Assembly: GCA_965372715.1 (NCBI GenBank)
Contig: CBDVDH010000005.1
Span: 1 to 64,000, forward strand
Source: an uncultured bacterium
Lineage (GTDB): Bacteria > B130-G9
DNA length: 64,000 nucleotides
Direction: 5' to 3'
Part shown: piece after piece, positions 1 to 64,000 of the stretch
How the letters are laid out: each line of letters opens with the position of its first letter
How positions within the stretch are numbered: the stretch's first letter is position 1
The notes under the pieces: model-generated
What the model was told of the DNA's origin: nothing
What the model saw: the letters and a program-made list of their open reading frames with translations, nothing else
Databases searched by the model: none
Position numbers and translations under genes: made by a program

Positions 1-63
1 CCGAATGAATTCGGGTGTTAATATAATGAGAGCCATTCATATCACCGCGTTGAAATGTGGTGA
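1..63. repeat. Partial copy (window edge) of four-hairpin intergenic repeat family
   Basis: CCGAATGAATTCGGGTG-TTAATATAATGAGAGCCAT...CACCGCGTTGAAATGTGGTG matches 37901-37966, 42398-42461 and (reverse) 52213-52279. Confidence 0.8.
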
Positions 64-119
64 TTCAGAGAAACATACGCCCCAGAATATGCGTGAGTCA
101 ACGGCGGGGCAGGACCGGG

Positions 120-3100
120 CTATTCTCGTGGCTCGACGCGCCAGGTGGCCTGCGCAAGATCGCTTAGGGCGCAGCCGAAATCACTGGGGCCGAAGATGCC
201 GGCATAGGCCGTGTAATCGCCGGTCGGGGCCGAATGGGGCACTTCTGTTGTGAGGAGCGGATAGTCGGTAACCTCGAAGCCAGCTGGGAACTCGATGTCG
301 AGGCCAGTCAGCGAAAGCCCCCAATCAGGGAAATACATCAGTTCGCCCGTTGGGAAGAGGATTGCCGCTCCAAACGTTGCGGCGAAATCCACTGAGGCAT
401 TGTTGGTCAGGTTGAGCGTCAGGTTCAGGACTTCGGGCGGCGAAATCACGTCGGCATTGACGGCAAGCGAGAGCGCGAAGTCGCCGACGGTTGGCCCTTC
501 AGCGAGGTCGGTCTCGGGATACACGGCGGCGCCGCCTCTGGTATCAACGAAGCGGAAGCGATACTGGACGCTCCCCGCAGGCACGGTCGTCTCGACCGAA
601 TAAGTCCCATTGGCGGCCGTCCCCGATTTCAGCGTGAGCTCAGCCGGGACAATATCGCTCGCGGCATGCAAAATGACCCGCGCGATGCCGGGCTCGTGGC
701 CGTCCTCGTCGAAGTAATGCACCGAGAACGTGAACGTATCGCTCGCCGTGCCGCACTGAGGCCAAAACGCCGCGTCGGTCAGCGAGGGCGTCTGATTAGA
801 TACGTCAACGAACGGCCCCCTGAAGCTGCCAGTCTCAGGACACCTGACCTCTGTGCCCTGGCTGTCCGTGAAGACGAAATAGTATGCGTACGCGTTCGCG
901 CCGAGCGTAATGTCCAGTGTGTATTCGCCGTTCGAGGGGGATTCGCCCGTTACGGGCTCCATCGCCTCGGAGCCCGACCAGCCTGACGCCTCGAGATGAA
1001 CCTCAGCGCCCAACGGCGCGCCCCCGGCAACGTCGTAGTAGTGAGCCGAGAACGTGTACGTGTCGTCCACGCCTCCAATGACTGGATCGACGCCGCCGTT
1101 ATCGAGTAGTGACGTGTTCTCGAATCCGGCCAGATTCGGCCCGTAGAAATACCCCTCCTGGGGGAGGCGCAGGACATCTCCGGCCATAGTCACGAAGTAG
1201 AAATAATACCACTGCATCTGCGCCGTGAGCTTGGTGCTATGGGTGTAATCGCCATCGTAAAGCATCCCGTTGCCGAGCGTCATCTCCGCCGAATGCGTCA
1301 TCTCGGTTTTGTAGTAGAGCGTGGAGACTGAAGGCTGGTTCCAGTCCGCATCGTAGAAGTGCGCACGAAACTCGAAATTCGTGCTCGTCGAGCCAAGCGA
1401 CGGCGAAACACTGCCGTAGGACAGGATGCTGGGCGAGCTCTCGCCAGTTACGACAGGGCCAGTATAGTATCCGGCCGAGGGCAACTTGACGCTTGCGCCT
1501 CGTTCATCGACAAAGTCGAAGTAATGGCTGTATGTGCCCGCCGGCAGGGCGCCGCAGTAAGAGAAAGTCCCGTCATCCCCGCTGCCGTCTTGCAGCACCA
1601 TGTCCCACGAGTATTCCTTTGACGTGCTTTTGACGACGATCTTGGCCGTTGACGCCGCATCCTTATCGACGTCCCAAAAATAGACTGAGAACCAGAAAGT
1701 CGTGTCAGAATCCCCAGTCGGCGGCGCAAGCATCGGCGAGGCCAGCATTGGCGTTGTATTGTGTCGATCGACCTCAGGACCCGAGTAGTAGCCCGTTTCG
1801 GGTAGCCTGGACGAGGCGCCGAACGTGTCCTCGAACTCGAAGTAGTAATAGTAGTGGCCCTGCTCGAGGCCGGTCAGCGCCTGATACGTGCCATTGTATG
1901 AATATGCGGAGACCGTCTCCATCGTAAGCTCAGCGACCTTTGTCTCATCCTGGGCCAACACGACGGTTACGGCCCTGGCCGGTGGATCGTAATCCGCGTC
2001 TATGTATTCCACCGAGAAGATGAATACGTCCTGGTCATCGCCGGAGGGCGGGTCAACGCCGCCGCTTTCGAGTGTTGGCGCCGTGTTCTCGGCAGTCGTG
2101 AATGAGAACTCGTAGTCGGGCATCTGGCTGCCTTCGAGGTCAGCGGCTCGGACAATCACCTGAACCTGCGAGCTCGGCGGATAGCCTTCCTGCGGCGCAT
2201 ACTGAATGGTCGAGCCCTGGCTCGAGGTTGTGACGCTGAAGCTCACGGTGTCCCCGTTGACGAGCAGATCGACCGCCTCGACGCTGATGTCATCGTCGTA
2301 GTCGAAGAGCAAGATCGTTATCTGCGCGATCCGAGAGACGTCCGTGTCGCCATCCGCGGGCGTTGTCTCACGCACGAACGGCGCGGAATGCAGAAGGGAT
2401 AGATACACGATCACGTAACCGTCCTGGTTGGCGACGATCATGTCGGCAGAGCCATTGCCGTCCAGGTCGGCGCAGAGCATCGAGGTCGTGTCGGCCCCGT
2501 CGTCCGAAAGCCACGAAGGAGTAGTCTCAATGACGCCGCTTGAATTGTAATAGACGGCATTGACCTGCGACCTGAACGTCGCGACCGCGATGTCCGGATA
2601 CCCGTCCTCGCTGAAATCGCACCACTTGATCGAGCGGGTCGCGCCCGCTTCATTCGAGGTCCAAATGGCCGCCTCGCCAAACGCGCCGTCGTTGTTGGCG
2701 AAAATCTGATCGTATCCGTCGAGATTGCCCACCACAAGGTCCAGGTCGCCGTCAGCATCGTAATCACCGAAATCGAGCGAGTAGGTCGATTGCCAATCGG
2801 GGGACGTCCAGACCGGCTCGTCCTCGGGAAGGCCCGCCGTTATGCGATATACTCGATTTGCGCCGATGTTGCCGACCGCGAGGTAGAACTCGCCATCCCC
2901 ATTGATCTCTGCAATAACAGCCGTTCGCGTCTCGATGCGCCTCGGCGAGAACCAGAACGGCTCGGCGTTAAGGCTTCCGCCCTCATTACGATAGATGACG
3001 TTCTCGCCTGTGCCGCCGCAGAAGATGTCTATGTAACCATCGCCGTCGAAATCGTAAGGCAGGGCAACGTTGGTCCAACGAGCGTCAGCCGAGCTCCAGT

Positions 3101-3509
3101 CGGCGACCTGTGAAAGACCCGCTGCCGAGTTGAAGTAGAGCCTGTTGTTCTGGCCAATGGAGTTGCCCGCGAAGACGTCCGGCTGGCCCGAACCCGAGAC
3201 GTCAGCCAGGGCAAGCGACAGCGTGTAATCGGCCTCCGCCGATTCCCATTTGGCGTAGCCCGCGAAGTCGCCAAAAGTGTTGAGATACACCACGTTAGGC
3301 GCGTCGTAGCAGCCAATGGCAATGTCCTGGAAACCGTCCCCGTCGAGGTCGGCGATCTCAAAGTCCTGCGCCGCCAGTGCGTCGGGCGTAAGAACCAACG
3401 GCTCTGTAGAGAGCGGCGTCATGGCCACCTGCGCGGACGAGGCGCAGAGACAGAGCAACGATAATGCCACAATTAGCGCCAAGATTGGCAATTCCCATCT
3501 GAAGTTCAT
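120..3509 (-). CDS. Secreted FG-GAP/VCBS-like repeat protein with Ig-like domain, five ~110-aa tandem repeats and a C-terminal lineage-specific domain
   Basis: Signal peptide; repeated D-x-D-G-D-G-x-x-D motifs; repeats of the P-x-L...V-x-P-x-x-G...F-x-F-S-V-x-Y-x-D type. Confidence 0.85.
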   Translation of the reverse strand: MNFRWELPILALIVALSLLCLCASSAQVAMTPLSTEPLVLTPDALAAQDFEIADLDGDGFQDIAIGCYDAPNVVYLNTFGDFAGYAKWESAEADYTLSLALADVSGSGQPDVFAGNSIGQNNRLYFNSAAGLSQVADWSSADARWTNVALPYDFDGDGYIDIFCGGTGENVIYRNEGGSLNAEPFWFSPRRIETRTAVIAEINGDGEFYLAVGNIGANRVYRITAGLPEDEPVWTSPDWQSTYSLDFGDYDADGDLDLVVGNLDGYDQIFANNDGAFGEAAIWTSNEAGATRSIKWCDFSEDGYPDIAVATFRSQVNAVYYNSSGVIETTPSWLSDDGADTTSMLCADLDGNGSADMIVANQDGYVIVYLSLLHSAPFVRETTPADGDTDVSRIAQITILLFDYDDDISVEAVDLLVNGDTVSFSVTTSSQGSTIQYAPQEGYPPSSQVQVIVRAADLEGSQMPDYEFSFTTAENTAPTLESGGVDPPSGDDQDVFIFSVEYIDADYDPPARAVTVVLAQDETKVAELTMETVSAYSYNGTYQALTGLEQGHYYYYFEFEDTFGASSRLPETGYYSGPEVDRHNTTPMLASPMLAPPTGDSDTTFWFSVYFWDVDKDAASTAKIVVKSTSKEYSWDMVLQDGSGDDGTFSYCGALPAGTYSHYFDFVDERGASVKLPSAGYYTGPVVTGESSPSILSYGSVSPSLGSTSTNFEFRAHFYDADWNQPSVSTLYYKTEMTHSAEMTLGNGMLYDGDYTHSTKLTAQMQWYYFYFVTMAGDVLRLPQEGYFYGPNLAGFENTSLLDNGGVDPVIGGVDDTYTFSAHYYDVAGGAPLGAEVHLEASGWSGSEAMEPVTGESPSNGEYTLDITLGANAYAYYFVFTDSQGTEVRCPETGSFRGPFVDVSNQTPSLTDAAFWPQCGTASDTFTFSVHYFDEDGHEPGIARVILHAASDIVPAELTLKSGTAANGTYSVETTVPAGSVQYRFRFVDTRGGAAVYPETDLAEGPTVGDFALSLAVNADVISPPEVLNLTLNLTNNASVDFAATFGAAILFPTGELMYFPDWGLSLTGLDIEFPAGFEVTDYPLLTTEVPHSAPTGDYTAYAGIFGPSDFGCALSDLAQATWRVEPRE

Positions 3510-3565
3510 AAGTATAACACTCCGAGTTGCTTATAGATTAGAGAAGGCTGAATGTCGAATTATCG

Positions 3566-4438
3566 TCATATCATGCCATATTCTTTGATGGTCGAAAGCA
3601 GCCGTTCTTTATTCTCGGGCAGCATCTCAACCAGCGGCAATCGCAGCTCGCCTGAGCACCGACCAATCGCCTCTAAAGCGGCCTTCACAGGGCCTGGATT
3701 CGTCTCGATGAAGCAGGCGTTGACCACGTCCGCGATCTCCGTCTGTATCCGCGCCGCCTCTGCCACATTGCCCTCGAAGAAGAGCCGGCAGATGTCCGCC
3801 ATCTCCTTCGCCAGGATGTTCGCCGTCGCGGAGATGACGCCGCTGCCGCCGATGGAGAGTATCGGAACCACCATCAGGTCCTCGCCAGAGAGAACCGTCA
3901 GTCGGTCGCCGCAGAGCCGCCGTATCTGGAGCACCTGCTTCATGTCGCCGCTCGATTCCTTGACGCCGACGATGTTCGGCACGTCGCAGAGCCTTAGAAA
4001 CGTCGAGGGGAGCAGGTTCACGGACGTTCTGCCGGGGATATTGTAGATGATTATCGGGAGGCGCGTGCTGGTCGCTATCTTCGTGAAATGCGCGATGTGG
4101 CCCGCCTGCGTCGGCTTGTTGTAGTAGCAGGAGATCGCAAGCAGGCCGTCGATGCCGATCTCCTCACAGATGCGGGCGTTCTCGATGGCGACGCGGGTGT
4201 CATTTGAGCCAATGCCGGCGATAATCGGGAGTTTGCCGTCGAGCTTGCCCTTCACGAACGAGAGTATCTCGCGGTATTCGTCCCGCGTGAGCGTTGCGCC
4301 CTCGCCAGTCGTCCCGCAGAGAAGTATCCCGCAGGTCCCCGACGCCAGATGATACTCCAGCAGCTTATCGTAGTCCTCGAACGCGACGTCGCCGTTCCTG
4401 AAAGGCGTTACCAGCGCAACGAACGAACCCTTGAACAT
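3566..4438 (-). CDS. dapA: 4-hydroxy-tetrahydrodipicolinate synthase
   Basis: ALVTPF, GTTGE, YYNKP, YNIPGRT, GVKES motifs. Confidence 0.95.
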   Translation of the reverse strand: MFKGSFVALVTPFRNGDVAFEDYDKLLEYHLASGTCGILLCGTTGEGATLTRDEYREILSFVKGKLDGKLPIIAGIGSNDTRVAIENARICEEIGIDGLLAISCYYNKPTQAGHIAHFTKIATSTRLPIIIYNIPGRTSVNLLPSTFLRLCDVPNIVGVKESSGDMKQVLQIRRLCGDRLTVLSGEDLMVVPILSIGGSGVISATANILAKEMADICRLFFEGNVAEAARIQTEIADVVNACFIETNPGPVKAALEAIGRCSGELRLPLVEMLPENKERLLSTIKEYGMI

Positions 4439-4600
4439 CTCTTCTACCCTCTCAATTTGCGTATCGCGGAAACATACAGCCCCGGCATTCTACTGTACAA
4501 CATCGATCTAGACCGCCTCGTTTCGATTATGTTACGAGCCGCGAAACGGATTGGCAATAGGTGCGATGGCTGGCTCAAATCCCCATAAGACAGCGCTTCC

Positions 4601-5413
4601 TCATCCAAGGCTAACGCTGGGGAACAGATACGCCAAGATCAGAAGAATGACTATGTAAACCCCGGTGTTCCATGCAGCGTGCTGGAGGATGCACCAGCGC
4701 AGTCGGTGTGTATGGAGCAAGACGAGGCAGTATGCAAGGCCGGCTACCGTGTGGTGTGAAAACATAAGCCAGTTAATGCCATCAAGGCCAATTTGGTGCA
4801 AGCCGGCGAATATAATACTAGTCAAAATGACCGCTGGCCATCTGCCAATCAACCTGAGAAACAGAAGGAGTAGAATACCCCGAAAGATAATCTCCTCGAC
4901 AATCGGAACAAGGACGAATCCCATCGATGCCGCGCCAGATGCGACCAGAGCATTTGTCAACACATTGGTTGCTTTCTCTGGCTGCCAAATCTCCAAGATC
5001 GGTCTGACAAAATTGGTGAGTATGAAATCTGATCCTGGCGCTGCATGCGGTCCCGGTCCAATACCGCATATCATGGCGAAAGCCACGATCACAATCAGGG
5101 CCAAGATCTCAAGTCCGATCATGCCTGCAACGAACATCGTAGATCGACATGCGCCTTTGGACGGACCCAGAAACCTACCGAGAAGGCGAATGTCTCGATG
5201 AAACAGAGCTATGAGGAGAGTCATTCGGGCTACCATTCTGATGATCATCACAACCATGCCAATGGGTCTCAGTCTGCCTTCAGTTGCGACAGGCTCAAAT
5301 ACTTGGAAAATCACAAACGGCACGAACGCGATGCCAAGCCGTACAAGCATCCAGAGCACCCGGCGAGCCCGCGGTCCCATTGATCTCCTCTGCTGGGCGT
5401 TCAACTCATTCAT
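4601..5413 (-). CDS. CPBP (CAAX protease/Abi) family intramembrane glutamic endopeptidase
   Basis: Multiple TM segments; EEIIFRG, FAGLH, HAAWN motifs. Confidence 0.9.
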   Translation of the reverse strand: MNELNAQQRRSMGPRARRVLWMLVRLGIAFVPFVIFQVFEPVATEGRLRPIGMVVMIIRMVARMTLLIALFHRDIRLLGRFLGPSKGACRSTMFVAGMIGLEILALIVIVAFAMICGIGPGPHAAPGSDFILTNFVRPILEIWQPEKATNVLTNALVASGAASMGFVLVPIVEEIIFRGILLLLFLRLIGRWPAVILTSIIFAGLHQIGLDGINWLMFSHHTVAGLAYCLVLLHTHRLRWCILQHAAWNTGVYIVILLILAYLFPSVSLG

Positions 5414-5434
5414 TTGACTGTGTGCCCCGTGAGA

Positions 5435-5737
5435 TTAACCAGCCTGAATATCGTCCCGCAGCGCCTCGAGAATTCCCACGAGCGCATCCCCCGCCTCCAT
5501 GCTGCCTAAGCCATGTTCCTCAAGTGCGGCTTGAGCCTCGTCCAAATAGCGGCCACCGTCAGGGCAGATAGCCTCGACAGCCTCCAAGAGGTGCGACACG
5601 AGCTCGATGCGCAGCGACATGAATGGGTCCACGCCGAGCGCCTGAAGCGTGCGATACTGCCAGTGCGACCTGAACTCCCGCCAGCGCTTGATTGCTGCGT
5701 CGATTCTCTCAACTGCATTCTCTTGGTGAACGGTCAC
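5435..5737 (-). pseudogene. Hypothetical protein, probably a 3'-truncated remnant
   Basis: RBS (AAGGAG) and coding-like sequence; ends ...GILEALRDDIQAG-stop at GGT TAA TCT, one base away from GGT TAT CTC (GYL). Confidence 0.45.
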
Positions 5738-5938
5738 AGACCAGTCTCCTTAATCGTTCAAAGCGCAGGGCGAATGAGCATCAATCAGGTTACTTAGCCC
5801 TGCGGCAGAATCATACGATTTCTTCGCCATGTTATCAGGAGCCCTGTGCCAAGTCTCAGATTCTTAGGGGCGCAGCTGGCGCCTCAGGCTTCTGTCCTTT
5901 GATTCGCCGTTCGGCGTGCTGCACCCCTCTGCCTTTCG

Positions 5939-5961
5939 GGCGGGGCAAGTACCGCCCCTAC
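5939..5961. repeat. GTAG-type REP-like hairpin
   Basis: GGGCGGGGCAAGTACCGCCCCTAC; relatives at 6748-6821, 11948-12021, 14439-14514, 18254-18278, 22783-22808, 45591-45612, 55556-55579. Confidence 0.75.
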
Positions 5962-6052
5962 GCACCTTTCCTTTTCTCCCGTTTCTCCTGCGGGGAAACT
6001 CCTCCCCCGAAACCTATTGACCGCAATGACGGCTGGGTTTAATTTAGCCTGT

Positions 6053-6751
6053 ATGAGAGCCGTGATACTCCAGCCGGGATACCTGCCGTGGATAGGCTTT
6101 TTCGACCTTGCGGCGAAGTCCGACGTCTTTGTGATACTCGACTGCGTGCAGTTCGACAAGCGCTCGTGGCGAAACAGGAATCGGATACGGACGGCCGCGG
6201 GCTGGCAGTGGTTGACGGTTCCGGTCATCACGAAGGGACGGTTCACGCAGCGCATCGACGAGACCAGAATAGACAATACTCGCAACTGGGCGCACAAGCA
6301 CCTGGTCGCGATCAGAACGCACTACGCGAGGGCGCCGCATTTCAAGGAATTCTTGCCGCTGTTTGAGGAGGCGCTGGGAAGGGATTGGGAGAGCCTTCTT
6401 GCGCTCGACATGCACTTCATCAGGATGCTCGACGACATCTTCGAGCTCGGAACCAACTACGTCATGGCGTCAACCCTTGAACCTAAGGCCAAGAAGGCTG
6501 ACTTGATACTCGAGATATGCAAGATAGTCGGCGCCGATCACTACCTCAACGGCGATATGGGGCGCTCATACCTGAGTCCGGAGCCGTTCGAGGCGAATGG
6601 CGTTAAGCTCGAGTTTCACAATTACACGCATCCGATCTACCAACAATGTTATGATGGTTTCGAATCGCATTTGTCGGCAATAGACCTGCTGTTCAATTGC
6701 GGCAAGGATGGCAGGAAGCACATTGTTAGAGGCGTGGATGCTGTTGTGTAG
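6053..6751 (+). CDS. WbqC family protein
   Basis: ILQPGYLPWIGFF, D-x-VQF, RNRNRI, LSAIDLLFN motifs. Confidence 0.9.
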   Translation: MRAVILQPGYLPWIGFFDLAAKSDVFVILDCVQFDKRSWRNRNRIRTAAGWQWLTVPVITKGRFTQRIDETRIDNTRNWAHKHLVAIRTHYARAPHFKEFLPLFEEALGRDWESLLALDMHFIRMLDDIFELGTNYVMASTLEPKAKKADLILEICKIVGADHYLNGDMGRSYLSPEPFEANGVKLEFHNYTHPIYQQCYDGFESHLSAIDLLFNCGKDGRKHIVRGVDAVV

Positions 6752-6821
6752 GGGCGGTGCTTGCCCCGCCCTTCATACGTTCCGTCATATCAGAGAAGGG
6801 CGGGGCAAGCCCCGCCCCTAC
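6748..6821. repeat. Inverted REP doublet
   Basis: GTAGGGGCGGTGCTTGCCCCGCCC ... GGGCGGGGCAAGCCCCGCCCCTAC. Confidence 0.85.
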
Positions 6822-6857
6822 AGATCGTCGTATTCCCTCAGTATGAGGTCGTAACAG

Positions 6858-8390
6858 ATGACGAAGTTCAAGGTCTGCCTGGTGGCGCTTTACAACACCG
6901 AGCTATCGGGCGTGCGAAACATCCATTCTCTTCTGAAGTCAAAAGGCTTCGACGCCTCGATCATCTTCTTCAAGCGTCTGAACATAAATGACGGCAGACC
7001 CGCAACGCAGAAAGAGCTCGACCTGTTTGCTGACCTCGTGAGGCGTATCGACCCAGACCTTCTTGGGATCAGCATCGGTTGCTCGACGTTTCGGAACACG
7101 GCCGTAGAGCTCACGCAAAAGGCCAAAGCCGCTGTTGACTGCCCCGTCGTCTGGGGAGGCGTGCACGTAACGGTGACGGCGGATCGGACCCTGTCAGAGC
7201 ACGACCTTCTCGTTGTGGGCGAGGGCGAGGGCACGATGCTTCAGCTCTGCGAGCAGCTGGCGGAAGGTCGAGGCATCGACGAAGTCAAGAACCTCTGGCT
7301 CCGAAAGAACGGACACGAGATCAAGAACCCCGTCAGGCCGCCGATCGCGGACCTCGACTCGCTTCCCTTCCACGACTTTGAAAACGACGGCAAGTTCTTC
7401 ATAAACAACGACGAGCTGCACGAGTTTGACCCGCTTGTGAAGGAACACGACCTCTACCAGATAATGACGACGCGGGGCTGTCCGTTCTCGTGCACCTACT
7501 GCGCAAACAGCGTCTATCACCGCATTTACAGGGGCGTGGGTAAGATCGTGCGCACGCGCTCAGTCGAGAACGTCATCGACGAGCTTGTCTATGCCAGAGA
7601 GAAGCTGCCCGACATCAAGCAGGTCGCCTTCTACGACGACGTGTTCGGGCTGGACCTCGAGTGGACGCGGAGCTTCTGCGAGCAATACAAGGACAGAATT
7701 CGCATCCCATATTGGGTCTATATTCATCCCAAAACCGTGACGGAGGAGCTCGTGCAAATGCTCAGGGACAGCGGCCTGTTCTACGCCGACATGGGCATCC
7801 AGAGCGGCTCGCAGCGAGTCCGCAACGAGTACTTCAAGCGGATGGACAAGACCGAGGACATAAAGAGGGCGATGTCCATTCTGAACAGGCTGAAGGTCAA
7901 GCCCAGGCTCGATTTCATAATGGACAACCCGTTCGAGAACTCGCAGGACAAGCAAGAGATGCTCGACCTGCTTCTGAGCTTCAAGCGCCCGTTTGAGTTC
8001 AGGCTCTACTCGCTCGCTTATTTCCCCGGCGTCGAGCTGACGCAGATGGCGCTCGATCGCGGCTTCATAACCGAAAACGACGTTGAGGACGTGGCCTGCA
8101 AGACGATGACGCAGTGGTTCGTCTCATCGGACTTCGAGCGCTCAAAGGAGGACGTGTTCTTTAATAGCCTCGTCTCGCTAACAGGCAAGTCGTTCGTGCC
8201 GAGGTTCGCGATCAGGGGCCTCTCGAAGATCGGCTTCCTGCGCCGGTTCCCGACTCCGCTCGTCATTCTATCTACGCTCGCGAACGTCATCCGCTTCTCC
8301 TGGACGGGCCTGAAGCTTGCCCTAAAGGGCGAAGTCTCGTTCGCGATGGTCAAGAAACATCTCAAATTCGTCTTCACAGTTAATAGGTAA
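6858..8390 (+). CDS. B12-binding domain radical SAM protein
   Basis: VWGGVH, GEGE, TRGCPFSCTYC (CxxxCxxC), GIQSGS motifs. Confidence 0.92.
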   Translation: MTKFKVCLVALYNTELSGVRNIHSLLKSKGFDASIIFFKRLNINDGRPATQKELDLFADLVRRIDPDLLGISIGCSTFRNTAVELTQKAKAAVDCPVVWGGVHVTVTADRTLSEHDLLVVGEGEGTMLQLCEQLAEGRGIDEVKNLWLRKNGHEIKNPVRPPIADLDSLPFHDFENDGKFFINNDELHEFDPLVKEHDLYQIMTTRGCPFSCTYCANSVYHRIYRGVGKIVRTRSVENVIDELVYAREKLPDIKQVAFYDDVFGLDLEWTRSFCEQYKDRIRIPYWVYIHPKTVTEELVQMLRDSGLFYADMGIQSGSQRVRNEYFKRMDKTEDIKRAMSILNRLKVKPRLDFIMDNPFENSQDKQEMLDLLLSFKRPFEFRLYSLAYFPGVELTQMALDRGFITENDVEDVACKTMTQWFVSSDFERSKEDVFFNSLVSLTGKSFVPRFAIRGLSKIGFLRRFPTPLVILSTLANVIRFSWTGLKLALKGEVSFAMVKKHLKFVFTVNR

Positions 8391-8395
8391 CAACA

Positions 8396-11300
8396 GTGAA
8401 ACCATTCGTTCACCTTCACGTTCACACGGACTACAGCGTCCTGGACGGCATGTGCGCCATCGACAAGCTCGTGGCAAAAGCCCTGAAATGGAACATGCCC
8501 GCCATCGCAATAACCGACCACGGGAACTTGTTCGGCGCAATTGAGTTCTATCAGGCCTGCACGGCCGCTGGCATCAAGCCCGTAATCGGCTGCGAGGTCT
8601 ATGTGGCGCCTCGGACGATGTCCGACCGCGACGCTAATGCGGACAGTCAGACCAGGACCTCGCATCTCGTCCTATTGGCGAAGAACTTCGAGGGTTATCT
8701 CAACCTCGCCAAGCTCTCATCTGAGGCGTATATCAACGGCTTTTTCTACAAACCACGGGTCGATAGAGAGCTTCTGCGGCGGCATTCGTCCGGCCTGGTT
8801 GGCCTGTCGGCCTGCATGAAGGGCGAGATAGCTCAATGCCTGAGGCGTGGCGAGCATCAGAAGGCCAGGGCGGCGGCGGAGTTCTATCGAGACCTCTTCG
8901 GCCCGGGCGCCTTCTTCATCGAGATAATGAAGAACTGTCCTTCGCAACGTGAGCTTGTAGAACCGCTGGTTGCGCTCGCGGAAGAGATGAACGTCCCGCT
9001 CGTCGCGACCAACGACTGCCATTACGTTGAGAAGAGCGATGCCAAGGCGCACGACGCATTGCTTGCGCTTCAGCAGAAGACAAAGGTCGAGGACGATAAT
9101 CGGCTCAAGTTCCCAACGGACGATTTCTACTTCAAGTCGCCTGAGACGATGTTCACGGAGTTTTCTGAGGCGCCCGAGGCGCTCGAGAACACGATTAGGA
9201 TCGCCGAAATGTGCGACGACAACGTCCTGGAGCCGTCTTTGGGCGCGTATCTCACGCCGGAGTTTGAGGTTCCGGACGGCTACGATCTTGACAGCTATCT
9301 CGTTCGCCTCGTGCGTGACGGCCTCGACGAGAAGCTCGACATACTCAAGAAGGGTGTGAGCGCGGTAGAGTTCGAGCCGCTTAGCAAGGAGTATCGCCAT
9401 CGGCTTGATCTGGAGCTCGGCGTCATCCGCGAGACAAAATTCGCGGGGTATTTTCTCATCGTCTGGGACTTCATCCGCTTCGCGCGAGAACACGGCATCC
9501 CAGTTGGCCCAGGGCGCGGCTCCGCAGTTGGCAGCCTCGTCTGCTACTGTCTCGGCATAACAGACATGGACCCGATCAAGTATGGCCTTCTGTTCGAGCG
9601 GTTCTTGAACCCGGAGAGAATCGGTATGCCGGACATCGACATTGACTTGTGTCAGGAGCGGCGCGAGGAGGTCTTTTCCTACCTTAGGAGCAAATACGGC
9701 GAGCAGAATGTGGCTCAGATCATCGTGTTCCACAAGTTCAAGACCGATTCGGTCATTCTGGATATGGCGCGTGTGCTCTCCATCCCCGCCCATAAGGCGG
9801 CTCTGGTCAAGTCGCTGATTCCCCCAGGGATGAAGCTGGATGACGCCATCAGGAGGGTTCCAGGGCTCGGGGTATCGATGAACGACGACCCACAAGTTGC
9901 CCAGCTGGTGGATATGGGACGCCGGCTGGATGGCCTCACGAGGCACGTTGGCAAGCACGCCTGCGGTGTGGTCATTTCGCCCAAGCCGCTTTCGGAGATC
10001 ATCCCGCTTTATAAGCCTTCTGACAAGGACGAGATAACGACGCAATACCACATGGACTCGATCGGAGAACTCGGCCTCTTGAAAATGGACCTTTTGGGCC
10101 TGAAGACCCTCACGATGGTGGCCAAGTGCGCCGATCTCATCGAACAGAGCCGCGGCGTCAGAGTCGATATCTCCCAGGTTCCGCTGGATGACGACAAAAC
10201 GCTCGCATTGTTCGCCTCGGCCGACACAATGGGCGTGTTCCAGTTCGAGAGCTCCAGCATGAGAGCCCTTCTGAAGCGGATAAGGCCCGACTGCTTCGAG
10301 GACGTCATCGCGTGCAACGCCCTGCACCGCCCGGGGCCGATGAAGTCCGGGATGGTTGACGACTACGCTGAGCGGAAGCACGGACGGCAGAAGATCGACT
10401 ATCTCGGCTTTGACCAGCTCAAGGACGCGCTGTCCGAGACCAAAGGCGTCGTCGTATATCAGGAGCAGGCGATGCTCATCTCGAACATAATCGCCGGCTT
10501 CACGTATGGCCAGGCGGATGTGCTGCGCAGGGCGATGGGCAAGAAGAAGATGAAGGAGATGGAGTCGATGCGCAAAAAGTTCGTCAAGGGAGCTATGCGG
10601 CATGGCACTGACGAAAAGCGCGCCCACAAGCTCTTTGACCTTCTAGCTGGCTTTGCGGAGTATGGCTTTAACAAATCGCACTCGACGGCATACGCCTACC
10701 TCGCATACCAGTGCGCGTATCTCAAGGCGCACTATCTTCCGGAGTTCGTAGCGGCAATTCTGAGCATCAATCGAGCTGATTACGCCTCGCTGAGATCAAA
10801 GCTCGCCGAGTGCCGCGGCCTCGGCATAAGACTGCTCCCGCCGGACATCAATAGCAGTCAGGCAGATTTCTCCGTCGTCGAAGGCTCGATTCTCTTCGGC
10901 CTCTCCGCCATCAAGGGCATAGGCGGCGGCGTCGTGTCAGAGATAGTTGCCGCTCGCAAGGACGGCGAGGCGTTCAAATCAATGGTTGATTTCTGCAAGA
11001 GGGCGCCTCAAGGAATCGCCAAGCGCAATGTGCTGGAAAGGCTGATTCAGGCGGGCGCCTTTGACAGCTTCGGGCCGTCGAGGGCGCAGCACACTGAGAT
11101 GATTGACGACGCGCTGAATCTGACCGCAGCGGCCCACCAGGAACGAGAGAGCGGCCAGCAGCCTCTTTTCGGCGGGATGCAGGCTGGAAGCCAAGACGGC
11201 TCGGAAATCACCACGCCCGACGTGCCGGATTGGGACATTGACGAGCTTCTGAACAAGGAGCGCCACGTCCTGGAGGCCTACCTTTCTGGACACCCCCTTG

Positions 11301-11908
11301 AGAGATACGCCTCGCTGCTTCAAAGGTTCAAAGTGCAGCCGATCGCCAAGGTCATCGAAAACACGACTGCGCTGAAGCCCGGCGACAGGCTCAGGCTCGC
11401 CGGCGTGGTCATCGAAAAGACCACCAAGACGACCCGCAACAAGGAGAGGATGGCCATTCTTGTAGTTGAGGACCTCACAGGGCTCTTCCGCGTCGTGGTG
11501 TTTCCGAACCTATACAGAGAGATCGCGGGGCGCCTCAGCGAGTCGGTCCCAATTTCCATAACCGGGACGGTGAAGGTCGAGGCCTCAGAGACCGATGAAG
11601 GCGATACCGTGGAGATATTCGCCGACGAGATATTTCCGCTGGACAAGCTCAGGGAGCGCTTTTTGACCGAGATAAGAATCAGGCTCTCATCGAGGCTCCT
11701 AAATGAGGAACAGCTGAGGCTCCTGCACGATGTGGCGAGAAGCTACCCCGGTAAGTGCGCCTTGTCGCTACAGCTGGAGCAACTCGAGGACAACGGCGTC
11801 GATTCAGTCGTGATCTCGGCCGGCGAAGAATACCGCGTCTCCCCATGCGAGGCGTTTCTCGAGCGCCTCAAGGAAATCGCCCCGGTCATCGACACAATCG
11901 AGCTCTGA
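8396..11908 (+). CDS. dnaE: DNA polymerase III alpha subunit
   Basis: PHP HLHVHT/TDHG, GPGRGSA, MPDIDID, YGFNKSH, C-terminal OB fold. Confidence 0.97.
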   Translation: MKPFVHLHVHTDYSVLDGMCAIDKLVAKALKWNMPAIAITDHGNLFGAIEFYQACTAAGIKPVIGCEVYVAPRTMSDRDANADSQTRTSHLVLLAKNFEGYLNLAKLSSEAYINGFFYKPRVDRELLRRHSSGLVGLSACMKGEIAQCLRRGEHQKARAAAEFYRDLFGPGAFFIEIMKNCPSQRELVEPLVALAEEMNVPLVATNDCHYVEKSDAKAHDALLALQQKTKVEDDNRLKFPTDDFYFKSPETMFTEFSEAPEALENTIRIAEMCDDNVLEPSLGAYLTPEFEVPDGYDLDSYLVRLVRDGLDEKLDILKKGVSAVEFEPLSKEYRHRLDLELGVIRETKFAGYFLIVWDFIRFAREHGIPVGPGRGSAVGSLVCYCLGITDMDPIKYGLLFERFLNPERIGMPDIDIDLCQERREEVFSYLRSKYGEQNVAQIIVFHKFKTDSVILDMARVLSIPAHKAALVKSLIPPGMKLDDAIRRVPGLGVSMNDDPQVAQLVDMGRRLDGLTRHVGKHACGVVISPKPLSEIIPLYKPSDKDEITTQYHMDSIGELGLLKMDLLGLKTLTMVAKCADLIEQSRGVRVDISQVPLDDDKTLALFASADTMGVFQFESSSMRALLKRIRPDCFEDVIACNALHRPGPMKSGMVDDYAERKHGRQKIDYLGFDQLKDALSETKGVVVYQEQAMLISNIIAGFTYGQADVLRRAMGKKKMKEMESMRKKFVKGAMRHGTDEKRAHKLFDLLAGFAEYGFNKSHSTAYAYLAYQCAYLKAHYLPEFVAAILSINRADYASLRSKLAECRGLGIRLLPPDINSSQADFSVVEGSILFGLSAIKGIGGGVVSEIVAARKDGEAFKSMVDFCKRAPQGIAKRNVLERLIQAGAFDSFGPSRAQHTEMIDDALNLTAAAHQERESGQQPLFGGMQAGSQDGSEITTPDVPDWDIDELLNKERHVLEAYLSGHPLERYASLLQRFKVQPIAKVIENTTALKPGDRLRLAGVVIEKTTKTTRNKERMAILVVEDLTGLFRVVVFPNLYREIAGRLSESVPISITGTVKVEASETDEGDTVEIFADEIFPLDKLRERFLTEIRIRLSSRLLNEEQLRLLHDVARSYPGKCALSLQLEQLEDNGVDSVVISAGEEYRVSPCEAFLERLKEIAPVIDTIEL

Positions 11909-11947
11909 CGGCTCAACGACATGACGCTTGAGCAAAGAAGAAGGCAC

Positions 11948-12021
11948 GTAGGGGCGGCTCACGAGCCGCCCTCGTTTGATTTGACCCAACGCTTCAAGGG
12001 CGGCTCGTGAGCCGCCCCTAC
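11948..12021. repeat. Inverted REP doublet downstream of dnaE
   Basis: GTAGGGGCGGCTCACGAGCCGCCC ... GGGCGGCTCGTGAGCCGCCCCTAC. Confidence 0.85.
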
Positions 12022-12078
12022 AAAGCTCAATCGCGACCCGTGGGACAACATGGTCGAGGACGCGCGGACCTGAACCAG

Positions 12079-14400
12079 ATGAGTCGCATTGCAGCTTCAG
12101 GGCAAAGAGTGATTATTCTCAGTTGTCTGGTCGTTGCGCCACTTCTGTTCGTTCCCCAAGCACTTGATCCGTTCGTTCTGCCGAAATGGTTCGTCGTCAA
12201 GCTGGCCGGGCTGCTTCTTCTCGTTTTCTCATTGTTTGACATGAGGAACCGCGCGAAACCGCTCTTCGCCGCGCCGCTGGACTTCGGCGCTCTGATGCTC
12301 CTTCTTGCATTCGGTATCGCATCATTGAGGACCCCCGGCACCTGGACCGGTCTGCAAACGCCCACTCAATTGCTGGCTCTCTGGGTGATATATCGGGCCA
12401 TAGCTCTGGGAGACCTCTCGCAGAAGCCAAAAAAGCTCTGCGTCGCTACCCTCGCGCCAGCGTTCGCGCTTTCGCTCACGCCCGTCGTTCTTGTGGCGTG
12501 TGCAGACACGGCCGCCTCTTTTGCATTCAGTGCGGCTCTGCTCGGGCACAGCAATTATGCGGGTCAATGGGCAGTCCTTGTGACGCCCGTGTTCGTCGCA
12601 TTCTGCTTGACGGCGCGAGGTTGGGTGAGAAGAACTTCCGCGGCGGTCTCACTCGGTTTGTGCTTGTGTTATCTTCTCATCTCCGGTTGCCGAGGCGCGT
12701 GGGTTGCCCTGGTTGCTGCGACGAGCATTGTCGTGATCGCGCGTTGGCACTGGGTCGCAAACAAAGTTCCCAGAAGGCGACTCCTGCTCCTGGCCGCCAT
12801 TGTTGCCGTTGCCATTCTCGCGTCGTGGCACACAGGCTTTCTGGAACAGCGCCTGCTTTCCTCATTTGGCCGCGCGGACACGGGGATAAGATTCAGGGTC
12901 CTCGCCTGGGACAGCACCCTAAAAATGATCGCCCGGGAGCCAATCTGGGGCGTTGGCGCAGGCGGCTTTGCCGCGTATTACCCGCGTTATCGCGCGGTCG
13001 AAGAGCGATCGCTCTTCCCGCAGAGGAGGTTCGTGGCAAGCCCACATAATAGCTATCTACTTGCCGCGGCCGAGGCAGGACCCTTGGGCATGATTGCGAT
13101 ACTGGTTCTCGCAATCACGTCGCTTCGGCTGGCCCTTTCTCCCTACAAACGCTTGAGCCCATCAGATCAGGTCCTCCGCACAGCGGCTGGCGTGGGTGTT
13201 GTCGCAACGCTCATCCACACTGGGGTGAGCTTCAACCTCGAAAGCCCCGTTTCGGCGCTCTACTTCTGGGCATTCGCCGGCATGTTGTCCGCACATGGGA
13301 GAACAAGCAGGCCAGCTGCCATCGTTTCCCGCCAGAGACATCCAATACGGGCTGCCCTTATGCTCCTGGCAATCATGCTGCTTACAGTAGCCGTCTTCGC
13401 TGACGCCAAGAGGATTATGGCCTCAATTCACGCGCCGGCCGGATCAGAGTTCAAGCGGCGCGGCGAGCTCTCGAAGGCCGAACAAGAACTCGAGGCGGCG
13501 GTCCGCATCTGGCCCGAATCGCCCAACGTATGCCACCTGCTGGCCCGGGTGATGTTGCAGAAGGGAGACCTCGATGCTTGCGAGAGGCTAAACAAGAAGG
13601 CTCTCGAGCTATGGCCGCATTTCAGGGATGCTCTGCTCGATGTGGGTATCGTCAAATGGCGCCAGAATAAGCTCGAGGAGGCAAGGAGGTTCATGGATAG
13701 GTCAATTGAGATCGACCCTGCGTTCACGAGGGGGCGCATCGCGCTGGGCAATCTGCTTGCAACACAACAAGATTATGGGGCGGCAATTGAGCAATATCGA
13801 CATGCCCTGAAGCAGGGGTCCTCAAGGGACAAGGCGTGTTACTACATCGCCGCGGCCAGGGCAGCACAAGGAAGGCCGGAGGAGGCGCTGGATGCAATGA
13901 ACGGGATTCTGATTTTCAAGCACATGCTGCTCGATTGGCGACTCTCGATGTCCGTCAAAGCCGACTACTTAATTGATGTCCTCGGCCACGGAGAGAAGAC
14001 CTTCCGTGTTGTTGTGAGAGATGGTGATCTCTGGCCAGTCTGGCAAAGTAAGACCTCGGGAATCGCGCACATAGACGCCTCGCCGCCTCGAATTGAGGTC
14101 TCTTCAGTCCCGGAAGGCGTTGCGATACGAGTCTCGCCTGACGGTGAAAGCGCTTTGTTGCAGTTTAGTAAGTGCCCGGACTCGCGGGCTCGCGTCTATT
14201 CTATCGTCGTCGATGGGGGAGGCGCCAGGAATTCGTTTGACCTTTGGGCAGACCCGACCTTCTACTCCCAGGCCCTCCTTTTGGCTGGCCGGATTCTGTC
14301 CTCTCTGGATAGAGCCGACGAGGCCGAGGCGATGTGGCGAGAGTCGCTCAGACTGGACCCCGAGAACGCCCAGGCCCGACAGCTGCTCGAAGTGCATTGA
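12079..14400 (+). CDS. O-antigen ligase (Wzy_C)-family membrane protein with C-terminal TPR repeats
   Basis: Many TM helices; SGCRGAW, R-x-x-x-W, PIWGVGAG, PHNSYL; TPR repeats. Start taken at the ATG after the REP. Confidence 0.85.
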   Translation: MSRIAASGQRVIILSCLVVAPLLFVPQALDPFVLPKWFVVKLAGLLLLVFSLFDMRNRAKPLFAAPLDFGALMLLLAFGIASLRTPGTWTGLQTPTQLLALWVIYRAIALGDLSQKPKKLCVATLAPAFALSLTPVVLVACADTAASFAFSAALLGHSNYAGQWAVLVTPVFVAFCLTARGWVRRTSAAVSLGLCLCYLLISGCRGAWVALVAATSIVVIARWHWVANKVPRRRLLLLAAIVAVAILASWHTGFLEQRLLSSFGRADTGIRFRVLAWDSTLKMIAREPIWGVGAGGFAAYYPRYRAVEERSLFPQRRFVASPHNSYLLAAAEAGPLGMIAILVLAITSLRLALSPYKRLSPSDQVLRTAAGVGVVATLIHTGVSFNLESPVSALYFWAFAGMLSAHGRTSRPAAIVSRQRHPIRAALMLLAIMLLTVAVFADAKRIMASIHAPAGSEFKRRGELSKAEQELEAAVRIWPESPNVCHLLARVMLQKGDLDACERLNKKALELWPHFRDALLDVGIVKWRQNKLEEARRFMDRSIEIDPAFTRGRIALGNLLATQQDYGAAIEQYRHALKQGSSRDKACYYIAAARAAQGRPEEALDAMNGILIFKHMLLDWRLSMSVKADYLIDVLGHGEKTFRVVVRDGDLWPVWQSKTSGIAHIDASPPRIEVSSVPEGVAIRVSPDGESALLQFSKCPDSRARVYSIVVDGGGARNSFDLWADPTFYSQALLLAGRILSSLDRADEAEAMWRESLRLDPENAQARQLLEVH

Positions 14401-14438
14401 GATCGACACATCGTCGCCGTAGGTAGGCGAACGGGCGT

Positions 14439-14514
14439 GTAGGGGTTCGCCGCGCGGCGAATGCCTGCCCTGTCCTATCGATCGTAAAGGGCAACCGCGG
14501 GGGGATTGCCCCTA
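14439..14514. repeat. REP doublet whose first hairpin is interrupted by TTCGCCGCGCGGCGAA
   Basis: GTAGGGG[TTCGCCGCGCGGCGAA]TGCCTGCCC ... GGGCAACCGCGGGGGATTGCCCCTAC. Confidence 0.8.
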
Positions 14515-14594
14515 CGGGATCACAACGCTGGCACACGTGACTCCGGCGGAAGCGCCTTGCCCATTTGACTGCCAACTGCCAACCGCCAACCGCC

Positions 14595-16807
14595 TCAAGC
14601 GAGCGGGTAGTGGTATCCCATGTCAACGGCGCCAGTATCGGGCGTGCCGTCCGCCTGCGTCGTCTTGTCCGAGAGCCCTGACTCCTCCGCGGAGCAGCTT
14701 CCAGCGTCGATGCACGGGCTATCTGGATGTAGATAGTACTCCCCCAGCGGCCCGACGACGAACATCGGGTCGTCGTGGATGTTGCCCTCGCCGGCATCGT
14801 CGTTGTCAATGCAGCAATACTCCGCGGAGCAATTGTACGGCGCATCTCCATTTTCCCAAACTATGCAATTGATGATCGTGATCCAAAGCTCGTCATGAAA
14901 GTATATCGCACCGCCGCCGTCGTTCGCCGAACAGCGCGTTACTGTGTTGTTTGAGATTCTCGGCGAAGAACGACCCAGGCTACATATCGCGCCGCCGTAG
15001 CGAGCCGCCGAGTTGCCCGCAAAGATGTTGTTCGTGATCGTCGGCGAACTGTAGCGTTCACAGAATATTCCACCACCTTCGTCCGCGGAGTTGAACGCTA
15101 TCGTGTTGCCTGAGACCGCAGGGGAAGGGCTCATGTAGCAGTTTATCCCGCCCCCGCGCAGATCTGCCCGGTTGTCCGTGATGACGTTGTTCGCGATGAG
15201 GGGTGAAGAATAATAGCAGTAGATGCCGCCACCTGTTTCCGCTATATTGCCCGAGATGCTATTGTCACGGATCATTGCAGGAGAGTGGTTGCAGCATATG
15301 CCGCCACCCATCGTAGCCGAGTTCCCGCTTATCGTGTTTCCCAGAATCAAAGCCACTCTGCTGCCTCTGCAACATATCCCACCACCGCCGTAGGTGCCGG
15401 TGTCCACATTGCCCGTGATCATGTTGCCTACGATGGTTGCTGCATTCCAGCAATGGATCCCGTGAAAGGAGTTATATGAGATTACATTGTCGCGTATGGT
15501 GGGGCTCCGACTGCCAGTGCAGTATACTCCGCTGAGGCCGTTCCCGGAGATCGTGTTGCCCTCTATTACCGCTTCAATGTAGCAGTAGATCCCGTTCTTC
15601 GAGTTGCCGGTGATCGTATTGCCCTGGATGGCCGTTGAACCCTCGAAGCCGTGACAATATATCCCGTGGCCGTCATTGTCTGAGATGACGTTGTCCCGAA
15701 TCGTCCCCAGACCTGTATTTATTCCCTGTCGTAGAGGATGCCAGCGCCATTCTCCTCCGCTGAATTGCCCGTAATCGTGTTGCGGATTATCTTCGCCGAA
15801 CTATCAGCCTCGCAGTATATCCCGCCGCCACGACCCCATTTAGCGAAGTTATTCGTGATCATGTTGTCCTCGATAACTGGCGAGCCGTCTTCGCAGTAGA
15901 TACCACCGCCATCGAAGTCAGCCGAGTTGGCATTGATTGTGTTTGCGCGGATGATCGGGGAACACGCTTCACAGAATATGCCGCCGCCGCTATAAGGCCA
16001 CTCGTTATCGGCATTCCCCCCGGTGATGGTGAATCTCTCTATACTCACGCCTTCGTCGCCTATACAAGAGATTATATTGTCGGCAATGTCCCTACCGTCA
16101 AGAATGGTGGTCTCTCTATCGTCACCGGATAGGGAAACATAATCTCTCATGTGAAGCGGAAATGCCTCGCCATTGGTCGTGTAGGAATAGGTGCCGGCTG
16201 CGACGTGAATCGTCACTGGGGTCGCCTCAGTGCCCCTGACAGAGCTCAGCGCGTGGCAGATCCTCCGCCACGGGCTATTCCCTGAGCCATCATTGTCATC
16301 GTCACCGAGCTCAGCATCGACGTAGTAGTCGGTCGGTGGGCCATGGAATACCTCGAATGGCGCGAAGCTGATTTCGGACACGAACTCCAGCGTCCCGGGG
16401 TGCGTCAGGCCGGCCGCGAACGAGTATTCGCCCTGCTCGCCAATGGGCGGCATCACGCATGGGATGTTGAACCACTGGAACGGGACAGGCGCCATGTAGA
16501 ACGGGTCCGGGACGAAGAGATCGGACATCCACGGCTCCAAAAAAGCGCCCCAGCCGCCCTGACTCAGCGTGTAGAGAGCGCCGTCATGCCCAACCAGGCC
16601 CACATAGACATCGACGCTCATAGGCTCGTCATAGTTCTCGCCGCCGAGGCTGAGCTCGATCGTCTCACCGGCGCAATAGCCGCCGCGGTCGGTAACAACC
16701 GTCACCGTCGGCCCAGCGTTCGCCCATGTCGCAGCCATCACAACCGCGACGGAGAAAAGGCTGATCATCCTACGGCTGATCTTCCCACGACTGAGAACCG
16801 ATCCCAT
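14595..16807 (-). pseudogene. Secreted DUF1565/right-handed parallel beta-helix protein split by a frameshift near 15725
   Basis: 5' ORF 15719-16807 ends ILYDRE-stop; the same GGGIYC/TITGN repeats continue in another frame (NTGLGTIRDNVISDNDGHGIYC...) to 14595. Confidence 0.8.
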
Positions 16808-17232
16808 TTGTTATACCTCGTTTGTAGCCCTACTCTCTTCGCGTACGCCAAGAGCATAGCACATTGCAGGGACAATCTTAAAGTGATTTCGATCGGGAGC
16901 CTAGCCAAAGCCCTACGGCTTTGCCTGCGTGGGAGGCTGGCCATCTGTGGTGGTTGACGGTATTCTACGCACAATATATTGCACAACGGGGCGAGGTGTG
17001 GGGTTTTTGCCACTCCGATTTCCCGGATGCCGCACATCCGGATTCGCAGCTCAGGGCGAACCCCGCGAGGTTTGTCGAAGAATCTACGACACGGATTTGA
17101 GTTTTTGCCACAAGTGATCCACTTTCTCGTTCCTAATTACTCTTCAACGAGGTGTTGACCGAGAGCGTGAATCTGCGTATGGCAGGTAGATTGCGCGTGC
17201 TCAACGGGCGGGCCGAAAACTTTTTCGTGGTT

Positions 17233-17248
17233 TGGCACATTTACTGCT
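17233..17248 (+). promoter_or_regulatory. Putative sigma-54 (-24/-12) promoter of lpxC
   Basis: TGGCAC-ATTTA-CTGCT (GG-N10-GC); palindrome TGTCG-N9-CGACA at about 17073-17091 upstream. Confidence 0.6.
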
Positions 17249-17269
17249 CAGTCTTACTACGACGGAGGG

Positions 17270-18235
17270 ATGGTCTCAAGTATGAACCGTATGATTACGA
17301 AAAACGACTGCTTGCAAAAGACACTAGAGCGCTGTGTGTCGTGCACGGGCATTGGGCTACACAGCGGCGAAAAGGTCCGCATGAGGCTCTGTCCCGCGGG
17401 GCCCGACACTGGTGTCATATTCCGCCGGATTGACCTGGGCGGCCGGGCGGTCGCCGCGTGTCTGAGTAACGTTGCCGACGTCTTCTACGCCACCTCGCTC
17501 AAGGACGGGGATGTTGAGGTCCAGACCGTTGAGCATCTGCTGGCCGCGTTCTCCGCGATGGGCATCGACAACGCGTTGGTCGAGATCGACGACAAGGAAG
17601 TGCCAATACTCGATGGGAGCGCCGCGCCGCTGGTCTTTCTGATCAAAGAGGCGGGTGTCCGAACGCTCAACAGGACGCGACGCTGCATCGTGATAAAGGA
17701 GCCTATTCGGGTCGAGGCGGACGGCAAGTGGCTGGCGGTTTTCCCGTCGGACCATCTGCGGATTTCCTACACCGTCGATTTCGAGCATCCCGTTATCGCC
17801 AAGCAGTCATGCTCTTTTGCGATAACGAAGGACGAGTTCATAAGGGAGCTGGCGCCCGCGAGGACATTTGGCTTCTTGAGCGAGATACGCCAGCTCATGA
17901 AGATGGGCCTCGCGCAGGGCGGCTGCCTCGACAACGCTGTCGTCGTCAACGATCATCGCATATTGAATCCCTACCTCAGGTTCAAGGACGAATTTGTCAG
18001 ACATAAGGCACTCGACCTTCTAGGCGATCTCGCGCTTCTGGGCGGACCAGTCTTGGGCCACGTAGTCGCTCACAAGGCTGGTCATTCTCTTCACACTGCG
18101 CTTGTCGGGGCGATCCTTCAGGAACAGGAGAGCTGGTACGAGGCTGAGCTTTCAAGGGCCACGCTCGAGACAGTCGCCGCCCAGAACGCGAGGCGACCTA
18201 ATCAGAGCTGGGAAAGAGCGTATCTTTCGGCATAG
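17270..18235 (+). CDS. lpxC: UDP-3-O-acyl-N-acetylglucosamine deacetylase
   Basis: QKTL, GIGLHSG, TVEHLL, PILDGSA, ARTFGF, EFVRHKALD. Confidence 0.97.
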   Translation: MVSSMNRMITKNDCLQKTLERCVSCTGIGLHSGEKVRMRLCPAGPDTGVIFRRIDLGGRAVAACLSNVADVFYATSLKDGDVEVQTVEHLLAAFSAMGIDNALVEIDDKEVPILDGSAAPLVFLIKEAGVRTLNRTRRCIVIKEPIRVEADGKWLAVFPSDHLRISYTVDFEHPVIAKQSCSFAITKDEFIRELAPARTFGFLSEIRQLMKMGLAQGGCLDNAVVVNDHRILNPYLRFKDEFVRHKALDLLGDLALLGGPVLGHVVAHKAGHSLHTALVGAILQEQESWYEAELSRATLETVAAQNARRPNQSWERAYLSA

Positions 18236-18489
18236 GTAACCCAACAAGCAACGGGGGCGGCTCGTGAGCCGCCCCCACAGACCCCCACCTCACGAGCTCA
18301 ACTCCGCCCGCCAAACGCGTTTTTATAACTCTTTTCGTGCCTTCGTGTCTTTGTGGTTTGCTTCGGCAGGCGCACTACCCGAAGAATCAGATTGATGGTC
18401 GCTGACATCGTGTCTTGAAGTCGCTTCAGCCATTCACAAGGCTGATCTTGTTGCATACAGTAGTGATGCGTCTTGCACCCGTTGGGTGG

Positions 18490-18663
18490 TTTGGAGTGCG
18501 GTGACCTGGCACCGCTTTCACTTGCCGCGGCCTGACGCGGCATCTGCCCTAATCAATGATTCCGCGTTCTCCAAATCACGCACTTGACCGCTCATAACGC
18601 GGTCCTGAGAATGCGGTGCAAGGTCACCGCCAAGAAAAGCGGCGTCAGGCCGCCGCACTCCAG
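18490..18663. repeat. REP-like element, second family (TTGGAGTGCGG...CCGCACTCCA)
   Basis: Terminal inverted hairpins; related element at 37699-37874. Confidence 0.75.
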
Positions 18664-18702
18664 AAGGCCCTCTTTGCTCGGCCCAATCTGATTTTTCGGG
18701 TA

Positions 18703-19506
18703 CTACGCCTTTGTGGCCTTCAGCGAGAACGTGAGCGGGAGCGTTTCGGGGGCCTTTGGGTAGCGCCAGCGGCCGTCCTTGCCCTGTTTCAGGAAGGGGT
18801 GCGACTGATACGAGACGAAGTCGAACTCGTGCAAAAACTCGAGCCTAAGACCGGCCTCGATCAACGAATTGATGACGTCTCCTATGGTGTACCACCACTC
18901 ACAGTGCGGGACGCCGACGCGCGCATCCGGGTCTGCGTAGTCGCCGCTATCGTCGCCGGGAAACTGCATCGGCTCCGTCGTGTGGAAGTAGGGATACCGC
19001 AGTCTCGGGGGGCATTCTGGGGCCTGCTCATCGTCCATCACGCGAGCGAATGGATGAGCCTCGCGGATATAGAAAACGCCGCCCGGCTTCAGGAAATGCG
19101 CGATGACGCCCGCCCAAACCCGCAGGGCTGGCAGCCAGGGCAAAACGCCGGCCGAGGTAAAAACGATGTCGAACTCACCTGACAGGCGGCTTGGCAGCTC
19201 CGACAGCTCGCAGCAGACGAACTCGGCGGGAATGTTCAACTCACTGGCCAGCTGCCTCGCCTTCTCGGAGAAATCTACGCCCGTAACCTCGGCGCCTCGT
19301 CGAGCCCACGAAAGCGTATCCAGGCCGAAATGGCACTGAAGGTGCAGCAGCGACTTGCCCGCAACGTCGCCGACCTCCTCGACCTCAATCGGGTCCAGTG
19401 TGCAATTGCCCCGCTTGAACCCCTCCACATCGTAAAACTCCGACGCGACATGGATCGGCGTCAGAGCGTCCCATAGCTCCCGGTTGGTCTTGACGTGCTT
19501 GTTTAC
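18703..19506 (-). CDS. Class I SAM-dependent methyltransferase, 5' start uncertain or damaged
   Basis: NRELWD, LLHLQCHFGLDTLS, GVDFS motifs; no ATG/GTG at the expected start (GTA AAC AAG). Confidence 0.75.
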   Translation of the reverse strand, partial: VNKHVKTNRELWDALTPIHVASEFYDVEGFKRGNCTLDPIEVEEVGDVAGKSLLHLQCHFGLDTLSWARRGAEVTGVDFSEKARQLASELNIPAEFVCCELSELPSRLSGEFDIVFTSAGVLPWLPALRVWAGVIAHFLKPGGVFYIREAHPFARVMDDEQAPECPPRLRYPYFHTTEPMQFPGDDSGDYADPDARVGVPHCEWWYTIGDVINSLIEAGLRLEFLHEFDFVSYQSHPFLKQGKDGRWRYPKAPETLPLTFSLKATKA

Positions 19507-19510
19507 GTGA

Positions 19511-20683
19511 TTAGGGCTCTTCCTCATCTTCCGTCTGTGAATCATCCATCGCACGCCCGAAGGCTGGCCGCAGCTTGCTGCTGATGTTCGTCACCTGCGT
19601 GCGCACCAGCGTCAACTCATCGAAAAGTAGATAGATCATCTTGTCAGCAAACACCTTCTCGTCCCCAGCAGCTACGATGAACTCCTGGATTTCGCGTATC
19701 TGGTTCTCGTCGCTCACTATGATCATATAGTGGCAATAGGGCGCTACGATCTTCAGCCTGGTGAGAAGGTCCGGGATGCTCCCTTTCACCTGAACCTCAC
19801 CGGCAATCCGTATCTCTCCGACTATGGGCAGATTTGTCTTCCAGATAGCATCCAGGTGCTTGTTAAAAACGCGAGCTGTGAGCATCGCGACCTTTTGTGA
19901 AGGCATCAGATCTGAAAGCTTAGGTTCCTTAGCGGTCTGATAGCCCAGGTGCTCCCCAACGGCCACCAAGTTCTCAACGGCGATGGTATGTTCTGTTCTC
20001 TCTTTGTTTGGGTGAGTGTCGATCAGCCAGTTCTCGTACTTCGTCACCCCTTTGTCTGTTATGAAATATCTTCTGGGCACACCTTCATGGTGAACCAAAC
20101 CCAGGGGAATCAGTATGTGTCTCAATCTAGTTCCTACACTGAATTTCAAAACTGCTTCTGAGTGGACGCTGTGTCCGGCTTCTTTCTTGAGCCAATCCTT
20201 CCACAGCGGCAGCAAATCACTTGTAGATGCACCGTCGTTGGAGCGAACAATCCCAAGCAGGGCGATGCAACCCTCCGCGTAAACGAACTCGTCGATCGTG
20301 GCAGGATCATTCTTCACGAATCTCCGGCCGCTCTCGGTCAACTTCAGAACCCCATTGTGGTCCGCCAGGAAGCTGTGGCCAAGAAGAACATTCATGTATC
20401 TGCTGTTGAAGTGACGAGGATTGAGATCAGCCTCAGCAATTCTCAGGGCCGCACTCGAACTCGCGTCATCCAGAACATTGCGCCTTCTCAAATCAGGAAT
20501 CCACTTCATCGGCATCTTGAAATCCTTCGGCTCGCGAGGTGTGCCAGTGGCCTCTGACAACTGGGCACGAAGTTGTCGGACATCCTTTGAGGTCATTCCG
20601 TCCAACACCCGCGCAAATCGTGCGAGCTCTTTCATACTGCAAAGCTGGTGGGTGGAATAATTGGTAACCATTTTTTTGCCCAT
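19511..20683 (-). CDS. Putative restriction-type nuclease (winged-helix-like N-terminus, C-terminal PD-(D/E)xK-like domain)
   Basis: LKLTESGRRF and YFITDKG wHTH-like ends; LDAIW...GEVQVKGS nuclease-like motif; lower GC than flanks. Confidence 0.6.
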   Translation of the reverse strand: MGKKMVTNYSTHQLCSMKELARFARVLDGMTSKDVRQLRAQLSEATGTPREPKDFKMPMKWIPDLRRRNVLDDASSSAALRIAEADLNPRHFNSRYMNVLLGHSFLADHNGVLKLTESGRRFVKNDPATIDEFVYAEGCIALLGIVRSNDGASTSDLLPLWKDWLKKEAGHSVHSEAVLKFSVGTRLRHILIPLGLVHHEGVPRRYFITDKGVTKYENWLIDTHPNKERTEHTIAVENLVAVGEHLGYQTAKEPKLSDLMPSQKVAMLTARVFNKHLDAIWKTNLPIVGEIRIAGEVQVKGSIPDLLTRLKIVAPYCHYMIIVSDENQIREIQEFIVAAGDEKVFADKMIYLLFDELTLVRTQVTNISSKLRPAFGRAMDDSQTEDEEEP

Positions 20684-20829
20684 CTTTGATCCTCCAGTCC
20701 TTATCGTTCCAAGGGCGGCCTGCTCAATGAATTACAGCGTTCCGTTACAGCCACAAATGCCCCTTTTGTCCCACAGCACACTGTGCCGTCAAACCTTAAT
20801 ACAGAAACACGATTGTTTCCAATCGGGCA

Positions 20830-21435
20830 CTAGTCCTCCGGCTTGGGGGGGAACTCGACGCCGACGCCCACGTCGCTATGTCGGCCGCCGCCGGCTGTGT
20901 CGCTGTGGTGCAGACCTGCGAGGCCCTGTATGTCCTTCCAGTATTCCTTCAGAAAGGACGGCGATTTCGAGGCTAGGCCAACGAGCGCCTCGGCCGCGGC
21001 CGTGCGATGCCTCAGAAAAGTCCTCTCGCGGAAGCCATGAACCTGCCTCAGGCCGTAAATGAGCGCCGTAACCGCGCGAGGGTCGCCGCACGAGGCGAGG
21101 CTGTCAATATCATGCTTCTCGCCTCTGACCACCTGCTGCCACGAACGCTCCCCCAAACTCGCAAGGCCACTAGCGGCATATTGCCGAACCGTGCTCGATT
21201 CGTCGCCCAAAAGCTCAATGAGCGGTTCAATTGCTCCACGAGCTTTCAGCAGACCCAGGCTCTTTGCTGCGGCCCGACGGACCTCGTAGGCTGGGTCCTT
21301 CAACGCTCCAAGCAGCCCGTCGATTGCATCTTTGTCGTCGATTTCAGCTAGCGCCCTGGCCGCCGCCTCCCGTTTCTTCCAGTTGTCGCTGGCCAGATTC
21401 CGCAGATGCCAGTTCAGTCTGGCCCGCTCAAACAT
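20830..21435 (-). CDS. HEAT/PBS-lyase repeat protein
   Basis: Repeated L-x-D...VR-x-AA-x-LG motifs. Confidence 0.85.
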   Translation of the reverse strand: MFERARLNWHLRNLASDNWKKREAAARALAEIDDKDAIDGLLGALKDPAYEVRRAAAKSLGLLKARGAIEPLIELLGDESSTVRQYAASGLASLGERSWQQVVRGEKHDIDSLASCGDPRAVTALIYGLRQVHGFRERTFLRHRTAAAEALVGLASKSPSFLKEYWKDIQGLAGLHHSDTAGGGRHSDVGVGVEFPPKPED

Positions 21436-21531
21436 AATTCCACTTAGCTCCCTATCAGAATGTAGTTTCCCACCGTGCCCGCCACGTCAAAACCAGACAT
21501 TTGGCAACTTATCACCTCGTCTGCCCTGTTT

Positions 21532-22776
21532 TCAAGTCCCACGCCGGGAGCGCGTTCCGCGTTCGAGAATCTCGCTCAGCGGTCCTTTCATGAGGAGAGG
21601 ATGAGGCGCAGTAGGAAACGGATGCGACACAATCGCGTTTATGTTCTCTTCGGACCTCATTTCGGACACGAGGCGCCCCTTGATGTTGTCAAAGATGCTG
21701 CGATATGCCTGGCAATAGGGGTCCTTGACGCGGGCTGTCTCCCTGCTCGACCATGCGTTGTACGCGCATCCGCCCAAGCAGTATTCAAGGTGGGTGCATT
21801 CCGCGCACAGGTCGCGAACTCTCGCCTGCCTTTCAGCCATGCGTTGAGCGATGAGGCTGTTCAGCAGCAGTGAGAGCGTCGGCTGATCGGAGAGAGCGCC
21901 AAGACGATAGGCCGGGATGCCGCAGAAGCGCTGGCACGGGTAGATGTCTCCGTTCGGGTCGATGGCGAGGAACATGCCGAGACAGTCGCGGAACGTGCAC
22001 AGTTTGTTCTCGCCGAACGCTACCGCCTGGCACATCTCGTCCAGCGAGGGAATGACCATCTCCCGGCGGTGTTCGACATAGAACTCTAGCATACCTAGCA
22101 GCAATTCGGCCAGACGCTTGGGATTGAGCAAACATAACGCATCATTAGTAGCCATTCGAGGAACCGAGGGCTGGATAGAGAAGCTCAATCGCTCGGCGAG
22201 AAAAAACTGGGCAACCTCGCGCCAGCGTGACGCGCGTGCCGGTGTGAATGTCGCGATACAGCCAACGCGTAGCCCGCCTCGCCTCGCCATCTCGATCCCC
22301 TGCATTGTCCGAGCGAAATAGCCATCGCCGCGCTGGGCGTCCGTTATCTCCTCGGGCCCGTCGAGGCTGGTGCCGATCTCGACACCATGTCGCAAGAATA
22401 GCTGGCAGAACTCATCGTCCAGCAGCCAAAGATTGCTCTGCAAGCCCACTTCGTATCCGCCCCGACCAAACCTCGCATCAAGGCCTTCCAACGCCCGACG
22501 TAGAAGTTCGTGCCCCGCCGTCAACGGCTCGCCGCCATGAAACGTGACCTTGACGCTCCGTTGGCCTGTCTCGGTTACGATCTTAGCGACAAGGTCCAGG
22601 GCGTCCTCCATTGTGCCGGGCGGCATACAGGGGCCGTCACGCGAGCCGAAGCAGTAGGTGCATTCGGCTGGGCACTGAAGCGACGACACGAGCATGAATT
22701 GCGGCCGGGGCGTCGTCTCAGACCCGCCCGTTCTATTGATTACCGGTTCATCCCCCCTATATGCTATTGGATCCAT
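21532..22776 (-). CDS. Radical SAM/SPASM-domain protein (peptide/protein maturase type)
   Basis: CPAECTYC, FHGGEPL, SLDGP; SPASM C-x4-C...GDIYPC...CAECTHLEYCLGGC...C. Start may be the downstream ATG (MLVSSLQC). Confidence 0.9.
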   Translation of the reverse strand: MDPIAYRGDEPVINRTGGSETTPRPQFMLVSSLQCPAECTYCFGSRDGPCMPPGTMEDALDLVAKIVTETGQRSVKVTFHGGEPLTAGHELLRRALEGLDARFGRGGYEVGLQSNLWLLDDEFCQLFLRHGVEIGTSLDGPEEITDAQRGDGYFARTMQGIEMARRGGLRVGCIATFTPARASRWREVAQFFLAERLSFSIQPSVPRMATNDALCLLNPKRLAELLLGMLEFYVEHRREMVIPSLDEMCQAVAFGENKLCTFRDCLGMFLAIDPNGDIYPCQRFCGIPAYRLGALSDQPTLSLLLNSLIAQRMAERQARVRDLCAECTHLEYCLGGCAYNAWSSRETARVKDPYCQAYRSIFDNIKGRLVSEMRSEENINAIVSHPFPTAPHPLLMKGPLSEILERGTRSRRGT

Positions 22777-22906
22777 AACAGCGGGCGGGTCTAAGACCGC
22801 GCCCCTACAGGCCAGCGGCCCATTTGTGCTGCAGCAGCATGTTCACTCCCTTTTTCCTTTTCTCCGTTTTTCCTTTTCTCCCATTTCCGTCCTGCGGAAA
22901 GCCCTC

Positions 22907-22965
22907 TTGACATTCATTCACAAAAAGCCCAGATTCCTAAGTGATAGAGTATCTTTTTGGATGAA
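22907..22965 (+). promoter_or_regulatory. Promoter with overlapping imperfect inverted repeat (operator-like)
   Basis: TTGACA at 22907; TTCATTCACAAAAAG (22913) versus CTTTTTGGATGAA (22953). Confidence 0.5.
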
Positions 22966-22993
22966 ATACACCAAGCCTGAAAGGAGGTGCGTT

Positions 22994-23065
22994 ATGGAAC
23001 GTGTGGATATCGTGGAGGTATTGCTCGTTGGAATGCCGCGCCTCACGTGGGTTTGGGTCCGATAG
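22994..23065 (+). CDS. 23-aa peptide MERVDIVEVLLVGMPRLTWVWVR (leader peptide or RiPP precursor)
   Basis: Full Shine-Dalgarno AAGGAGGT 5 nt upstream of ATG; downstream of a TTGACA promoter. Confidence 0.7.
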   Translation: MERVDIVEVLLVGMPRLTWVWVR

Positions 23066-23398
23066 CTCGATCTGATCTCCTTTCCTTGATCCATCGATTC
23101 TGACCTCGGAAAGCCTCGTTCGCGTTCCTGCCCAATGGGCAGCTTGCTCTTGGGAGCGCCTTGATTCGGCCGATTTGACCCCTTCTAGCGTTTAGCGGAG
23201 GGTGCGGCGCCGTTGTCCATAATCCTTCAGCCATGAGCAATCCCAACGCGCGTGAGCGCATCGAGGGTCGAAACAGCGCTTGCGATCGGGCAAAACTCAA
23301 ATGGACCGAACGCTGTGCCGAGCATGTGCGGTGAATCATCAATCTGGAATTCGCCGTTCGGTCCGCCGTTCGGGGAACCTCCACTGGCGCTCCGGCTT

Positions 23399-23440
23399 GA
23401 AACCTGAAACTTGGAACTTGGAACTTGAAACCTGAAACTG
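23399..23440. repeat. Heptamer tandem repeat (GAAACCT/GAAACTT/GGAACTT)
   Basis: gaaacct gaaactt ggaactt ggaactt gaaacct gaaactg. Confidence 0.8.
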
Positions 23441-23456
23441 ATCAAGGGAGACAACG

Positions 23457-24248
23457 TTGAGTATATCGAAAGAACTGTTAGCGGAGATGTTGAAGTGTGA
23501 GGAGTTCCCGCGCTCTGCGAATTATGACCCCGTGTGGGTCGTCGAGAACCAGATGGGACCGAGTGCGCTGTGGCTGACTGAGTGGCTATGCCGCGACATG
23601 AAGCTGGAACCGGGCATGCGCGTGCTCGACATGGGCTGTGGCAAGGCGCTGAGTTCGATCTTTCTGGCAAGAGAATTCGGCGTTCAGGTGTGGGCCAACG
23701 ATCTTTGGATCGCAGCGAGCGACAACTGGAAACGCATACAGGAAGCTGGCCTTGAGAAGCAGGTTTTCCCCATCCATGCGGAGGCACGCTCGCTGCCGTT
23801 CGCCGAGGGGTTCTTCGACGCAATCTTGAGCCTCGACTCGTATCACTACTACGGCACGGATGATCTGTATCTGATCTACTTGTCCAAGTTTGTGAGGCCG
23901 GGTGGGCAGATCGGCATCGTGGTGCCTGGGCTGATGCGTGAGTTCGAGGGCGCTGTGCCAGAGCACCTTGCCCGAAAGCAGAAGAGCGGCGGCGTGTTCT
24001 GGGCTGAGGACTGCTGGAGCATCCATACGCTAGCGTTCTGGCAGAACCTCTGGGGCCACAGCAGCCGGGTGGATGTGGAAGTTGCCGACACGCTGCCGGG
24101 TGGGTGCCGGCTTTGGCTCCAGTGGGATAGGGCGATCGACGCTGCCGGAGCGAGTCATTTCCCGTCCGACGTCGAGGCGCTGGAGGCGGATGGCGGGAAA
24201 TACATCGGCTTCGTTCGGATGATAGCGAGGCGGAGGGAGGTAAAGTGA
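23457..24248 (+). CDS. Class I SAM-dependent methyltransferase
   Basis: RVLDMGCGKA, HAEARSLPF, FFDAI motifs; RBS AAGGGAG. Confidence 0.9.
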   Translation: MSISKELLAEMLKCEEFPRSANYDPVWVVENQMGPSALWLTEWLCRDMKLEPGMRVLDMGCGKALSSIFLAREFGVQVWANDLWIAASDNWKRIQEAGLEKQVFPIHAEARSLPFAEGFFDAILSLDSYHYYGTDDLYLIYLSKFVRPGGQIGIVVPGLMREFEGAVPEHLARKQKSGGVFWAEDCWSIHTLAFWQNLWGHSSRVDVEVADTLPGGCRLWLQWDRAIDAAGASHFPSDVEALEADGGKYIGFVRMIARRREVK

Positions 24249-25238
24249 TTGAATGAGGCAATTGAGACGGCCGCCACGACTGACGTCATGCGAAGGGGGC
24301 GTGTCTTCAGAAAGTCGGTAGGGACATATTTTGTGAACGTTGACGGCAAAACCGTCGTGTGCAGCATCTCGAACAGGTTGCGGAAGCAGCTGATCTATCC
24401 GCTAGCCGATCCATCGTCCAGAAGGCCCAGAGTTGATGCCGTGAGGGGCATACGGATGGTCGATCCCGTGGCGATTGGCGACGTGGTCTCGTTCGTCAAT
24501 GCTGACGACGGAACAGGCGTGATCAAGGAGGTCCTTCCGCGAAAGAACAAGTTCAGCAGAAGGGCGCCCGGAGACAAAGTGCTTGAGCAGGTTGTCGTCG
24601 CGAATGTCGATCGAATAATCGCGGTCGTTGCGGCTGCCCAACCCTCGCCCAAGTGGAATATGCTCGATCGCTACCTCATTGATGCTGAATCGGCCGAGCT
24701 CGACATCATCATCTGCGTTACGAAAATGGACCTGGCTGACGGGGACCGCCTCGAAGACGAGCTGCGAGTGTTTGAGAAGATCAACTACAGAGTGGTGCGC
24801 ACGTGTGCGTTGACCGGGGAGGGCATGGATGAGTTCAAGGACATCCTAAAGGGGAAGGTTTCTGTCTTAGTGGGGAAATCCGGCGTGGGCAAGACGACGC
24901 TGCTAAATGCGGTCCAGCCTGAGCTCGGCCTGCGTGTGAAGGAAGTGAGCAAGAGCACTAATAAGGGCAAGCATACGACGAGTCACCTCGAGATGTTCGC
25001 GCTCGACCTCGGCGGCAGCGTGATCGATACGCCAGGGATGCGCGAGTTCGGCCTCTATGGCGACTCGGGCGTCGAGCTCGCCTCGCTCTTCCGTGAGATG
25101 CGACCGTTCCTCGGTCAGTGCCGCTTTGGCGCAAGCTGCTCCCACACGCACGAGCCTGATTGCGCAATCAAAGAGGCCGTCGAGGCAGGGCACATCTCCG
25201 AGCGCCGCTACAAGAGCTTCGTCCGGATGAGGCGCTGA
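24249..25238 (+). CDS. rsgA: Ribosome small subunit-dependent GTPase A
   Basis: VANVD, TKMD, GKSGVGKT, GKHTT, DTPG, CRF-x3-C-x-H-x-x-EP-x-C zinc site. Confidence 0.93.
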   Translation: MNEAIETAATTDVMRRGRVFRKSVGTYFVNVDGKTVVCSISNRLRKQLIYPLADPSSRRPRVDAVRGIRMVDPVAIGDVVSFVNADDGTGVIKEVLPRKNKFSRRAPGDKVLEQVVVANVDRIIAVVAAAQPSPKWNMLDRYLIDAESAELDIIICVTKMDLADGDRLEDELRVFEKINYRVVRTCALTGEGMDEFKDILKGKVSVLVGKSGVGKTTLLNAVQPELGLRVKEVSKSTNKGKHTTSHLEMFALDLGGSVIDTPGMREFGLYGDSGVELASLFREMRPFLGQCRFGASCSHTHEPDCAIKEAVEAGHISERRYKSFVRMRR

Positions 25239-25342
25239 TTCTGGCCGACCCCACGGCGTGGCCTCGCCGAGGTTATCCCGAACGCCAAGAAGAAGGATGA
25301 GCCGGCCGTGGGGCACCTTGAGGGCGGGCTGGCGCTTCTCAA

Positions 25343-25570
25343 TCCCTGAAAGGGATAGACACGAGTAACCGTAGGTTTCAACCTACGGAATAAGGACGGC
25401 GAAAAAAGAAAAACCGCCCTGAAGGGGCGCCACAAGGCCAATTCGGCGGGTGTTCGATCCACCGTCGCCCTGCTGTGGCGGACAAGCCTCTTTAGGGTCG
25501 AGGACTCGTGAGGGCTACCGATTCCCCGCGTTTCACACGGGGCTACCCATGTTATCCCCTTTCAGGGGAT
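25343..25570. repeat. ~230-bp multi-hairpin REP/MITE-like element
   Basis: Terminal inverted TCCCTGAAAGGGATA / TATCCCCTTTCAGGGGA; internal CCGTAGGTTTCAACCTACGG hairpin. Confidence 0.75.
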
Positions 25571-25581
25571 CGGGCGAACCT

Positions 25582-25749
25582 TTAGGACCTCCCCCCAAAC
25601 CTCTCGATGTGAAATCGGATGGCCGATTGCACGTCCTTGAGCGCCTCATCGTATGTGTCGCCCTGCCCCACGACCACGCCCTTGATGCCGAGAGGATATG
25701 CGACGTATCCGTCCGGGTGCTTTTCTACAATGATCTTTATACCTCTCAC
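25582..25749 (-). CDS. hicB: HicB-family antitoxin (55 aa, not in ORF track)
   Basis: Manual translation MRGIKIIVEKHPDGYVAYPLGIKGVVVGQGDTYDEALKDVQSAIRFHIERFGGRS; RBS AGGAG. Confidence 0.75.
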   Translation of the reverse strand: MRGIKIIVEKHPDGYVAYPLGIKGVVVGQGDTYDEALKDVQSAIRFHIERFGGRS

Positions 25750-25877
25750 GTCCCACTCCTGAGCATTGCTCGATTAGTTTCATCTCGTGGTGAAAGAACC
25801 CACAAACGCCCCAATCGCAGTATCCAGAATTGACAGGGAAAGAGCAAGTTTACCTTTTCCGCCACAATCATCTAATC

Positions 25878-25905
25878 TTGACAGACGATGACGATCATAT
25901 ATAAT
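25878..25905 (+). promoter_or_regulatory. Consensus sigma-70 promoter of the DUF4062 gene
   Basis: TTGACA-N16-TATAAT. Confidence 0.7.
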
Positions 25906-25963
25906 AACATACGCTATTCACGACTTGAGATACAACGTAATCACATCCGGGAAGGACCATGAC

Positions 25964-26959
25964 ATGGCTGACACCGACCCCATCATTTTCATTGCATCAA
26001 CATGCTACGATCTAGCCGACATTAGGGCGGAGCTCAGAGCAGACCTCGAGAAGGACGGCTTTGTTGTGAAACTCTCTGAGGATCCGGATTCCGCCTTCTG
26101 TGTGGAACCGACGATCAATTCAATAGAGACCTGCCTGGAGAATGTCCGAAGCAGTAGGACGGTTCTTCTGATACTCGACCGTCGATATGGACCCGAACTC
26201 GGAGGTCGATATGGCGAGAAGTCTGCTACACATGTTGAATTCGAGACTGCGGTGGATAAGGACCTTGGTGTTTTCACTTTCATTCGAGAGCAGACTCATA
26301 TGGAATGGGAACAGTGGCGACGGAATCCCGAAGGCTTCAAATCCATCTGGGTTGAGGGAGATAGCTATAGGAGATTATTCGAGTTCATCAACCATGTCCG
26401 CGATCTGCATAATCGGCAAGAACGCAGCAACTGGGTGGACCCATTTAAGAATAGCGTTGAGCTTCGCAGAATCGCGCTAACAAGGCTATATAGTCGCCAT
26501 AAGGCATATGCGAACGCAAGAGCCAAGACGCGCGAGCGGATCGTAAGACTGACTTTCGGCAATGTGAAAGTTGAGGGAGTGTCCGCCGACCATGCAAAAC
26601 TGCGTATCGGATCGCTTCGGAACGCTGGATTGAATGTGGCCGAGGGCGTTGAGCTTTTCCTGATGGATGGGTCCCAACGTGTTGCTGAGGCTTATGCCGT
26701 TGCGGGGAAGAGGGTGCAAACGCCGTGTTACTTTGAAGTGCTAGCACTAGAAGAAGCGAAAAAAGACATTCAATTCTCCATTCCCGTCCGGAACGCTGGC
26801 GGCAAACCCGAATACAGGTACCAGGATTTGAGGATTGTCTGTGAGTATCGAAATCTATGGCAAGACAAGTATCTGGTTTGGGCCCCTCTTCACAAGACGA
26901 ACTCGAGTCCTCCGTACTCGAAAGGAAGAGAGGAGCTCGAGGTTGTGATAACAGACTGA
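25964..26959 (+). CDS. DUF4062 domain protein
   Basis: IFIASTCYDL-x-x-IR, CLENV, ILDRRYG, SATHVEF-x-x-A motifs; unknown C-terminus. Confidence 0.85.
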   Translation: MADTDPIIFIASTCYDLADIRAELRADLEKDGFVVKLSEDPDSAFCVEPTINSIETCLENVRSSRTVLLILDRRYGPELGGRYGEKSATHVEFETAVDKDLGVFTFIREQTHMEWEQWRRNPEGFKSIWVEGDSYRRLFEFINHVRDLHNRQERSNWVDPFKNSVELRRIALTRLYSRHKAYANARAKTRERIVRLTFGNVKVEGVSADHAKLRIGSLRNAGLNVAEGVELFLMDGSQRVAEAYAVAGKRVQTPCYFEVLALEEAKKDIQFSIPVRNAGGKPEYRYQDLRIVCEYRNLWQDKYLVWAPLHKTNSSPPYSKGREELEVVITD

Positions 26960-27009
26960 CAGGCCTTACCCCTTCGGCAGCAGGCCGTATTTGGGGTGGG
27001 GATCTCATC

Positions 27010-27120
27010 GGCTTTGCTTCCCGGCTTCCCGAATATGTGATGGCTACCTCTTATCCTCAATAGCTGCTACCCATGGGCCTCCAGAAGCCTGGCTAACTCC
27101 CTTCCGGATAGGGATTTCAT
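27010..27120 (-). pseudogene. hicA: HicA toxin remnant (nonsense codon and 3' truncation)
   Basis: ATG overlapping the hicB stop; MKSLSGRELARLLEAHG[TAG]QLLRIRGSHHIFGKPGS, with the HicA GSH motif. Confidence 0.8.
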
Positions 27121-27320
27121 ACTGCCAGTTCTAGCACCTGAGAATGCGGCTCTTCAGAAGGCGTTTCAACATCCACAGACAAACATCCCTCAATCGCCTC
27201 GCGGAGGTTGGTCATCAGCTCATCCATCGTCTCGCCCTGCGTGGCGCAGCCAGGGATTGCCGGAACTTCAGCCCAGAAGCCGCCTTCCTCCGCCTCGCGC
27301 ACAATCACCTTGATCTTCAC
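27117..27320 (-). CDS. hicB: HicB-family antitoxin
   Basis: EAEEGGFWAEVPAIPGCATQGET...NLREAI. Confidence 0.92.
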   Translation of the reverse strand: MKIKVIVREAEEGGFWAEVPAIPGCATQGETMDELMTNLREAIEGCLSVDVETPSEEPHSQVLELAV

Positions 27321-27390
27321 CGTCTTATCTCCTTCGCGATGTTCCGAAACACTGAAAGAATCATAGCCTGTTGACGCCTGTTTTCAATCT

Positions 27391-28911
27391 CTACACAATC
27401 AACAACAAGCTACTCAGCGGCAGTGCGACGATGCGGGGGTCGGGGATCTCGACGTCGTCGAGCATCGTGACGAGAATCCCGAATGGCGCGTTATAGATAG
27501 GTCTCTTCATGAAGGCTTTTAAGCCCAATGTGTCCTTGTGAGGGTCGATCGTTCTGCGGTACTTGACCTCCAGCGGGATTCGCATCGCGCCGATCGTGAG
27601 TATGAAGTCGATTTCAGGGTCTGATGCGCCGCGTATCGGGTAGTGAGTTAGCCCGAGGCCTATTATGCCTCCCAAGTAGTAACCGACGATGCTCTCTGCG
27701 ATGTGACCGGCGATGTCGGACAGATGAGGACTTTGCTCGAGCTCTTGCGGATCGAGCGGAATGACCTCTTGAAGCCAGCTTGCGCGCAAGGCGTGATCGC
27801 AGAGACATATCTTGGGCCCGCCCTTTCTGCTTCGGGTGCGCATCGTCAGCGAGGGGACAAGTCGGAGAAGGAGCGAGCGGTCGAGGAACTCCAGATGTGC
27901 CAGAGCTCGCTCCGCATCGACGTTGGTTTTCAGGGCCTGGCTGATCCTTTTGACGAACGTCGTCGGGCCGGGTGTCTGGCCGGCGTAAGTGCATGCCAGG
28001 CGAAACACCTCTTCCAGCTGCCGATGGTCCAGCGGGCCGAGAGTGCGGTCGAAGCTCAAGTCGTGCTGCAGAACGCGTCGAACAATCGTCTCGTTGAGGT
28101 ATTCGGCCATCTCCGGCCAGGGTGTATTGAAGTTCACCAGCGATTCCGGGTAGCCACCGCGCTCGGAGAAGTCGGAGAATGCTAAGTCGCGAATCTCCCT
28201 ATGGGTGCGCCCATGCTCGATGGCCTGTTCCCAGAATTCGACCTTCATGAGCTCTGCTATGCCGTTATCAGGCATCAACGGCGGAATGGCGCCATGGCCC
28301 CTGAGTTCGGCTATCTCGCGAAGCGAAAGCGTGCCTAGATCGAGGGTCGCTATCCGACCGGCGAGGCTTTCGCGGCCCATCTCGATTCGAAGAGCCGAGC
28401 TCCCCGTGATCAGAACTCGCACGCCGAAATGATCGACAATTGCCTTCAGTTGTCCTGACCACTTGTTCAGGTTCTGCACTTCGTCGAAGAACAGATACGC
28501 CCGCTTCCCATCCCGTGCGGCTTCGTTGAATGTGCAGCCCAGAATATGGTCCTCATACCACATGCAGAGGGTCAGGATCACATTTGCAATGCCCTCAATG
28601 CTCACACCCGGCTCACTCTCGATGTCATCGAACTGCACTCGGAAAATCCGCCTTCCCTCGAAGCCGTCTTCCTTCAGTAGCTCGTGAATAACCTGCTCCT
28701 GAATGGTCGTCTTGCCCACTCGCCGCGGTCCGCGCAAAGCGACAATTGGCGCGATGCCGTTCTCCAGACGTCGCTTCACGGAGCGCAAGGCGGCCCTTCT
28801 GAATGCCGGCACCGGTTGTGCCGGCTTCCCCTCCCACCATGGATTACTCTTGCGCAAGAAGTCATCCAAGGACGGAGGTAGTCTCTCCTTCTCACGCGCA
28901 CCTATCATCAC
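27391..28911 (-). CDS. AAA_14/DUF4143-type ATP-binding protein
   Basis: NPWW, GPRRVGKT, FFDEVQ, TGSS, ESLAGR, C-terminal EIDF...PLEVKY. Confidence 0.88.
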   Translation of the reverse strand: MMIGAREKERLPPSLDDFLRKSNPWWEGKPAQPVPAFRRAALRSVKRRLENGIAPIVALRGPRRVGKTTIQEQVIHELLKEDGFEGRRIFRVQFDDIESEPGVSIEGIANVILTLCMWYEDHILGCTFNEAARDGKRAYLFFDEVQNLNKWSGQLKAIVDHFGVRVLITGSSALRIEMGRESLAGRIATLDLGTLSLREIAELRGHGAIPPLMPDNGIAELMKVEFWEQAIEHGRTHREIRDLAFSDFSERGGYPESLVNFNTPWPEMAEYLNETIVRRVLQHDLSFDRTLGPLDHRQLEEVFRLACTYAGQTPGPTTFVKRISQALKTNVDAERALAHLEFLDRSLLLRLVPSLTMRTRSRKGGPKICLCDHALRASWLQEVIPLDPQELEQSPHLSDIAGHIAESIVGYYLGGIIGLGLTHYPIRGASDPEIDFILTIGAMRIPLEVKYRRTIDPHKDTLGLKAFMKRPIYNAPFGILVTMLDDVEIPDPRIVALPLSSLLLIV

Positions 28912-29064
28912 GTTGCCTCGATATGTGAATTTGCGATCCAGCCCGCAGTTCTCTCTGGGTTGATTTCAGAAATGAATATACAGAATGGCACCCGATGCGC
29001 CAAATAGCCGCGTCTGATTAAGCAGGTCTCTCAGGCCGCGGGTGCTTAAACCAGCGGCCCCGGC

Positions 29065-30492
29065 CTACACGTGCTCGATGTCGGTGTGGTTGGAGATCTC
29101 GGAGTTAGTGGTGCAGATGTCGAGCATCGAGAGCTTGTGGACGTCGTCATTGCCCGTCAGTCTGGCGAAGGTCTTTAGCTCGTCAGTTGATGCCTTGAGG
29201 AAGTTCCATAGGCGCCTGGCGGATTCGTCGATGTCGAGGCGCTGCGTTAGGTTTGGGTCGTGGGTCGTTACGCCGACAGGGCATTTGCCCGTTCCGCAGA
29301 TTCTGTGCTGCTGACAGCCACACGCCATCAACGCTGCCGTCCCGATGGCCACGGCGTCCGCGCCTAAGGCAATCGCCTTCGCAAAGTCCGAGGAGATGCG
29401 CAGGCTGCCGGTTATGAGCAGTGAGACGTCTCTGGCGCCCTTCTCGTCGAGGAACTTCCTCGCTCGATGCAGGGCGAATATGCACGGAATCGACGTTGAA
29501 TCCTTCACGAACTTCGGAGCGGAACCCGTCGCGCCGGCCCGCCCATCGATTGTAATGAAGTCCGGCTCCGCATAGAGCGCGACCTCCAAGTCCGCCTCAA
29601 TGTTCCCGGCGGCAAACTTGATCCCAATCGGCCTACCTCCAGACTGCTCCCTGAGATGATTGACCTTCTTCCTCAGGTCATCCCTGTTTCTTATGTCTCT
29701 GAAACGTGACGGACTTACGATATCAGCGCCCTCCGGCCGCCCCCTTATCGCCGCGATCTCACGCGTCACCTTTGCAGCAGGCAGATGGCCGCCCATGCCC
29801 GGCTTGGCGGATTGGCCTATCTTGATCTCGATTGCGTCGGCTCTCTTCAGGTTCTCATCCGTTACACTGTATTCATTCGGCACGTACTCGAAGATGAACC
29901 TGTAGGCGTTATCTATCGATTCCGGCAATATCCCACCCTCGCCTGAGCACATGGCTGTCTGCACGGCCGCGCTGCCCTTTGCGAGCGCTGTTATGACCCG
30001 CTTGGACAGCGCTCCAAAGGACATGTGGGTGACGTAAATGGGCGTCTCGATTACGAGTGGTTTCTTTGCCCTTGGCCCAATTGTCGTCTTGGCGTTGACG
30101 AGGTCATCATCGTTCAGAGGGATCCTAGCGAGCTGGGCGCCCTTTATCAAAATGTCATCCCACGAGACGCCCGGCTTCTTCGACCTCATCGGCTCGTGTA
30201 TGGACTCGCCCGTTCTCGCTATCTCGTGGATATCGGCCATGTAGATCTCTAGCTCATCAGAAGGTCTCTGCCATTCGGAGAGATACTCGTCCGAGCCAAT
30301 CTCACCCGGCCGCTGCGCCTCACTCTTCACTTCAGACTCTTGCCGCGCCGATTCCTGCCCACGAGGTCTAAAATAAGGCTTGGGGGATTCGCAGATGGGG
30401 CATGCCCAATCCGTCGGCAATTCATGCCACTTCTTGCCTTCTTTCTCTTCGTCAAAGATATGCCCACAAACGCTGCATTCATAGATTGTCAT
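29065..30492 (-). CDS. Rubredoxin-fused FMN-binding glutamate synthase family protein
   Basis: CSVCG...WACPIC rubredoxin; MSFGALS, SGEGG, EIKIGQSAKPG, C-x5-C-x4-CPVG. Confidence 0.92.
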   Translation of the reverse strand: MTIYECSVCGHIFDEEKEGKKWHELPTDWACPICESPKPYFRPRGQESARQESEVKSEAQRPGEIGSDEYLSEWQRPSDELEIYMADIHEIARTGESIHEPMRSKKPGVSWDDILIKGAQLARIPLNDDDLVNAKTTIGPRAKKPLVIETPIYVTHMSFGALSKRVITALAKGSAAVQTAMCSGEGGILPESIDNAYRFIFEYVPNEYSVTDENLKRADAIEIKIGQSAKPGMGGHLPAAKVTREIAAIRGRPEGADIVSPSRFRDIRNRDDLRKKVNHLREQSGGRPIGIKFAAGNIEADLEVALYAEPDFITIDGRAGATGSAPKFVKDSTSIPCIFALHRARKFLDEKGARDVSLLITGSLRISSDFAKAIALGADAVAIGTAALMACGCQQHRICGTGKCPVGVTTHDPNLTQRLDIDESARRLWNFLKASTDELKTFARLTGNDDVHKLSMLDICTTNSEISNHTDIEHV

Positions 30493-30608
30493 CTTCTCGT
30501 CCCATAATAATATCCGAGCCCACCCGCCACGTGCGCCGCCCTTTTTCCGGCGCCGGGATTCAGACTGTCGTCAGGTAAAGACGCGCGCGGGCCAAGATAG
30601 TGATAGTG

Positions 30609-31130
30609 CTAAAAAAGGACGTCCTCAGGCTCGTAATACTCTTTAGGATGCTTGCAGCATGGGCATTTCGGTGGCGGCTCGGTCCCGTTGTACACAAAGC
30701 CGCACACACTGCACTTCCAGTTGACCGGCTCGTCCCGCTTGTACAGCGTCCCGTCCTCAAGCATCGAAAGCAGCCTCTTGTACCTGTCCCTGTGATGCTT
30801 CTCAATCTTCGTTATCTGCCGGAAGAGATTGGCCGCCGCCATATTCGCTTCATCTTCCGCCTCTTTGGCGAATGTGGGATACATCTCGGTCGTCTCATAA
30901 TGCTCTCCCTCGATCGCCTCTTTCAGATTCGACGCCGTGTCGCCTATCCCATTTAAGAGCCTGAATTCGTCCTTGGCGTGTTGCCTCTCATTCTCTGCGG
31001 CCTGCTCAAAGACCTTCGCAACGTAATGGTATCCCTCTTTTCTCGCCACCTCAGCGAAATAGGTATATTTGTTCCTTGCCTGCGATTCGCCAGCAAAGGC
31101 GGCCTTTAGGTTCTCTTCTGTCTTTCCCAT
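30609..31130 (-). CDS. rbr: Rubrerythrin
   Basis: NLKAAFAGESQARNKY, NERQHA, C-terminal WKCSVCG...CPCC. Confidence 0.93.
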   Translation of the reverse strand: MGKTEENLKAAFAGESQARNKYTYFAEVARKEGYHYVAKVFEQAAENERQHAKDEFRLLNGIGDTASNLKEAIEGEHYETTEMYPTFAKEAEDEANMAAANLFRQITKIEKHHRDRYKRLLSMLEDGTLYKRDEPVNWKCSVCGFVYNGTEPPPKCPCCKHPKEYYEPEDVLF

Positions 31131-31186
31131 TTTGATTCTCCCAGTTAGTTCATCTCAAGTTTTGGATTCTGAGTTTTACGCCCTTG

Positions 31187-31205
31187 TAATAGGAACAATT
31201 ATCAT
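31187..31205. promoter_or_regulatory. Possible Fur/PerR-type box upstream of rubrerythrin
   Basis: AT-rich TAATAGGAACAATTATCAT resembling a GATAAT-based box. Confidence 0.35.
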
Positions 31206-31250
31206 ATACGAATAGCTCTCAGTTATCTCCGCCACATGAAACCAACACCA

Positions 31251-31826
31251 TCAAGCGCCGATTTTCTTTAGCAGCCAGGCCATGTTCTGACCGAGGGTCT
31301 TCATCGTCTTCACTCCTTCCTCGTCTTGATGAACGTCGCCGATGTTACGGCCGATGCCGAAATTCCAGTAGATCGAGCCCGGCACGATCATCTGACCGAC
31401 CAAGAAAAAGTGGTTAAGCGTGTCAAATGTGTGAATCTGGCCGCCTCTCCGGACCGCCACGACGGCCGCGCCCACTTTGCGCTTCAGCAGGCTGCCGTTC
31501 GCTCTCGTGACGAACCCTGCCCTGTCGATGAGCGCCTTCATCTCAGCCGTTACGTCAGTGAAGTAGGTGGGCGAACCCAGGATTATGCCGTCAGCCTCAA
31601 TCATCTTCTCGATGCATTGGTTGACAACGTCATCCTCAACGGCGCAGCGCCTGTTCTTCTTCCTGTAGCACTCGTAGCACGCGGTGCAGCCGCGCAGCCT
31701 CTTGCCCGCTAGCTGCACCATCTCCGTCTCGATGCCTTCCTTCTTCAGCTCCTCAAAGACGTAGTTGATCAAGAGCGCCGTATTTCCGTCCTTTCTCGGA
31801 CTTCCGTTGAATGCGACAACCTTCAT
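31251..31826 (-). CDS. Iron-sulfur flavoprotein / NADPH-dependent FMN reductase family
   Basis: NGSPRKDGNT, CTACYEC-x7-C, GSPTYF, KALIDR. Confidence 0.9.
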   Translation of the reverse strand: MKVVAFNGSPRKDGNTALLINYVFEELKKEGIETEMVQLAGKRLRGCTACYECYRKKNRRCAVEDDVVNQCIEKMIEADGIILGSPTYFTDVTAEMKALIDRAGFVTRANGSLLKRKVGAAVVAVRRGGQIHTFDTLNHFFLVGQMIVPGSIYWNFGIGRNIGDVHQDEEGVKTMKTLGQNMAWLLKKIGA

Positions 31827-31953
31827 GCTATTCCTCCCTGTTAAGTTCAAGTGCAGAACCAGTATCCAAGTCCGGAAGCGATCCTAACTCCTGAGCTTGG
31901 TGAACGCAACTGCGTCTAGTCCGTATTACTCATAAACTCGCGATGCCATGAGG

Positions 31954-32080
31954 TGTGGGGCGGGCTTTCCAGCCTGCCTTTTGTAGCGATTGCCGCATTC
32001 CTGGGACGCGACACTCTGTCACGCGAGACCCTGTCACGCGAGACCCTGTCACGCGAGACCCTGTCTTTGGCAGGCTGGAA
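31954..32080. repeat. REP-like element with internal 15-bp tandem repeats (CTGTCACGCGAGACC), interrupted by IS1182
   Basis: Reverse-complement homolog of the intact element at 59399-59506; remainder AGCCTCCCCCAC lies after the IS. Confidence 0.85.
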
Positions 32081-33904
32081 GAGGCTGTCCCATAAGTCTC
32101 GGGGTTGCTTGCGATATTCTTAGTGGGTTGGTATTAGTTTAGTGGGTTGTTGCTTAATATGCCAATGTTCTGCATTAGTGAATTATATTGAACATAGTAT
32201 CGCTTAGTATAGGAGATGCTATCGTGCCAAAAAGAGATTATCGCTCTTCGCAAAGCCAGATGTTTGGCTATCAGGCCAAAGACCGCCTGCCTGAAGGTCA
32301 TATCTGCTTTTTGATCGACGAGGTTGTCGAGGACCTGGAGTTGGGTCCCGCCGCCAGAGGTAACACTGTGCTAGGAGCGCCGGTTTACGACCCTCGGATG
32401 ATGCTGAAAGTGCTATTCTACGGCTATGTTCGAGGCATCCGTAGCAGTCGGAAGCTTGCTGCGGAATGTCGCGAGAACATCGGGTTTATGCATTTGTGCC
32501 GAGGCCAGGCGTCGGATTTCAGGACCATCGCGCGTTTTCGGTCAGAGAACGATGAGCTGTTGGCATCAGCATTCTCGGAGTTGATTCGCCGGTTGGTTGA
32601 TGCAGGAGTTGTAAGCGGCTCTCATGTGATAGTTGACGGGATTCGCCGTACGGCGAAAGCGAACGCTAGTAACAGCAAGACAATTCATCCGAAGTTCTTT
32701 GATGAGGTTAGGAAGGCGGTTGACGAGTGGATGAGCGCTTCGGTTTCGTTGGACAAAGAGGAGGAAGTTCGTGAGAAGTTGTCTTCGGTGGGGATTGGGA
32801 CGAGTGGGAAGTCGCGTGGGATTGATAGCCTTCAGCGTTTGGTAGATAAGTGCCGTAAAGCGGTGGAAGAGGCTGAAACTGTCGATGCTAAGAAGGTCTC
32901 TTTGACCGACCCTGACAGTCGCTTCATGAGGGATGGCGCAACGGGTAAGATTGGGCTTTCTTATAACGTTCAGGCGGCTGTGGATGCGGAAAGTGGGATA
33001 ATGGTGGCGTGCGATGTGACTAAAGATGCAGTCGATAACAACAGCCTTTGTCGCTTGGTTCACAAGACAGAGGAGACCACTTGCCAGGTGGTCGAGGCGG
33101 TTGACGGGGATTGCGGTTATTTTAATGCGGCGCAGATTGGGCGGCTTGAGGGTTTGGGCAAGGATGTTTGCGTTGCGGATAGCGAGACGGTCTCGGCGAT
33201 GCGTAAGGGTCGGCTGTCGGAGTTCATACACGGTGAGAGATTTGATTACGATGCTGGGCGGGACGTTTTCGCGTGTCGTTTTGGGAACGAGCACGTTTTC
33301 AAGCGTGTTGGTGCACGAAAAGATGGCCGAGTTTTTCGGGTCTATGAGGCGGTGAGGCCGTGTGACGGCTGCCCGGGTCGACAGGAGTGCCTCGGTCAGT
33401 CACGGCACAGGTTCCACAAATTGGAGCGGACGCTTGAGCATCCTTGGCTTCACAAGTATCGGGAGCGTTTCCTTCAGTCGAGGTATCAGGACCGTCTTCG
33501 GGGTCGGAAGTTAATCGAGCATAATTTTGGACATTTGAAGCATAATCTTGGTTTGAGAAGATTCAACCTTAGAGGTCTTTCGGGAGCGAGGATCGAGGCG
33601 TTCCTTGCGGCGTTCGCCTCGGTGCTGAGGCGGGTTTGCAACATCTTATCCCGGACGGGGCGAAATTGGGGCGGTTTGATGCGAATGCAGGGGGCAGCAG
33701 GGCCAACGGCCGCGTAATGATGCAAACTGGGGAGAATAGGGTAGGTCTGCGCCCGTGCTGGAGACCCAAAACCGTCAATCTATCGAATACGGGAGGCACA
33801 ATTACGCTCGTAGCGAGATAGCGACAGCAAAAGGAACGATCATTTCAAAAAAGTGAATCCCAAATCCATACACCAGAACATCCAACGACTTATGACCCTG
33901 CCTC
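32081..33904 (+). mobile_element. IS1182-family insertion sequence with 18-bp imperfect IRs and 4-bp target duplication GGAA
   Basis: Left GAGGCTGTCCCATAAGTC; right GACTTATGACCCTGCCTC; GGAA at 32077-32080 and 33905-33908. Confidence 0.9.
32224..33717 (+). CDS. IS1182-family transposase
   Basis: YDPRMMLKVLFYGY, SSRKL, DFRTIARFR, SLTDPDSRFM, YNVQ, D-x-GY, IEHNFGHLK. Confidence 0.93.
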   Translation: MPKRDYRSSQSQMFGYQAKDRLPEGHICFLIDEVVEDLELGPAARGNTVLGAPVYDPRMMLKVLFYGYVRGIRSSRKLAAECRENIGFMHLCRGQASDFRTIARFRSENDELLASAFSELIRRLVDAGVVSGSHVIVDGIRRTAKANASNSKTIHPKFFDEVRKAVDEWMSASVSLDKEEEVREKLSSVGIGTSGKSRGIDSLQRLVDKCRKAVEEAETVDAKKVSLTDPDSRFMRDGATGKIGLSYNVQAAVDAESGIMVACDVTKDAVDNNSLCRLVHKTEETTCQVVEAVDGDCGYFNAAQIGRLEGLGKDVCVADSETVSAMRKGRLSEFIHGERFDYDAGRDVFACRFGNEHVFKRVGARKDGRVFRVYEAVRPCDGCPGRQECLGQSRHRFHKLERTLEHPWLHKYRERFLQSRYQDRLRGRKLIEHNFGHLKHNLGLRRFNLRGLSGARIEAFLAAFASVLRRVCNILSRTGRNWGGLMRMQGAAGPTAA

Positions 33905-34137
33905 GGAAAGCCTCCCCCACACCGACGAGAGTCATGCCCTTGAATTATTCGGATTAGGTCTCAGGCCCGCTCTGTTCTGCTGTCTGCGCACGAATCGAGG
34001 GCAGGTGCGGCGGCCTGCCTCTACAAGATCGCTATGGCCCGTTCGGATGAGTGCGTTGCGAAGACTTCTGTGACCTGGCAAAAAGCCGTGATTCAAACCA
34101 CTGGTTGCGGTATTGTTACGCTCTCTTACTTGGAGCT

Positions 34138-36123
34138 ATGAAGATGACACAGATAATGACGGAAAGCGCCTCGCCGCGGCCGGTGTCGCTTATACTCGGC
34201 ACAGCGGGGCATATCGATCACGGCAAGACGGAGCTCGTGAAGTCGCTGACCGGCATCAACACCGATCGGCTCAAGGAGGAGCAGGAAAGGGGCATCTCGA
34301 TAGAGCTCGGCTTCGCTTACCTTGACTTGCCTAATGGCCGAAGAATCGGCGTCGTCGATGTTCCAGGGCACGAGCGCTTCATAAAGACCATGGTCGCCGG
34401 CGCCTCGGGAATCGACATCGTCCTATTCGTTATCGCGGCGGACGAGGGTGTAATGCCTCAATCGGTGGAGCATCTGGATGTCTGCCGGTTTCTCGGCGTC
34501 AAGTCGGGCCTGATTGCGCTCACGAAGGCTGACCTCGTCTCGGAGGAGGACGTTGAACTCGCGACGGAGGACGTTCGGGACTTCGTGGAGGGCACTTTCC
34601 TCGAAAGCGCCCCGGTCATACTCACCTCGGCAAAGACGAGGCAGGGTGTTGACTCTCTCGTGGACGAGATTGCTCGCCTGGTGGAGGAGGTTCCAGGACG
34701 CTCGGTGGCTGGGACGTTCAGGATGCCCATTGACCGCTCGTTCACGATTCAAGGCTTTGGGACGGTTGTTACCGGAACCGTCATCTCGGGCCGCGCCTCG
34801 GTCGGCTCGGCGGTCGAAATCTACCCGCACGGGATAACGACCAAGGTCCGAAGGATCGAGACGCACAACACACTCGTTCAGGAGGCGCTCGCGGGGCACA
34901 GGACGGCCATAAACCTGCCGAAGGTCACCAAAACCGAGATCGCCAGAGGCGACGTCCTGAGCGTGCCCAAGAGGTTCCGTGCAGGCTACGTCTTTGACGT
35001 TCATCTTACGCTCAATCGGAGCGAGAAGGCAGAGCTCAAGTCCGGCGCCAGAATAAGGTTCCACGTCGGAACAAAGGAGGCGATGGGACGGGTCTGGCCG
35101 ATCGGTGAAGCAGCATTCAAAGCTGGTTTCGACGGTTTTGCACAGGTCAGACTCGAGGAGGATACTGTGGCCCTATTCTCGGATCGATTCGTTCTCAGAA
35201 CTTATTCTCCCGCTCTAGTCATTGGCGGCGGGTCTGTCCTCGCCGCAAGCAGCAGGCAGCGCTTCAGGCTCAAAGGCGCACTTGCCGAGCAGCTTGTGAT
35301 GATGAAGGATGGCGCCGAGGCGGAGCGAGTTGCGGTCCTCGTGAGAAGCATGTTTCCCAAGCCGCCAGGCCTGAGCGAAATCGCCGCTCAGTTGGGCCTC
35401 CGGGACGATATGGCCAGACCTGCAACCGACGCACTTTGCGACCAGGGCATTCTGTTTCAGCTGTCCAGCACGCCTAAGAGGTTCCTGCACGCGGCCGACG
35501 TTGACCAACTTGAGGATGTGCTGCTTGCGGAGCTCAAGAGGTACCATGAGAGATTCCCGCTCCGCGCCGGGATGCAGGAGCGCGGGCTTGCCAGCAAAGT
35601 GAGGCAACCCGTCCTAAGGGAGTTCTTTGGGGATATTCTCCGACGCGCGCTAGCGTCCGGGAAGGTCATTCAACAGGGGACCCTGCTGAGGCTCGCGTCG
35701 CACTCGTCCAGCCTAACGGACGCGCAAGAGCGGGTCGCCCGAGTGGTTCGGAGCAGGCTCGAAACGGCAGGCACAAATCCCGTCGATGCAGGCTTCATCT
35801 TGAGTGAGGTCCAGGGCAAAGTTCCCGGCTCGAGCGTCGGCGACCTTCGTGAAGTCATCAATTACCTCGTGCAATCGGGGGATGCGGTTAGGGTCTCGCC
35901 GGAGCTTCTGCTGTCGGCGGATGGCATCGGGCGGGTCGCGAGGATGATCGAAGGCTACCTTTCCAGGAACCAAACGATGACTGTCGGAACGGCCAGAGAC
36001 CTCCTCAAGAGTAGCAGACGGTTCGTTGTCCCGATTCTGGAATACCTCGACCGCGTAGGGATCACGCGGCGTGACGGTGACATTCGAGTGCGCGGGGCAT
36101 CCGGACTGGAGGCGCTCGAGTGA
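34138..36123 (+). CDS. selB: Selenocysteine-specific elongation factor
   Basis: [36 protein letters not shown], winged helices ending [13 protein letters not shown]. Confidence 0.96.
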
Positions 36124-36746
36124 TTGACGTTATCACTGCGATCGGGGAGCAGAAAGTCATCAGCGTAATCCGCGTCCTAGACGCAAGGGTTGCGGTTGAG
36201 GCCGCGCATGCCGTCGCGGAAGGTGGGATAGCCATTATTGAGATAGCAGCGAGTGTCCCGCAGTTCGAGAAGGTGATAGAGCAATTGTCGCGACGGCCGG
36301 AGATGCTCGTGGGCGCCGCGACGCTGCTGAACGGCTCTGACGCGCGGGCCGCAATCGAGGCGGGTGCCTCGTTTCTCGTCTCGCCGGTTTTCGTGCCCGA
36401 GGTTCTGGAGATTGCCCGGGACAACCAGATATTCTATCTACCTGGGGCGGCGAGTCCGAGCGAGGCATTTACGCTCCTGCGGATGGGCTTCGAGGTGGTG
36501 AAGGTCTTTCCAGCCTCGCATCTTGGCGGGCCCAAATACATTCGCTCGCTTCTGGCCGTGACGCCGGACGCGAAGCTTGTGCCGACTGGCGGAGTCACGG
36601 CGTCCAACATAGGTGCATACTTGAGCGCGGGCGCCTTCGCAGTCGGCGTGGGAAGCTGGCTTCTGCCGAAGGAGCTGCTCGATGCGCGAGATTACGAGGC
36701 CATATCGCGCCTCGCTTCTGAAGTCGTAACAGCAGGCAAGGTGTAG
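36120..36746 (+). CDS. eda: KDPG/KHG aldolase
   Basis: GASFLVSP, PGA-x-SPSE, KVFPA, PTGGV. Confidence 0.88.
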   Translation: MIDVITAIGEQKVISVIRVLDARVAVEAAHAVAEGGIAIIEIAASVPQFEKVIEQLSRRPEMLVGAATLLNGSDARAAIEAGASFLVSPVFVPEVLEIARDNQIFYLPGAASPSEAFTLLRMGFEVVKVFPASHLGGPKYIRSLLAVTPDAKLVPTGGVTASNIGAYLSAGAFAVGVGSWLLPKELLDARDYEAISRLASEVVTAGKV

Positions 36747-36750
36747 CTGG

Positions 36751-37689
36751 ATGGACGTCGTCTCCTTAGGCGAGTGCATGGTCGAGATGTTCTGCGACGG
36801 CCGGATTAAGGACGCCAGTCTGTTCACGAAGGCGTACGGCGGCGATACGCTGAACACAATCGTCGCTGCCCGAAGGCTCGGCTCAACGGCCGGGTTCATT
36901 ACGAAAGTCGGCATCGACCCATTCGCTGATTTCTTGCTCTCAAACTGGCGCTTGGAGGGGATTGACCTCTCCCAAACGAAGCTGGTTCCGGGTTTCAACG
37001 GCATCTACTTCATCTCGCTAATGGAGAACGGCGAGCGGGAGTTCACGTATTACCGACCTGGCAGCGCGGCGAGCACGCTGTCGCCGGACGATCTTGACCA
37101 CAAGTACATAGCAAGCGCCAAGATATTGCACACGAGCGGTATCACGCAGGCTATCTCAAGCACAGCAAGGGACGCCGCGCTGGCTGCGTTCAAGATAGCG
37201 AGAGGGGCCGGCGTGCTGACCTCATTCGACCCCAACCTGCGCCTCAAGCTGACAACGCTAAAGCAGGCAAGAGAGGACCTGACCGAGATACTGCAATACA
37301 CCGACATTTTCTTGCCGTCGTCCCCCGATGAGACCGAGCCCCTGTTCCCAGGGATGGACCACGAGCAGATAATCGACTATCTTGTCTCAAAGGGCGTCAA
37401 GCACGTCGCAATTAAGTGTGGCGCGGATGGCTGCGTAGTTGCCTCGGGCGGTAAGGTCCACAGACTGGCGCCGAAATCTGAAGTCGAGGTGGTTGATGCA
37501 ACTGGCGCCGGCGACGCATTCAACGGCGGCTTCATTCATGGGCTCGTCCGCGGTCTGTCGGCTTGCGACGCAGCGCGCATCGGCATGGTGATGGCGAGCC
37601 TCAAGCTCGCTGGACGAGGCGCAATCCTCTCGCTTCCCACAAAACAGGACGTGATTGCCGCACTGAACGACGACACCATCCGCTTATGA
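36751..37689 (+). CDS. kdgK: PfkB-family sugar kinase (KdgK-like)
   Basis: GECMVE, GGDTLN, FDPNLR, DATGAGDAFNGG. Confidence 0.82.
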   Translation: MDVVSLGECMVEMFCDGRIKDASLFTKAYGGDTLNTIVAARRLGSTAGFITKVGIDPFADFLLSNWRLEGIDLSQTKLVPGFNGIYFISLMENGEREFTYYRPGSAASTLSPDDLDHKYIASAKILHTSGITQAISSTARDAALAAFKIARGAGVLTSFDPNLRLKLTTLKQAREDLTEILQYTDIFLPSSPDETEPLFPGMDHEQIIDYLVSKGVKHVAIKCGADGCVVASGGKVHRLAPKSEVEVVDATGAGDAFNGGFIHGLVRGLSACDAARIGMVMASLKLAGRGAILSLPTKQDVIAALNDDTIRL

Positions 37690-37698
37690 TCGGATGCA

Positions 37699-37874
37699 TT
37701 TTGGACTGCGGCGGCTTGACGCCGCTTTCATTGGCGGTGGCTTGACACCGCAATACGATCAATCATGCCTCGTCAACAACGCCGACCGTTGTGGTTGCAA
37801 CCGCAGATTGAGCGAAGGCATCGCCGCGTCAAGCCGCGGCAAGCCAAAGCGGTGTCAAGCCACCGCACTCCAAA
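37699..37874. repeat. REP-like element (same family as 18490-18663)
   Basis: TTTTGGACTGCGGCGGCTTGACGCCGCTTT ... AAAGCGGTGTCAAGCCACCGCACTCCAAAA. Confidence 0.8.
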
Positions 37875-37900
37875 ACAGCCACCGGGCGCAACTTGCAGGC

Positions 37901-37966
37901 CACCCGAATGAATTCGGGTGTTAATATAATCAGAACCATCTATAGCACCGCATTAAAATACGGTGA
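37901..37966. repeat. Half copy of the four-hairpin repeat
   Basis: CACCCGAATGAATTCGGGTG...CACCGCATTAAAATACGGTG. Confidence 0.8.
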
Positions 37967-38058
37967 TTCTCGTGCCGTCCGGTCAGGACAGGGGAGGAGG
38001 ATTGAGGTGGGGGATCAGTTCGTAGAGGGGGAGCGGGACTCTCGCTCTCGCACGGTTT

Positions 38059-41000
38059 TCAGGAATCTCTCTTTCTGCTCGGCGTCATGTGCGCGCAATA
38101 CATCTCCAGGTATTCCTCTCCCTCAGCACGCATTTTCTTGGCCTTCGCCTCGTCAACATCAGCATATATCCGAGCAGCGTCATAACATATCCGCCAAAGG
38201 AAATCTAGGTTTCGCTTCTCCTTCGCCAGATCGTATGCTCTGTCGATGTTGGATAGCGCGTTTTCGATGTCTCCACGTCGATAATAGGCCATAGCTTGCA
38301 CGTTTCTTCTCATTATTTCAACTGATGGGAAGCCTCTTTGTTGAAGAAGCGCTAAAGCATGTTCTACTCTACTGTTATCTAATTGAGCCCCTGTACAGAA
38401 AGCAGATTCAAGAATTTCTAATGCTTTTTTGTAATTATCTATCATAGTATCAAAAGCATCTAGTATTGGGCTACGGGAAGAGAGCATTTCTTCCATGCAA
38501 CGCATGAACGTTTTACCTAAACCTATATAATCAAGAGAAAGAAACCTAAATAGATCATTATCATTTTCATTTGCTATCCCTAAAGCTTCTTCACAGTCCT
38601 TTGAACCACCTTTACGATCTAGTTTATTAATTATTGTAACTTGCCCTCTTATGAACAGCATTGTCATTTTATGCTCTAATCTTTCTTTGGTTTCACCATC
38701 TCTTTGAATAGCCCTGTCAACGGCTTCAATACCTTGTGTACAGAACTCTATTGCTTGATCATTCCCATAATCAGAGATAGATAGTTCTCCTGCTTTTCTT
38801 GAATAATCCGCCGCCTTGTCGTGCTCGTTGCTTCTGTAAGCGTGGTATTGCTTCCGGGCAACTACATCCAGCGTGTCTTGCTTGTCTTTCAGCTCCGGGT
38901 CCTGCTCGATAATCCTGACGAGCTTCCCGTGCAGCCGCTTCCTGTCGTTCTCGGAGAGCCTTTTGTAGGCGGTTTCGGTCGTTGTGGCGTGATTGGTCTG
39001 ATAAATGTGCTTGCTCTCGTCGAGCTGGACGATGAGGTTTCTGTCGAGCAGTGGCTGGATAGCAGCTGTGACGAAGTCTTGGAACGCGGCCTCGCTTGGG
39101 CTCGCCTCACCATACGCGCCAACCAGCCTGATCAGCTCATAGAGCCTGAACTCCGGCCCGATGACGGAGCTGGCGTAGATCGCCTGCTTGGCGGCGTCGG
39201 GCAGATTCTCAATGCGAGCGCTGACCAGGTCCTCGACCGTCTGGGGCACGTCGAGCTCGTCGAGGGCCTTCGTGAGACCGAAGCATTCGCCCTCGTCCCG
39301 CAGCTGCCAGGTATCCACCAGGTGGTCTATTATCTGCCTCGCGAAGAAGGGATTTCCGCCCGAGTGGTCGCAGACGAAATCAGCAAGCTCTTTGCCCACC
39401 GGCTTCCCCAAGACCGCCCTCGCGAAGTCCACGAAGTGTCTCCGCTTCATGAAGCCGAGCTCTATCTCTGTGGTGGCTTGAAGCGTCGAGGAGTCGAACT
39501 CCCGCCTGAACGTCGAGGCGAGCATGATGCTCTGCGGGATGTTGCTTGCCAGCTCTCGGATCAGCTCGGCGGAGCGCTCGTCCGCCCAGTGGAGGTCCTC
39601 GAGGACGTAAACCGAGCTCGCGTTAGCCAAAAGAGCACGCTTTGCAGCGTCGAAGACCCGGCGCTTTCTCGCCTCAGGCTCGAAAGAGTCGAGCTCCGTC
39701 GGAAAGCCGAACAGAGCGAGCAGCTCCCGTTCGCAGTCGAGAGCACGTGAGGCACAGAACGCTTGTATTGTATCCGGCATCGTCCCCCGCGCCCCGTCGT
39801 CAAGCCCAACTACCTTGCCCACCAGCTCCTTCGCCAGCGAGAATGGGGCCGAGGTCGTGGATGGGTCTGCCTCGACCTTGAACAGGCGATATTGGGCGAG
39901 GCGCTTGACGCGCTGTTCGAGCTCGTAAAGGAGCCTGGACTTGCCGATGCCCGGCTCGCCGCTGATTGTCAGCACGCAGCCACAGCCGATATTGCCGAGC
40001 GCCTCTTCAATCTGCGCAAGCTCGCGCTCCCTGCCCACCAGCTCCGTCCATGGCCTCGTCTTCAGCCTCGGCCTTTCGTAGCCGGTGACCTCCCTGACGA
40101 GAGCCGTCTCGCCCCTCGCCTTCAGCGTCGCCTTGCCCAGCTTCACGCAGCCGAAGAACCGTGGCACGTCCTTCGCCTCAAGCCGCTTCAGCAGCCGCTC
40201 GGTCGTCCATATCTTGTCCCTCGTCTTTGAGGCGAGGCGGTATGCGCGGATGATCGAATCGCCGATGCCGGTGTATTCGCGCCTCGAGGGGCCGCCGACC
40301 GTTGCGACGAAGCAGCGGCCCGTCTCCACGCCGACGGAGACGTTCAGGCTGGGGCCGCTTGCTCGGTATTCCTTGACGTAGTTCACGATATCGAGGGCCG
40401 TCCGTATCGCCTTCTCCTCGTGATTGTGCAGGTCGTCGGGGAACATTGCCATGAAGTTGCCATAAAACTTGTTCAGAAAGCCCCGATTGCGGGCGATGAT
40501 GCGGGCAATGTCCGTGAATAGCGTGTTGATGCGACCGAACAGGGCCGGATTCTCGACCAGGCTCGTGAAGTCGAAATGGACGTTGGCGAACAGCGTCGTA
40601 ACGTTCTTAAACCTCGGCTCGACGTCGCCTCGTCGCTCCAAAGCGGCGTGTATGAACTCTGGGACGAAGCATCTGAGGTATTCAAGAGGCGGATCCGGGC
40701 GGGGCGCAGCAGCTGGCGGACGCTGCTGGGCAGGCGTTATCGGGCCGAGGTCGGCAATGGCGTAGAACTCGGTCTCGCCAATGCTGATGCAACGAGGCGC
40801 CTCGTTCAGCGCGTCCAGGGTTGACCCGGCGGCCACGATCTGGCCGGGCTTGGCGAGGTTCTCGGCCTGATAGACATCGCGAGAGCCGAGGACGGCGACC
40901 TCCTTTCGCTCCTGGCCGAACGTGGCGGCAAAGAACCGCTCTGTTGAGAGGCCAATGCTTGCCCGAAGCGGGCGGTCCGACTTGCTGAACTCAGAGGCGG

Positions 41001-41382
41001 CGCCCGGGCATCGTTTCAAGTTCTCCTGAGCGTTGGCGGCGGCCCGAAGAGCGTCGTTGGCGTCAGGAAATACCGCGAAGACCGCATCGCCGAGAAACTT
41101 GATGACGTCGCCGCCATTTTCATGGACGGCATCGACGATGATCCCCACTGCCGCATTCACGATATGCGAGAGCTTCTCCGCGGCCGCGTCTTTGTATTGC
41201 TTGACGAGCCGACGTGAAAGCCCGCCAAAGCCTGTCAAGTCGGCGAACATCGCCGTCAGCTCGACGACTTTCGGCTCTGAATAGTCCACGCGAGGGAGGA
41301 ACGAGGCGAAGGTGCCTCGCATCTGGTTCGAGTGAGGATCAGCGTGGTCAGATGGGCTATCCCCGCGGTCATTCACGTTCAC
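38059..41382 (-). CDS. Tandem adenylate/guanylate cyclase domains + AAA (STAND-like) ATPase + TPR protein
   Basis: FADLTGF and KFLGDA; second cyclase domain (YTGIGDS...RL); GEPGIGKS; LEDLHWAD; GGNPFF; TPR-like tail. Confidence 0.9.
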   Translation of the reverse strand: MNVNDRGDSPSDHADPHSNQMRGTFASFLPRVDYSEPKVVELTAMFADLTGFGGLSRRLVKQYKDAAAEKLSHIVNAAVGIIVDAVHENGGDVIKFLGDAVFAVFPDANDALRAAANAQENLKRCPGAASEFSKSDRPLRASIGLSTERFFAATFGQERKEVAVLGSRDVYQAENLAKPGQIVAAGSTLDALNEAPRCISIGETEFYAIADLGPITPAQQRPPAAAPRPDPPLEYLRCFVPEFIHAALERRGDVEPRFKNVTTLFANVHFDFTSLVENPALFGRINTLFTDIARIIARNRGFLNKFYGNFMAMFPDDLHNHEEKAIRTALDIVNYVKEYRASGPSLNVSVGVETGRCFVATVGGPSRREYTGIGDSIIRAYRLASKTRDKIWTTERLLKRLEAKDVPRFFGCVKLGKATLKARGETALVREVTGYERPRLKTRPWTELVGRERELAQIEEALGNIGCGCVLTISGEPGIGKSRLLYELEQRVKRLAQYRLFKVEADPSTTSAPFSLAKELVGKVVGLDDGARGTMPDTIQAFCASRALDCERELLALFGFPTELDSFEPEARKRRVFDAAKRALLANASSVYVLEDLHWADERSAELIRELASNIPQSIMLASTFRREFDSSTLQATTEIELGFMKRRHFVDFARAVLGKPVGKELADFVCDHSGGNPFFARQIIDHLVDTWQLRDEGECFGLTKALDELDVPQTVEDLVSARIENLPDAAKQAIYASSVIGPEFRLYELIRLVGAYGEASPSEAAFQDFVTAAIQPLLDRNLIVQLDESKHIYQTNHATTTETAYKRLSENDRKRLHGKLVRIIEQDPELKDKQDTLDVVARKQYHAYRSNEHDKAADYSRKAGELSISDYGNDQAIEFCTQGIEAVDRAIQRDGETKERLEHKMTMLFIRGQVTIINKLDRKGGSKDCEEALGIANENDNDLFRFLSLDYIGLGKTFMRCMEEMLSSRSPILDAFDTMIDNYKKALEILESAFCTGAQLDNSRVEHALALLQQRGFPSVEIMRRNVQAMAYYRRGDIENALSNIDRAYDLAKEKRNLDFLWRICYDAARIYADVDEAKAKKMRAEGEEYLEMYCAHMTPSRKRDS

Positions 41383-41524
41383 AGCTTATGGTCACCTCAA
41401 CGCCTGCTCGAAAGCCGCTTTGATTTGGGCATGCCGTGCAATTCTCGTGGGATATTGTGCCCTGATTCGGTGGCGTGAGTCAATCGGGCATGCGCCTTTG
41501 GCAACACGAGATAGGTGCTGGCTG

Positions 41525-42085
41525 TCAGAACTTGTCCAGCATCGCTGAGACGACCTCTTTGCCGAGGTCCGCGGCCGCCATCTCAAGCGCCTTCTGACGA
41601 GCCTGTTCCCTGGTGCTGATGTCCCGAGAATCGTGCTCGCGGCCCAGATGATACAGGTCTGAGATGTCCTCATCCACCTTGTAATCCTTCTCAACCGAGA
41701 GCTTCTTGGCGGGGAAAATGACCTTGTCATCTTTCAGGTCGATCAGTTCTGCCTTTACACCAATCGTTACGCGATACTCGTTTGGGACGCCCCGACTGTC
41801 GTAGGAGAGCCGCTTAAGCTCGTAGCTCACGACCACGCCCTGAAGCCGAGCGTCCGCCGAAGCGTCGCCTATCTCGAGGCCGCCTCGCTTCATGAAGCTC
41901 GCCACAACCGCATCCGTCACGAGCGCCTCAAGCCCTGTCTCAAGAGTCTCGTTCTTGAACACAGGAATGCTGATCTTCTTGACGTGCCGAGGAAGAGCGC
42001 CGCCCCTCCCAACCAAGTTGTAGCCGCAGCCAAGAAGCCCAGCCAACGCGGCGAAGACGAGCACTGATATTACAAGTCTTCGCAT
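41525..42085 (-). CDS. lptE: LPS assembly lipoprotein LptE family
   Basis: Lipobox LLGC-GY; IPVFKNET motif. Confidence 0.8.
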   Translation of the reverse strand: MRRLVISVLVFAALAGLLGCGYNLVGRGGALPRHVKKISIPVFKNETLETGLEALVTDAVVASFMKRGGLEIGDASADARLQGVVVSYELKRLSYDSRGVPNEYRVTIGVKAELIDLKDDKVIFPAKKLSVEKDYKVDEDISDLYHLGREHDSRDISTREQARQKALEMAAADLGKEVVSAMLDKF

Positions 42086-42245
42086 CACGCGTGCCTCACG
42101 AATATCCAGCGAAATTAAACCAGCCATCGTTCATATATCTTGACCCCTCGGCCTGCCCTTGTCAAGGGGCGTCGCTCAACGGGTTTGACCCTGGATTGTA
42201 GGCAACATGGCTGCGTTATTGCCTATCTTACCGAGGCGCGGCCAG

Positions 42246-42461
42246 GTCGCCCGGCTTTAGCCGAGGCGACAGGTTGGCTATCATGTATTAACTCCCGATT
42301 TTAATCGGGAGACCCCAGGACCCCGACACGCTCCTCTTCATCCTCCTCAGATCAAGATTTCAGGGAGGAGGAGGGAGGCGCGTCGGCTTCCAGACCACCC
42401 GACTCGAAGTCGGGTGCTAATATAATGAGAGCCATCTATCGCGCCGCGTTGAAACGCGGCG
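42246..42461. repeat. Full four-hairpin ~215-bp repeat (MITE/BIME-like)
   Basis: Reverse-complement homolog at 52213-52433. Confidence 0.85.
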
Positions 42462-42585
42462 GCCTGGATACGTCAACTCTACCTACAATCTAGAGTCACA
42501 CCCGGCTCACACAGATCACCGGCGTTTCACACGTGGTTCGCCGCGGCGAATTCTCCGCCTCTGGGAACCAGAACGTCGTCTCCTG

Positions 42586-45504
42586 TCAACCTGACTCATT
42601 CTCGGCCTCTCTTCCGGAGAACTCCCTGAGGGATTCCCTCGCGTATTGGCTCACCTGAGTAGCCGGGTCATCAGTCAGCTGGATAAGCGCCTCCTTCGCT
42701 CGCTTCACGTCAGGCGCGATGGACCTCGTATCAGAACAGACACTTCTGACAACCTTTCCTATGGCCGACGCTGCTAACCGGCGGATATCTGTTGCCTCGG
42801 ACGAGGCGCAACCGATCAGGAAATTGAGGGCGTATTGGCCGCACAGCTCGCCAAGTGTCCAAACCACCCTGGCGCGAACGCGGTTGTCGGTGCAAGTATG
42901 GAAACTCCGAAACAAGCATTGCGCTATCTCTTTCGGGTGAAACAGACGGAGTTTCGGCAACATCTCCTTCGCCTGATCGGGCGCAGCGTGCAGCAGTTTC
43001 CCTATTGCCTGGTCAAGCAACTCGCCCGCGTTGTCGGTTGCCCGGGCGTCGGACGGCGCTGCTTCCGGCTGCACGTCCTCTTGTTCCTCAGCGTCACTGT
43101 TTTCGCTGATTGCCCGTTCAGCCTCGCCACGCTGCCGTTCAGGTGGTTCTTGGCCCGCGTCCGTTAATCCAAGCACTGGGTAGCGGTCGCTGCCGCCCTT
43201 TCGGAGCAACCCCTCTTCGAGCATTGAGTCGATGACCATGCGAATACGCTCCCGCGATATATCTAAACAGCCATATACATCGAGTTTGCCAGCGCCAGCG
43301 GGTTCTATCCATTTGGCCTTTGAGCCGGTCAGAACCTCTATAACGCTCGTCACGCCGCGCGGTCTGTCAAAGGCTGCCACGCACTTGAGCACGGCGGCAA
43401 CGATGTCCTCGTCGTTGGTTGTGTGTCTCGGGCGGCGGGGGTCGGGCTCTTGAGACTTCCGGGTCCTGAAGTCATCGACGCTCATGGTTGATGCCTTCTC
43501 TCGGCCCAACTTGGTCAGGACGAGGACTGGCCGACCTGACTCCCCGGTCAACCTCAGATAGCCCTCAGTAACCAGGTCATCTATGACCTTCTTGACCAAA
43601 TCCCTGCTGACCCGCAGCAGCCCATAAACTGGATTACGTTGAAGCTCCCACTTGATGAGGTCCTTATTACGGGCCCCGGTCAGTATCTCGGCGACCTTAG
43701 TTCTGCCGAGTGGGAAGTCCAAATGACTGATGCACCCAAGAACGGCAACCGCGATCTTGGGATGCTCGGAGAAGGCGGCCCGGCCCGCGCCCTCACCATC
43801 TCCTTGCAGATTGCAGCGATCGCAAGTCCCACAGCGAAAGCTGTCACTTTCACCGAAATAGCGCAAGATGAACTCACGCCGACAGCCGTCGTATTTGATG
43901 TAATCCTCCATCGCCTCGAGTTTCTGAACCTCCGCGCCTCGCAGCAGTGTTTGCCGTTCCCAGTCGATTGGAACCTCGTGGAAGGGAGGCGGCGGGCTGA
44001 CCAGTTTCTCGATACCTCTGCCCCGGAATGGAGGCTCATAATGGATGACGCCATCGTTGTGCATCGCCTTGAGCGCTCGACGTACCTGGTCCTCTGAGAG
44101 CCCGGAGGCTCGACACAGTTGGCCGAGGCTGACCTCGTGGCGTCCAGGCGCCTCGATGTCCTCCGTGGCGGAAAGCCCTTCGAGAACGCGAATTTGCGCG
44201 GGCCCCCGCAGCTTGGACATCACCTTCGAGCCCGGCTTGTGCAGAGTTATCGCAATCCTGGGCTCGCCTGATAGGGCTCTAGTTATTTCAGCCCCGTCAA
44301 GCAGCCTGACAGCCGCGCCAACGTGACCCTCCTTGACCTTTGCCTGGCAGCGCGTGGCGATCTCCTTGTATGTCAGCATCACCGGATTATCCTCAATCTT
44401 GAAGAGCTCTTCATAGACCTTCTTCACAAGCTCCAGGCTGGGGTAATTCAGATCGATGAAGAACTCGTGGACGCGGCGGTCTGCCAAAGAGTGCAGCAGG
44501 ACGCAATGCGAGGTCTCTCCGTCGCGCCCGGCGCGGCCGATCTCCTGATAATACTGCTCAACCGAGCCGGGATAGTTGTAGTGCACCACGGAGCGGATGT
44601 CGGCCTTATCAATACCCATCCCGAAGGCACACGTCGCCACGACAACACGGTCTTTGCCGGTCATGAACCTATCCTGAACCTCGGTGCGGGCATCGGGCTC
44701 AAGGCCGGCGTGATACACGGTTGTGCGCGGCTCGACGGCTCTCAAAGCCTCGCCTAGTTTCTCCGCGTCCCCCCGCGTGGACGTATAGACTATCGCCGAC
44801 GCCTTGTGTTCACAGATGAAATCGAGCACGAACCTGTCTTTTCTCTCTTTGCTGGAGAACACCCGGACGCTAAGGACAAGGTTCGGTCGGTCGAAGCCGC
44901 GAACGTGCACGTCAACCTCATCCGCCTCAAGCCCAAGCGACTGAATGATGTCCCGTCGCACTCTGGGCGTCGCCGTTGCCGTAAGCGCTGTGACGTGCGG
45001 CCATCCCATCTGTTTCCTGAACTGCTTGAGGCGCAAGTAGTCCGGCCGAAAGTCGTGACCCCACTCCGAGATGCAATGGGCCTCGTCGATGGCCATTCGG
45101 CAGATGCTTACATTGCGCAGCGCGTGGAGGAAATGTGTGTTCCGGAATCGCTCCGGAGCGACGTATAGGAGTTTGATTCTGTCGCAGGCGCACTGCGTAA
45201 GCCTCGCCTGCTGTTCCTCGCGGCCGAGGCTCGAGTTAACGAATGTGGCGGGTATCCCCCTACGCTTTAGGTCATCAACTTGATCCTTCATGAGCGAGAT
45301 TAAGGGAGACACGACGATCGTCAACCCACGCTGCATCAGCGCTGGCAGCTGGTATAAGAGCGACTTGCCACTGCCGGTCGGCATCACGACCAGCAGGTTC
45401 CGCCCTGACAGAATGGACCTGATGGACTCCTCCTGCCCCGGAAGGAAAGTAGCGTAGCCAAATCGCTCAGCAAGCAATCTCTTGGCGCGGTCGAGCTCTG
45501 TCAT
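42586..45504 (-). CDS. recQ: RecQ-family DNA helicase with duplicated RQC-like domain and HEAT-like tail
   Basis: MPTGSGKS, DEAHCISEWGHDFRP, AFGMGIDK, YYQEIGRAGRDG, CRR...CGTCDRC. Confidence 0.9.
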   Translation of the reverse strand: MTELDRAKRLLAERFGYATFLPGQEESIRSILSGRNLLVVMPTGSGKSLLYQLPALMQRGLTIVVSPLISLMKDQVDDLKRRGIPATFVNSSLGREEQQARLTQCACDRIKLLYVAPERFRNTHFLHALRNVSICRMAIDEAHCISEWGHDFRPDYLRLKQFRKQMGWPHVTALTATATPRVRRDIIQSLGLEADEVDVHVRGFDRPNLVLSVRVFSSKERKDRFVLDFICEHKASAIVYTSTRGDAEKLGEALRAVEPRTTVYHAGLEPDARTEVQDRFMTGKDRVVVATCAFGMGIDKADIRSVVHYNYPGSVEQYYQEIGRAGRDGETSHCVLLHSLADRRVHEFFIDLNYPSLELVKKVYEELFKIEDNPVMLTYKEIATRCQAKVKEGHVGAAVRLLDGAEITRALSGEPRIAITLHKPGSKVMSKLRGPAQIRVLEGLSATEDIEAPGRHEVSLGQLCRASGLSEDQVRRALKAMHNDGVIHYEPPFRGRGIEKLVSPPPPFHEVPIDWERQTLLRGAEVQKLEAMEDYIKYDGCRREFILRYFGESDSFRCGTCDRCNLQGDGEGAGRAAFSEHPKIAVAVLGCISHLDFPLGRTKVAEILTGARNKDLIKWELQRNPVYGLLRVSRDLVKKVIDDLVTEGYLRLTGESGRPVLVLTKLGREKASTMSVDDFRTRKSQEPDPRRPRHTTNDEDIVAAVLKCVAAFDRPRGVTSVIEVLTGSKAKWIEPAGAGKLDVYGCLDISRERIRMVIDSMLEEGLLRKGGSDRYPVLGLTDAGQEPPERQRGEAERAISENSDAEEQEDVQPEAAPSDARATDNAGELLDQAIGKLLHAAPDQAKEMLPKLRLFHPKEIAQCLFRSFHTCTDNRVRARVVWTLGELCGQYALNFLIGCASSEATDIRRLAASAIGKVVRSVCSDTRSIAPDVKRAKEALIQLTDDPATQVSQYARESLREFSGREAENESG

Positions 45505-45724
45505 TCCGGAACCGGATTATGGCATGTCAGCTGGGAACCGTTCAACGTCAAAGGCACGAAGGCACAAAGAGGACGAGGACGCCACCCGCCGTAGGGGTGC
45601 CGCTTGCCGCACCCTCCAGCTATCCCCCTTGTGCGAGGAAGCCACTAAGCAGTCACAGAATGTTGACGATCTCTTTCTTAGCTGTGTGGTGTAGAGCTCG
45701 GCGGGGAAGCGCCCCGGCTCGAGG

Positions 45725-48700
45725 TCACTTTTTCTCCAACGCCTTTTGCAGCTCGGCTATCAGCTCCGAATACTGATAAGGTTTCTGGAGGAACCCGGCC
45801 AGGCCCTTGCCGGCGAAACGGTCCGTAACTTCCTGCTTACTGTATCCGCTCATGAGGATAACGCGGACGTCTTCGCGGATCAGGCGCACGTCATGGAACG
45901 TCTCCTCGCCGCCCTTATGGGGCATGGTCAGGTCCAGCAGAACGCAGACGATTTCGTCCGCCCGTTCGCGGAATACATCAACGCCCTGGCAGCCGTCCAC
46001 AGCCGTCAGAACATCAAAACCCGCCTTTTCCAGCATTTGCTTCCCAGTGGTCCGAACTGCTTCCTCGTCCTCAATGAGCAGAACGGTCCCGCTTCCCTGC
46101 CATTCCCTCTCGGAGGTCGGCTCTGCTGCTGTGGTCTCTTCCAGCCCGGCTGTCGCTGGAAACAAGACCCTGAACGTCGTGCCACGCCCTTTCTCGCTAT
46201 GAATCTTGATAGCACCATCGTGGCCCCGAACAATCCCCAACACGGCCGCGAGACCCAGACCCCGACCGGTGAACTTCGTCGTGAAAAACGGGTCGAAGAT
46301 CCCGCCCAGAGTGTCCTTGTCCATTCCACAGCCCGTGTCGGAGACTTCAAGGACAACGTAGAGCCCCTCGGGCAGCTCCTCGTCAAGGTAGGTCCCCTTC
46401 AAGTAGGCGCGATCACATTCCGTTACGCCAGTGCTGATCGATATGACGCCACTTCTGTCGCCGATCGCCTCGGATGCGTTAGTGATTAGGTTCATGATGA
46501 TCTGGCGAATCTGCGTGGGGTCGGCCTTGATCGAGGGTAGGTTGTCGGCGAAGTTGTATTTGAGAATGGCCTTCTTGGAGATCGAGACCTCGAGCAGATG
46601 GGTCATTTCTTCCACGATCTCTGACAAGTTGACGCTCCTAATCACGAACCGGCCCTTGCCAGAATAGGCCAGCATTTGTTTACACAGTTCGGCGGCGCGG
46701 CGGGAAGTCCTCTCGATGGCCTCGAGGTTCTCACGGGCTGGCGAGACGGGCGAGAGCTCGGACAAGGCGAGGTCCGCGTTGCCAAGTATCGCCGTCAGAA
46801 GATTGTTGAAATCGTGCGCGATTCCCCCCGCCAGCACACCCAAACTCTCTAGCTTCTGCGCCTGTTGTATCTGCGCCTCGAACTTTCGGCGCTCCTCCTC
46901 TGCCTGCTTGCGCTCTGTGATGTCCTTTGCGTATTCAATGACACCCGTCACCTGCCCGTCGGCGTCCTTGAGTGGGAAGGCGGAGAGGTCTATCCAGCCG
47001 GTCGGATTCACCTCAGAGGGGTAGGGGACCTCCGTGCTATGGGTTTCACCTGTTTCGAGCGCCTTGAGTGTCGGGCACCAAGGACATGCGGATTCCCTTC
47101 CTTGGTAGGCAGAGTAGCATTTCTTGTCAACCAGAGGCATCTCACAAGTGTACATCGCCTCGTGCCACTTGTTGACCCGGATGATGTTCAATTCAGGGTC
47201 CAAAACGCAGATTCCGTCTTGAATTGAATCGAACACGGCCCTGAGGAAGCGTTCCCGCTCCTTTAGAGTCTCTTCAGCCCGCTTCCGCTCTGTGATGTCC
47301 GTATCTGCGCCTCTGTATCCCAGAAGGTTTCCGTCATCATCGAGCACAGGCACGCCGCTCGTGGCCAGCCAGACAACCTGGCCGTTCTTGTGAATGTTCC
47401 GGTTTATGAACTCGCGGAGGCACTGCTTCTTTGATAAGACATCAAGTGCTTTCCGTTTCAGCTCTTCCCGGTCGTCCTGATGGAAGAGGTCATAGAAATG
47501 CTTCCCAAGTATTTCATCAGGCGTGTAGCCCAGAATCTTCTCGACGACAGGGCTCGCGTAGGTGTACACCCCTTCAGCGTCAACCTCCCAAATCCACTCC
47601 AGGGCATTCTCTGAAATATCTCTAAACCTCTTCTCGCTCTCCCGGAGCGCCGCCTCCGCGCGGCGCAGGTCGGACAGGTCCATCATCACGCCGACGAGAC
47701 CCCCAACGTGACCTGATGTGTCTCTGAAGACTGCCTTGCTGATAAGGAATTCACGCCTGCTGCCGTCCGCGCACTGAACCTCGGCCTCGTAAGTTCTTAC
47801 GCCTTCTTTTCTGTAAAGCTCCTCGTCATAGCGAGTATGTTCTTGTGCCAGCTCGTCGGGAACGGCCTCCGGGAGTTCGCGCATCGAGCCGCCTATAATT
47901 CTATCTCTCTCAATGCCCATGACCTGTTCCGCGAAGGCCGTGTTGCACCCCAAGTATTTGCCTTCCCGATTCTTGTAGAAGAAGGGGTGCGGAACGGTGT
48001 CGATCAGGACACGCAGGAACTCCATGTGGTTCTGCAGCGACTTCTGCGCCCGCTTTCGCATCCTCCCGCTATAAAGCAGCCTTAGGATTAGCAGGGACTG
48101 GAGCACCATGAAGACCGTTGCCGCCCACAGCTCTCGCCAATACATGGAGTAGAAGGAGACAGGCCTGTTGAGAACCACGCTGCCCGCCGGCAGATCGGAC
48201 ATCCCCAGACCAAAACGTCTCATCACCTCATAATCAAACATATAGACGTTTGGGCTTTCGCGCACAATCGGGATGCTCTCGACTGATTCCCCATCCAAGA
48301 TGCGCCGCGCCATCTCCGCCGCGGCTCTGCCCTGCTCGAAGCCGCTTGTCATTCTCCCACCCAATATCCCATTAACTAGCAAGTTGTCCCAGCAACTGTA
48401 GACCGGGAAATCGGAACTCTGCGCGACCAGCTTCGCGCTCTCCTTAGAGGAAAGAGACCTCCCCTTTCGATCTCTGTAAAACGACAATTGTAAAGCTACG
48501 GTGTCCTCCGGCTGCGAATTGAGGGCCGCTCGAAGCTCCGAAACTGATTTGCCCGTCAGATAGACGAACTCCACCCTGTCGGCGAAATCCGGAGCGATCC
48601 CGTTAACTTGAGCGGCGCCAATCTTGCCGGATATCGTCTCGTCGCTGATTATCGCTATCCGACGTGTGCCCGGATGCAATCTTAGGATTAGCTCCACATT

Positions 48701-49189
48701 GCCCGCGAAATCGGCCACTTCGTTCACACCCGTTATTCTACCGTGGCCAGCTATCCGCGGGTCCTGGAAATCGTTGACGCCACAGAAGACGACGGGGATT
48801 CCCGGAAACAGGTCGCCGCGGCGCGCCAACAGGAAGTCAAGCGCGGTGTCGTCGGCCGAGATGATTACCTCAAAAGTCTCGGCGCTGTATTTGTCCGCGT
48901 AGATGTCTCGCAGCCGCTTGAGATAGGGAAGGCTGAAGTGCCGCTTTGTGTCCATGTATTCGATGTAAAGCTCGAGCTCGTCACTGGGAGAGAGAACAGA
49001 CTCTATCCCCTCTATGACGTTATCCGACCAAGCGTAGCCTCTGTGATAAGAATTCAGGACGAGGACCTTGCGAGGCCCATCAGTCTGGGCGAAGATTGGC
49101 GTGTTGAGCGCTACGAATAGGGCCAGGAGTCCCACAGCCAAAAGGCGGCGCGAGGTTGGGCTGAAGAAGCGAAGACTTGGCAAATGCAA
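45725..49189 (-). CDS. Hybrid sensor histidine kinase (periplasmic ABC-substrate-binding-like sensor, 3 PAS, HisKA/HATPase, REC)
   Basis: VLVLNSYH; PAS ends DITERK; AHDFNN; FDPFFTTK; DLTMP. Confidence 0.93.
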   Translation of the reverse strand: MHLPSLRFFSPTSRRLLAVGLLALFVALNTPIFAQTDGPRKVLVLNSYHRGYAWSDNVIEGIESVLSPSDELELYIEYMDTKRHFSLPYLKRLRDIYADKYSAETFEVIISADDTALDFLLARRGDLFPGIPVVFCGVNDFQDPRIAGHGRITGVNEVADFAGNVELILRLHPGTRRIAIISDETISGKIGAAQVNGIAPDFADRVEFVYLTGKSVSELRAALNSQPEDTVALQLSFYRDRKGRSLSSKESAKLVAQSSDFPVYSCWDNLLVNGILGGRMTSGFEQGRAAAEMARRILDGESVESIPIVRESPNVYMFDYEVMRRFGLGMSDLPAGSVVLNRPVSFYSMYWRELWAATVFMVLQSLLILRLLYSGRMRKRAQKSLQNHMEFLRVLIDTVPHPFFYKNREGKYLGCNTAFAEQVMGIERDRIIGGSMRELPEAVPDELAQEHTRYDEELYRKEGVRTYEAEVQCADGSRREFLISKAVFRDTSGHVGGLVGVMMDLSDLRRAEAALRESEKRFRDISENALEWIWEVDAEGVYTYASPVVEKILGYTPDEILGKHFYDLFHQDDREELKRKALDVLSKKQCLREFINRNIHKNGQVVWLATSGVPVLDDDGNLLGYRGADTDITERKRAEETLKERERFLRAVFDSIQDGICVLDPELNIIRVNKWHEAMYTCEMPLVDKKCYSAYQGRESACPWCPTLKALETGETHSTEVPYPSEVNPTGWIDLSAFPLKDADGQVTGVIEYAKDITERKQAEEERRKFEAQIQQAQKLESLGVLAGGIAHDFNNLLTAILGNADLALSELSPVSPARENLEAIERTSRRAAELCKQMLAYSGKGRFVIRSVNLSEIVEEMTHLLEVSISKKAILKYNFADNLPSIKADPTQIRQIIMNLITNASEAIGDRSGVISISTGVTECDRAYLKGTYLDEELPEGLYVVLEVSDTGCGMDKDTLGGIFDPFFTTKFTGRGLGLAAVLGIVRGHDGAIKIHSEKGRGTTFRVLFPATAGLEETTAAEPTSEREWQGSGTVLLIEDEEAVRTTGKQMLEKAGFDVLTAVDGCQGVDVFRERADEIVCVLLDLTMPHKGGEETFHDVRLIREDVRVILMSGYSKQEVTDRFAGKGLAGFLQKPYQYSELIAELQKALEKK

Positions 49190-49208
49190 GAAGCCCTCTG
49201 AATGGATT

Positions 49209-49320
49209 TTCGCCGCGCGACGGACTCTACCAGCTGACCCATAAACAAAGCTCCCCGAGACGGACTCGAACCGCCGACCCGGTGGTTAATTCGCCGCGCG
49301 GCGAACTCTACCAGCTGACC
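49209..49320 (-). repeat. Tandem partial tRNA-Asn copies carrying the TTCGCC-N4-GGCGAA palindrome
   Basis: 49251-49318 duplicates the tRNA from D-arm to 3' end with the palindrome in place of CAGGTGGCTG; 49209-49238 is a degenerate shorter copy. Confidence 0.9.
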
Positions 49321-49331
49321 TACAGACAAAG

Positions 49332-49404
<73 letters not shown>

Positions 49405-49418
49405 GTGCACCGATTACA

Positions 49419-49739
49419 TCATGAATATAGCCCTCGGACCCTGTCCCTGTCAAGTTTGGGGCTGACTTGCCATACATTCCCCAGGCTTACGTCTGAGAGC
49501 AAAGAAGAGATGAACCGACGCCCAATACCGCTCTTGAGCTGCCGCTCTCGTTTCATGGCTGCCGAACGGCTTCCTACTTTTTCGCTGTAGAGCACGTACC
49601 ACGGTCGCCCTCCCCTTGTAGAACGCACCAGACCCTCATTGTGAGCCTCTAAACGCCTATCGATGTCGCCGGTTTGCCCTATGTAGGTCCGACCTGTGCT
49701 GGGAGAATACAGAACATAAGCGAGGTATCTACAAGCCAT
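49419..49739 (-). CDS. Small stand-alone GIY-YIG nuclease
   Basis: AYVL-x7-TYIGQT, RRL-x-x-HN-x-G, RPW, AMKRERQLKSG-x-GR. Confidence 0.92.
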   Translation of the reverse strand: MACRYLAYVLYSPSTGRTYIGQTGDIDRRLEAHNEGLVRSTRGGRPWYVLYSEKVGSRSAAMKRERQLKSGIGRRFISSLLSDVSLGNVWQVSPKLDRDRVRGLYS

Positions 49740-49777
49740 GATCTCAGATTCGTGGTCCTCTCGAACGATCTGACGAA

Positions 49778-49839
49778 AACCGCCGAACCCGGTGGTTAAT
49801 TCGCCGCGCGGCGAACTCTACCAGCTGAGCTGTCGGGGA
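49778..49839 (-). pseudogene. tRNA-Asn-derived 5' copy with palindrome-replaced anticodon arm, upstream of the GIY-YIG gene
   Basis: TCCCCGACAGCTCAGCTGGTAGAG[TTCGCCGCGCGGCGAA]TTAACCACCGGGTTCGGCGGTT. Confidence 0.88.
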
Positions 49840-49965
49840 ATGCTCTGTTCAAAAGAGAGATAGGTTCTACTTGTCATGACTGTCAAGTTCTTGGGCTGCG
49901 CCACACGGCACGCCTCCCTAAGGCAGATGTTTACCCGGGCGCGTTCCAGTGATAATGTCGAAATC

Positions 49966-52179
49966 ATGGCACAGCCAACCCCAAGGAGCATTCGTCGGGA
50001 CAACATTCCCGAATTGCGCAGAGCTCTGCGCAAGGCACGATCGCAGCTCAAAACTATTGCGAATCAGCCGCCTGACGACGCGAAATCCACCCGTGAACTG
50101 ACGGCGGCCGCGGCTATCCTGGCATGGTTGGCGCGAACAGGCCCCACCAAATGGCCGCCCAGCGATTGGGACCCCTCCAGTTGGCCTGACGGGCTGCGCG
50201 ACGCATTGAATGCTATCATCGCGGACGACGTGGGGATTGAGTCTTCAAACACGCGCTCGGCTGCAACGCTCCTTGGCGAGTCGTTACCGCGAGCTGTCTG
50301 GCTCTCGGATGACGTTCTCGGGTGGGTTTATGAGATATGCAGCGAAAGTGGAGGCGCCCGGCGCCGGAAGGGGCAATACATTACTCCTGGGTGGCTTTCT
50401 GAGCTGGTGCTGCGGCTTTGCTTGCGGACCCTGCACGGTGCGGGAGGAATTGCCTCTGACGAAGCCCATGAACATATCAGGATTCTCGATCCAGCGTGCG
50501 GCTCAGGGCCGTTTCTGCTTAGCGCGGCCCGGACCCTTGCCGAATTCCGCCTCACGTCGCAGGAAGCGCGCCGGGCAAAGGATGCTCTCAACATTGGCCT
50601 TGAGAACCTCTTCGGTCTCGATATCGATCAAACAGCGCTTGCCCTCGCAAGATTGAGTCTCGGACTTCTTGGATACACGCGGGGTTTCGGATTCGACGTC
50701 AACTTGGCCAGCTTCGGCCAATCTGACTTCCTGGACAGGGCGTCGGAACTGACTTTTGGAATCCCACACGAGTCGCAGACTGCATCTGACCTCAGACAGT
50801 TCTTCTCGCGTCAATCAGCCACCACGTTTGACCTGGTCGTAGGCAATCCGCCATACTTGGGCTTTCATCATCATTCCCGGGAATACCGCCAGCGGATTCT
50901 GAAGCACTATTCGGTGTTCGATGGGAAGGCGGACGTTTTCTACTACTTCATAGAGCGGGGTCTCGAATGCCTCCGCGAGGGAGGCGTCCTGGGATACGTC
51001 GTGCCTCGTTACTGGATCGGCGCCGATAAAGCGGCTCGACTGCGTAGATTCCTTACGCAAAACAGCGAGCTGGTTTGTCTCCTCGACTTCGGCGGAAGGC
51101 GCGTGTTCATGGGCACAGGTGTGCAAGTATGCGTATTGATTCTCAGAAAGTGCCATCCAAAGCCATCGCACGCGTTGAAAGTTGTCCGGGTTCTGAATGA
51201 GGGCCGGGTTGATGATCTGCCTATCGTGCTAGAACCCGACTCAGGTTCTGATGAGAGCCGTCTAATGCGCTTCGACGTCCCGCAGGAGCTGCTCGGTGAT
51301 TTTTGGGTATTGGCTGCCCCCGAAGACCGTCGTCTTATGTCCGCGATTGAGGCGGCCGCGGATTCGACCCTTGGGGAAGTGGCCTCAGTAAGCCCCGGGC
51401 TCATCACGGGCCTGGACAAGGCCAGGGTTCAGGGTAAGCGATGCGGGAGGCTCACCCAGCAGGGCGTGTTCGTCCTTTCTGAGGATGAGATCAAGAGCCT
51501 GGACCTTCTGCCCCAAGAACGGGCGCTCGTGAAGCCCTGGGTCAAGAACTCGCAAATAGATCGATGGATTGTTAATGATTCCGAGCAATACGTGCTTTAC
51601 ATTACCTCGAAGCCCGACGCAGCCTCGATGCCGAACTTGAAGCGGCATTTGGAGAGATTCCGGCCTATCCTCGAACGCCGCTATGAGATTGCCCTCTCAG
51701 ATAGGCCCTGGTGGAGGCTCGTTCGACCGAGAAGGCCGGAACAGTTCGATGGTCCCGTCCCCAAGATCGTTGTCCCTTTCAAGGCGGCGCAGAGCAGGTT
51801 CGCGGTCGATTATGGCCGACACTTTTGTAGCGCAGACGTCTATTGCATCAACCCTCACGGCGGCCTCTTGCCCGAGTATCTGTGTTGCCTGCTCAACTCC
51901 AGGCTGCTTGAGTTCTATTTTAGGCGGATAGCCAAGAAAATGGGGCAGATATACGAGTATTACGCTCACACGCTTGTTAGGTTACCGATAAGGATAGCAT
52001 CTATGGCGGTCCAGCGGAGATTCAGAGTGCTCCACGACGAGATCGTCGCCGAGATCGGGAATGAGCGATCTGTGGGGCGCCGGAACGAGGGCGTCGTGCA
52101 CGAACTCGAGCACAAAATGAACCAGATGGTGTGCGGCACGTATGGAATCGACGGCGACCAACTCCGTTCGTTGGTGTGA
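49966..52179 (+). CDS. N6-adenine DNA methyltransferase (Eco57I/TaqI-like, with C-terminal TRD)
   Basis: GQYITP, ILDPACGSGPFL, GLDID, VGNPPY, TaqI_C-like YLCCLLNS; no nuclease motif seen. Confidence 0.88.
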   Translation: MAQPTPRSIRRDNIPELRRALRKARSQLKTIANQPPDDAKSTRELTAAAAILAWLARTGPTKWPPSDWDPSSWPDGLRDALNAIIADDVGIESSNTRSAATLLGESLPRAVWLSDDVLGWVYEICSESGGARRRKGQYITPGWLSELVLRLCLRTLHGAGGIASDEAHEHIRILDPACGSGPFLLSAARTLAEFRLTSQEARRAKDALNIGLENLFGLDIDQTALALARLSLGLLGYTRGFGFDVNLASFGQSDFLDRASELTFGIPHESQTASDLRQFFSRQSATTFDLVVGNPPYLGFHHHSREYRQRILKHYSVFDGKADVFYYFIERGLECLREGGVLGYVVPRYWIGADKAARLRRFLTQNSELVCLLDFGGRRVFMGTGVQVCVLILRKCHPKPSHALKVVRVLNEGRVDDLPIVLEPDSGSDESRLMRFDVPQELLGDFWVLAAPEDRRLMSAIEAAADSTLGEVASVSPGLITGLDKARVQGKRCGRLTQQGVFVLSEDEIKSLDLLPQERALVKPWVKNSQIDRWIVNDSEQYVLYITSKPDAASMPNLKRHLERFRPILERRYEIALSDRPWWRLVRPRRPEQFDGPVPKIVVPFKAAQSRFAVDYGRHFCSADVYCINPHGGLLPEYLCCLLNSRLLEFYFRRIAKKMGQIYEYYAHTLVRLPIRIASMAVQRRFRVLHDEIVAEIGNERSVGRRNEGVVHELEHKMNQMVCGTYGIDGDQLRSLV

Positions 52180-52212
52180 CTCTAGACTATAGGTAGAGTT
52201 TGTAGTCATCTC

Positions 52213-52433
52213 GACCGCGTTTCAACGCGGTTATATAGATGGCTCTCATTATCTTAACACCCGACTTCGAGTCGGGTGACTTGAGGACGTGAGGTGCCGC
52301 CTCATCCTCGTGCCCAGAATCCTCACCTGAAAAGGACAGAGGAGAGGGTGTCCGGCTGCCCCAGATCCCCCATCTGAAGATGGGGGTTAGGACATGATAG
52401 CCTTTTATATCGCCTCGGCTGAAGCCGGGCGAT
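52213..52433. repeat. Full four-hairpin repeat (reverse orientation)
   Basis: Homolog of 42246-42461. Confidence 0.85.
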
Positions 52434-52586
52434 GAGGGTTCATCAGCTCATCGCATGTCGGAGATCGCAACGTGGGCGGCATCTTCCGCACGCCTCATGG
52501 CATGAACCCAACATTACGTTCAATCCGGAGTCAAACTCGAAACCTGCAACCTTGACATTTGCGGGGCTGAACCATAGGTTATCGGT

Positions 52587-52663
52587 GGGCCATTAGCTCA
52601 GCCAGGTAGAGCAGCTGACTCTTAATCAGAAGGTCGAAGGTTCGATTCCTTCATGGCCCGCCA
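52587..52663 (+). tRNA. tRNA-Lys (CTT)
   Basis: GGGCCATTAGCTCAGCCAGGTAGAGCAGCTGACT-CTT-AATCAGAAGGTCGAAGGTTCGATTCCTTCATGGCCCGCCA; TTGACA upstream. Confidence 0.95.
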
Positions 52664-52996
52664 AGTCTCTTATTAGATTAGGATGGGGGAGCTAATTCCC
52701 GAGGTTTCCGCGTGGATACAGAGATTCAAGGCGACCAACGAGGCGTCAGAGCTTGCCAGGAGATGAACGCGAGGCAGAGGGAAGACCTGGCCGATGTCCT
52801 TGATGCGGCCGGGAACTTCGGTCGGGCGTTCCTGAGAGAAACGGCGGGCGACAAATACAGAATCTGGGAGATACGCCCCGCCGGGGAGGTTGTGGCTGGG
52901 AATGAGTCGGGGGCAAGCCCCAGCGCTGCGAACTTCGAGGTGAGCCTTTTCGCCGAGGGGCAAATCCCACTGACTACGGACGAGGATATGTAAGAT

Positions 52997-53515
52997 ATGC
53001 CCAGAAGACACATAGTTATCTATGGCGACCCAGTGCTCCAGAGAAAAGCCGAACCGGTCACACACGTAAAGAGCGACGTGGTTGAGCTTGTTGAGGACAT
53101 GCAGGCGACGATGTATGCCAACCAGGGCATTGGCCTCGCCGCGCCGCAGCTCGGCGCCGCGGTCCGCGTGATAGTTTTGGATACAAGCGGCGGCAGGGAC
53201 CCCGGGCAGCTGCTCGTGCTGCTCAATCCCAGGATTTTGGAGATGTCCAGCGAAGAAAACGCCGAGGAAGGATGCCTCAGCGTCCCTGATTTCATGACCC
53301 ATATTCCCAGAGCGACACTGGTTAAAGTCGTTGGCCAGACGTTGGACGGGAAGTCAATAGAAGTTGAGGCTGAGGGACTTGCGGCCCGCGCGATTCAACA
53401 CGAGATCGACCACCTCAATGGGCGCCTCATCGTCGATTTTCTCAATCCGCTGCAAAGAGACCTATTCGAGCGCAAGTTTCGACAGGAACAAGCCAACAAA
53501 AGAACGTTCTTCTAA
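52997..53515 (+). CDS. def: Peptide deformylase
   Basis: GIGLAAPQ, EGCLS, QHEIDHL. Confidence 0.97.
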   Translation: MPRRHIVIYGDPVLQRKAEPVTHVKSDVVELVEDMQATMYANQGIGLAAPQLGAAVRVIVLDTSGGRDPGQLLVLLNPRILEMSSEENAEEGCLSVPDFMTHIPRATLVKVVGQTLDGKSIEVEAEGLAARAIQHEIDHLNGRLIVDFLNPLQRDLFERKFRQEQANKRTFF

Positions 53516-53537
53516 ATAGTCGGAGCAACCGGCCACA

Positions 53538-54533
53538 TTGTCCATCGAGACGCCGTCAAACAGGCCGCGCCTGATTTTCATGGGAACGCCGGACTTCGCG
53601 ATTCCGTCGCTTCGGAAGCTCTTCGGGTCTGGCCGCTACGAGATGATGTGCGTTACGCAGCCGGACCAGCCGTCCGGCCGAGGGCTGAACCTGACCCCCT
53701 GCGCCTGCAAAGTTCTGGCCCACGAGCTGGGGTTTGAGGTCTTCTGTCCTGAGCGCGTCTCACGCCGTGAACCGCGCCAAGTCCTGTCCGCCTTTCGGCC
53801 GGACTTCATCGTCACGGTCGCGTTCGGCCAACTACTGAAAGAGCCGGTCCTCGACATCCCTAAGATCGCCTGCGTCAACGTTCACCCGTCGCTTCTGCCC
53901 AAATATCGCGGGCCGAGCCCCATCAACTGGCCGATCATCCGCGGGGACAAGAAGACGGGCGTTACGACGATGATAATGGACAAGGGAATGGATACCGGCG
54001 ACATCCTGCTGCAAAAAACCACGTCAATCGGCGACGAGGAGACGGCCGCCGACCTTTATAGAAGACTCTCCACGATGGGCGCTGACCTGCTGCTTGAAAC
54101 GCTAATCGGCCTCGAGAACGGGACTCTGAGGCCCACAAAACAGGAGCATGACGAGGCGACCTACGCTCCGAAACTCACGAAAAAGGACGGCCTAATCGAT
54201 TGGTCGAAGGACCCTACAACGCTCGTCAACTATGTCCGAGGCCTCGTGCCCTGGCCTGGCACATACACCTATTACCTGGGCCGGATACTGAAGATAGCAA
54301 AACTCAAGCACGCAGAGCCCCCAGCAGGCAGCCTCGACGCGCCGCCTGGCACAGTCATCGCCGCATCGCCTAAGCAAGGCCTCATCGTCAAGACCGACCC
54401 CGGCGCCGTCTCCATAGAGCTCCTCCAGCCCCCAGGGAAGCGGAAAATGACCGCGAAGGACTTCCTCGCCGGCCACAAAGTCAGAGTCGGCCAGCGCCTC
54501 TCGCGCCTCATCGACGAATCCCTCCCCGAATAG
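53538..54533 (+). CDS. fmt: Methionyl-tRNA formyltransferase
   Basis: FMGTPDFA, TQPD, NVHPSLLPKYRG, MDTGD. Confidence 0.97.
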   Translation: MSIETPSNRPRLIFMGTPDFAIPSLRKLFGSGRYEMMCVTQPDQPSGRGLNLTPCACKVLAHELGFEVFCPERVSRREPRQVLSAFRPDFIVTVAFGQLLKEPVLDIPKIACVNVHPSLLPKYRGPSPINWPIIRGDKKTGVTTMIMDKGMDTGDILLQKTTSIGDEETAADLYRRLSTMGADLLLETLIGLENGTLRPTKQEHDEATYAPKLTKKDGLIDWSKDPTTLVNYVRGLVPWPGTYTYYLGRILKIAKLKHAEPPAGSLDAPPGTVIAASPKQGLIVKTDPGAVSIELLQPPGKRKMTAKDFLAGHKVRVGQRLSRLIDESLPE

Positions 54534-54678
54534 CGCCTCAGTTGACCAGGCTGTAAGATTCCTCCCTCGTTCTCACGTGGAATGCGTCGCTTGGCTTGTA
54601 TTGGTTACCGGCCGGTGATACTCTCTTCTGGATTTCATTCAATTACAGAACGTGCTATGTCCCCGGGAGGATAGCCAA

Positions 54679-55408
54679 ATGCGTATCGCCAAGATGTCCC
54701 CTATCTCAGTCATTTGGCTTCTCGCAATGGTCAGCGCCGCCTTAGCGGCGGATTACTACGTTGACGTCAACACCGGCGACGATTGGAACTACGGCCTCTC
54801 ACCGGACAACGCCTGGAAGACGTTAACCCATGCTGTTGCAGCAGCAGGAGGTGGCACGCCTGAGAATGTCTGCACGCTTCACATTGCGCCCGGGACTTAC
54901 TGCCGGGACTCCGGCGAGCATTTCTCCATTTACATAGAGAACGACTACGTCCATCTGCTCGGCGCGGACCGGTTCATAACGGTGCTAGATACGCAGCGCA
55001 CCGGGTCGTACGGCATGGGACACTGTATTGGGGTCCTCGGGAAATGTAGTGATCCTGTCCAGGGCTCTAGGCTTGAGGGGCTTTCGATCACGACCAGTTG
55101 CCGAGATTACACGGATGAAAGAGCAAGTCGATCTCTACGCCGCAATCATCACCGCTGACGGCGTCATCTGGACCATCGACGCCACTTGGACCTGGTCTGC
55201 CTCGCTTAATCCTTGGTTCGCGTCAGTCGAGCTCCCCGGGAACTTCACGTTCGGCCCAACAACGCTCCTGACGATAGAGCTGCCCTCCGCCGCGCCTCCC
55301 ATCTCCGAGCCGGGGACGTATTGGGTAGCCGCGGCCTTCGCCCAGGTCGGCACAACCTCGTTCATCGCCGAGCCCAGCCTCGCGCCGTTTGAGTTGCATG
55401 CCCATTAG
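54679..55408 (+). pseudogene. Secreted DUF1565-like protein collapsed by an internal deletion/frameshift
   Basis: Signal peptide + DYYVD...WKTLTHA...APGTY in one frame, joined near 55100 to the shared C-terminal domain (VDLYAAI...SLAPFEL) in another frame; the beta-helix middle is absent. Confidence 0.72.
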
Positions 55409-55685
55409 GCAAGATTGACTAGATTGAAGGTTATTCTGAAGGGCCCTCGATTTCGAGGGCCTTTTGCTTTTTTCTGACCGGTCGCCTCGCGAAGTGTAGC
55501 TCGTAATCACCTAGATGTGACGAGGCAAGGCGCCGTAATTGCACGACGGCCTTTAGGGCGGGGCAAGCGCCGCCCCTACAGGACTTCCGGTTCCTTACTC
55601 AGCGATATTATTGTCGATCTCTGTTTTTCTTAGTAACGTAGGTGCCGTCCAGTCGGTATGTTGATGATCTTCGGGTCAAGGAACT

Positions 55686-56411
55686 ATGGCTGAAGAGAAC
55701 GGTACACTCTACGTAATCGCCACCCCAATAGGGAATCTGGGCGACATCAGCCAGCGGGCGCTGGGTATTCTCTCCGAGGTTGGCGCCCTCGCTTGCGAGG
55801 ATACACGGCACACGACCAGGATTTTTCATCGCTACAATCTGAAGAAGCCAAAGACCACGTTTTCGTGTAATGAGCACAATGAGACACGGGTGGCGCCTCG
55901 CATCATTGGGCTTTTGAAGGCCGGGGTATCGGTCGCGCTCTGCTCGAACGCCGGGGCGCCGGGAATCAGTGATCCCGGTTACCGGGTGATTTCCGCCGTC
56001 GTTGAGAGCGGCGGCAAGGTCTCCGTTATTCCAGGGCCAAGTGCGGTGATAGCGGCGCTCGTGAGTTCCGGGCTGCCGGCGACCTCGTTCACGTTCAAGG
56101 GCTTTCCGCCCCGCAAGCAGGGGCGCAGGAGGAAGTTCCTGGAGCTCGACGCGGCCTCGCCTCACACCCTTGTTTTCTTCGAATCACCCCTTCGCGTGGC
56201 TCGGTTTCTGAATGAGTCGCTGGATGTTTTGGGCAACCGGGAAGCGGCGGTCTGCGTCGAGCTGACAAAGATGTTCGAGGAGGTCCACCGCGGGGAGCTT
56301 AGGTCTCTGGCGGCGGCATTTGAGGAGAAGCCGATCAAGGGGGAGGTTACGGTCGTGATCGCCGGCGTTCAACGCAAAGACAGACAGAAAAGGGACCGTG
56401 AAAACGGATAG
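55686..56411 (+). CDS. rsmI: 16S rRNA (cytidine(1402)-2'-O)-methyltransferase
   Basis: LYVIATPIGNLGDIS, CEDTR, PGISDPG, PGPSA, ELTKMFEE. Confidence 0.95.
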   Translation: MAEENGTLYVIATPIGNLGDISQRALGILSEVGALACEDTRHTTRIFHRYNLKKPKTTFSCNEHNETRVAPRIIGLLKAGVSVALCSNAGAPGISDPGYRVISAVVESGGKVSVIPGPSAVIAALVSSGLPATSFTFKGFPPRKQGRRRKFLELDAASPHTLVFFESPLRVARFLNESLDVLGNREAAVCVELTKMFEEVHRGELRSLAAAFEEKPIKGEVTVVIAGVQRKDRQKRDRENG

Positions 56412-56526
56412 AATCGAAACTGGGCACGGGACGTTACGTTACCCCTACGAGACCGTCTATCTCTTGGAGACTCGTTTGGCGAGGCGCTGAGTTAGATGAG
56501 TGCCGGCAGGGCTGCTGCTTGGGAAT

Positions 56527-56997
56527 TCATTTCGCCGCTGTGGACACTTCCGTTCGTCTCTTGGCGAAAAAATCCTGCAATAGCTGGGCGCATTGTTGCT
56601 CAAGCACGCCGTCCTTTACGGTAAGGGAATGATTGGCGTTTTGGAGATGGCCGTTCTCAATTAGATGGGACACAGCTCCAAACTTGGGCTCGCGGCAGCC
56701 AAAGACTATCCCGCTGACTCGGGCCTGTAACGCTGCGCCGAGGCACATAAGGCATGGCTCGGCAGTTGTATAAAGCGTTGTCTCGATAAGTCGCCAGCTG
56801 TTTGTCGATTGCGCCGCCTGACGAAGCGCTAGTACTTCCGCGTGCGCAGTCGGATCGCAAAGCGCCTCCTTGCGATTGTGGCCCCGGCCTATAATACGGC
56901 CATCCTTGACAACAACTGAACCTATAGGGACCTCGCCCTCCGCGAAGGCCAAGCGCGCCTCCACCAGCGCCTCCCTCATAAGCGCCTCATCGTCCAT
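56527..56997 (-). CDS. tadA: tRNA adenosine(34) deaminase
   Basis: GEVPIG, DPTAHAE, EPCLMC, FFAKRR. Confidence 0.93.
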   Translation of the reverse strand: MDDEALMREALVEARLAFAEGEVPIGSVVVKDGRIIGRGHNRKEALCDPTAHAEVLALRQAAQSTNSWRLIETTLYTTAEPCLMCLGAALQARVSGIVFGCREPKFGAVSHLIENGHLQNANHSLTVKDGVLEQQCAQLLQDFFAKRRTEVSTAAK

Positions 56998-57018
56998 TCC
57001 AGTGCCCCAAGCGAAAAG

Positions 57019-57092
57019 CGCGCCCAAGAGGATTCGAACCTCCGACCTACGGATCCGTAGTCCGTCGCTCTATCCAATTGAGCTATGGGCGC
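57019..57092 (-). tRNA. tRNA-Arg (ACG)
   Basis: GCGCCCATAGCTCAATTGGATAGAGCGACGGACT-ACG-GATCCGTAGGTCGGAGGTTCGAATCCTCTTGGGCGCG. Confidence 0.95.
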
Positions 57093-57742
57093 GCATCAAC
57101 TCAAACGGACCATAATATAGGAACCACTTTGGCAACCGTCAAGTTCTGGGGGATTTGGGTGCGCGTATATAGCGCCCCAATCGGCTAGAAGTGAGGAGAA
57201 AAGAAGTGCGCGAACTGGGGCAATGATTCAGTCAGCGCGGATCATTGAGATTCCGGCAATTGTGTATCGGGAATCACATAATCGAACGCTTGCGCGTTTT
57301 GAAGAGAAGATGAGACGTGAGCGACAGGCGCCTCGCAAACGCGCAAACTGGGTCCGTATTATGACCAGGGTTCGCGGTTCTTATCGGAAGCTCTTATAGC
57401 AGATGTTGACGCGTTGAGAGAACGCTTCCCGGGAGACTTGAAGTACAAGCTTAAGATCCGACCAGATAATTCGATAACTCTGTCAAACCTTGACCGAAAT
57501 GAAATAGGGGACTGGATGAATGCTGAGAACTCTATTGGTCGGTTTCCGGACGGCGCTGGCCCGGATGGCGACAAACGCTCTGAAATGCGCCGGGTGCGAA
57601 GTGACCGTCGTGTTGTTGGAGGCAAGACCGGACACCGACGTCGCGGGGCAATCAAGCCCGGCGTCAATAACTACATCCTCAGGGCTTTCACACCTGTGAC
57701 GCATACGGCAATGATACATAAGACAGTGGCCGAGTGCGGCAA

Positions 57743-59161
57743 ATGACGGGGAAGATCGACCCAAGTAAGATGGAACGCGCGACCGAAGCAAGGCCCTACG
57801 CTCTAGTTGTCTCCGACGACAAGATGCTGGCCGTTCTTGAGGCGTACGCCCCGGTTGAGATCGCCGAAGAAGAGGCACTGCGCCATATCGAAGAGGAAGG
57901 GATCGTAGCTGGCGTTGATACGCAGGCAGTGCGGGATTTCGCTGAGAACTGTGCCGAGAAAGAGGGCCTGGTCAGGTACACGGTGGCCACGGGCACGGAA
58001 GCACAGGACGGTAGGGACGGCGAGATTCATTGGGCTCGCGAGCGCGAGGAAGAAGAGGAGCTAGCGGAGAATGATAGAATAGACTGGTATGAGCAAAGCG
58101 ATCTGATCTCTGTGGCCCAGGATGACTTGATCGCAGAGGTTCTGCTCCCTACTGAGGGCGCCGACGGCCTCAATGTCCTTGGCGAGGTGATCGAGGGGAA
58201 GGACGGCAAGCCAGCCACGCTCACCCCCGGAGCAAATGTGCTCGTCTCTGATGACGGGACCCGCTTCACCGCCGCGGCCAGCGGCATGCTCGTCGTCAAA
58301 GGCAAGTCCGTTAAGGTTGATCCCGTCTATAAGGTCAAAGGAAACGTGGATTTCGAGACCGGCAACATCGATTTTGACGGACAGGTAACCATAGGTGGCA
58401 ACGTTCTTGACCTGTTCAAAGTTAAGGCCACAGGCGACATAGCAATAAGGGGCTGCGTTGAGGGTGCAACGCTCGAATCCAAGGGCAACATCGCGATCAA
58501 GGGTGGGGTCGCTGGCAAGAACAAGTGCACCATCAATCTGGATGGAGATCTGACCACATTTTACATCAACAGCTCCAGGGTGAAGTGCAAAGGTGACGTC
58601 CTGGTCAATGTCGAGATCCTAAACAGCACGGTTGAGGCCAACGGAGCGCTTACGGTTAAGCAAAGGGGAATCTTAGGCGGCCGGGTTATTGCCGCTCACA
58701 AGGTGGAGTGCAATGCGCTGGGTTCGGAAGCGGGGCCTCCGACAGAGGTCGTGCTCGGCCAGGATAGTGTGAAAGAGTCGCGGCTCGAGGTGCTTCAGAT
58801 GAAGGACCGCGGTCTTTCGGCTGAGATAAAGGAGCTGGCGAGAAGGGTTACGACCTTGGACAGGGTGAAGAATCGGTTGCCCCTGGACAAACGTGAACTC
58901 CTGACAAAGATGTCTCAGGAGCAGCAGGAAAAAGAGGCTGAACTGGACGAAGCGCGTGCCGAGGTCCGTTGTCTCATGGATGACATCCGGGACCTCTTGA
59001 TGAATGCGTCTCTGTTCGCCAAGGAGATGATATACCCGGGTGTTGTCATTGAGATAGCCGGCGTCCGAAAAGAGATTATCGAGCCTTTACTGGGGCCTAT
59101 CCAGGTCAGATTTGACGTGGCAAAGAGGCGAATACTCCTTCTCAGTAAAGAATCTCGATGA
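57743..59161 (+). CDS. FapA/DUF342 family protein
   Basis: PTEG-x-DGLNVLG, GNVDFETGNIDFDG, beta-helix, coiled coil, IYPGV. Confidence 0.88.
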   Translation: MTGKIDPSKMERATEARPYALVVSDDKMLAVLEAYAPVEIAEEEALRHIEEEGIVAGVDTQAVRDFAENCAEKEGLVRYTVATGTEAQDGRDGEIHWAREREEEEELAENDRIDWYEQSDLISVAQDDLIAEVLLPTEGADGLNVLGEVIEGKDGKPATLTPGANVLVSDDGTRFTAAASGMLVVKGKSVKVDPVYKVKGNVDFETGNIDFDGQVTIGGNVLDLFKVKATGDIAIRGCVEGATLESKGNIAIKGGVAGKNKCTINLDGDLTTFYINSSRVKCKGDVLVNVEILNSTVEANGALTVKQRGILGGRVIAAHKVECNALGSEAGPPTEVVLGQDSVKESRLEVLQMKDRGLSAEIKELARRVTTLDRVKNRLPLDKRELLTKMSQEQQEKEAELDEARAEVRCLMDDIRDLLMNASLFAKEMIYPGVVIEIAGVRKEIIEPLLGPIQVRFDVAKRRILLLSKESR

Positions 59162-59398
59162 ATACCAATCATTCTTCGCGTTGAATTTGCCCACCGGGCG
59201 GCTGTAACCACGGCTTTGCCAAACAGGTCCAGACCTAAATCACCACCACGCTGATAGAAGACACCTCTGAAGCGCCGATCTTGACGGAGGCTAGCGATCT
59301 ATCAGCGTTAGCAGGAATCCACACTCAATCTCGGTAGGTCGCGAAGTAACTCGAGCGGCACAGCAAGCGAATAATTCGAGGTCGTGACTCCGGTGGGC

Positions 59399-59506
59399 GT
59401 AGGGCAGGCTTTCCAGCCTACCAAAGACAGGGTCTCGCGCGACAGAGTGTCCCGTGTGAGGGATGCGGCAATCACTACAAAAGGCAGGCTGGAAAGCCCG
59501 CCCCAC
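59399..59506. repeat. Intact REP-like element (homolog of the IS-interrupted copy)
   Basis: GTAGGGCAGGCTTTCCAGCCT ... AGGCAGGCTGGAAAGCCCGCCCCAC. Confidence 0.85.
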
Positions 59507-59752
59507 ATCTCATCCCATCCGCAGTTTATGAATACTACGGGCAAGGAGCTCACGGTCAATGCAGTCGCGGCCTGCGCCGGACCTATTGAAAAGACCATTC
59601 TGGATGAGGTGGATGACGCGGTGGGCTCAGGCGCAGGATATGGCGGAACAATACAGTTCGAGAGAGGCACAGCCGGTGGCTGGTTTGTTATTTGTTATAC
59701 GAGGGATGAGTCGGTAGAGGGAGTTTTCAGGAGTAGTTGAAGGAGTTAGGGT

Positions 59753-60994
59753 GTGAAAAGGGCGGTAGTGATAATTGTATGCGTTCTGCTTGGTGGCTTA
59801 CTCGTCTTTCGGGTCGTGCAGAAATCTCTGATATCGGGAAATGCGTCCGGTTCTAGGCGAGCAGCTGCGGCAGTGGCGGTTGAGGTGACCCCTGTAGTGA
59901 GGTCTGCGATTCGGAACATCGGCCGATTCTCCGGGTCCCTGCTGCCTAGATCACAATTCATAGTTGCTCCCAAGATCAGCGGCAGACTCGAGAAGCTCTT
60001 GGTTAACATTGGCGATCGGGTGGGAGCGGGCCAGCTTATTGCCGTTCTTGATGATGAGGAATACAAACAGCAGGTTGAGCAGTCTCGTGCGGAGCGTGAC
60101 GTTGCCAGGGCCAGCCTAGAGGAGTCGGTGAGCAATCTTCAGGTATCCCGGCGCGAGTTTGAGAGGGCGCAGGCCCTTCGTCACAAGAAAATAGCCTCAG
60201 AGTCGGAATTAGACGGTGCGCGAGCGCTCTATAGTGCTCAGGCGGCCAAGAAAAAGTTGGCACAAGCACAGGTGGCTCAAAAGGAGGCGGCCCTTAAAGC
60301 GGCGCAGGTGCGACTCTCATACGCGGAGATCCGGGTTTCGTGGGAGGGTGAGAATGAATACCGTGTCGTCGGGGAACGGTTCGTTGACGAAGGGGCGATG
60401 CTCGCAGCCAACTCTCCTATTGTCTCCATACTCGATGACTCGGTTCTGACCGCGGTCATCAACGTGATCGAGCGAGACTACCCCAGTGTCCGGCCCGGCC
60501 AGGAAGCAATCGTTGAGACCGATGCGTTTGCCGGGATCAGTTTCAGCGGCAAGATTGCTCGCATGGCTCCGCTGCTCAAAGAGGCGTCTCGCCAGGCGAG
60601 GGTCGAGATCGAGGTCCCTAATGAGGCGCGGCGCCTCAAGCCGGGCATGTTCGTGCGCGTTCAGATCGAGTTTTCTCGCCGCGATGACGCCACTGTGGTT
60701 CCCCAGGTTGCACTAGTCAGGCGCAACGGTGAGCAAGGCGTTTTTCTTGCTGACACTGAGGGGATGAAGGCGCGATTCGTTCCGGTTGCTTTGGGTATCG
60801 TTGAGGGTGAGCTGGCTGAGGTGGTTAGACCCTCGTTGACCGGCTCGGTCGTTACACTCGGGCATCATCTGCTTGAGGATGGTTCCTCGATAATCTTGCC
60901 CGGCGGCAATTCCGATACGCGGTCTCGGCAGAGCGAAGCTGAAAGAGACTCAACACAAAATAGCGGCGGTCCAGCTCACGGCACGAGCCAATGA
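59753..60994 (+). CDS. RND efflux periplasmic adaptor (MFP)
   Basis: N-terminal TM; PKISGRL...GDRV-x-x-GQ; LKPGMF. Confidence 0.92.
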   Translation: MKRAVVIIVCVLLGGLLVFRVVQKSLISGNASGSRRAAAAVAVEVTPVVRSAIRNIGRFSGSLLPRSQFIVAPKISGRLEKLLVNIGDRVGAGQLIAVLDDEEYKQQVEQSRAERDVARASLEESVSNLQVSRREFERAQALRHKKIASESELDGARALYSAQAAKKKLAQAQVAQKEAALKAAQVRLSYAEIRVSWEGENEYRVVGERFVDEGAMLAANSPIVSILDDSVLTAVINVIERDYPSVRPGQEAIVETDAFAGISFSGKIARMAPLLKEASRQARVEIEVPNEARRLKPGMFVRVQIEFSRRDDATVVPQVALVRRNGEQGVFLADTEGMKARFVPVALGIVEGELAEVVRPSLTGSVVTLGHHLLEDGSSIILPGGNSDTRSRQSEAERDSTQNSGGPAHGTSQ

Positions 60995-63900
60995 AGATAT
61001 CTCGTCTCGCCGTTCGTCGCCCCATTTTTGTCATAATGGTGACTCTGATCGTCATCATTCTGGGCGGCATCTCTTTGGTCCGGCTGCCTATTGACTTGAT
61101 GCCCGACATCACTTATCCGACGCTCAGCATTTCCACAAACTATGAGAACGCGACGCCGGAGGAGATCGAAGAGCTCGTGACCCGGCCGGTTGAAGAGGCG
61201 ATGAGCGCGGTGCCGGGCGTCCAGGAGCTGACCTCGGTATCGACGGAGGGTCGCTCCAACGTCAGAGTGACGTTCGAATGGGGAACCGATCTGGACCCCG
61301 CGGCAAACGACATTCGTGACCGCCTCGATCGCGTAATACGGCATCTCCCGGAAGATGCTGAGAGACCGAGTCTGCGCAAGTTCGACCTGGCGGGGTTTCC
61401 AGTTCTGATTCTTGGCGCCTCGAGCAAGTTGGACCCGATTCAGATGCGCAGGATCATAGACGACCAGATACAATACAGGATCGAGCGGGTGCCCGGGGTC
61501 GCATCGGTCAATGTTTTTGGCGGATTGGATCGTGAGATCCACGTCGATCTTTACGCGGACAGGGTGAAGGCACTCGGGCTTTCACTCAATCAGATTCTGG
61601 AGCGGATTCGGGAGGGAAACGTCACAGTCCCTGCTGGAGAGATTGACCAGGGCAACCTCCAGATTTCAATCCGAACGCGGGGAGAATACACGAACCTCCA
61701 GGAACTAAAGGATACGGTGGTAGCGACTCGCGAGGGCGCACCGGTTCAGCTCAAGGAGATCGCGAGCGTGGAGGATTCCTGGGAGAAGGTCACGAGGCGT
61801 GTGCGGATCAATGGCGAACCGGGCGTTCGCCTCGGGGTGTACAAGCAGTCCGGGAAGAACACGGTTGACGTGGCACGCGATGCGCTCAGGGAGATCGAGC
61901 GCATCAATGCAGACATCCCCCAGATCCAACTGATCCCGATCATTGACACCTCTGATTATATCAAGCGCTCGATCTCAAACGTCAGCACGTCCGCGGTCTA
62001 TGGTGGCATCCTGGCCATTCTCGTCCTTCTGTTCTTCCTCCGAAACGCCCGCAGCACCACGGTAATCGCAAGCGCCATACCCATCTCAATAACCGCTGCA
62101 TTTGCGCTGATGTATTTCGCTGGCTTCACCCTGAACATCATGACGCTGGGTGGCCTGGCGCTGGGCATAGGGATGTTGCTTGACAACTCAATCGTCGTGC
62201 TGGAAAACATAAGTCGGTTGAGGGCTTCGGGGCAAAGCTCGGAAACGTCCGCCGTCAACGGCAGTGAGGAGGTCACCGGGGCCATAGTCGCTAGCACTTT
62301 GACGACGTTGGTAGTTTTTCTACCTCTGATCTTTGTCCGCGGCATGGCCGGTGTGATGTTCAAGCAGTTTTCGTTGGTGGTTAGTTTTGCGCTTCTTTGC
62401 TCCCTGGGGGTGGCCGTCACACTGGTTCCAACCCTCTCAGCGCGTGTTCTGCGGTCCGGCTTTCGAGGTTCTGCTGAACCAAGAACCCTTGTGCAGAGGA
62501 CATCACTTCTCGGCGGGCGAGTCTTCGATCGCATGGAGGCCAAATACAAGCAGTGGCTTCACTTCGCACTCGACCATAGGGCACTTGTTGTCGTTCCCGC
62601 CGCGTTGGCTCTTGTCGCGAGCCTGGTCCTCGGGCGGTTTCTCGGGTTTGAGCTGATGCCCTCGGCTGACGAGGGCGAGGTGCGTGTAAGCGCAGAGGCG
62701 GAGGTCGGCACCCGGCTTGACGTTCTCGACGAGAGTTTCCGGAGCATTGAGGAGATCGCGAAGGCCTCTGTTCCGGAGGCCAAAAGCACCGTTGTGACTG
62801 TCGGAGGCAGAGGGTGGCATGGGGGAGGCTCCCATACGGCAGACATGAGGATTGCCCTGAAGCCAGAGGCCGAGCGGTCGAGGTCCAGCGAGGAGATTGC
62901 GGCGGACCTTCGGAGCAAGCTCGTTGATATCCCTGGGATGATTGTGCGAACGCGGGCAGGGCAGGGTTTGTTCATTTTCCGAATGGCCACAGCTGGTCTT
63001 GAGAGGCTCCAGGTTGAGATAAGAGGCAATGACCTGACCGTCGCGGAAGCTCTTTCTGAACAGGTCAAGCGGATCGTAGAGAAGATAGATGGCGTTACGG
63101 ACGCGAAGCTAAGTCGGGAGTCGGGCAGCCCCGAAGAACTCATCGTCGTCGATCGTCAAAAGGCCGCGGATATGAAGCTATCCGTCTCTCAGATCGCCAA
63201 CATGCTTCAGACAACACTGTCCGGCACCGGAGCGGGCGAATATCGCGAGGGTGGGAAGGAGTACAGGATTCTCGTCCGGATGAAGGACGCGGAGAAACTC
63301 GGACTTGGCGAGATTCTCGATCTGACGCTGCTCAATGCTGATGGTGAGCCGGTCGTCTTACGCAACGTGGTCCAGGCTCAGCCGCGCACTGCTCCTGTGC
63401 AGATAGAGCGCAAGGACCAGGAACGGATTGTCACGGTATCGGCGAACATAAGCGGGCGGGATATGGGTTCGATAGTGGCTGACATGCGCGAGGCCCTCCG
63501 CTCTGTCCCGGTGCCCCCTGGGTTCAGCATCGTTTTTGGGGGCGACTATGAGGAACAGGAAAAAGCATTCTCAGAGCTGTTGCTGAGTCTCGTATTGGCC
63601 CTCGTGCTGGTCTATATGGTCATGGCCTGCCAGTTCGAGTCACTCCGAGACCCATTCGTAGTGATGTTCTCGGTTCCGCTGGCGGCAATCGGAGTCATCA
63701 TAATGCTGTTTTTGACCGGCACGACGTTCAACGTTCAGTCCTTCATTGGCTGCATCATGCTCGGCGGCATTGTGGTCAACAACGCGATCCTTTTGGTTGA
63801 CCATACGAATCTACTTCGGCGTCGGGATGGCATGGCTATGCGAGAGGCAATAGAAGAGGCAGGTCGCCGTCGGCTGCGCCCCATTCTGATGACGGCGATG

Positions 63901-64000
63901 ACAACGACGCTTGCCCTCGTTCCGCTGGCCCTCGGGCTGGGTGAAGGCGGAGAGGCGCAGGCGCCGCTGGCCAGGACCGTGATCGGAGGCCTTTTGAGTT
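60991..64000 (+). CDS. RND efflux permease (AcrB/AcrD/AcrF family), runs off the window end
   Basis: ATG overlapping the MFP stop; [11 protein letters not shown]...[27 protein letters not shown]...[22 protein letters not shown]. Confidence 0.93.

Follow-up and report, generated by a model that had tools for sequence, protein, structure and literature searches.

A 16-nt palindrome within an IS1182 transposase gene as a probable recent hit by a genus-restricted repeat family that overwrites small inverted repeats

Very short dispersed palindromes such as HIP1, dRS3/NTS, SDR and REP have been known for decades. Among them, the SDR are reportedly 21-27 nt long and partly hairpin-forming, and are said to have been judged mobile from their presence or absence between otherwise alike copies. 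Secondary accounts describe the SDR of Nostocaceae (Elhai et al. 2008) as “very small mobile repeated elements” and report the HIP1 palindrome as the insertion site of SDR5 (PMC5861425, PMC3116915), and for HIP1 itself a methylation-driven substitution has been proposed (PMC5861425). REPs are 20-40 nt long, carry a fixed tag and move as units or doublets (PMC3116915), with GTAG- and CGTC-tagged repeats on record (PMC3733652). Rickettsia palindromic elements (RPEs; Ogata et al. 2000, as summarized in PMC3184786) are some 105-146 nt long and give proteins an additional peptide segment. Finally, small Ssn nucleases of the GIY-YIG type are reported to bind hairpin repeats in single-stranded DNA, to be encoded by genes that are typically repeat-flanked, and to have a restriction-like effect on transforming DNA, their NTS repeats lying rarely inside genes (2%; Chenal et al. 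2025, PMC11893778).

The locus described here lies in a 64,000-nt stretch of DNA from an uncultured bacterium, analysed as a whole and called the window below. It contains an IS of approximately 32078-33904 (+ strand), covered by pieces of contigs from public sequencing runs (32081-33904) and marked by a joint 32035->33905 (runs X1 and X3), with imperfect terminal inverted repeats that end ...CATAAGTC / GACTTATG... The IS encodes an intact transposase of 509 aa (32188-33717, + strand; translation containing ...HVIVDGIRRTAKANASNSK...) with the Pfam domains DUF772, DDE_Tnp_1 and DDE_Tnp_1_6 (E 2.5e-19, 3.6e-14 and 4.6e-13), a domain set characteristic of IS1182, and close relatives are named “IS1182 family transposase” in their source records. 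It is the only copy in the assembly, where a search for a second one returned nothing but recurring MITE-like fragments of the IS ends. Codons 152-157 (IRRTAK) are made up of the perfect 16-nt palindrome TTCGCCGTACGGCGAA (32642-32657), read in frame as GAC GGG A-TTCGCCGTACGGCGAA-A GCG AAC (32635-32664), two codons past Asp150. Asp150 (codon GAC, 32635-32637, + strand) does not vary among the 34 aligned sequences and lies within a predicted strand (residues 146-152); we take it for the leading Asp of the DDE triad, its catalytic role being assumed from IS4/IS5/IS1182 DDE transposases, and D308, E444 and the position of K153 are each at least 90% conserved in the same 34-sequence alignment. A first-pass annotation, made from the sequence alone, had already placed the palindrome in frame beside the first catalytic Asp, and this position holds. 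With at most one mismatch the 16-mer has only this match in the window (0 in 100 dinucleotide shuffles), and with at most three mismatches there are six sites compared to a shuffle mean of 0.41.

The homologues and the environmental alleles of this IS agree on its earlier state. All 33 homologues read DG[T/S]K--[V/I]xA, leaving two columns empty where the window has its extra residues, and neither the palindrome nor a gain of two residues, with or without the string IRRTA, occurs natively in any of the 33, including P0001 at 98% identity. IS copies in the genomes of 41 relatives are either fragments or 56-71% identical, too far removed to read the ancestral state off them base by base; it was taken from the sequencing-run contigs instead. 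Contigs spanning the IS in three of four public runs (X1, X3 and X7, from three studies) are 97-98% alike, palindrome-free and six letters shorter within 32642-32657. The differences listed for X1 spell CGAAGGTTCG, encoding DGTKVRAN, i.e. 10 letters against the 16 of the window, which is the ancestral segment of 8-10 nt coding for TK plus a hydrophobic residue that the annotation had led us to expect. The family motif it gave, DG-TK(I/V)-(K/E)ANA, came close to the aligned DGTK(V/I)(R/H)ANAS. Support for the palindrome-bearing allele comes only from the assembly and a contig of run X2, and X2 may be the source sample of the assembly. Contigs of X2 do not cover 32878-33185, to which we give no weight. 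Because the homologues lack the gain and the run contigs are six letters shorter, the palindrome is later than the IS and arrived by replacement, as had been proposed, with 10 nt of the IS giving way to 16 nt and the frame kept; alleles without the palindrome are still present in the environment. In the protein, D-G-T-K-V-R-A-N became D-G-I-R-R-T-A-K-A-N straight after Asp150, turning T152 into I and the conserved K153 into R and adding two residues at the end of the predicted beta-strand that holds D150. From the sequence, a loss of activity is plausible for the palindrome-bearing enzyme, which was probably crippled by a change that did not destroy its reading frame.

The palindrome is a TA-centred member of a family, PAL, that can be written R-TTCGCCG-NN-CGGCGAA-Y, i.e. 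two 7-nt arms and two central bases (16 nt). There are 67 copies with exact arms in the 3.56-Mb genome, eight of which are identical to the 16-mer of the window, while the same arms with spacers of 0, 1, 3, 4, 5 and 6 nt yield only 3, 0, 0, 0, 0 and 1 copies. Clustering the 65 scorable copies by their flanks gave 45 groups, including 36 singletons, and the copies thus occupy at least 45 unrelated contexts. PAL is alone in this among the hairpin families of the genome, the others being tied to constant flanks. A purine precedes the palindrome (position -1) in 62 of the 65 copies and a pyrimidine follows it (position +1) in 59; the two bases are mostly unpaired (A..C and G..T together make up 41/65), a pattern that fits oriented-site recognition better than a mere extension of the stem. 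The sister species G001 of the same genus has 68 copies, while four other genomes of the family have 0, 0, 0 and 2. Most copies are common to this genome and G001, and the activity of the family is therefore low or old. Across one genome per species, the CG-centred 16-mer is found in at least 115 stretches, nearly all of those listed being single matches in unrelated taxa, which is what chance would give in GC-rich DNA, and among the matches listed (CG-centred 16-mer, one genome per species) there was no second high-copy lineage.

Overwriting also marks other sites. An intact tRNA-Asn(GTT) gene (49331-49404, - strand) gives the ancestral state for two nearby pieces in which PAL replaces the same 10 nt (tRNA positions 25-34), namely a partial copy downstream of the true gene (49290-49305) and a 5' stub upstream of a GIY-YIG gene (49800-49815). 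Both read GGTTAA-palindrome-CTCTACC where the true tRNA reads GGTTAA-CAGCCACCTG-CTCTACC, which bears out the first-pass claim that the gain of two residues in the transposase is the same 10-to-16-nt replacement. A degenerate PAL with two mismatches (49209-49224) adjoins a third D-arm fragment and is conserved in the sister genome. An origin of PAL at the RNA level, considered on account of the junction in the tRNA (between positions 34 and 35), was dropped for want of any support. An Rfam search of a PAL-containing repeat gave only sub-threshold group II intron matches, which prompted a comparison of domain V: here, too, 10 nt were replaced by 16, with PAL in 8/8 remnants of this genus and CCGGATGCGG at the same position in 3/3 introns of the PAL-free genome G003, and domain V scores 17-25 bits with PAL versus 48-62. 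The single-copy S41 peptidase gene shows two in-frame gains relative to G001 (+6 and +9 nt), both in this genome only, and a fragment of a different IS1182 gene in G001 changed from DFR-TIA-LFR to DFR-IRRTAN-LFR, just past the invariant F117-R118. At an orthologous REP apex 9 nt became 16, and several paralogous REP apices were likewise overwritten. Some copies have another history: in a FAD-binding gene PAL came as part of an 80-nt REPIN-like block that stands in place of 20 nt. A search for paralogous empty sites gave 3 hits with strict flank pairs and 66 in its gapped form.

Across the dated cases the replaced lengths were 7-14 nt (7, 8, 9, 10 and 14), mostly 9-10. None had a target-site duplication, 7-14 target bases being lost instead, and PAL does not have the build of a classical transposable element or MITE (target-site duplication, and an internal segment bounded by terminal inverted repeats). 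The methylation-driven substitution proposed for HIP1 is rejected for PAL because the events change length. Taken together, the 16-mer replaces 7-14 nt at many unrelated sites, always at a small inverted repeat or hairpin; the ancestral 10 nt of the IS, CGAAGGTTCG, form a CGAA/TTCG inverted repeat. Of the outgroup-dated targets, 5/5 contain one complete arm of an inverted repeat (4 bp or longer), compared to 31.5% of random 10-nt segments; the criterion was set post hoc, after the data had been seen. In the four cases that could be oriented by their A..C flank, the overwritten part was the 3' part of the loop plus the 3' arm. Judged from these target sequences, the common denominator is a small inverted repeat and not mobility. 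We therefore read the palindrome in the IS as a secondary, recent hit by a genus-restricted, ultra-short family that spreads via overwriting rather than simple insertion, and put the probability of this reading at roughly 80%.

Compared with the closest described systems, PAL resembles the SDR in being very short, partly hairpin-forming and present or absent in otherwise alike sequences, but it is shorter (16 nt), a perfect palindrome, found in a Coatesbacteria-like lineage, and replaces 7-14 target nt. With the RPEs it shares a palindromic repeat lying in frame within protein-coding genes whose reading frame stays intact; it differs in adding only 2-3 residues net and in removing target bases. 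It is also shorter than every repeat in the table of the 2011 review (PMC3184786).

The likeness to Ssn/NTS concerns the gene between the two plugged tRNA pieces. It encodes a GIY-YIG nuclease of 106 aa (49419-49739, - strand) and has a PAL 61 nt upstream and another 114 nt downstream. The protein matches Pfam GIY-YIG over residues 6-70 (E 2.1e-11) and no other domain, no NCBIfam model matched the GIY-YIG nucleases of the genome, and the nearest solved chains are the UPF0213 proteins 1zg2 (E 2e-4) and 1ywl (E 4e-3). Like Ssn (PMC11893778), it is thus a single-domain GIY-YIG protein of about 100 aa (range ~90-110 aa), and on either side of its gene lies a dispersed hairpin repeat, here PAL with its 67 copies, the PAL flanks providing an orientation. 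Moreover, the dRS3/NTS core as given there, ATTCCCGCG...CGCGGGAAT, resembles the PAL sequence (A)TTCGCCG..CGGCGAA(Y/T). On the other hand, 0/67 PAL copies lay inside a match to the degenerate SRM search sequence of that study, HGTCWYN(0-2)YYVSBRHN(0-5)WNVSBRGN(0-2)RNCYNB (PMC11893778), in which a GTC tag stands upstream. This sequence is rarer in the genome (18 matches) than in a reversed-sequence control (36), and an overwriting of genes and tRNA copies does not form part of the description of Ssn in that source. The genome has only two GIY-YIG genes; around the second, located after tmRNA in both genomes, no PAL-like site with up to three mismatches was found within 1.3-3.2 kb. A role as a multi-copy, PAL-linked gene was rejected on these grounds (two copies only, one without a nearby PAL). 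In G001 there is no orthologue of the nuclease in the window (best match 34% identity), and the tRNA-Asn locus has two PAL-plugged stubs with the nuclease gene absent, yet G001 has both its 68 copies and its own gains.

A mini GIY-YIG enzyme of the kind encoded at 49419-49739, placed between two PALs in an Ssn/NTS-like setting, is nevertheless the best candidate for a driver, if only a tentative one. Existing copies probably serve as templates for new ones, which would enter transiently single-stranded, folded DNA with the aid of a hairpin-specific single-strand nuclease, and the centre variants CG, TA and TT/AA behave like sub-lineages. It is conceivable, though we would rather bet against it in this exact form, that PAL is a 16-nt mobile unit with a mechanism not described so far, whereby the mini GIY-YIG nuclease opens hairpins and repair writes its recognition hairpin over the target arm. 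Such overwriting could alter the catalytic motifs of transposases and domain V of introns, as well as tRNA copies and housekeeping genes, and still leave frames open.

Two alternatives without this nuclease appear unlikely, yet deserve consideration. In the first, PAL might spread without an enzyme of its own, through template switching or microhomology-mediated repair at replication forks stalled by hairpins, with PAL hairpins elsewhere as templates. The targets are inverted repeats, no dedicated enzyme is tied to PAL, and several ancestral segments match PAL over 3-5 nt (GCGGC, GCGG, CGGC, TTCG/CGAA), all of which would fit; however, by our estimate a 4-mer match between a GC-rich 10-mer and PAL is often expected by chance, the conserved purine at -1, pyrimidine at +1 and strict 2-nt spacer suggest recognition, and PAL alone varies in its flanks when the other hairpin families of the genome keep theirs. 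In the second, about equally improbable, PAL would be a minimal REP mobilised by a RAYT-type Y1/HUH enzyme that cuts single-stranded DNA on either side of hairpins and swaps the pieces it releases. PAL is indeed palindromic, GC-rich and high-copy like REPs and REPINs, the genome has four RAYT-like Y1_Tnp genes and classic GTAG-headed REPs and REPIN doublets, and PAL is nested at the apex of several GTAG-headed hairpins. A CG-centred copy at 14446-14461 lies within a GTAG-headed REP-like hairpin; the REPIN-like block in the FAD-binding gene points the same way. But these GTAG-headed sub-families comprise only 7 + 5 copies, and most PAL copies lack the head, having neither a GTAG nor a CGTC tag nor any other fixed one beyond the purine at -1 and pyrimidine at +1. 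Unlike REPs, PAL has 16 nt, and what it replaces is the apex or a single arm of another hairpin, which may itself be a REP. None of the four Y1_Tnp genes has a PAL in its 400-nt flanks, where other hairpin families are found instead, so a cognate RAYT flanked by PAL was not seen, and Y1/RAYT genes are also present in PAL-free relatives (4/5 genomes searched).

A genome-defence or “editing” system that disables mobile DNA on purpose, by writing the palindrome into catalytic motifs, is considerably less probable. The first-pass annotation had suggested that the system edits mobile or repeated DNA, and IS genes, group II intron remnants, spare tRNA pieces and REPs are indeed hit, among them a conserved motif in each of two distinct IS1182 genes (past D150 in one, past F117-R118 in the other), the catalytic domain V of all eight intron remnants, and a site near the start of an IS1595 gene. 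The suggestion is only partly supported because housekeeping genes are hit, too: the single-copy S41 peptidase gene was overwritten twice, and further copies are located in the linkers of lysS and of a glycosyltransferase gene, besides many intergenic hairpins, while the reading frames stay open. We know of no targeting component for such a system. The hit in the transposase would, as we infer, reflect hairpin-prone sequence and not a system aimed at mobile DNA. Least of all can the palindrome be native to the transposase lineage (or have arisen through point mutations or selection for a protein-binding site) or be an artefact of assembly: in a purQ-like gene, the TG-centred copy is indeed a native near-match without length change and not an insertion, but this reading is already contradicted for the IS by 33 palindrome-free homologues, by a change of +6 in length with 10 letters replaced, by the identical 16-mer at eight sites and the arm pair at 67, by the X2 contig, albeit possibly from the assembly's own source sample, and by the PAL family in a second assembled species.

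The locus offers an unusually clean before/after pair, the same IS with and without the palindrome in nature and the exact 10 lost bases in view, and the same rule is seen in a dozen further dated cases. If this rule is true, tiny palindromes can remodel proteins by 2-3 residues per step and cripple mobile elements, and there might be a role in repeat propagation for the recently found Ssn-type single-strand nucleases. PAL would also mislead gene and RNA-family finders, the domain V scores being one example, and annotation should then treat such in-frame 16-mers as repeat hits rather than as lineage-specific protein features.

The 16-nt palindrome in the IS1182 transposase gene belongs to a family of the form TTCGCCG-NN-CGGCGAA (hereafter PAL) and, as the first-pass annotation had claimed, lies in frame beside what is putatively the first catalytic Asp. 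Window 32635-32664 reads GAC GGG A[TTCGCCGTACGGCGAA]A GCG AAC, and the 16-mer at 32642-32657 (TA centre) is a perfect palindrome and the sole match in the window at <=1 mismatch (0 in 100 shuffles), while <=3 mismatches gave six sites (0.41 on average in shuffles), among them same-arm sites with CG centre at 14446, 49290, and 49800. It forms codons 152-157 (IRRTAK) of a 509-aa transposase (32188-33717, plus strand; DUF772, DDE_Tnp_1, DDE_Tnp_1_6). Asp150 is invariant across an alignment of 34 sequences and the putative first Asp of the DDE triad, judging from knowledge of IS4, IS5, and IS1182 and from the conserved D308 and E444. None of the 33 other homologues (98% to 26% identity) carries the gain natively; each shows DG(T/S)K--(V/I)xA, its two gap columns facing the extra residues. 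Because the gene is single copy in the 112-contig assembly and IS copies of relatives are too distant for comparison, contigs from four public sequencing runs (X1, X2, X3, and X7; four studies) were compared with window 31800-34100. X1, X3, and X7 each provided one IS-spanning contig of 97-98% likeness with six letters fewer within 32642-32657; the X1 allele, taken from the listed differences, has the 10 letters CGAAGGTTCG between the common GACGGGA and AGC and encodes DGTKVRAN, the reading of P0001, a homologue 98% identical to the window protein. The 604-nt contig of X2, which may be the source sample of the assembly, is ungapped and differs from the window only once, so PAL is present in it. 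In the IS, therefore, 16 nt took the place of 10 nt, and the two alleles both occur naturally. This bears out the proposal that the palindrome hit the IS after it arose and kept the frame, and the predicted ancestral segment (8-10 nt encoding TK and a hydrophobic residue) was recovered as 10 nt within the DGTKVRAN reading. The 10 nt that were lost form a small inverted repeat of their own, CGAA-GG-TTCG. Four bases past PAL, window 32661 is G versus C in all three PAL-free alleles (Ala GCG vs GCC), a difference that may be a mere SNP or else mark where a converted tract ends.

The transposase frame remains intact; I and R stand in place of T152 and K153, and two residues have been gained at the end of the D150 strand. 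In an AlphaFold2 model from the 34-sequence alignment (mean pLDDT 80.4), residues 146-152 form one beta-strand, after which confidence falls from 95 to 70 over ten residues. The enzyme has probably been inactivated. The gene is single copy, whereas the IS ends have given rise to many MITE-like derivatives; X1 and X3 also hold contigs in which 32035 is followed by 11 other letters and then 33905. Dozens of ~190-nt MITE-like copies of the IS ends and flanks (window 31913-32098 and 33883-33958) are spread over many contigs, often at their ends, and a threefold 15-nt tandem (CCTGTCACGCGAGAC) lies left of the IS at 32020-32065.

The replacement recurred at other sites, and the proposed parallel between the two-residue gain and the tRNA copies holds, as pieces of tRNA-Asn likewise went from 10 to 16 nt. 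The intact tRNA-Asn (49331-49404, minus strand) reads GGTTAA-CAGCCACCTG-CTCTACC on the plus strand and two partial copies read GGTTAA-PAL-CTCTACC, with tRNA positions 25-34 (numbered from the sequence) replaced. The locus as a whole (window 49200-49840) comprises the intact tRNA, a GIY-YIG gene, a 5' stub cut within the T-loop, and downstream partial copies, the stub and the partial copies all being PAL-plugged. Another PAL-bearing repeat, 230-250 nt long, represents domains V and VI at the 3' end of a group II intron. All eight genus copies read GGAAGAG-PAL-GAAAGCCGCACGTCCGGTTC, two in the window's own genome (G000:C31:1-210 and C51:332-466) and six in G001, the same-genus sister species (loci L094, L097, L099-L102); with PAL in domain V they score 17.7-25.6 bits, under the 40-bit Rfam threshold, and no intact reverse-transcriptase frame was found upstream of any of them. 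The three comparison introns of G003, a PAL-free family member (L092, L095, L098), read GGAAGAG-CCGGATGCGG-GAAAGCC... and score 48-62 bits. The change is again 10 to 16 nt and removed the 5' strand of domain V; either a PAL-bearing master intron kept spreading or each copy was struck at the same spot. Two in-frame gains distinguish an S41 peptidase gene (G000:C33:29576-31036, minus strand) from its 93%-identical G001 orthologue and are also absent from more distant orthologues: CAATCGA-GCGGCTCCAA-CATG became CAATCGA-PAL-CATG (SGSN to IRRAAN, +6) and GAGCGAG-CGGCTCGC-ATAAG became GAGCGAG-PAL+G-ATAAG (AAR to VRRAAK, +9), the old sequences being the small inverted repeats GAGC-G-GCTC and GCGAG-CGG-CTCGC. 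A fragment of a different IS1182 gene in G001 (69% identical) carries a TA-centred PAL directly after the invariant F117-R118, reading DFR-IRRTAN-LFR versus a DFRT(I/L)x(L/R)FR-like stretch with no gain in 34/34 aligned proteins. An orthologous intergenic REP reads GGGG-CAGGGCTTG-TCTC in G000 and GGGG-PAL-TCTC in G001, and five sequences have paralogous twins in which PAL occupies the central portion, polarity not being proven for these (GTAGGGG-CAGGCCTTG-TGTCTGCCC, GTAGCCG-TAGGTTTCAACCTA-CGGATCG, CTGGGGA-CACGCTGCGG-CTGTCCCCA, CACGG-CTACCATTG-TGGTCC, and GTAGGGGTG-CCGCTTG-CTGCACCC). Centres are TA in the three IS-associated copies and CG in the tRNA, intron, and S41 copies.

No target duplication was found in any of these cases, and 7-14 target bases (mostly 9-10) were lost. 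Each of the five targets dated by an outgroup (IS, tRNA, domain V, and S41 twice) includes one whole arm of an inverted repeat, defined here by a stem of >=4 bp and a loop of <=7 nt; this definition was set after the data were seen and also applies to 31.5% of 4000 random 10-nt genome segments, giving a post hoc value of ~0.003 for five out of five. Under a first, stricter definition the baseline is 17.5% and the tRNA case would not count. A..C flanks give an orientation to four cases (tRNA, the S41 SGSN site, the orthologous REP, and one paralogous REP), and in these it is tentatively the 3' part of the loop plus the 3' arm that is overwritten.

PAL is the commonest 7-arm palindrome of the 3.56-Mb genome, with 67 copies (centres 46 CG, 8 TA, 8 TT/AA, and 5 other), while the same arms with spacers of 0, 1, 3, 4, 5, and 6 nt occur 3, 0, 0, 0, 0, and 1 times. 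The family is restricted to the genus: G001 holds 68 copies, four other family genomes 0, 0, 0, and 2, and a search for the CG form with one genome per species gave, among the matches listed, almost only single ones in unrelated taxa. Clustered by flank, the 65 scorable copies give 45 groups (36 singletons), and these many, unrelated contexts are unlike the genome's other repeat families, i.e. GTAG-headed REP/REPIN doublets and MITE-like units, which have constant flanks. Examples of the latter, present e.g. at window 11954/12000 and 18257, are GTAGGG-GCGGCTC-NN-GAGCCGC-CC doublets (46 copies) and units with CCCGAAT..ATTCGGG (28 copies) or CCGCGTT..AACGCGG hairpins (27 copies). Position -1 is a purine in 62/65 copies and +1 a pyrimidine in 59/65, yet the pair is seldom complementary (15 Watson-Crick; A..C plus G..T in 41/65), therefore most copies represent one oriented 18-mer, although members of a flank family are not independent of each other and allow no clean statistic. 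Most examined G001 copies (43 loci, 50 sites) are common to G000 at orthologous places, so most of the family predates the split of the two species and a minority is polymorphic.

Altogether 19 long frames span a PAL copy, several supported as real genes by Pfam, with verified in-frame gains in the IS transposase and at the two S41 sites. Copies in the lysS linker (G000:C1:3772) and in a family-2 glycosyltransferase gene (G000:C20:47863) are both common to G001, and these regions vary in more distant relatives too; the two linkers also hold in-frame short word repeats of intergenic type (e.g. AGTTGGC x3). In a FAD-binding oxidoreductase gene, PAL is a passenger in one arm of a GTAG-headed doublet, an in-frame, 80-nt REPIN-like block (G000:C71:3165-3245) where G001 has 20 other nt (G001:C59:12571-12592), and the TG-centred copy of a purQ-like gene is native sequence nearly matching PAL, its length unchanged. 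G000 and G001 also have in common a copy close to, and perhaps within, the beginning of an IS1595 transposase gene. The suggestion in the first-pass annotation that the system edits mobile DNA is thus weakened: IS genes and intron ends are indeed struck, but mobile DNA is not the only target, since the S41 (twice), lysS, and glycosyltransferase genes carry copies as well.

Replacement at recurrent sites, a preference for inverted repeats, oriented flanks, restriction to the genus, and polymorphism are shown by these data; new PAL would be copied from existing copies, and our ratings of the candidate drivers follow from lead-by-lead results for GIY-YIG and RAYT enzymes. A GIY-YIG route, with a probability of about 0.3, is suggested by a single-domain gene of 106 aa (49419-49739, minus strand) between PAL at 49290 and 49800 and beside tRNA-Asn. 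Ssn proteins, which are likewise small and of GIY-YIG type, bind NTS/dRS3/SRM hairpin repeats and cut single-stranded DNA only, and their genes are typically repeat-flanked, with a likeness to an IS pointed out (Chenal et al. 2025, PMC11893778). The dRS3/NTS core resembles PAL. The window gene is putatively Ssn-like in architecture, but against this route the published SRM pattern fits 0/67 PAL copies, and no orthologue occurs in G001, whose tRNA-Asn locus (L231, G001:C93:7900-8350) has two PAL-plugged stubs in a 148-nt tandem and no nuclease gene. A second GIY-YIG gene (99 aa; G000:C8:51634-52316, locus L228; G001:C142, L226), common to both species, starts ~30 nt past the 3' end of the tmRNA gene, with no PAL nearby. 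A RAYT-type enzyme (REP-associated Y1 transposase) is an improbable driver: the genome has four RAYT-like Y1 genes, but the hairpins beside them are of other kinds than PAL, and genes of this type are found in PAL-free relatives as well. Enzyme-free template switching seems just as doubtful, and the remaining probability falls to some other driver.

The closest printed kinds are Nostocaceae SDRs, Ssn/NTS, REP/REPIN-RAYT, and Rickettsia palindromic elements, and a 2011 review (PMC3184786) tabulates none smaller than REPs, at 21-35 nt and above. The open literature covered, in which SDRs are represented by citing papers rather than by their source study (Elhai 2008), gave no account of a 16-nt palindrome overwriting target bases, nor of any such palindrome lodged in domain V of an intron or in a copy of a tRNA. 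The mechanism by which PAL spreads is amenable to testing.
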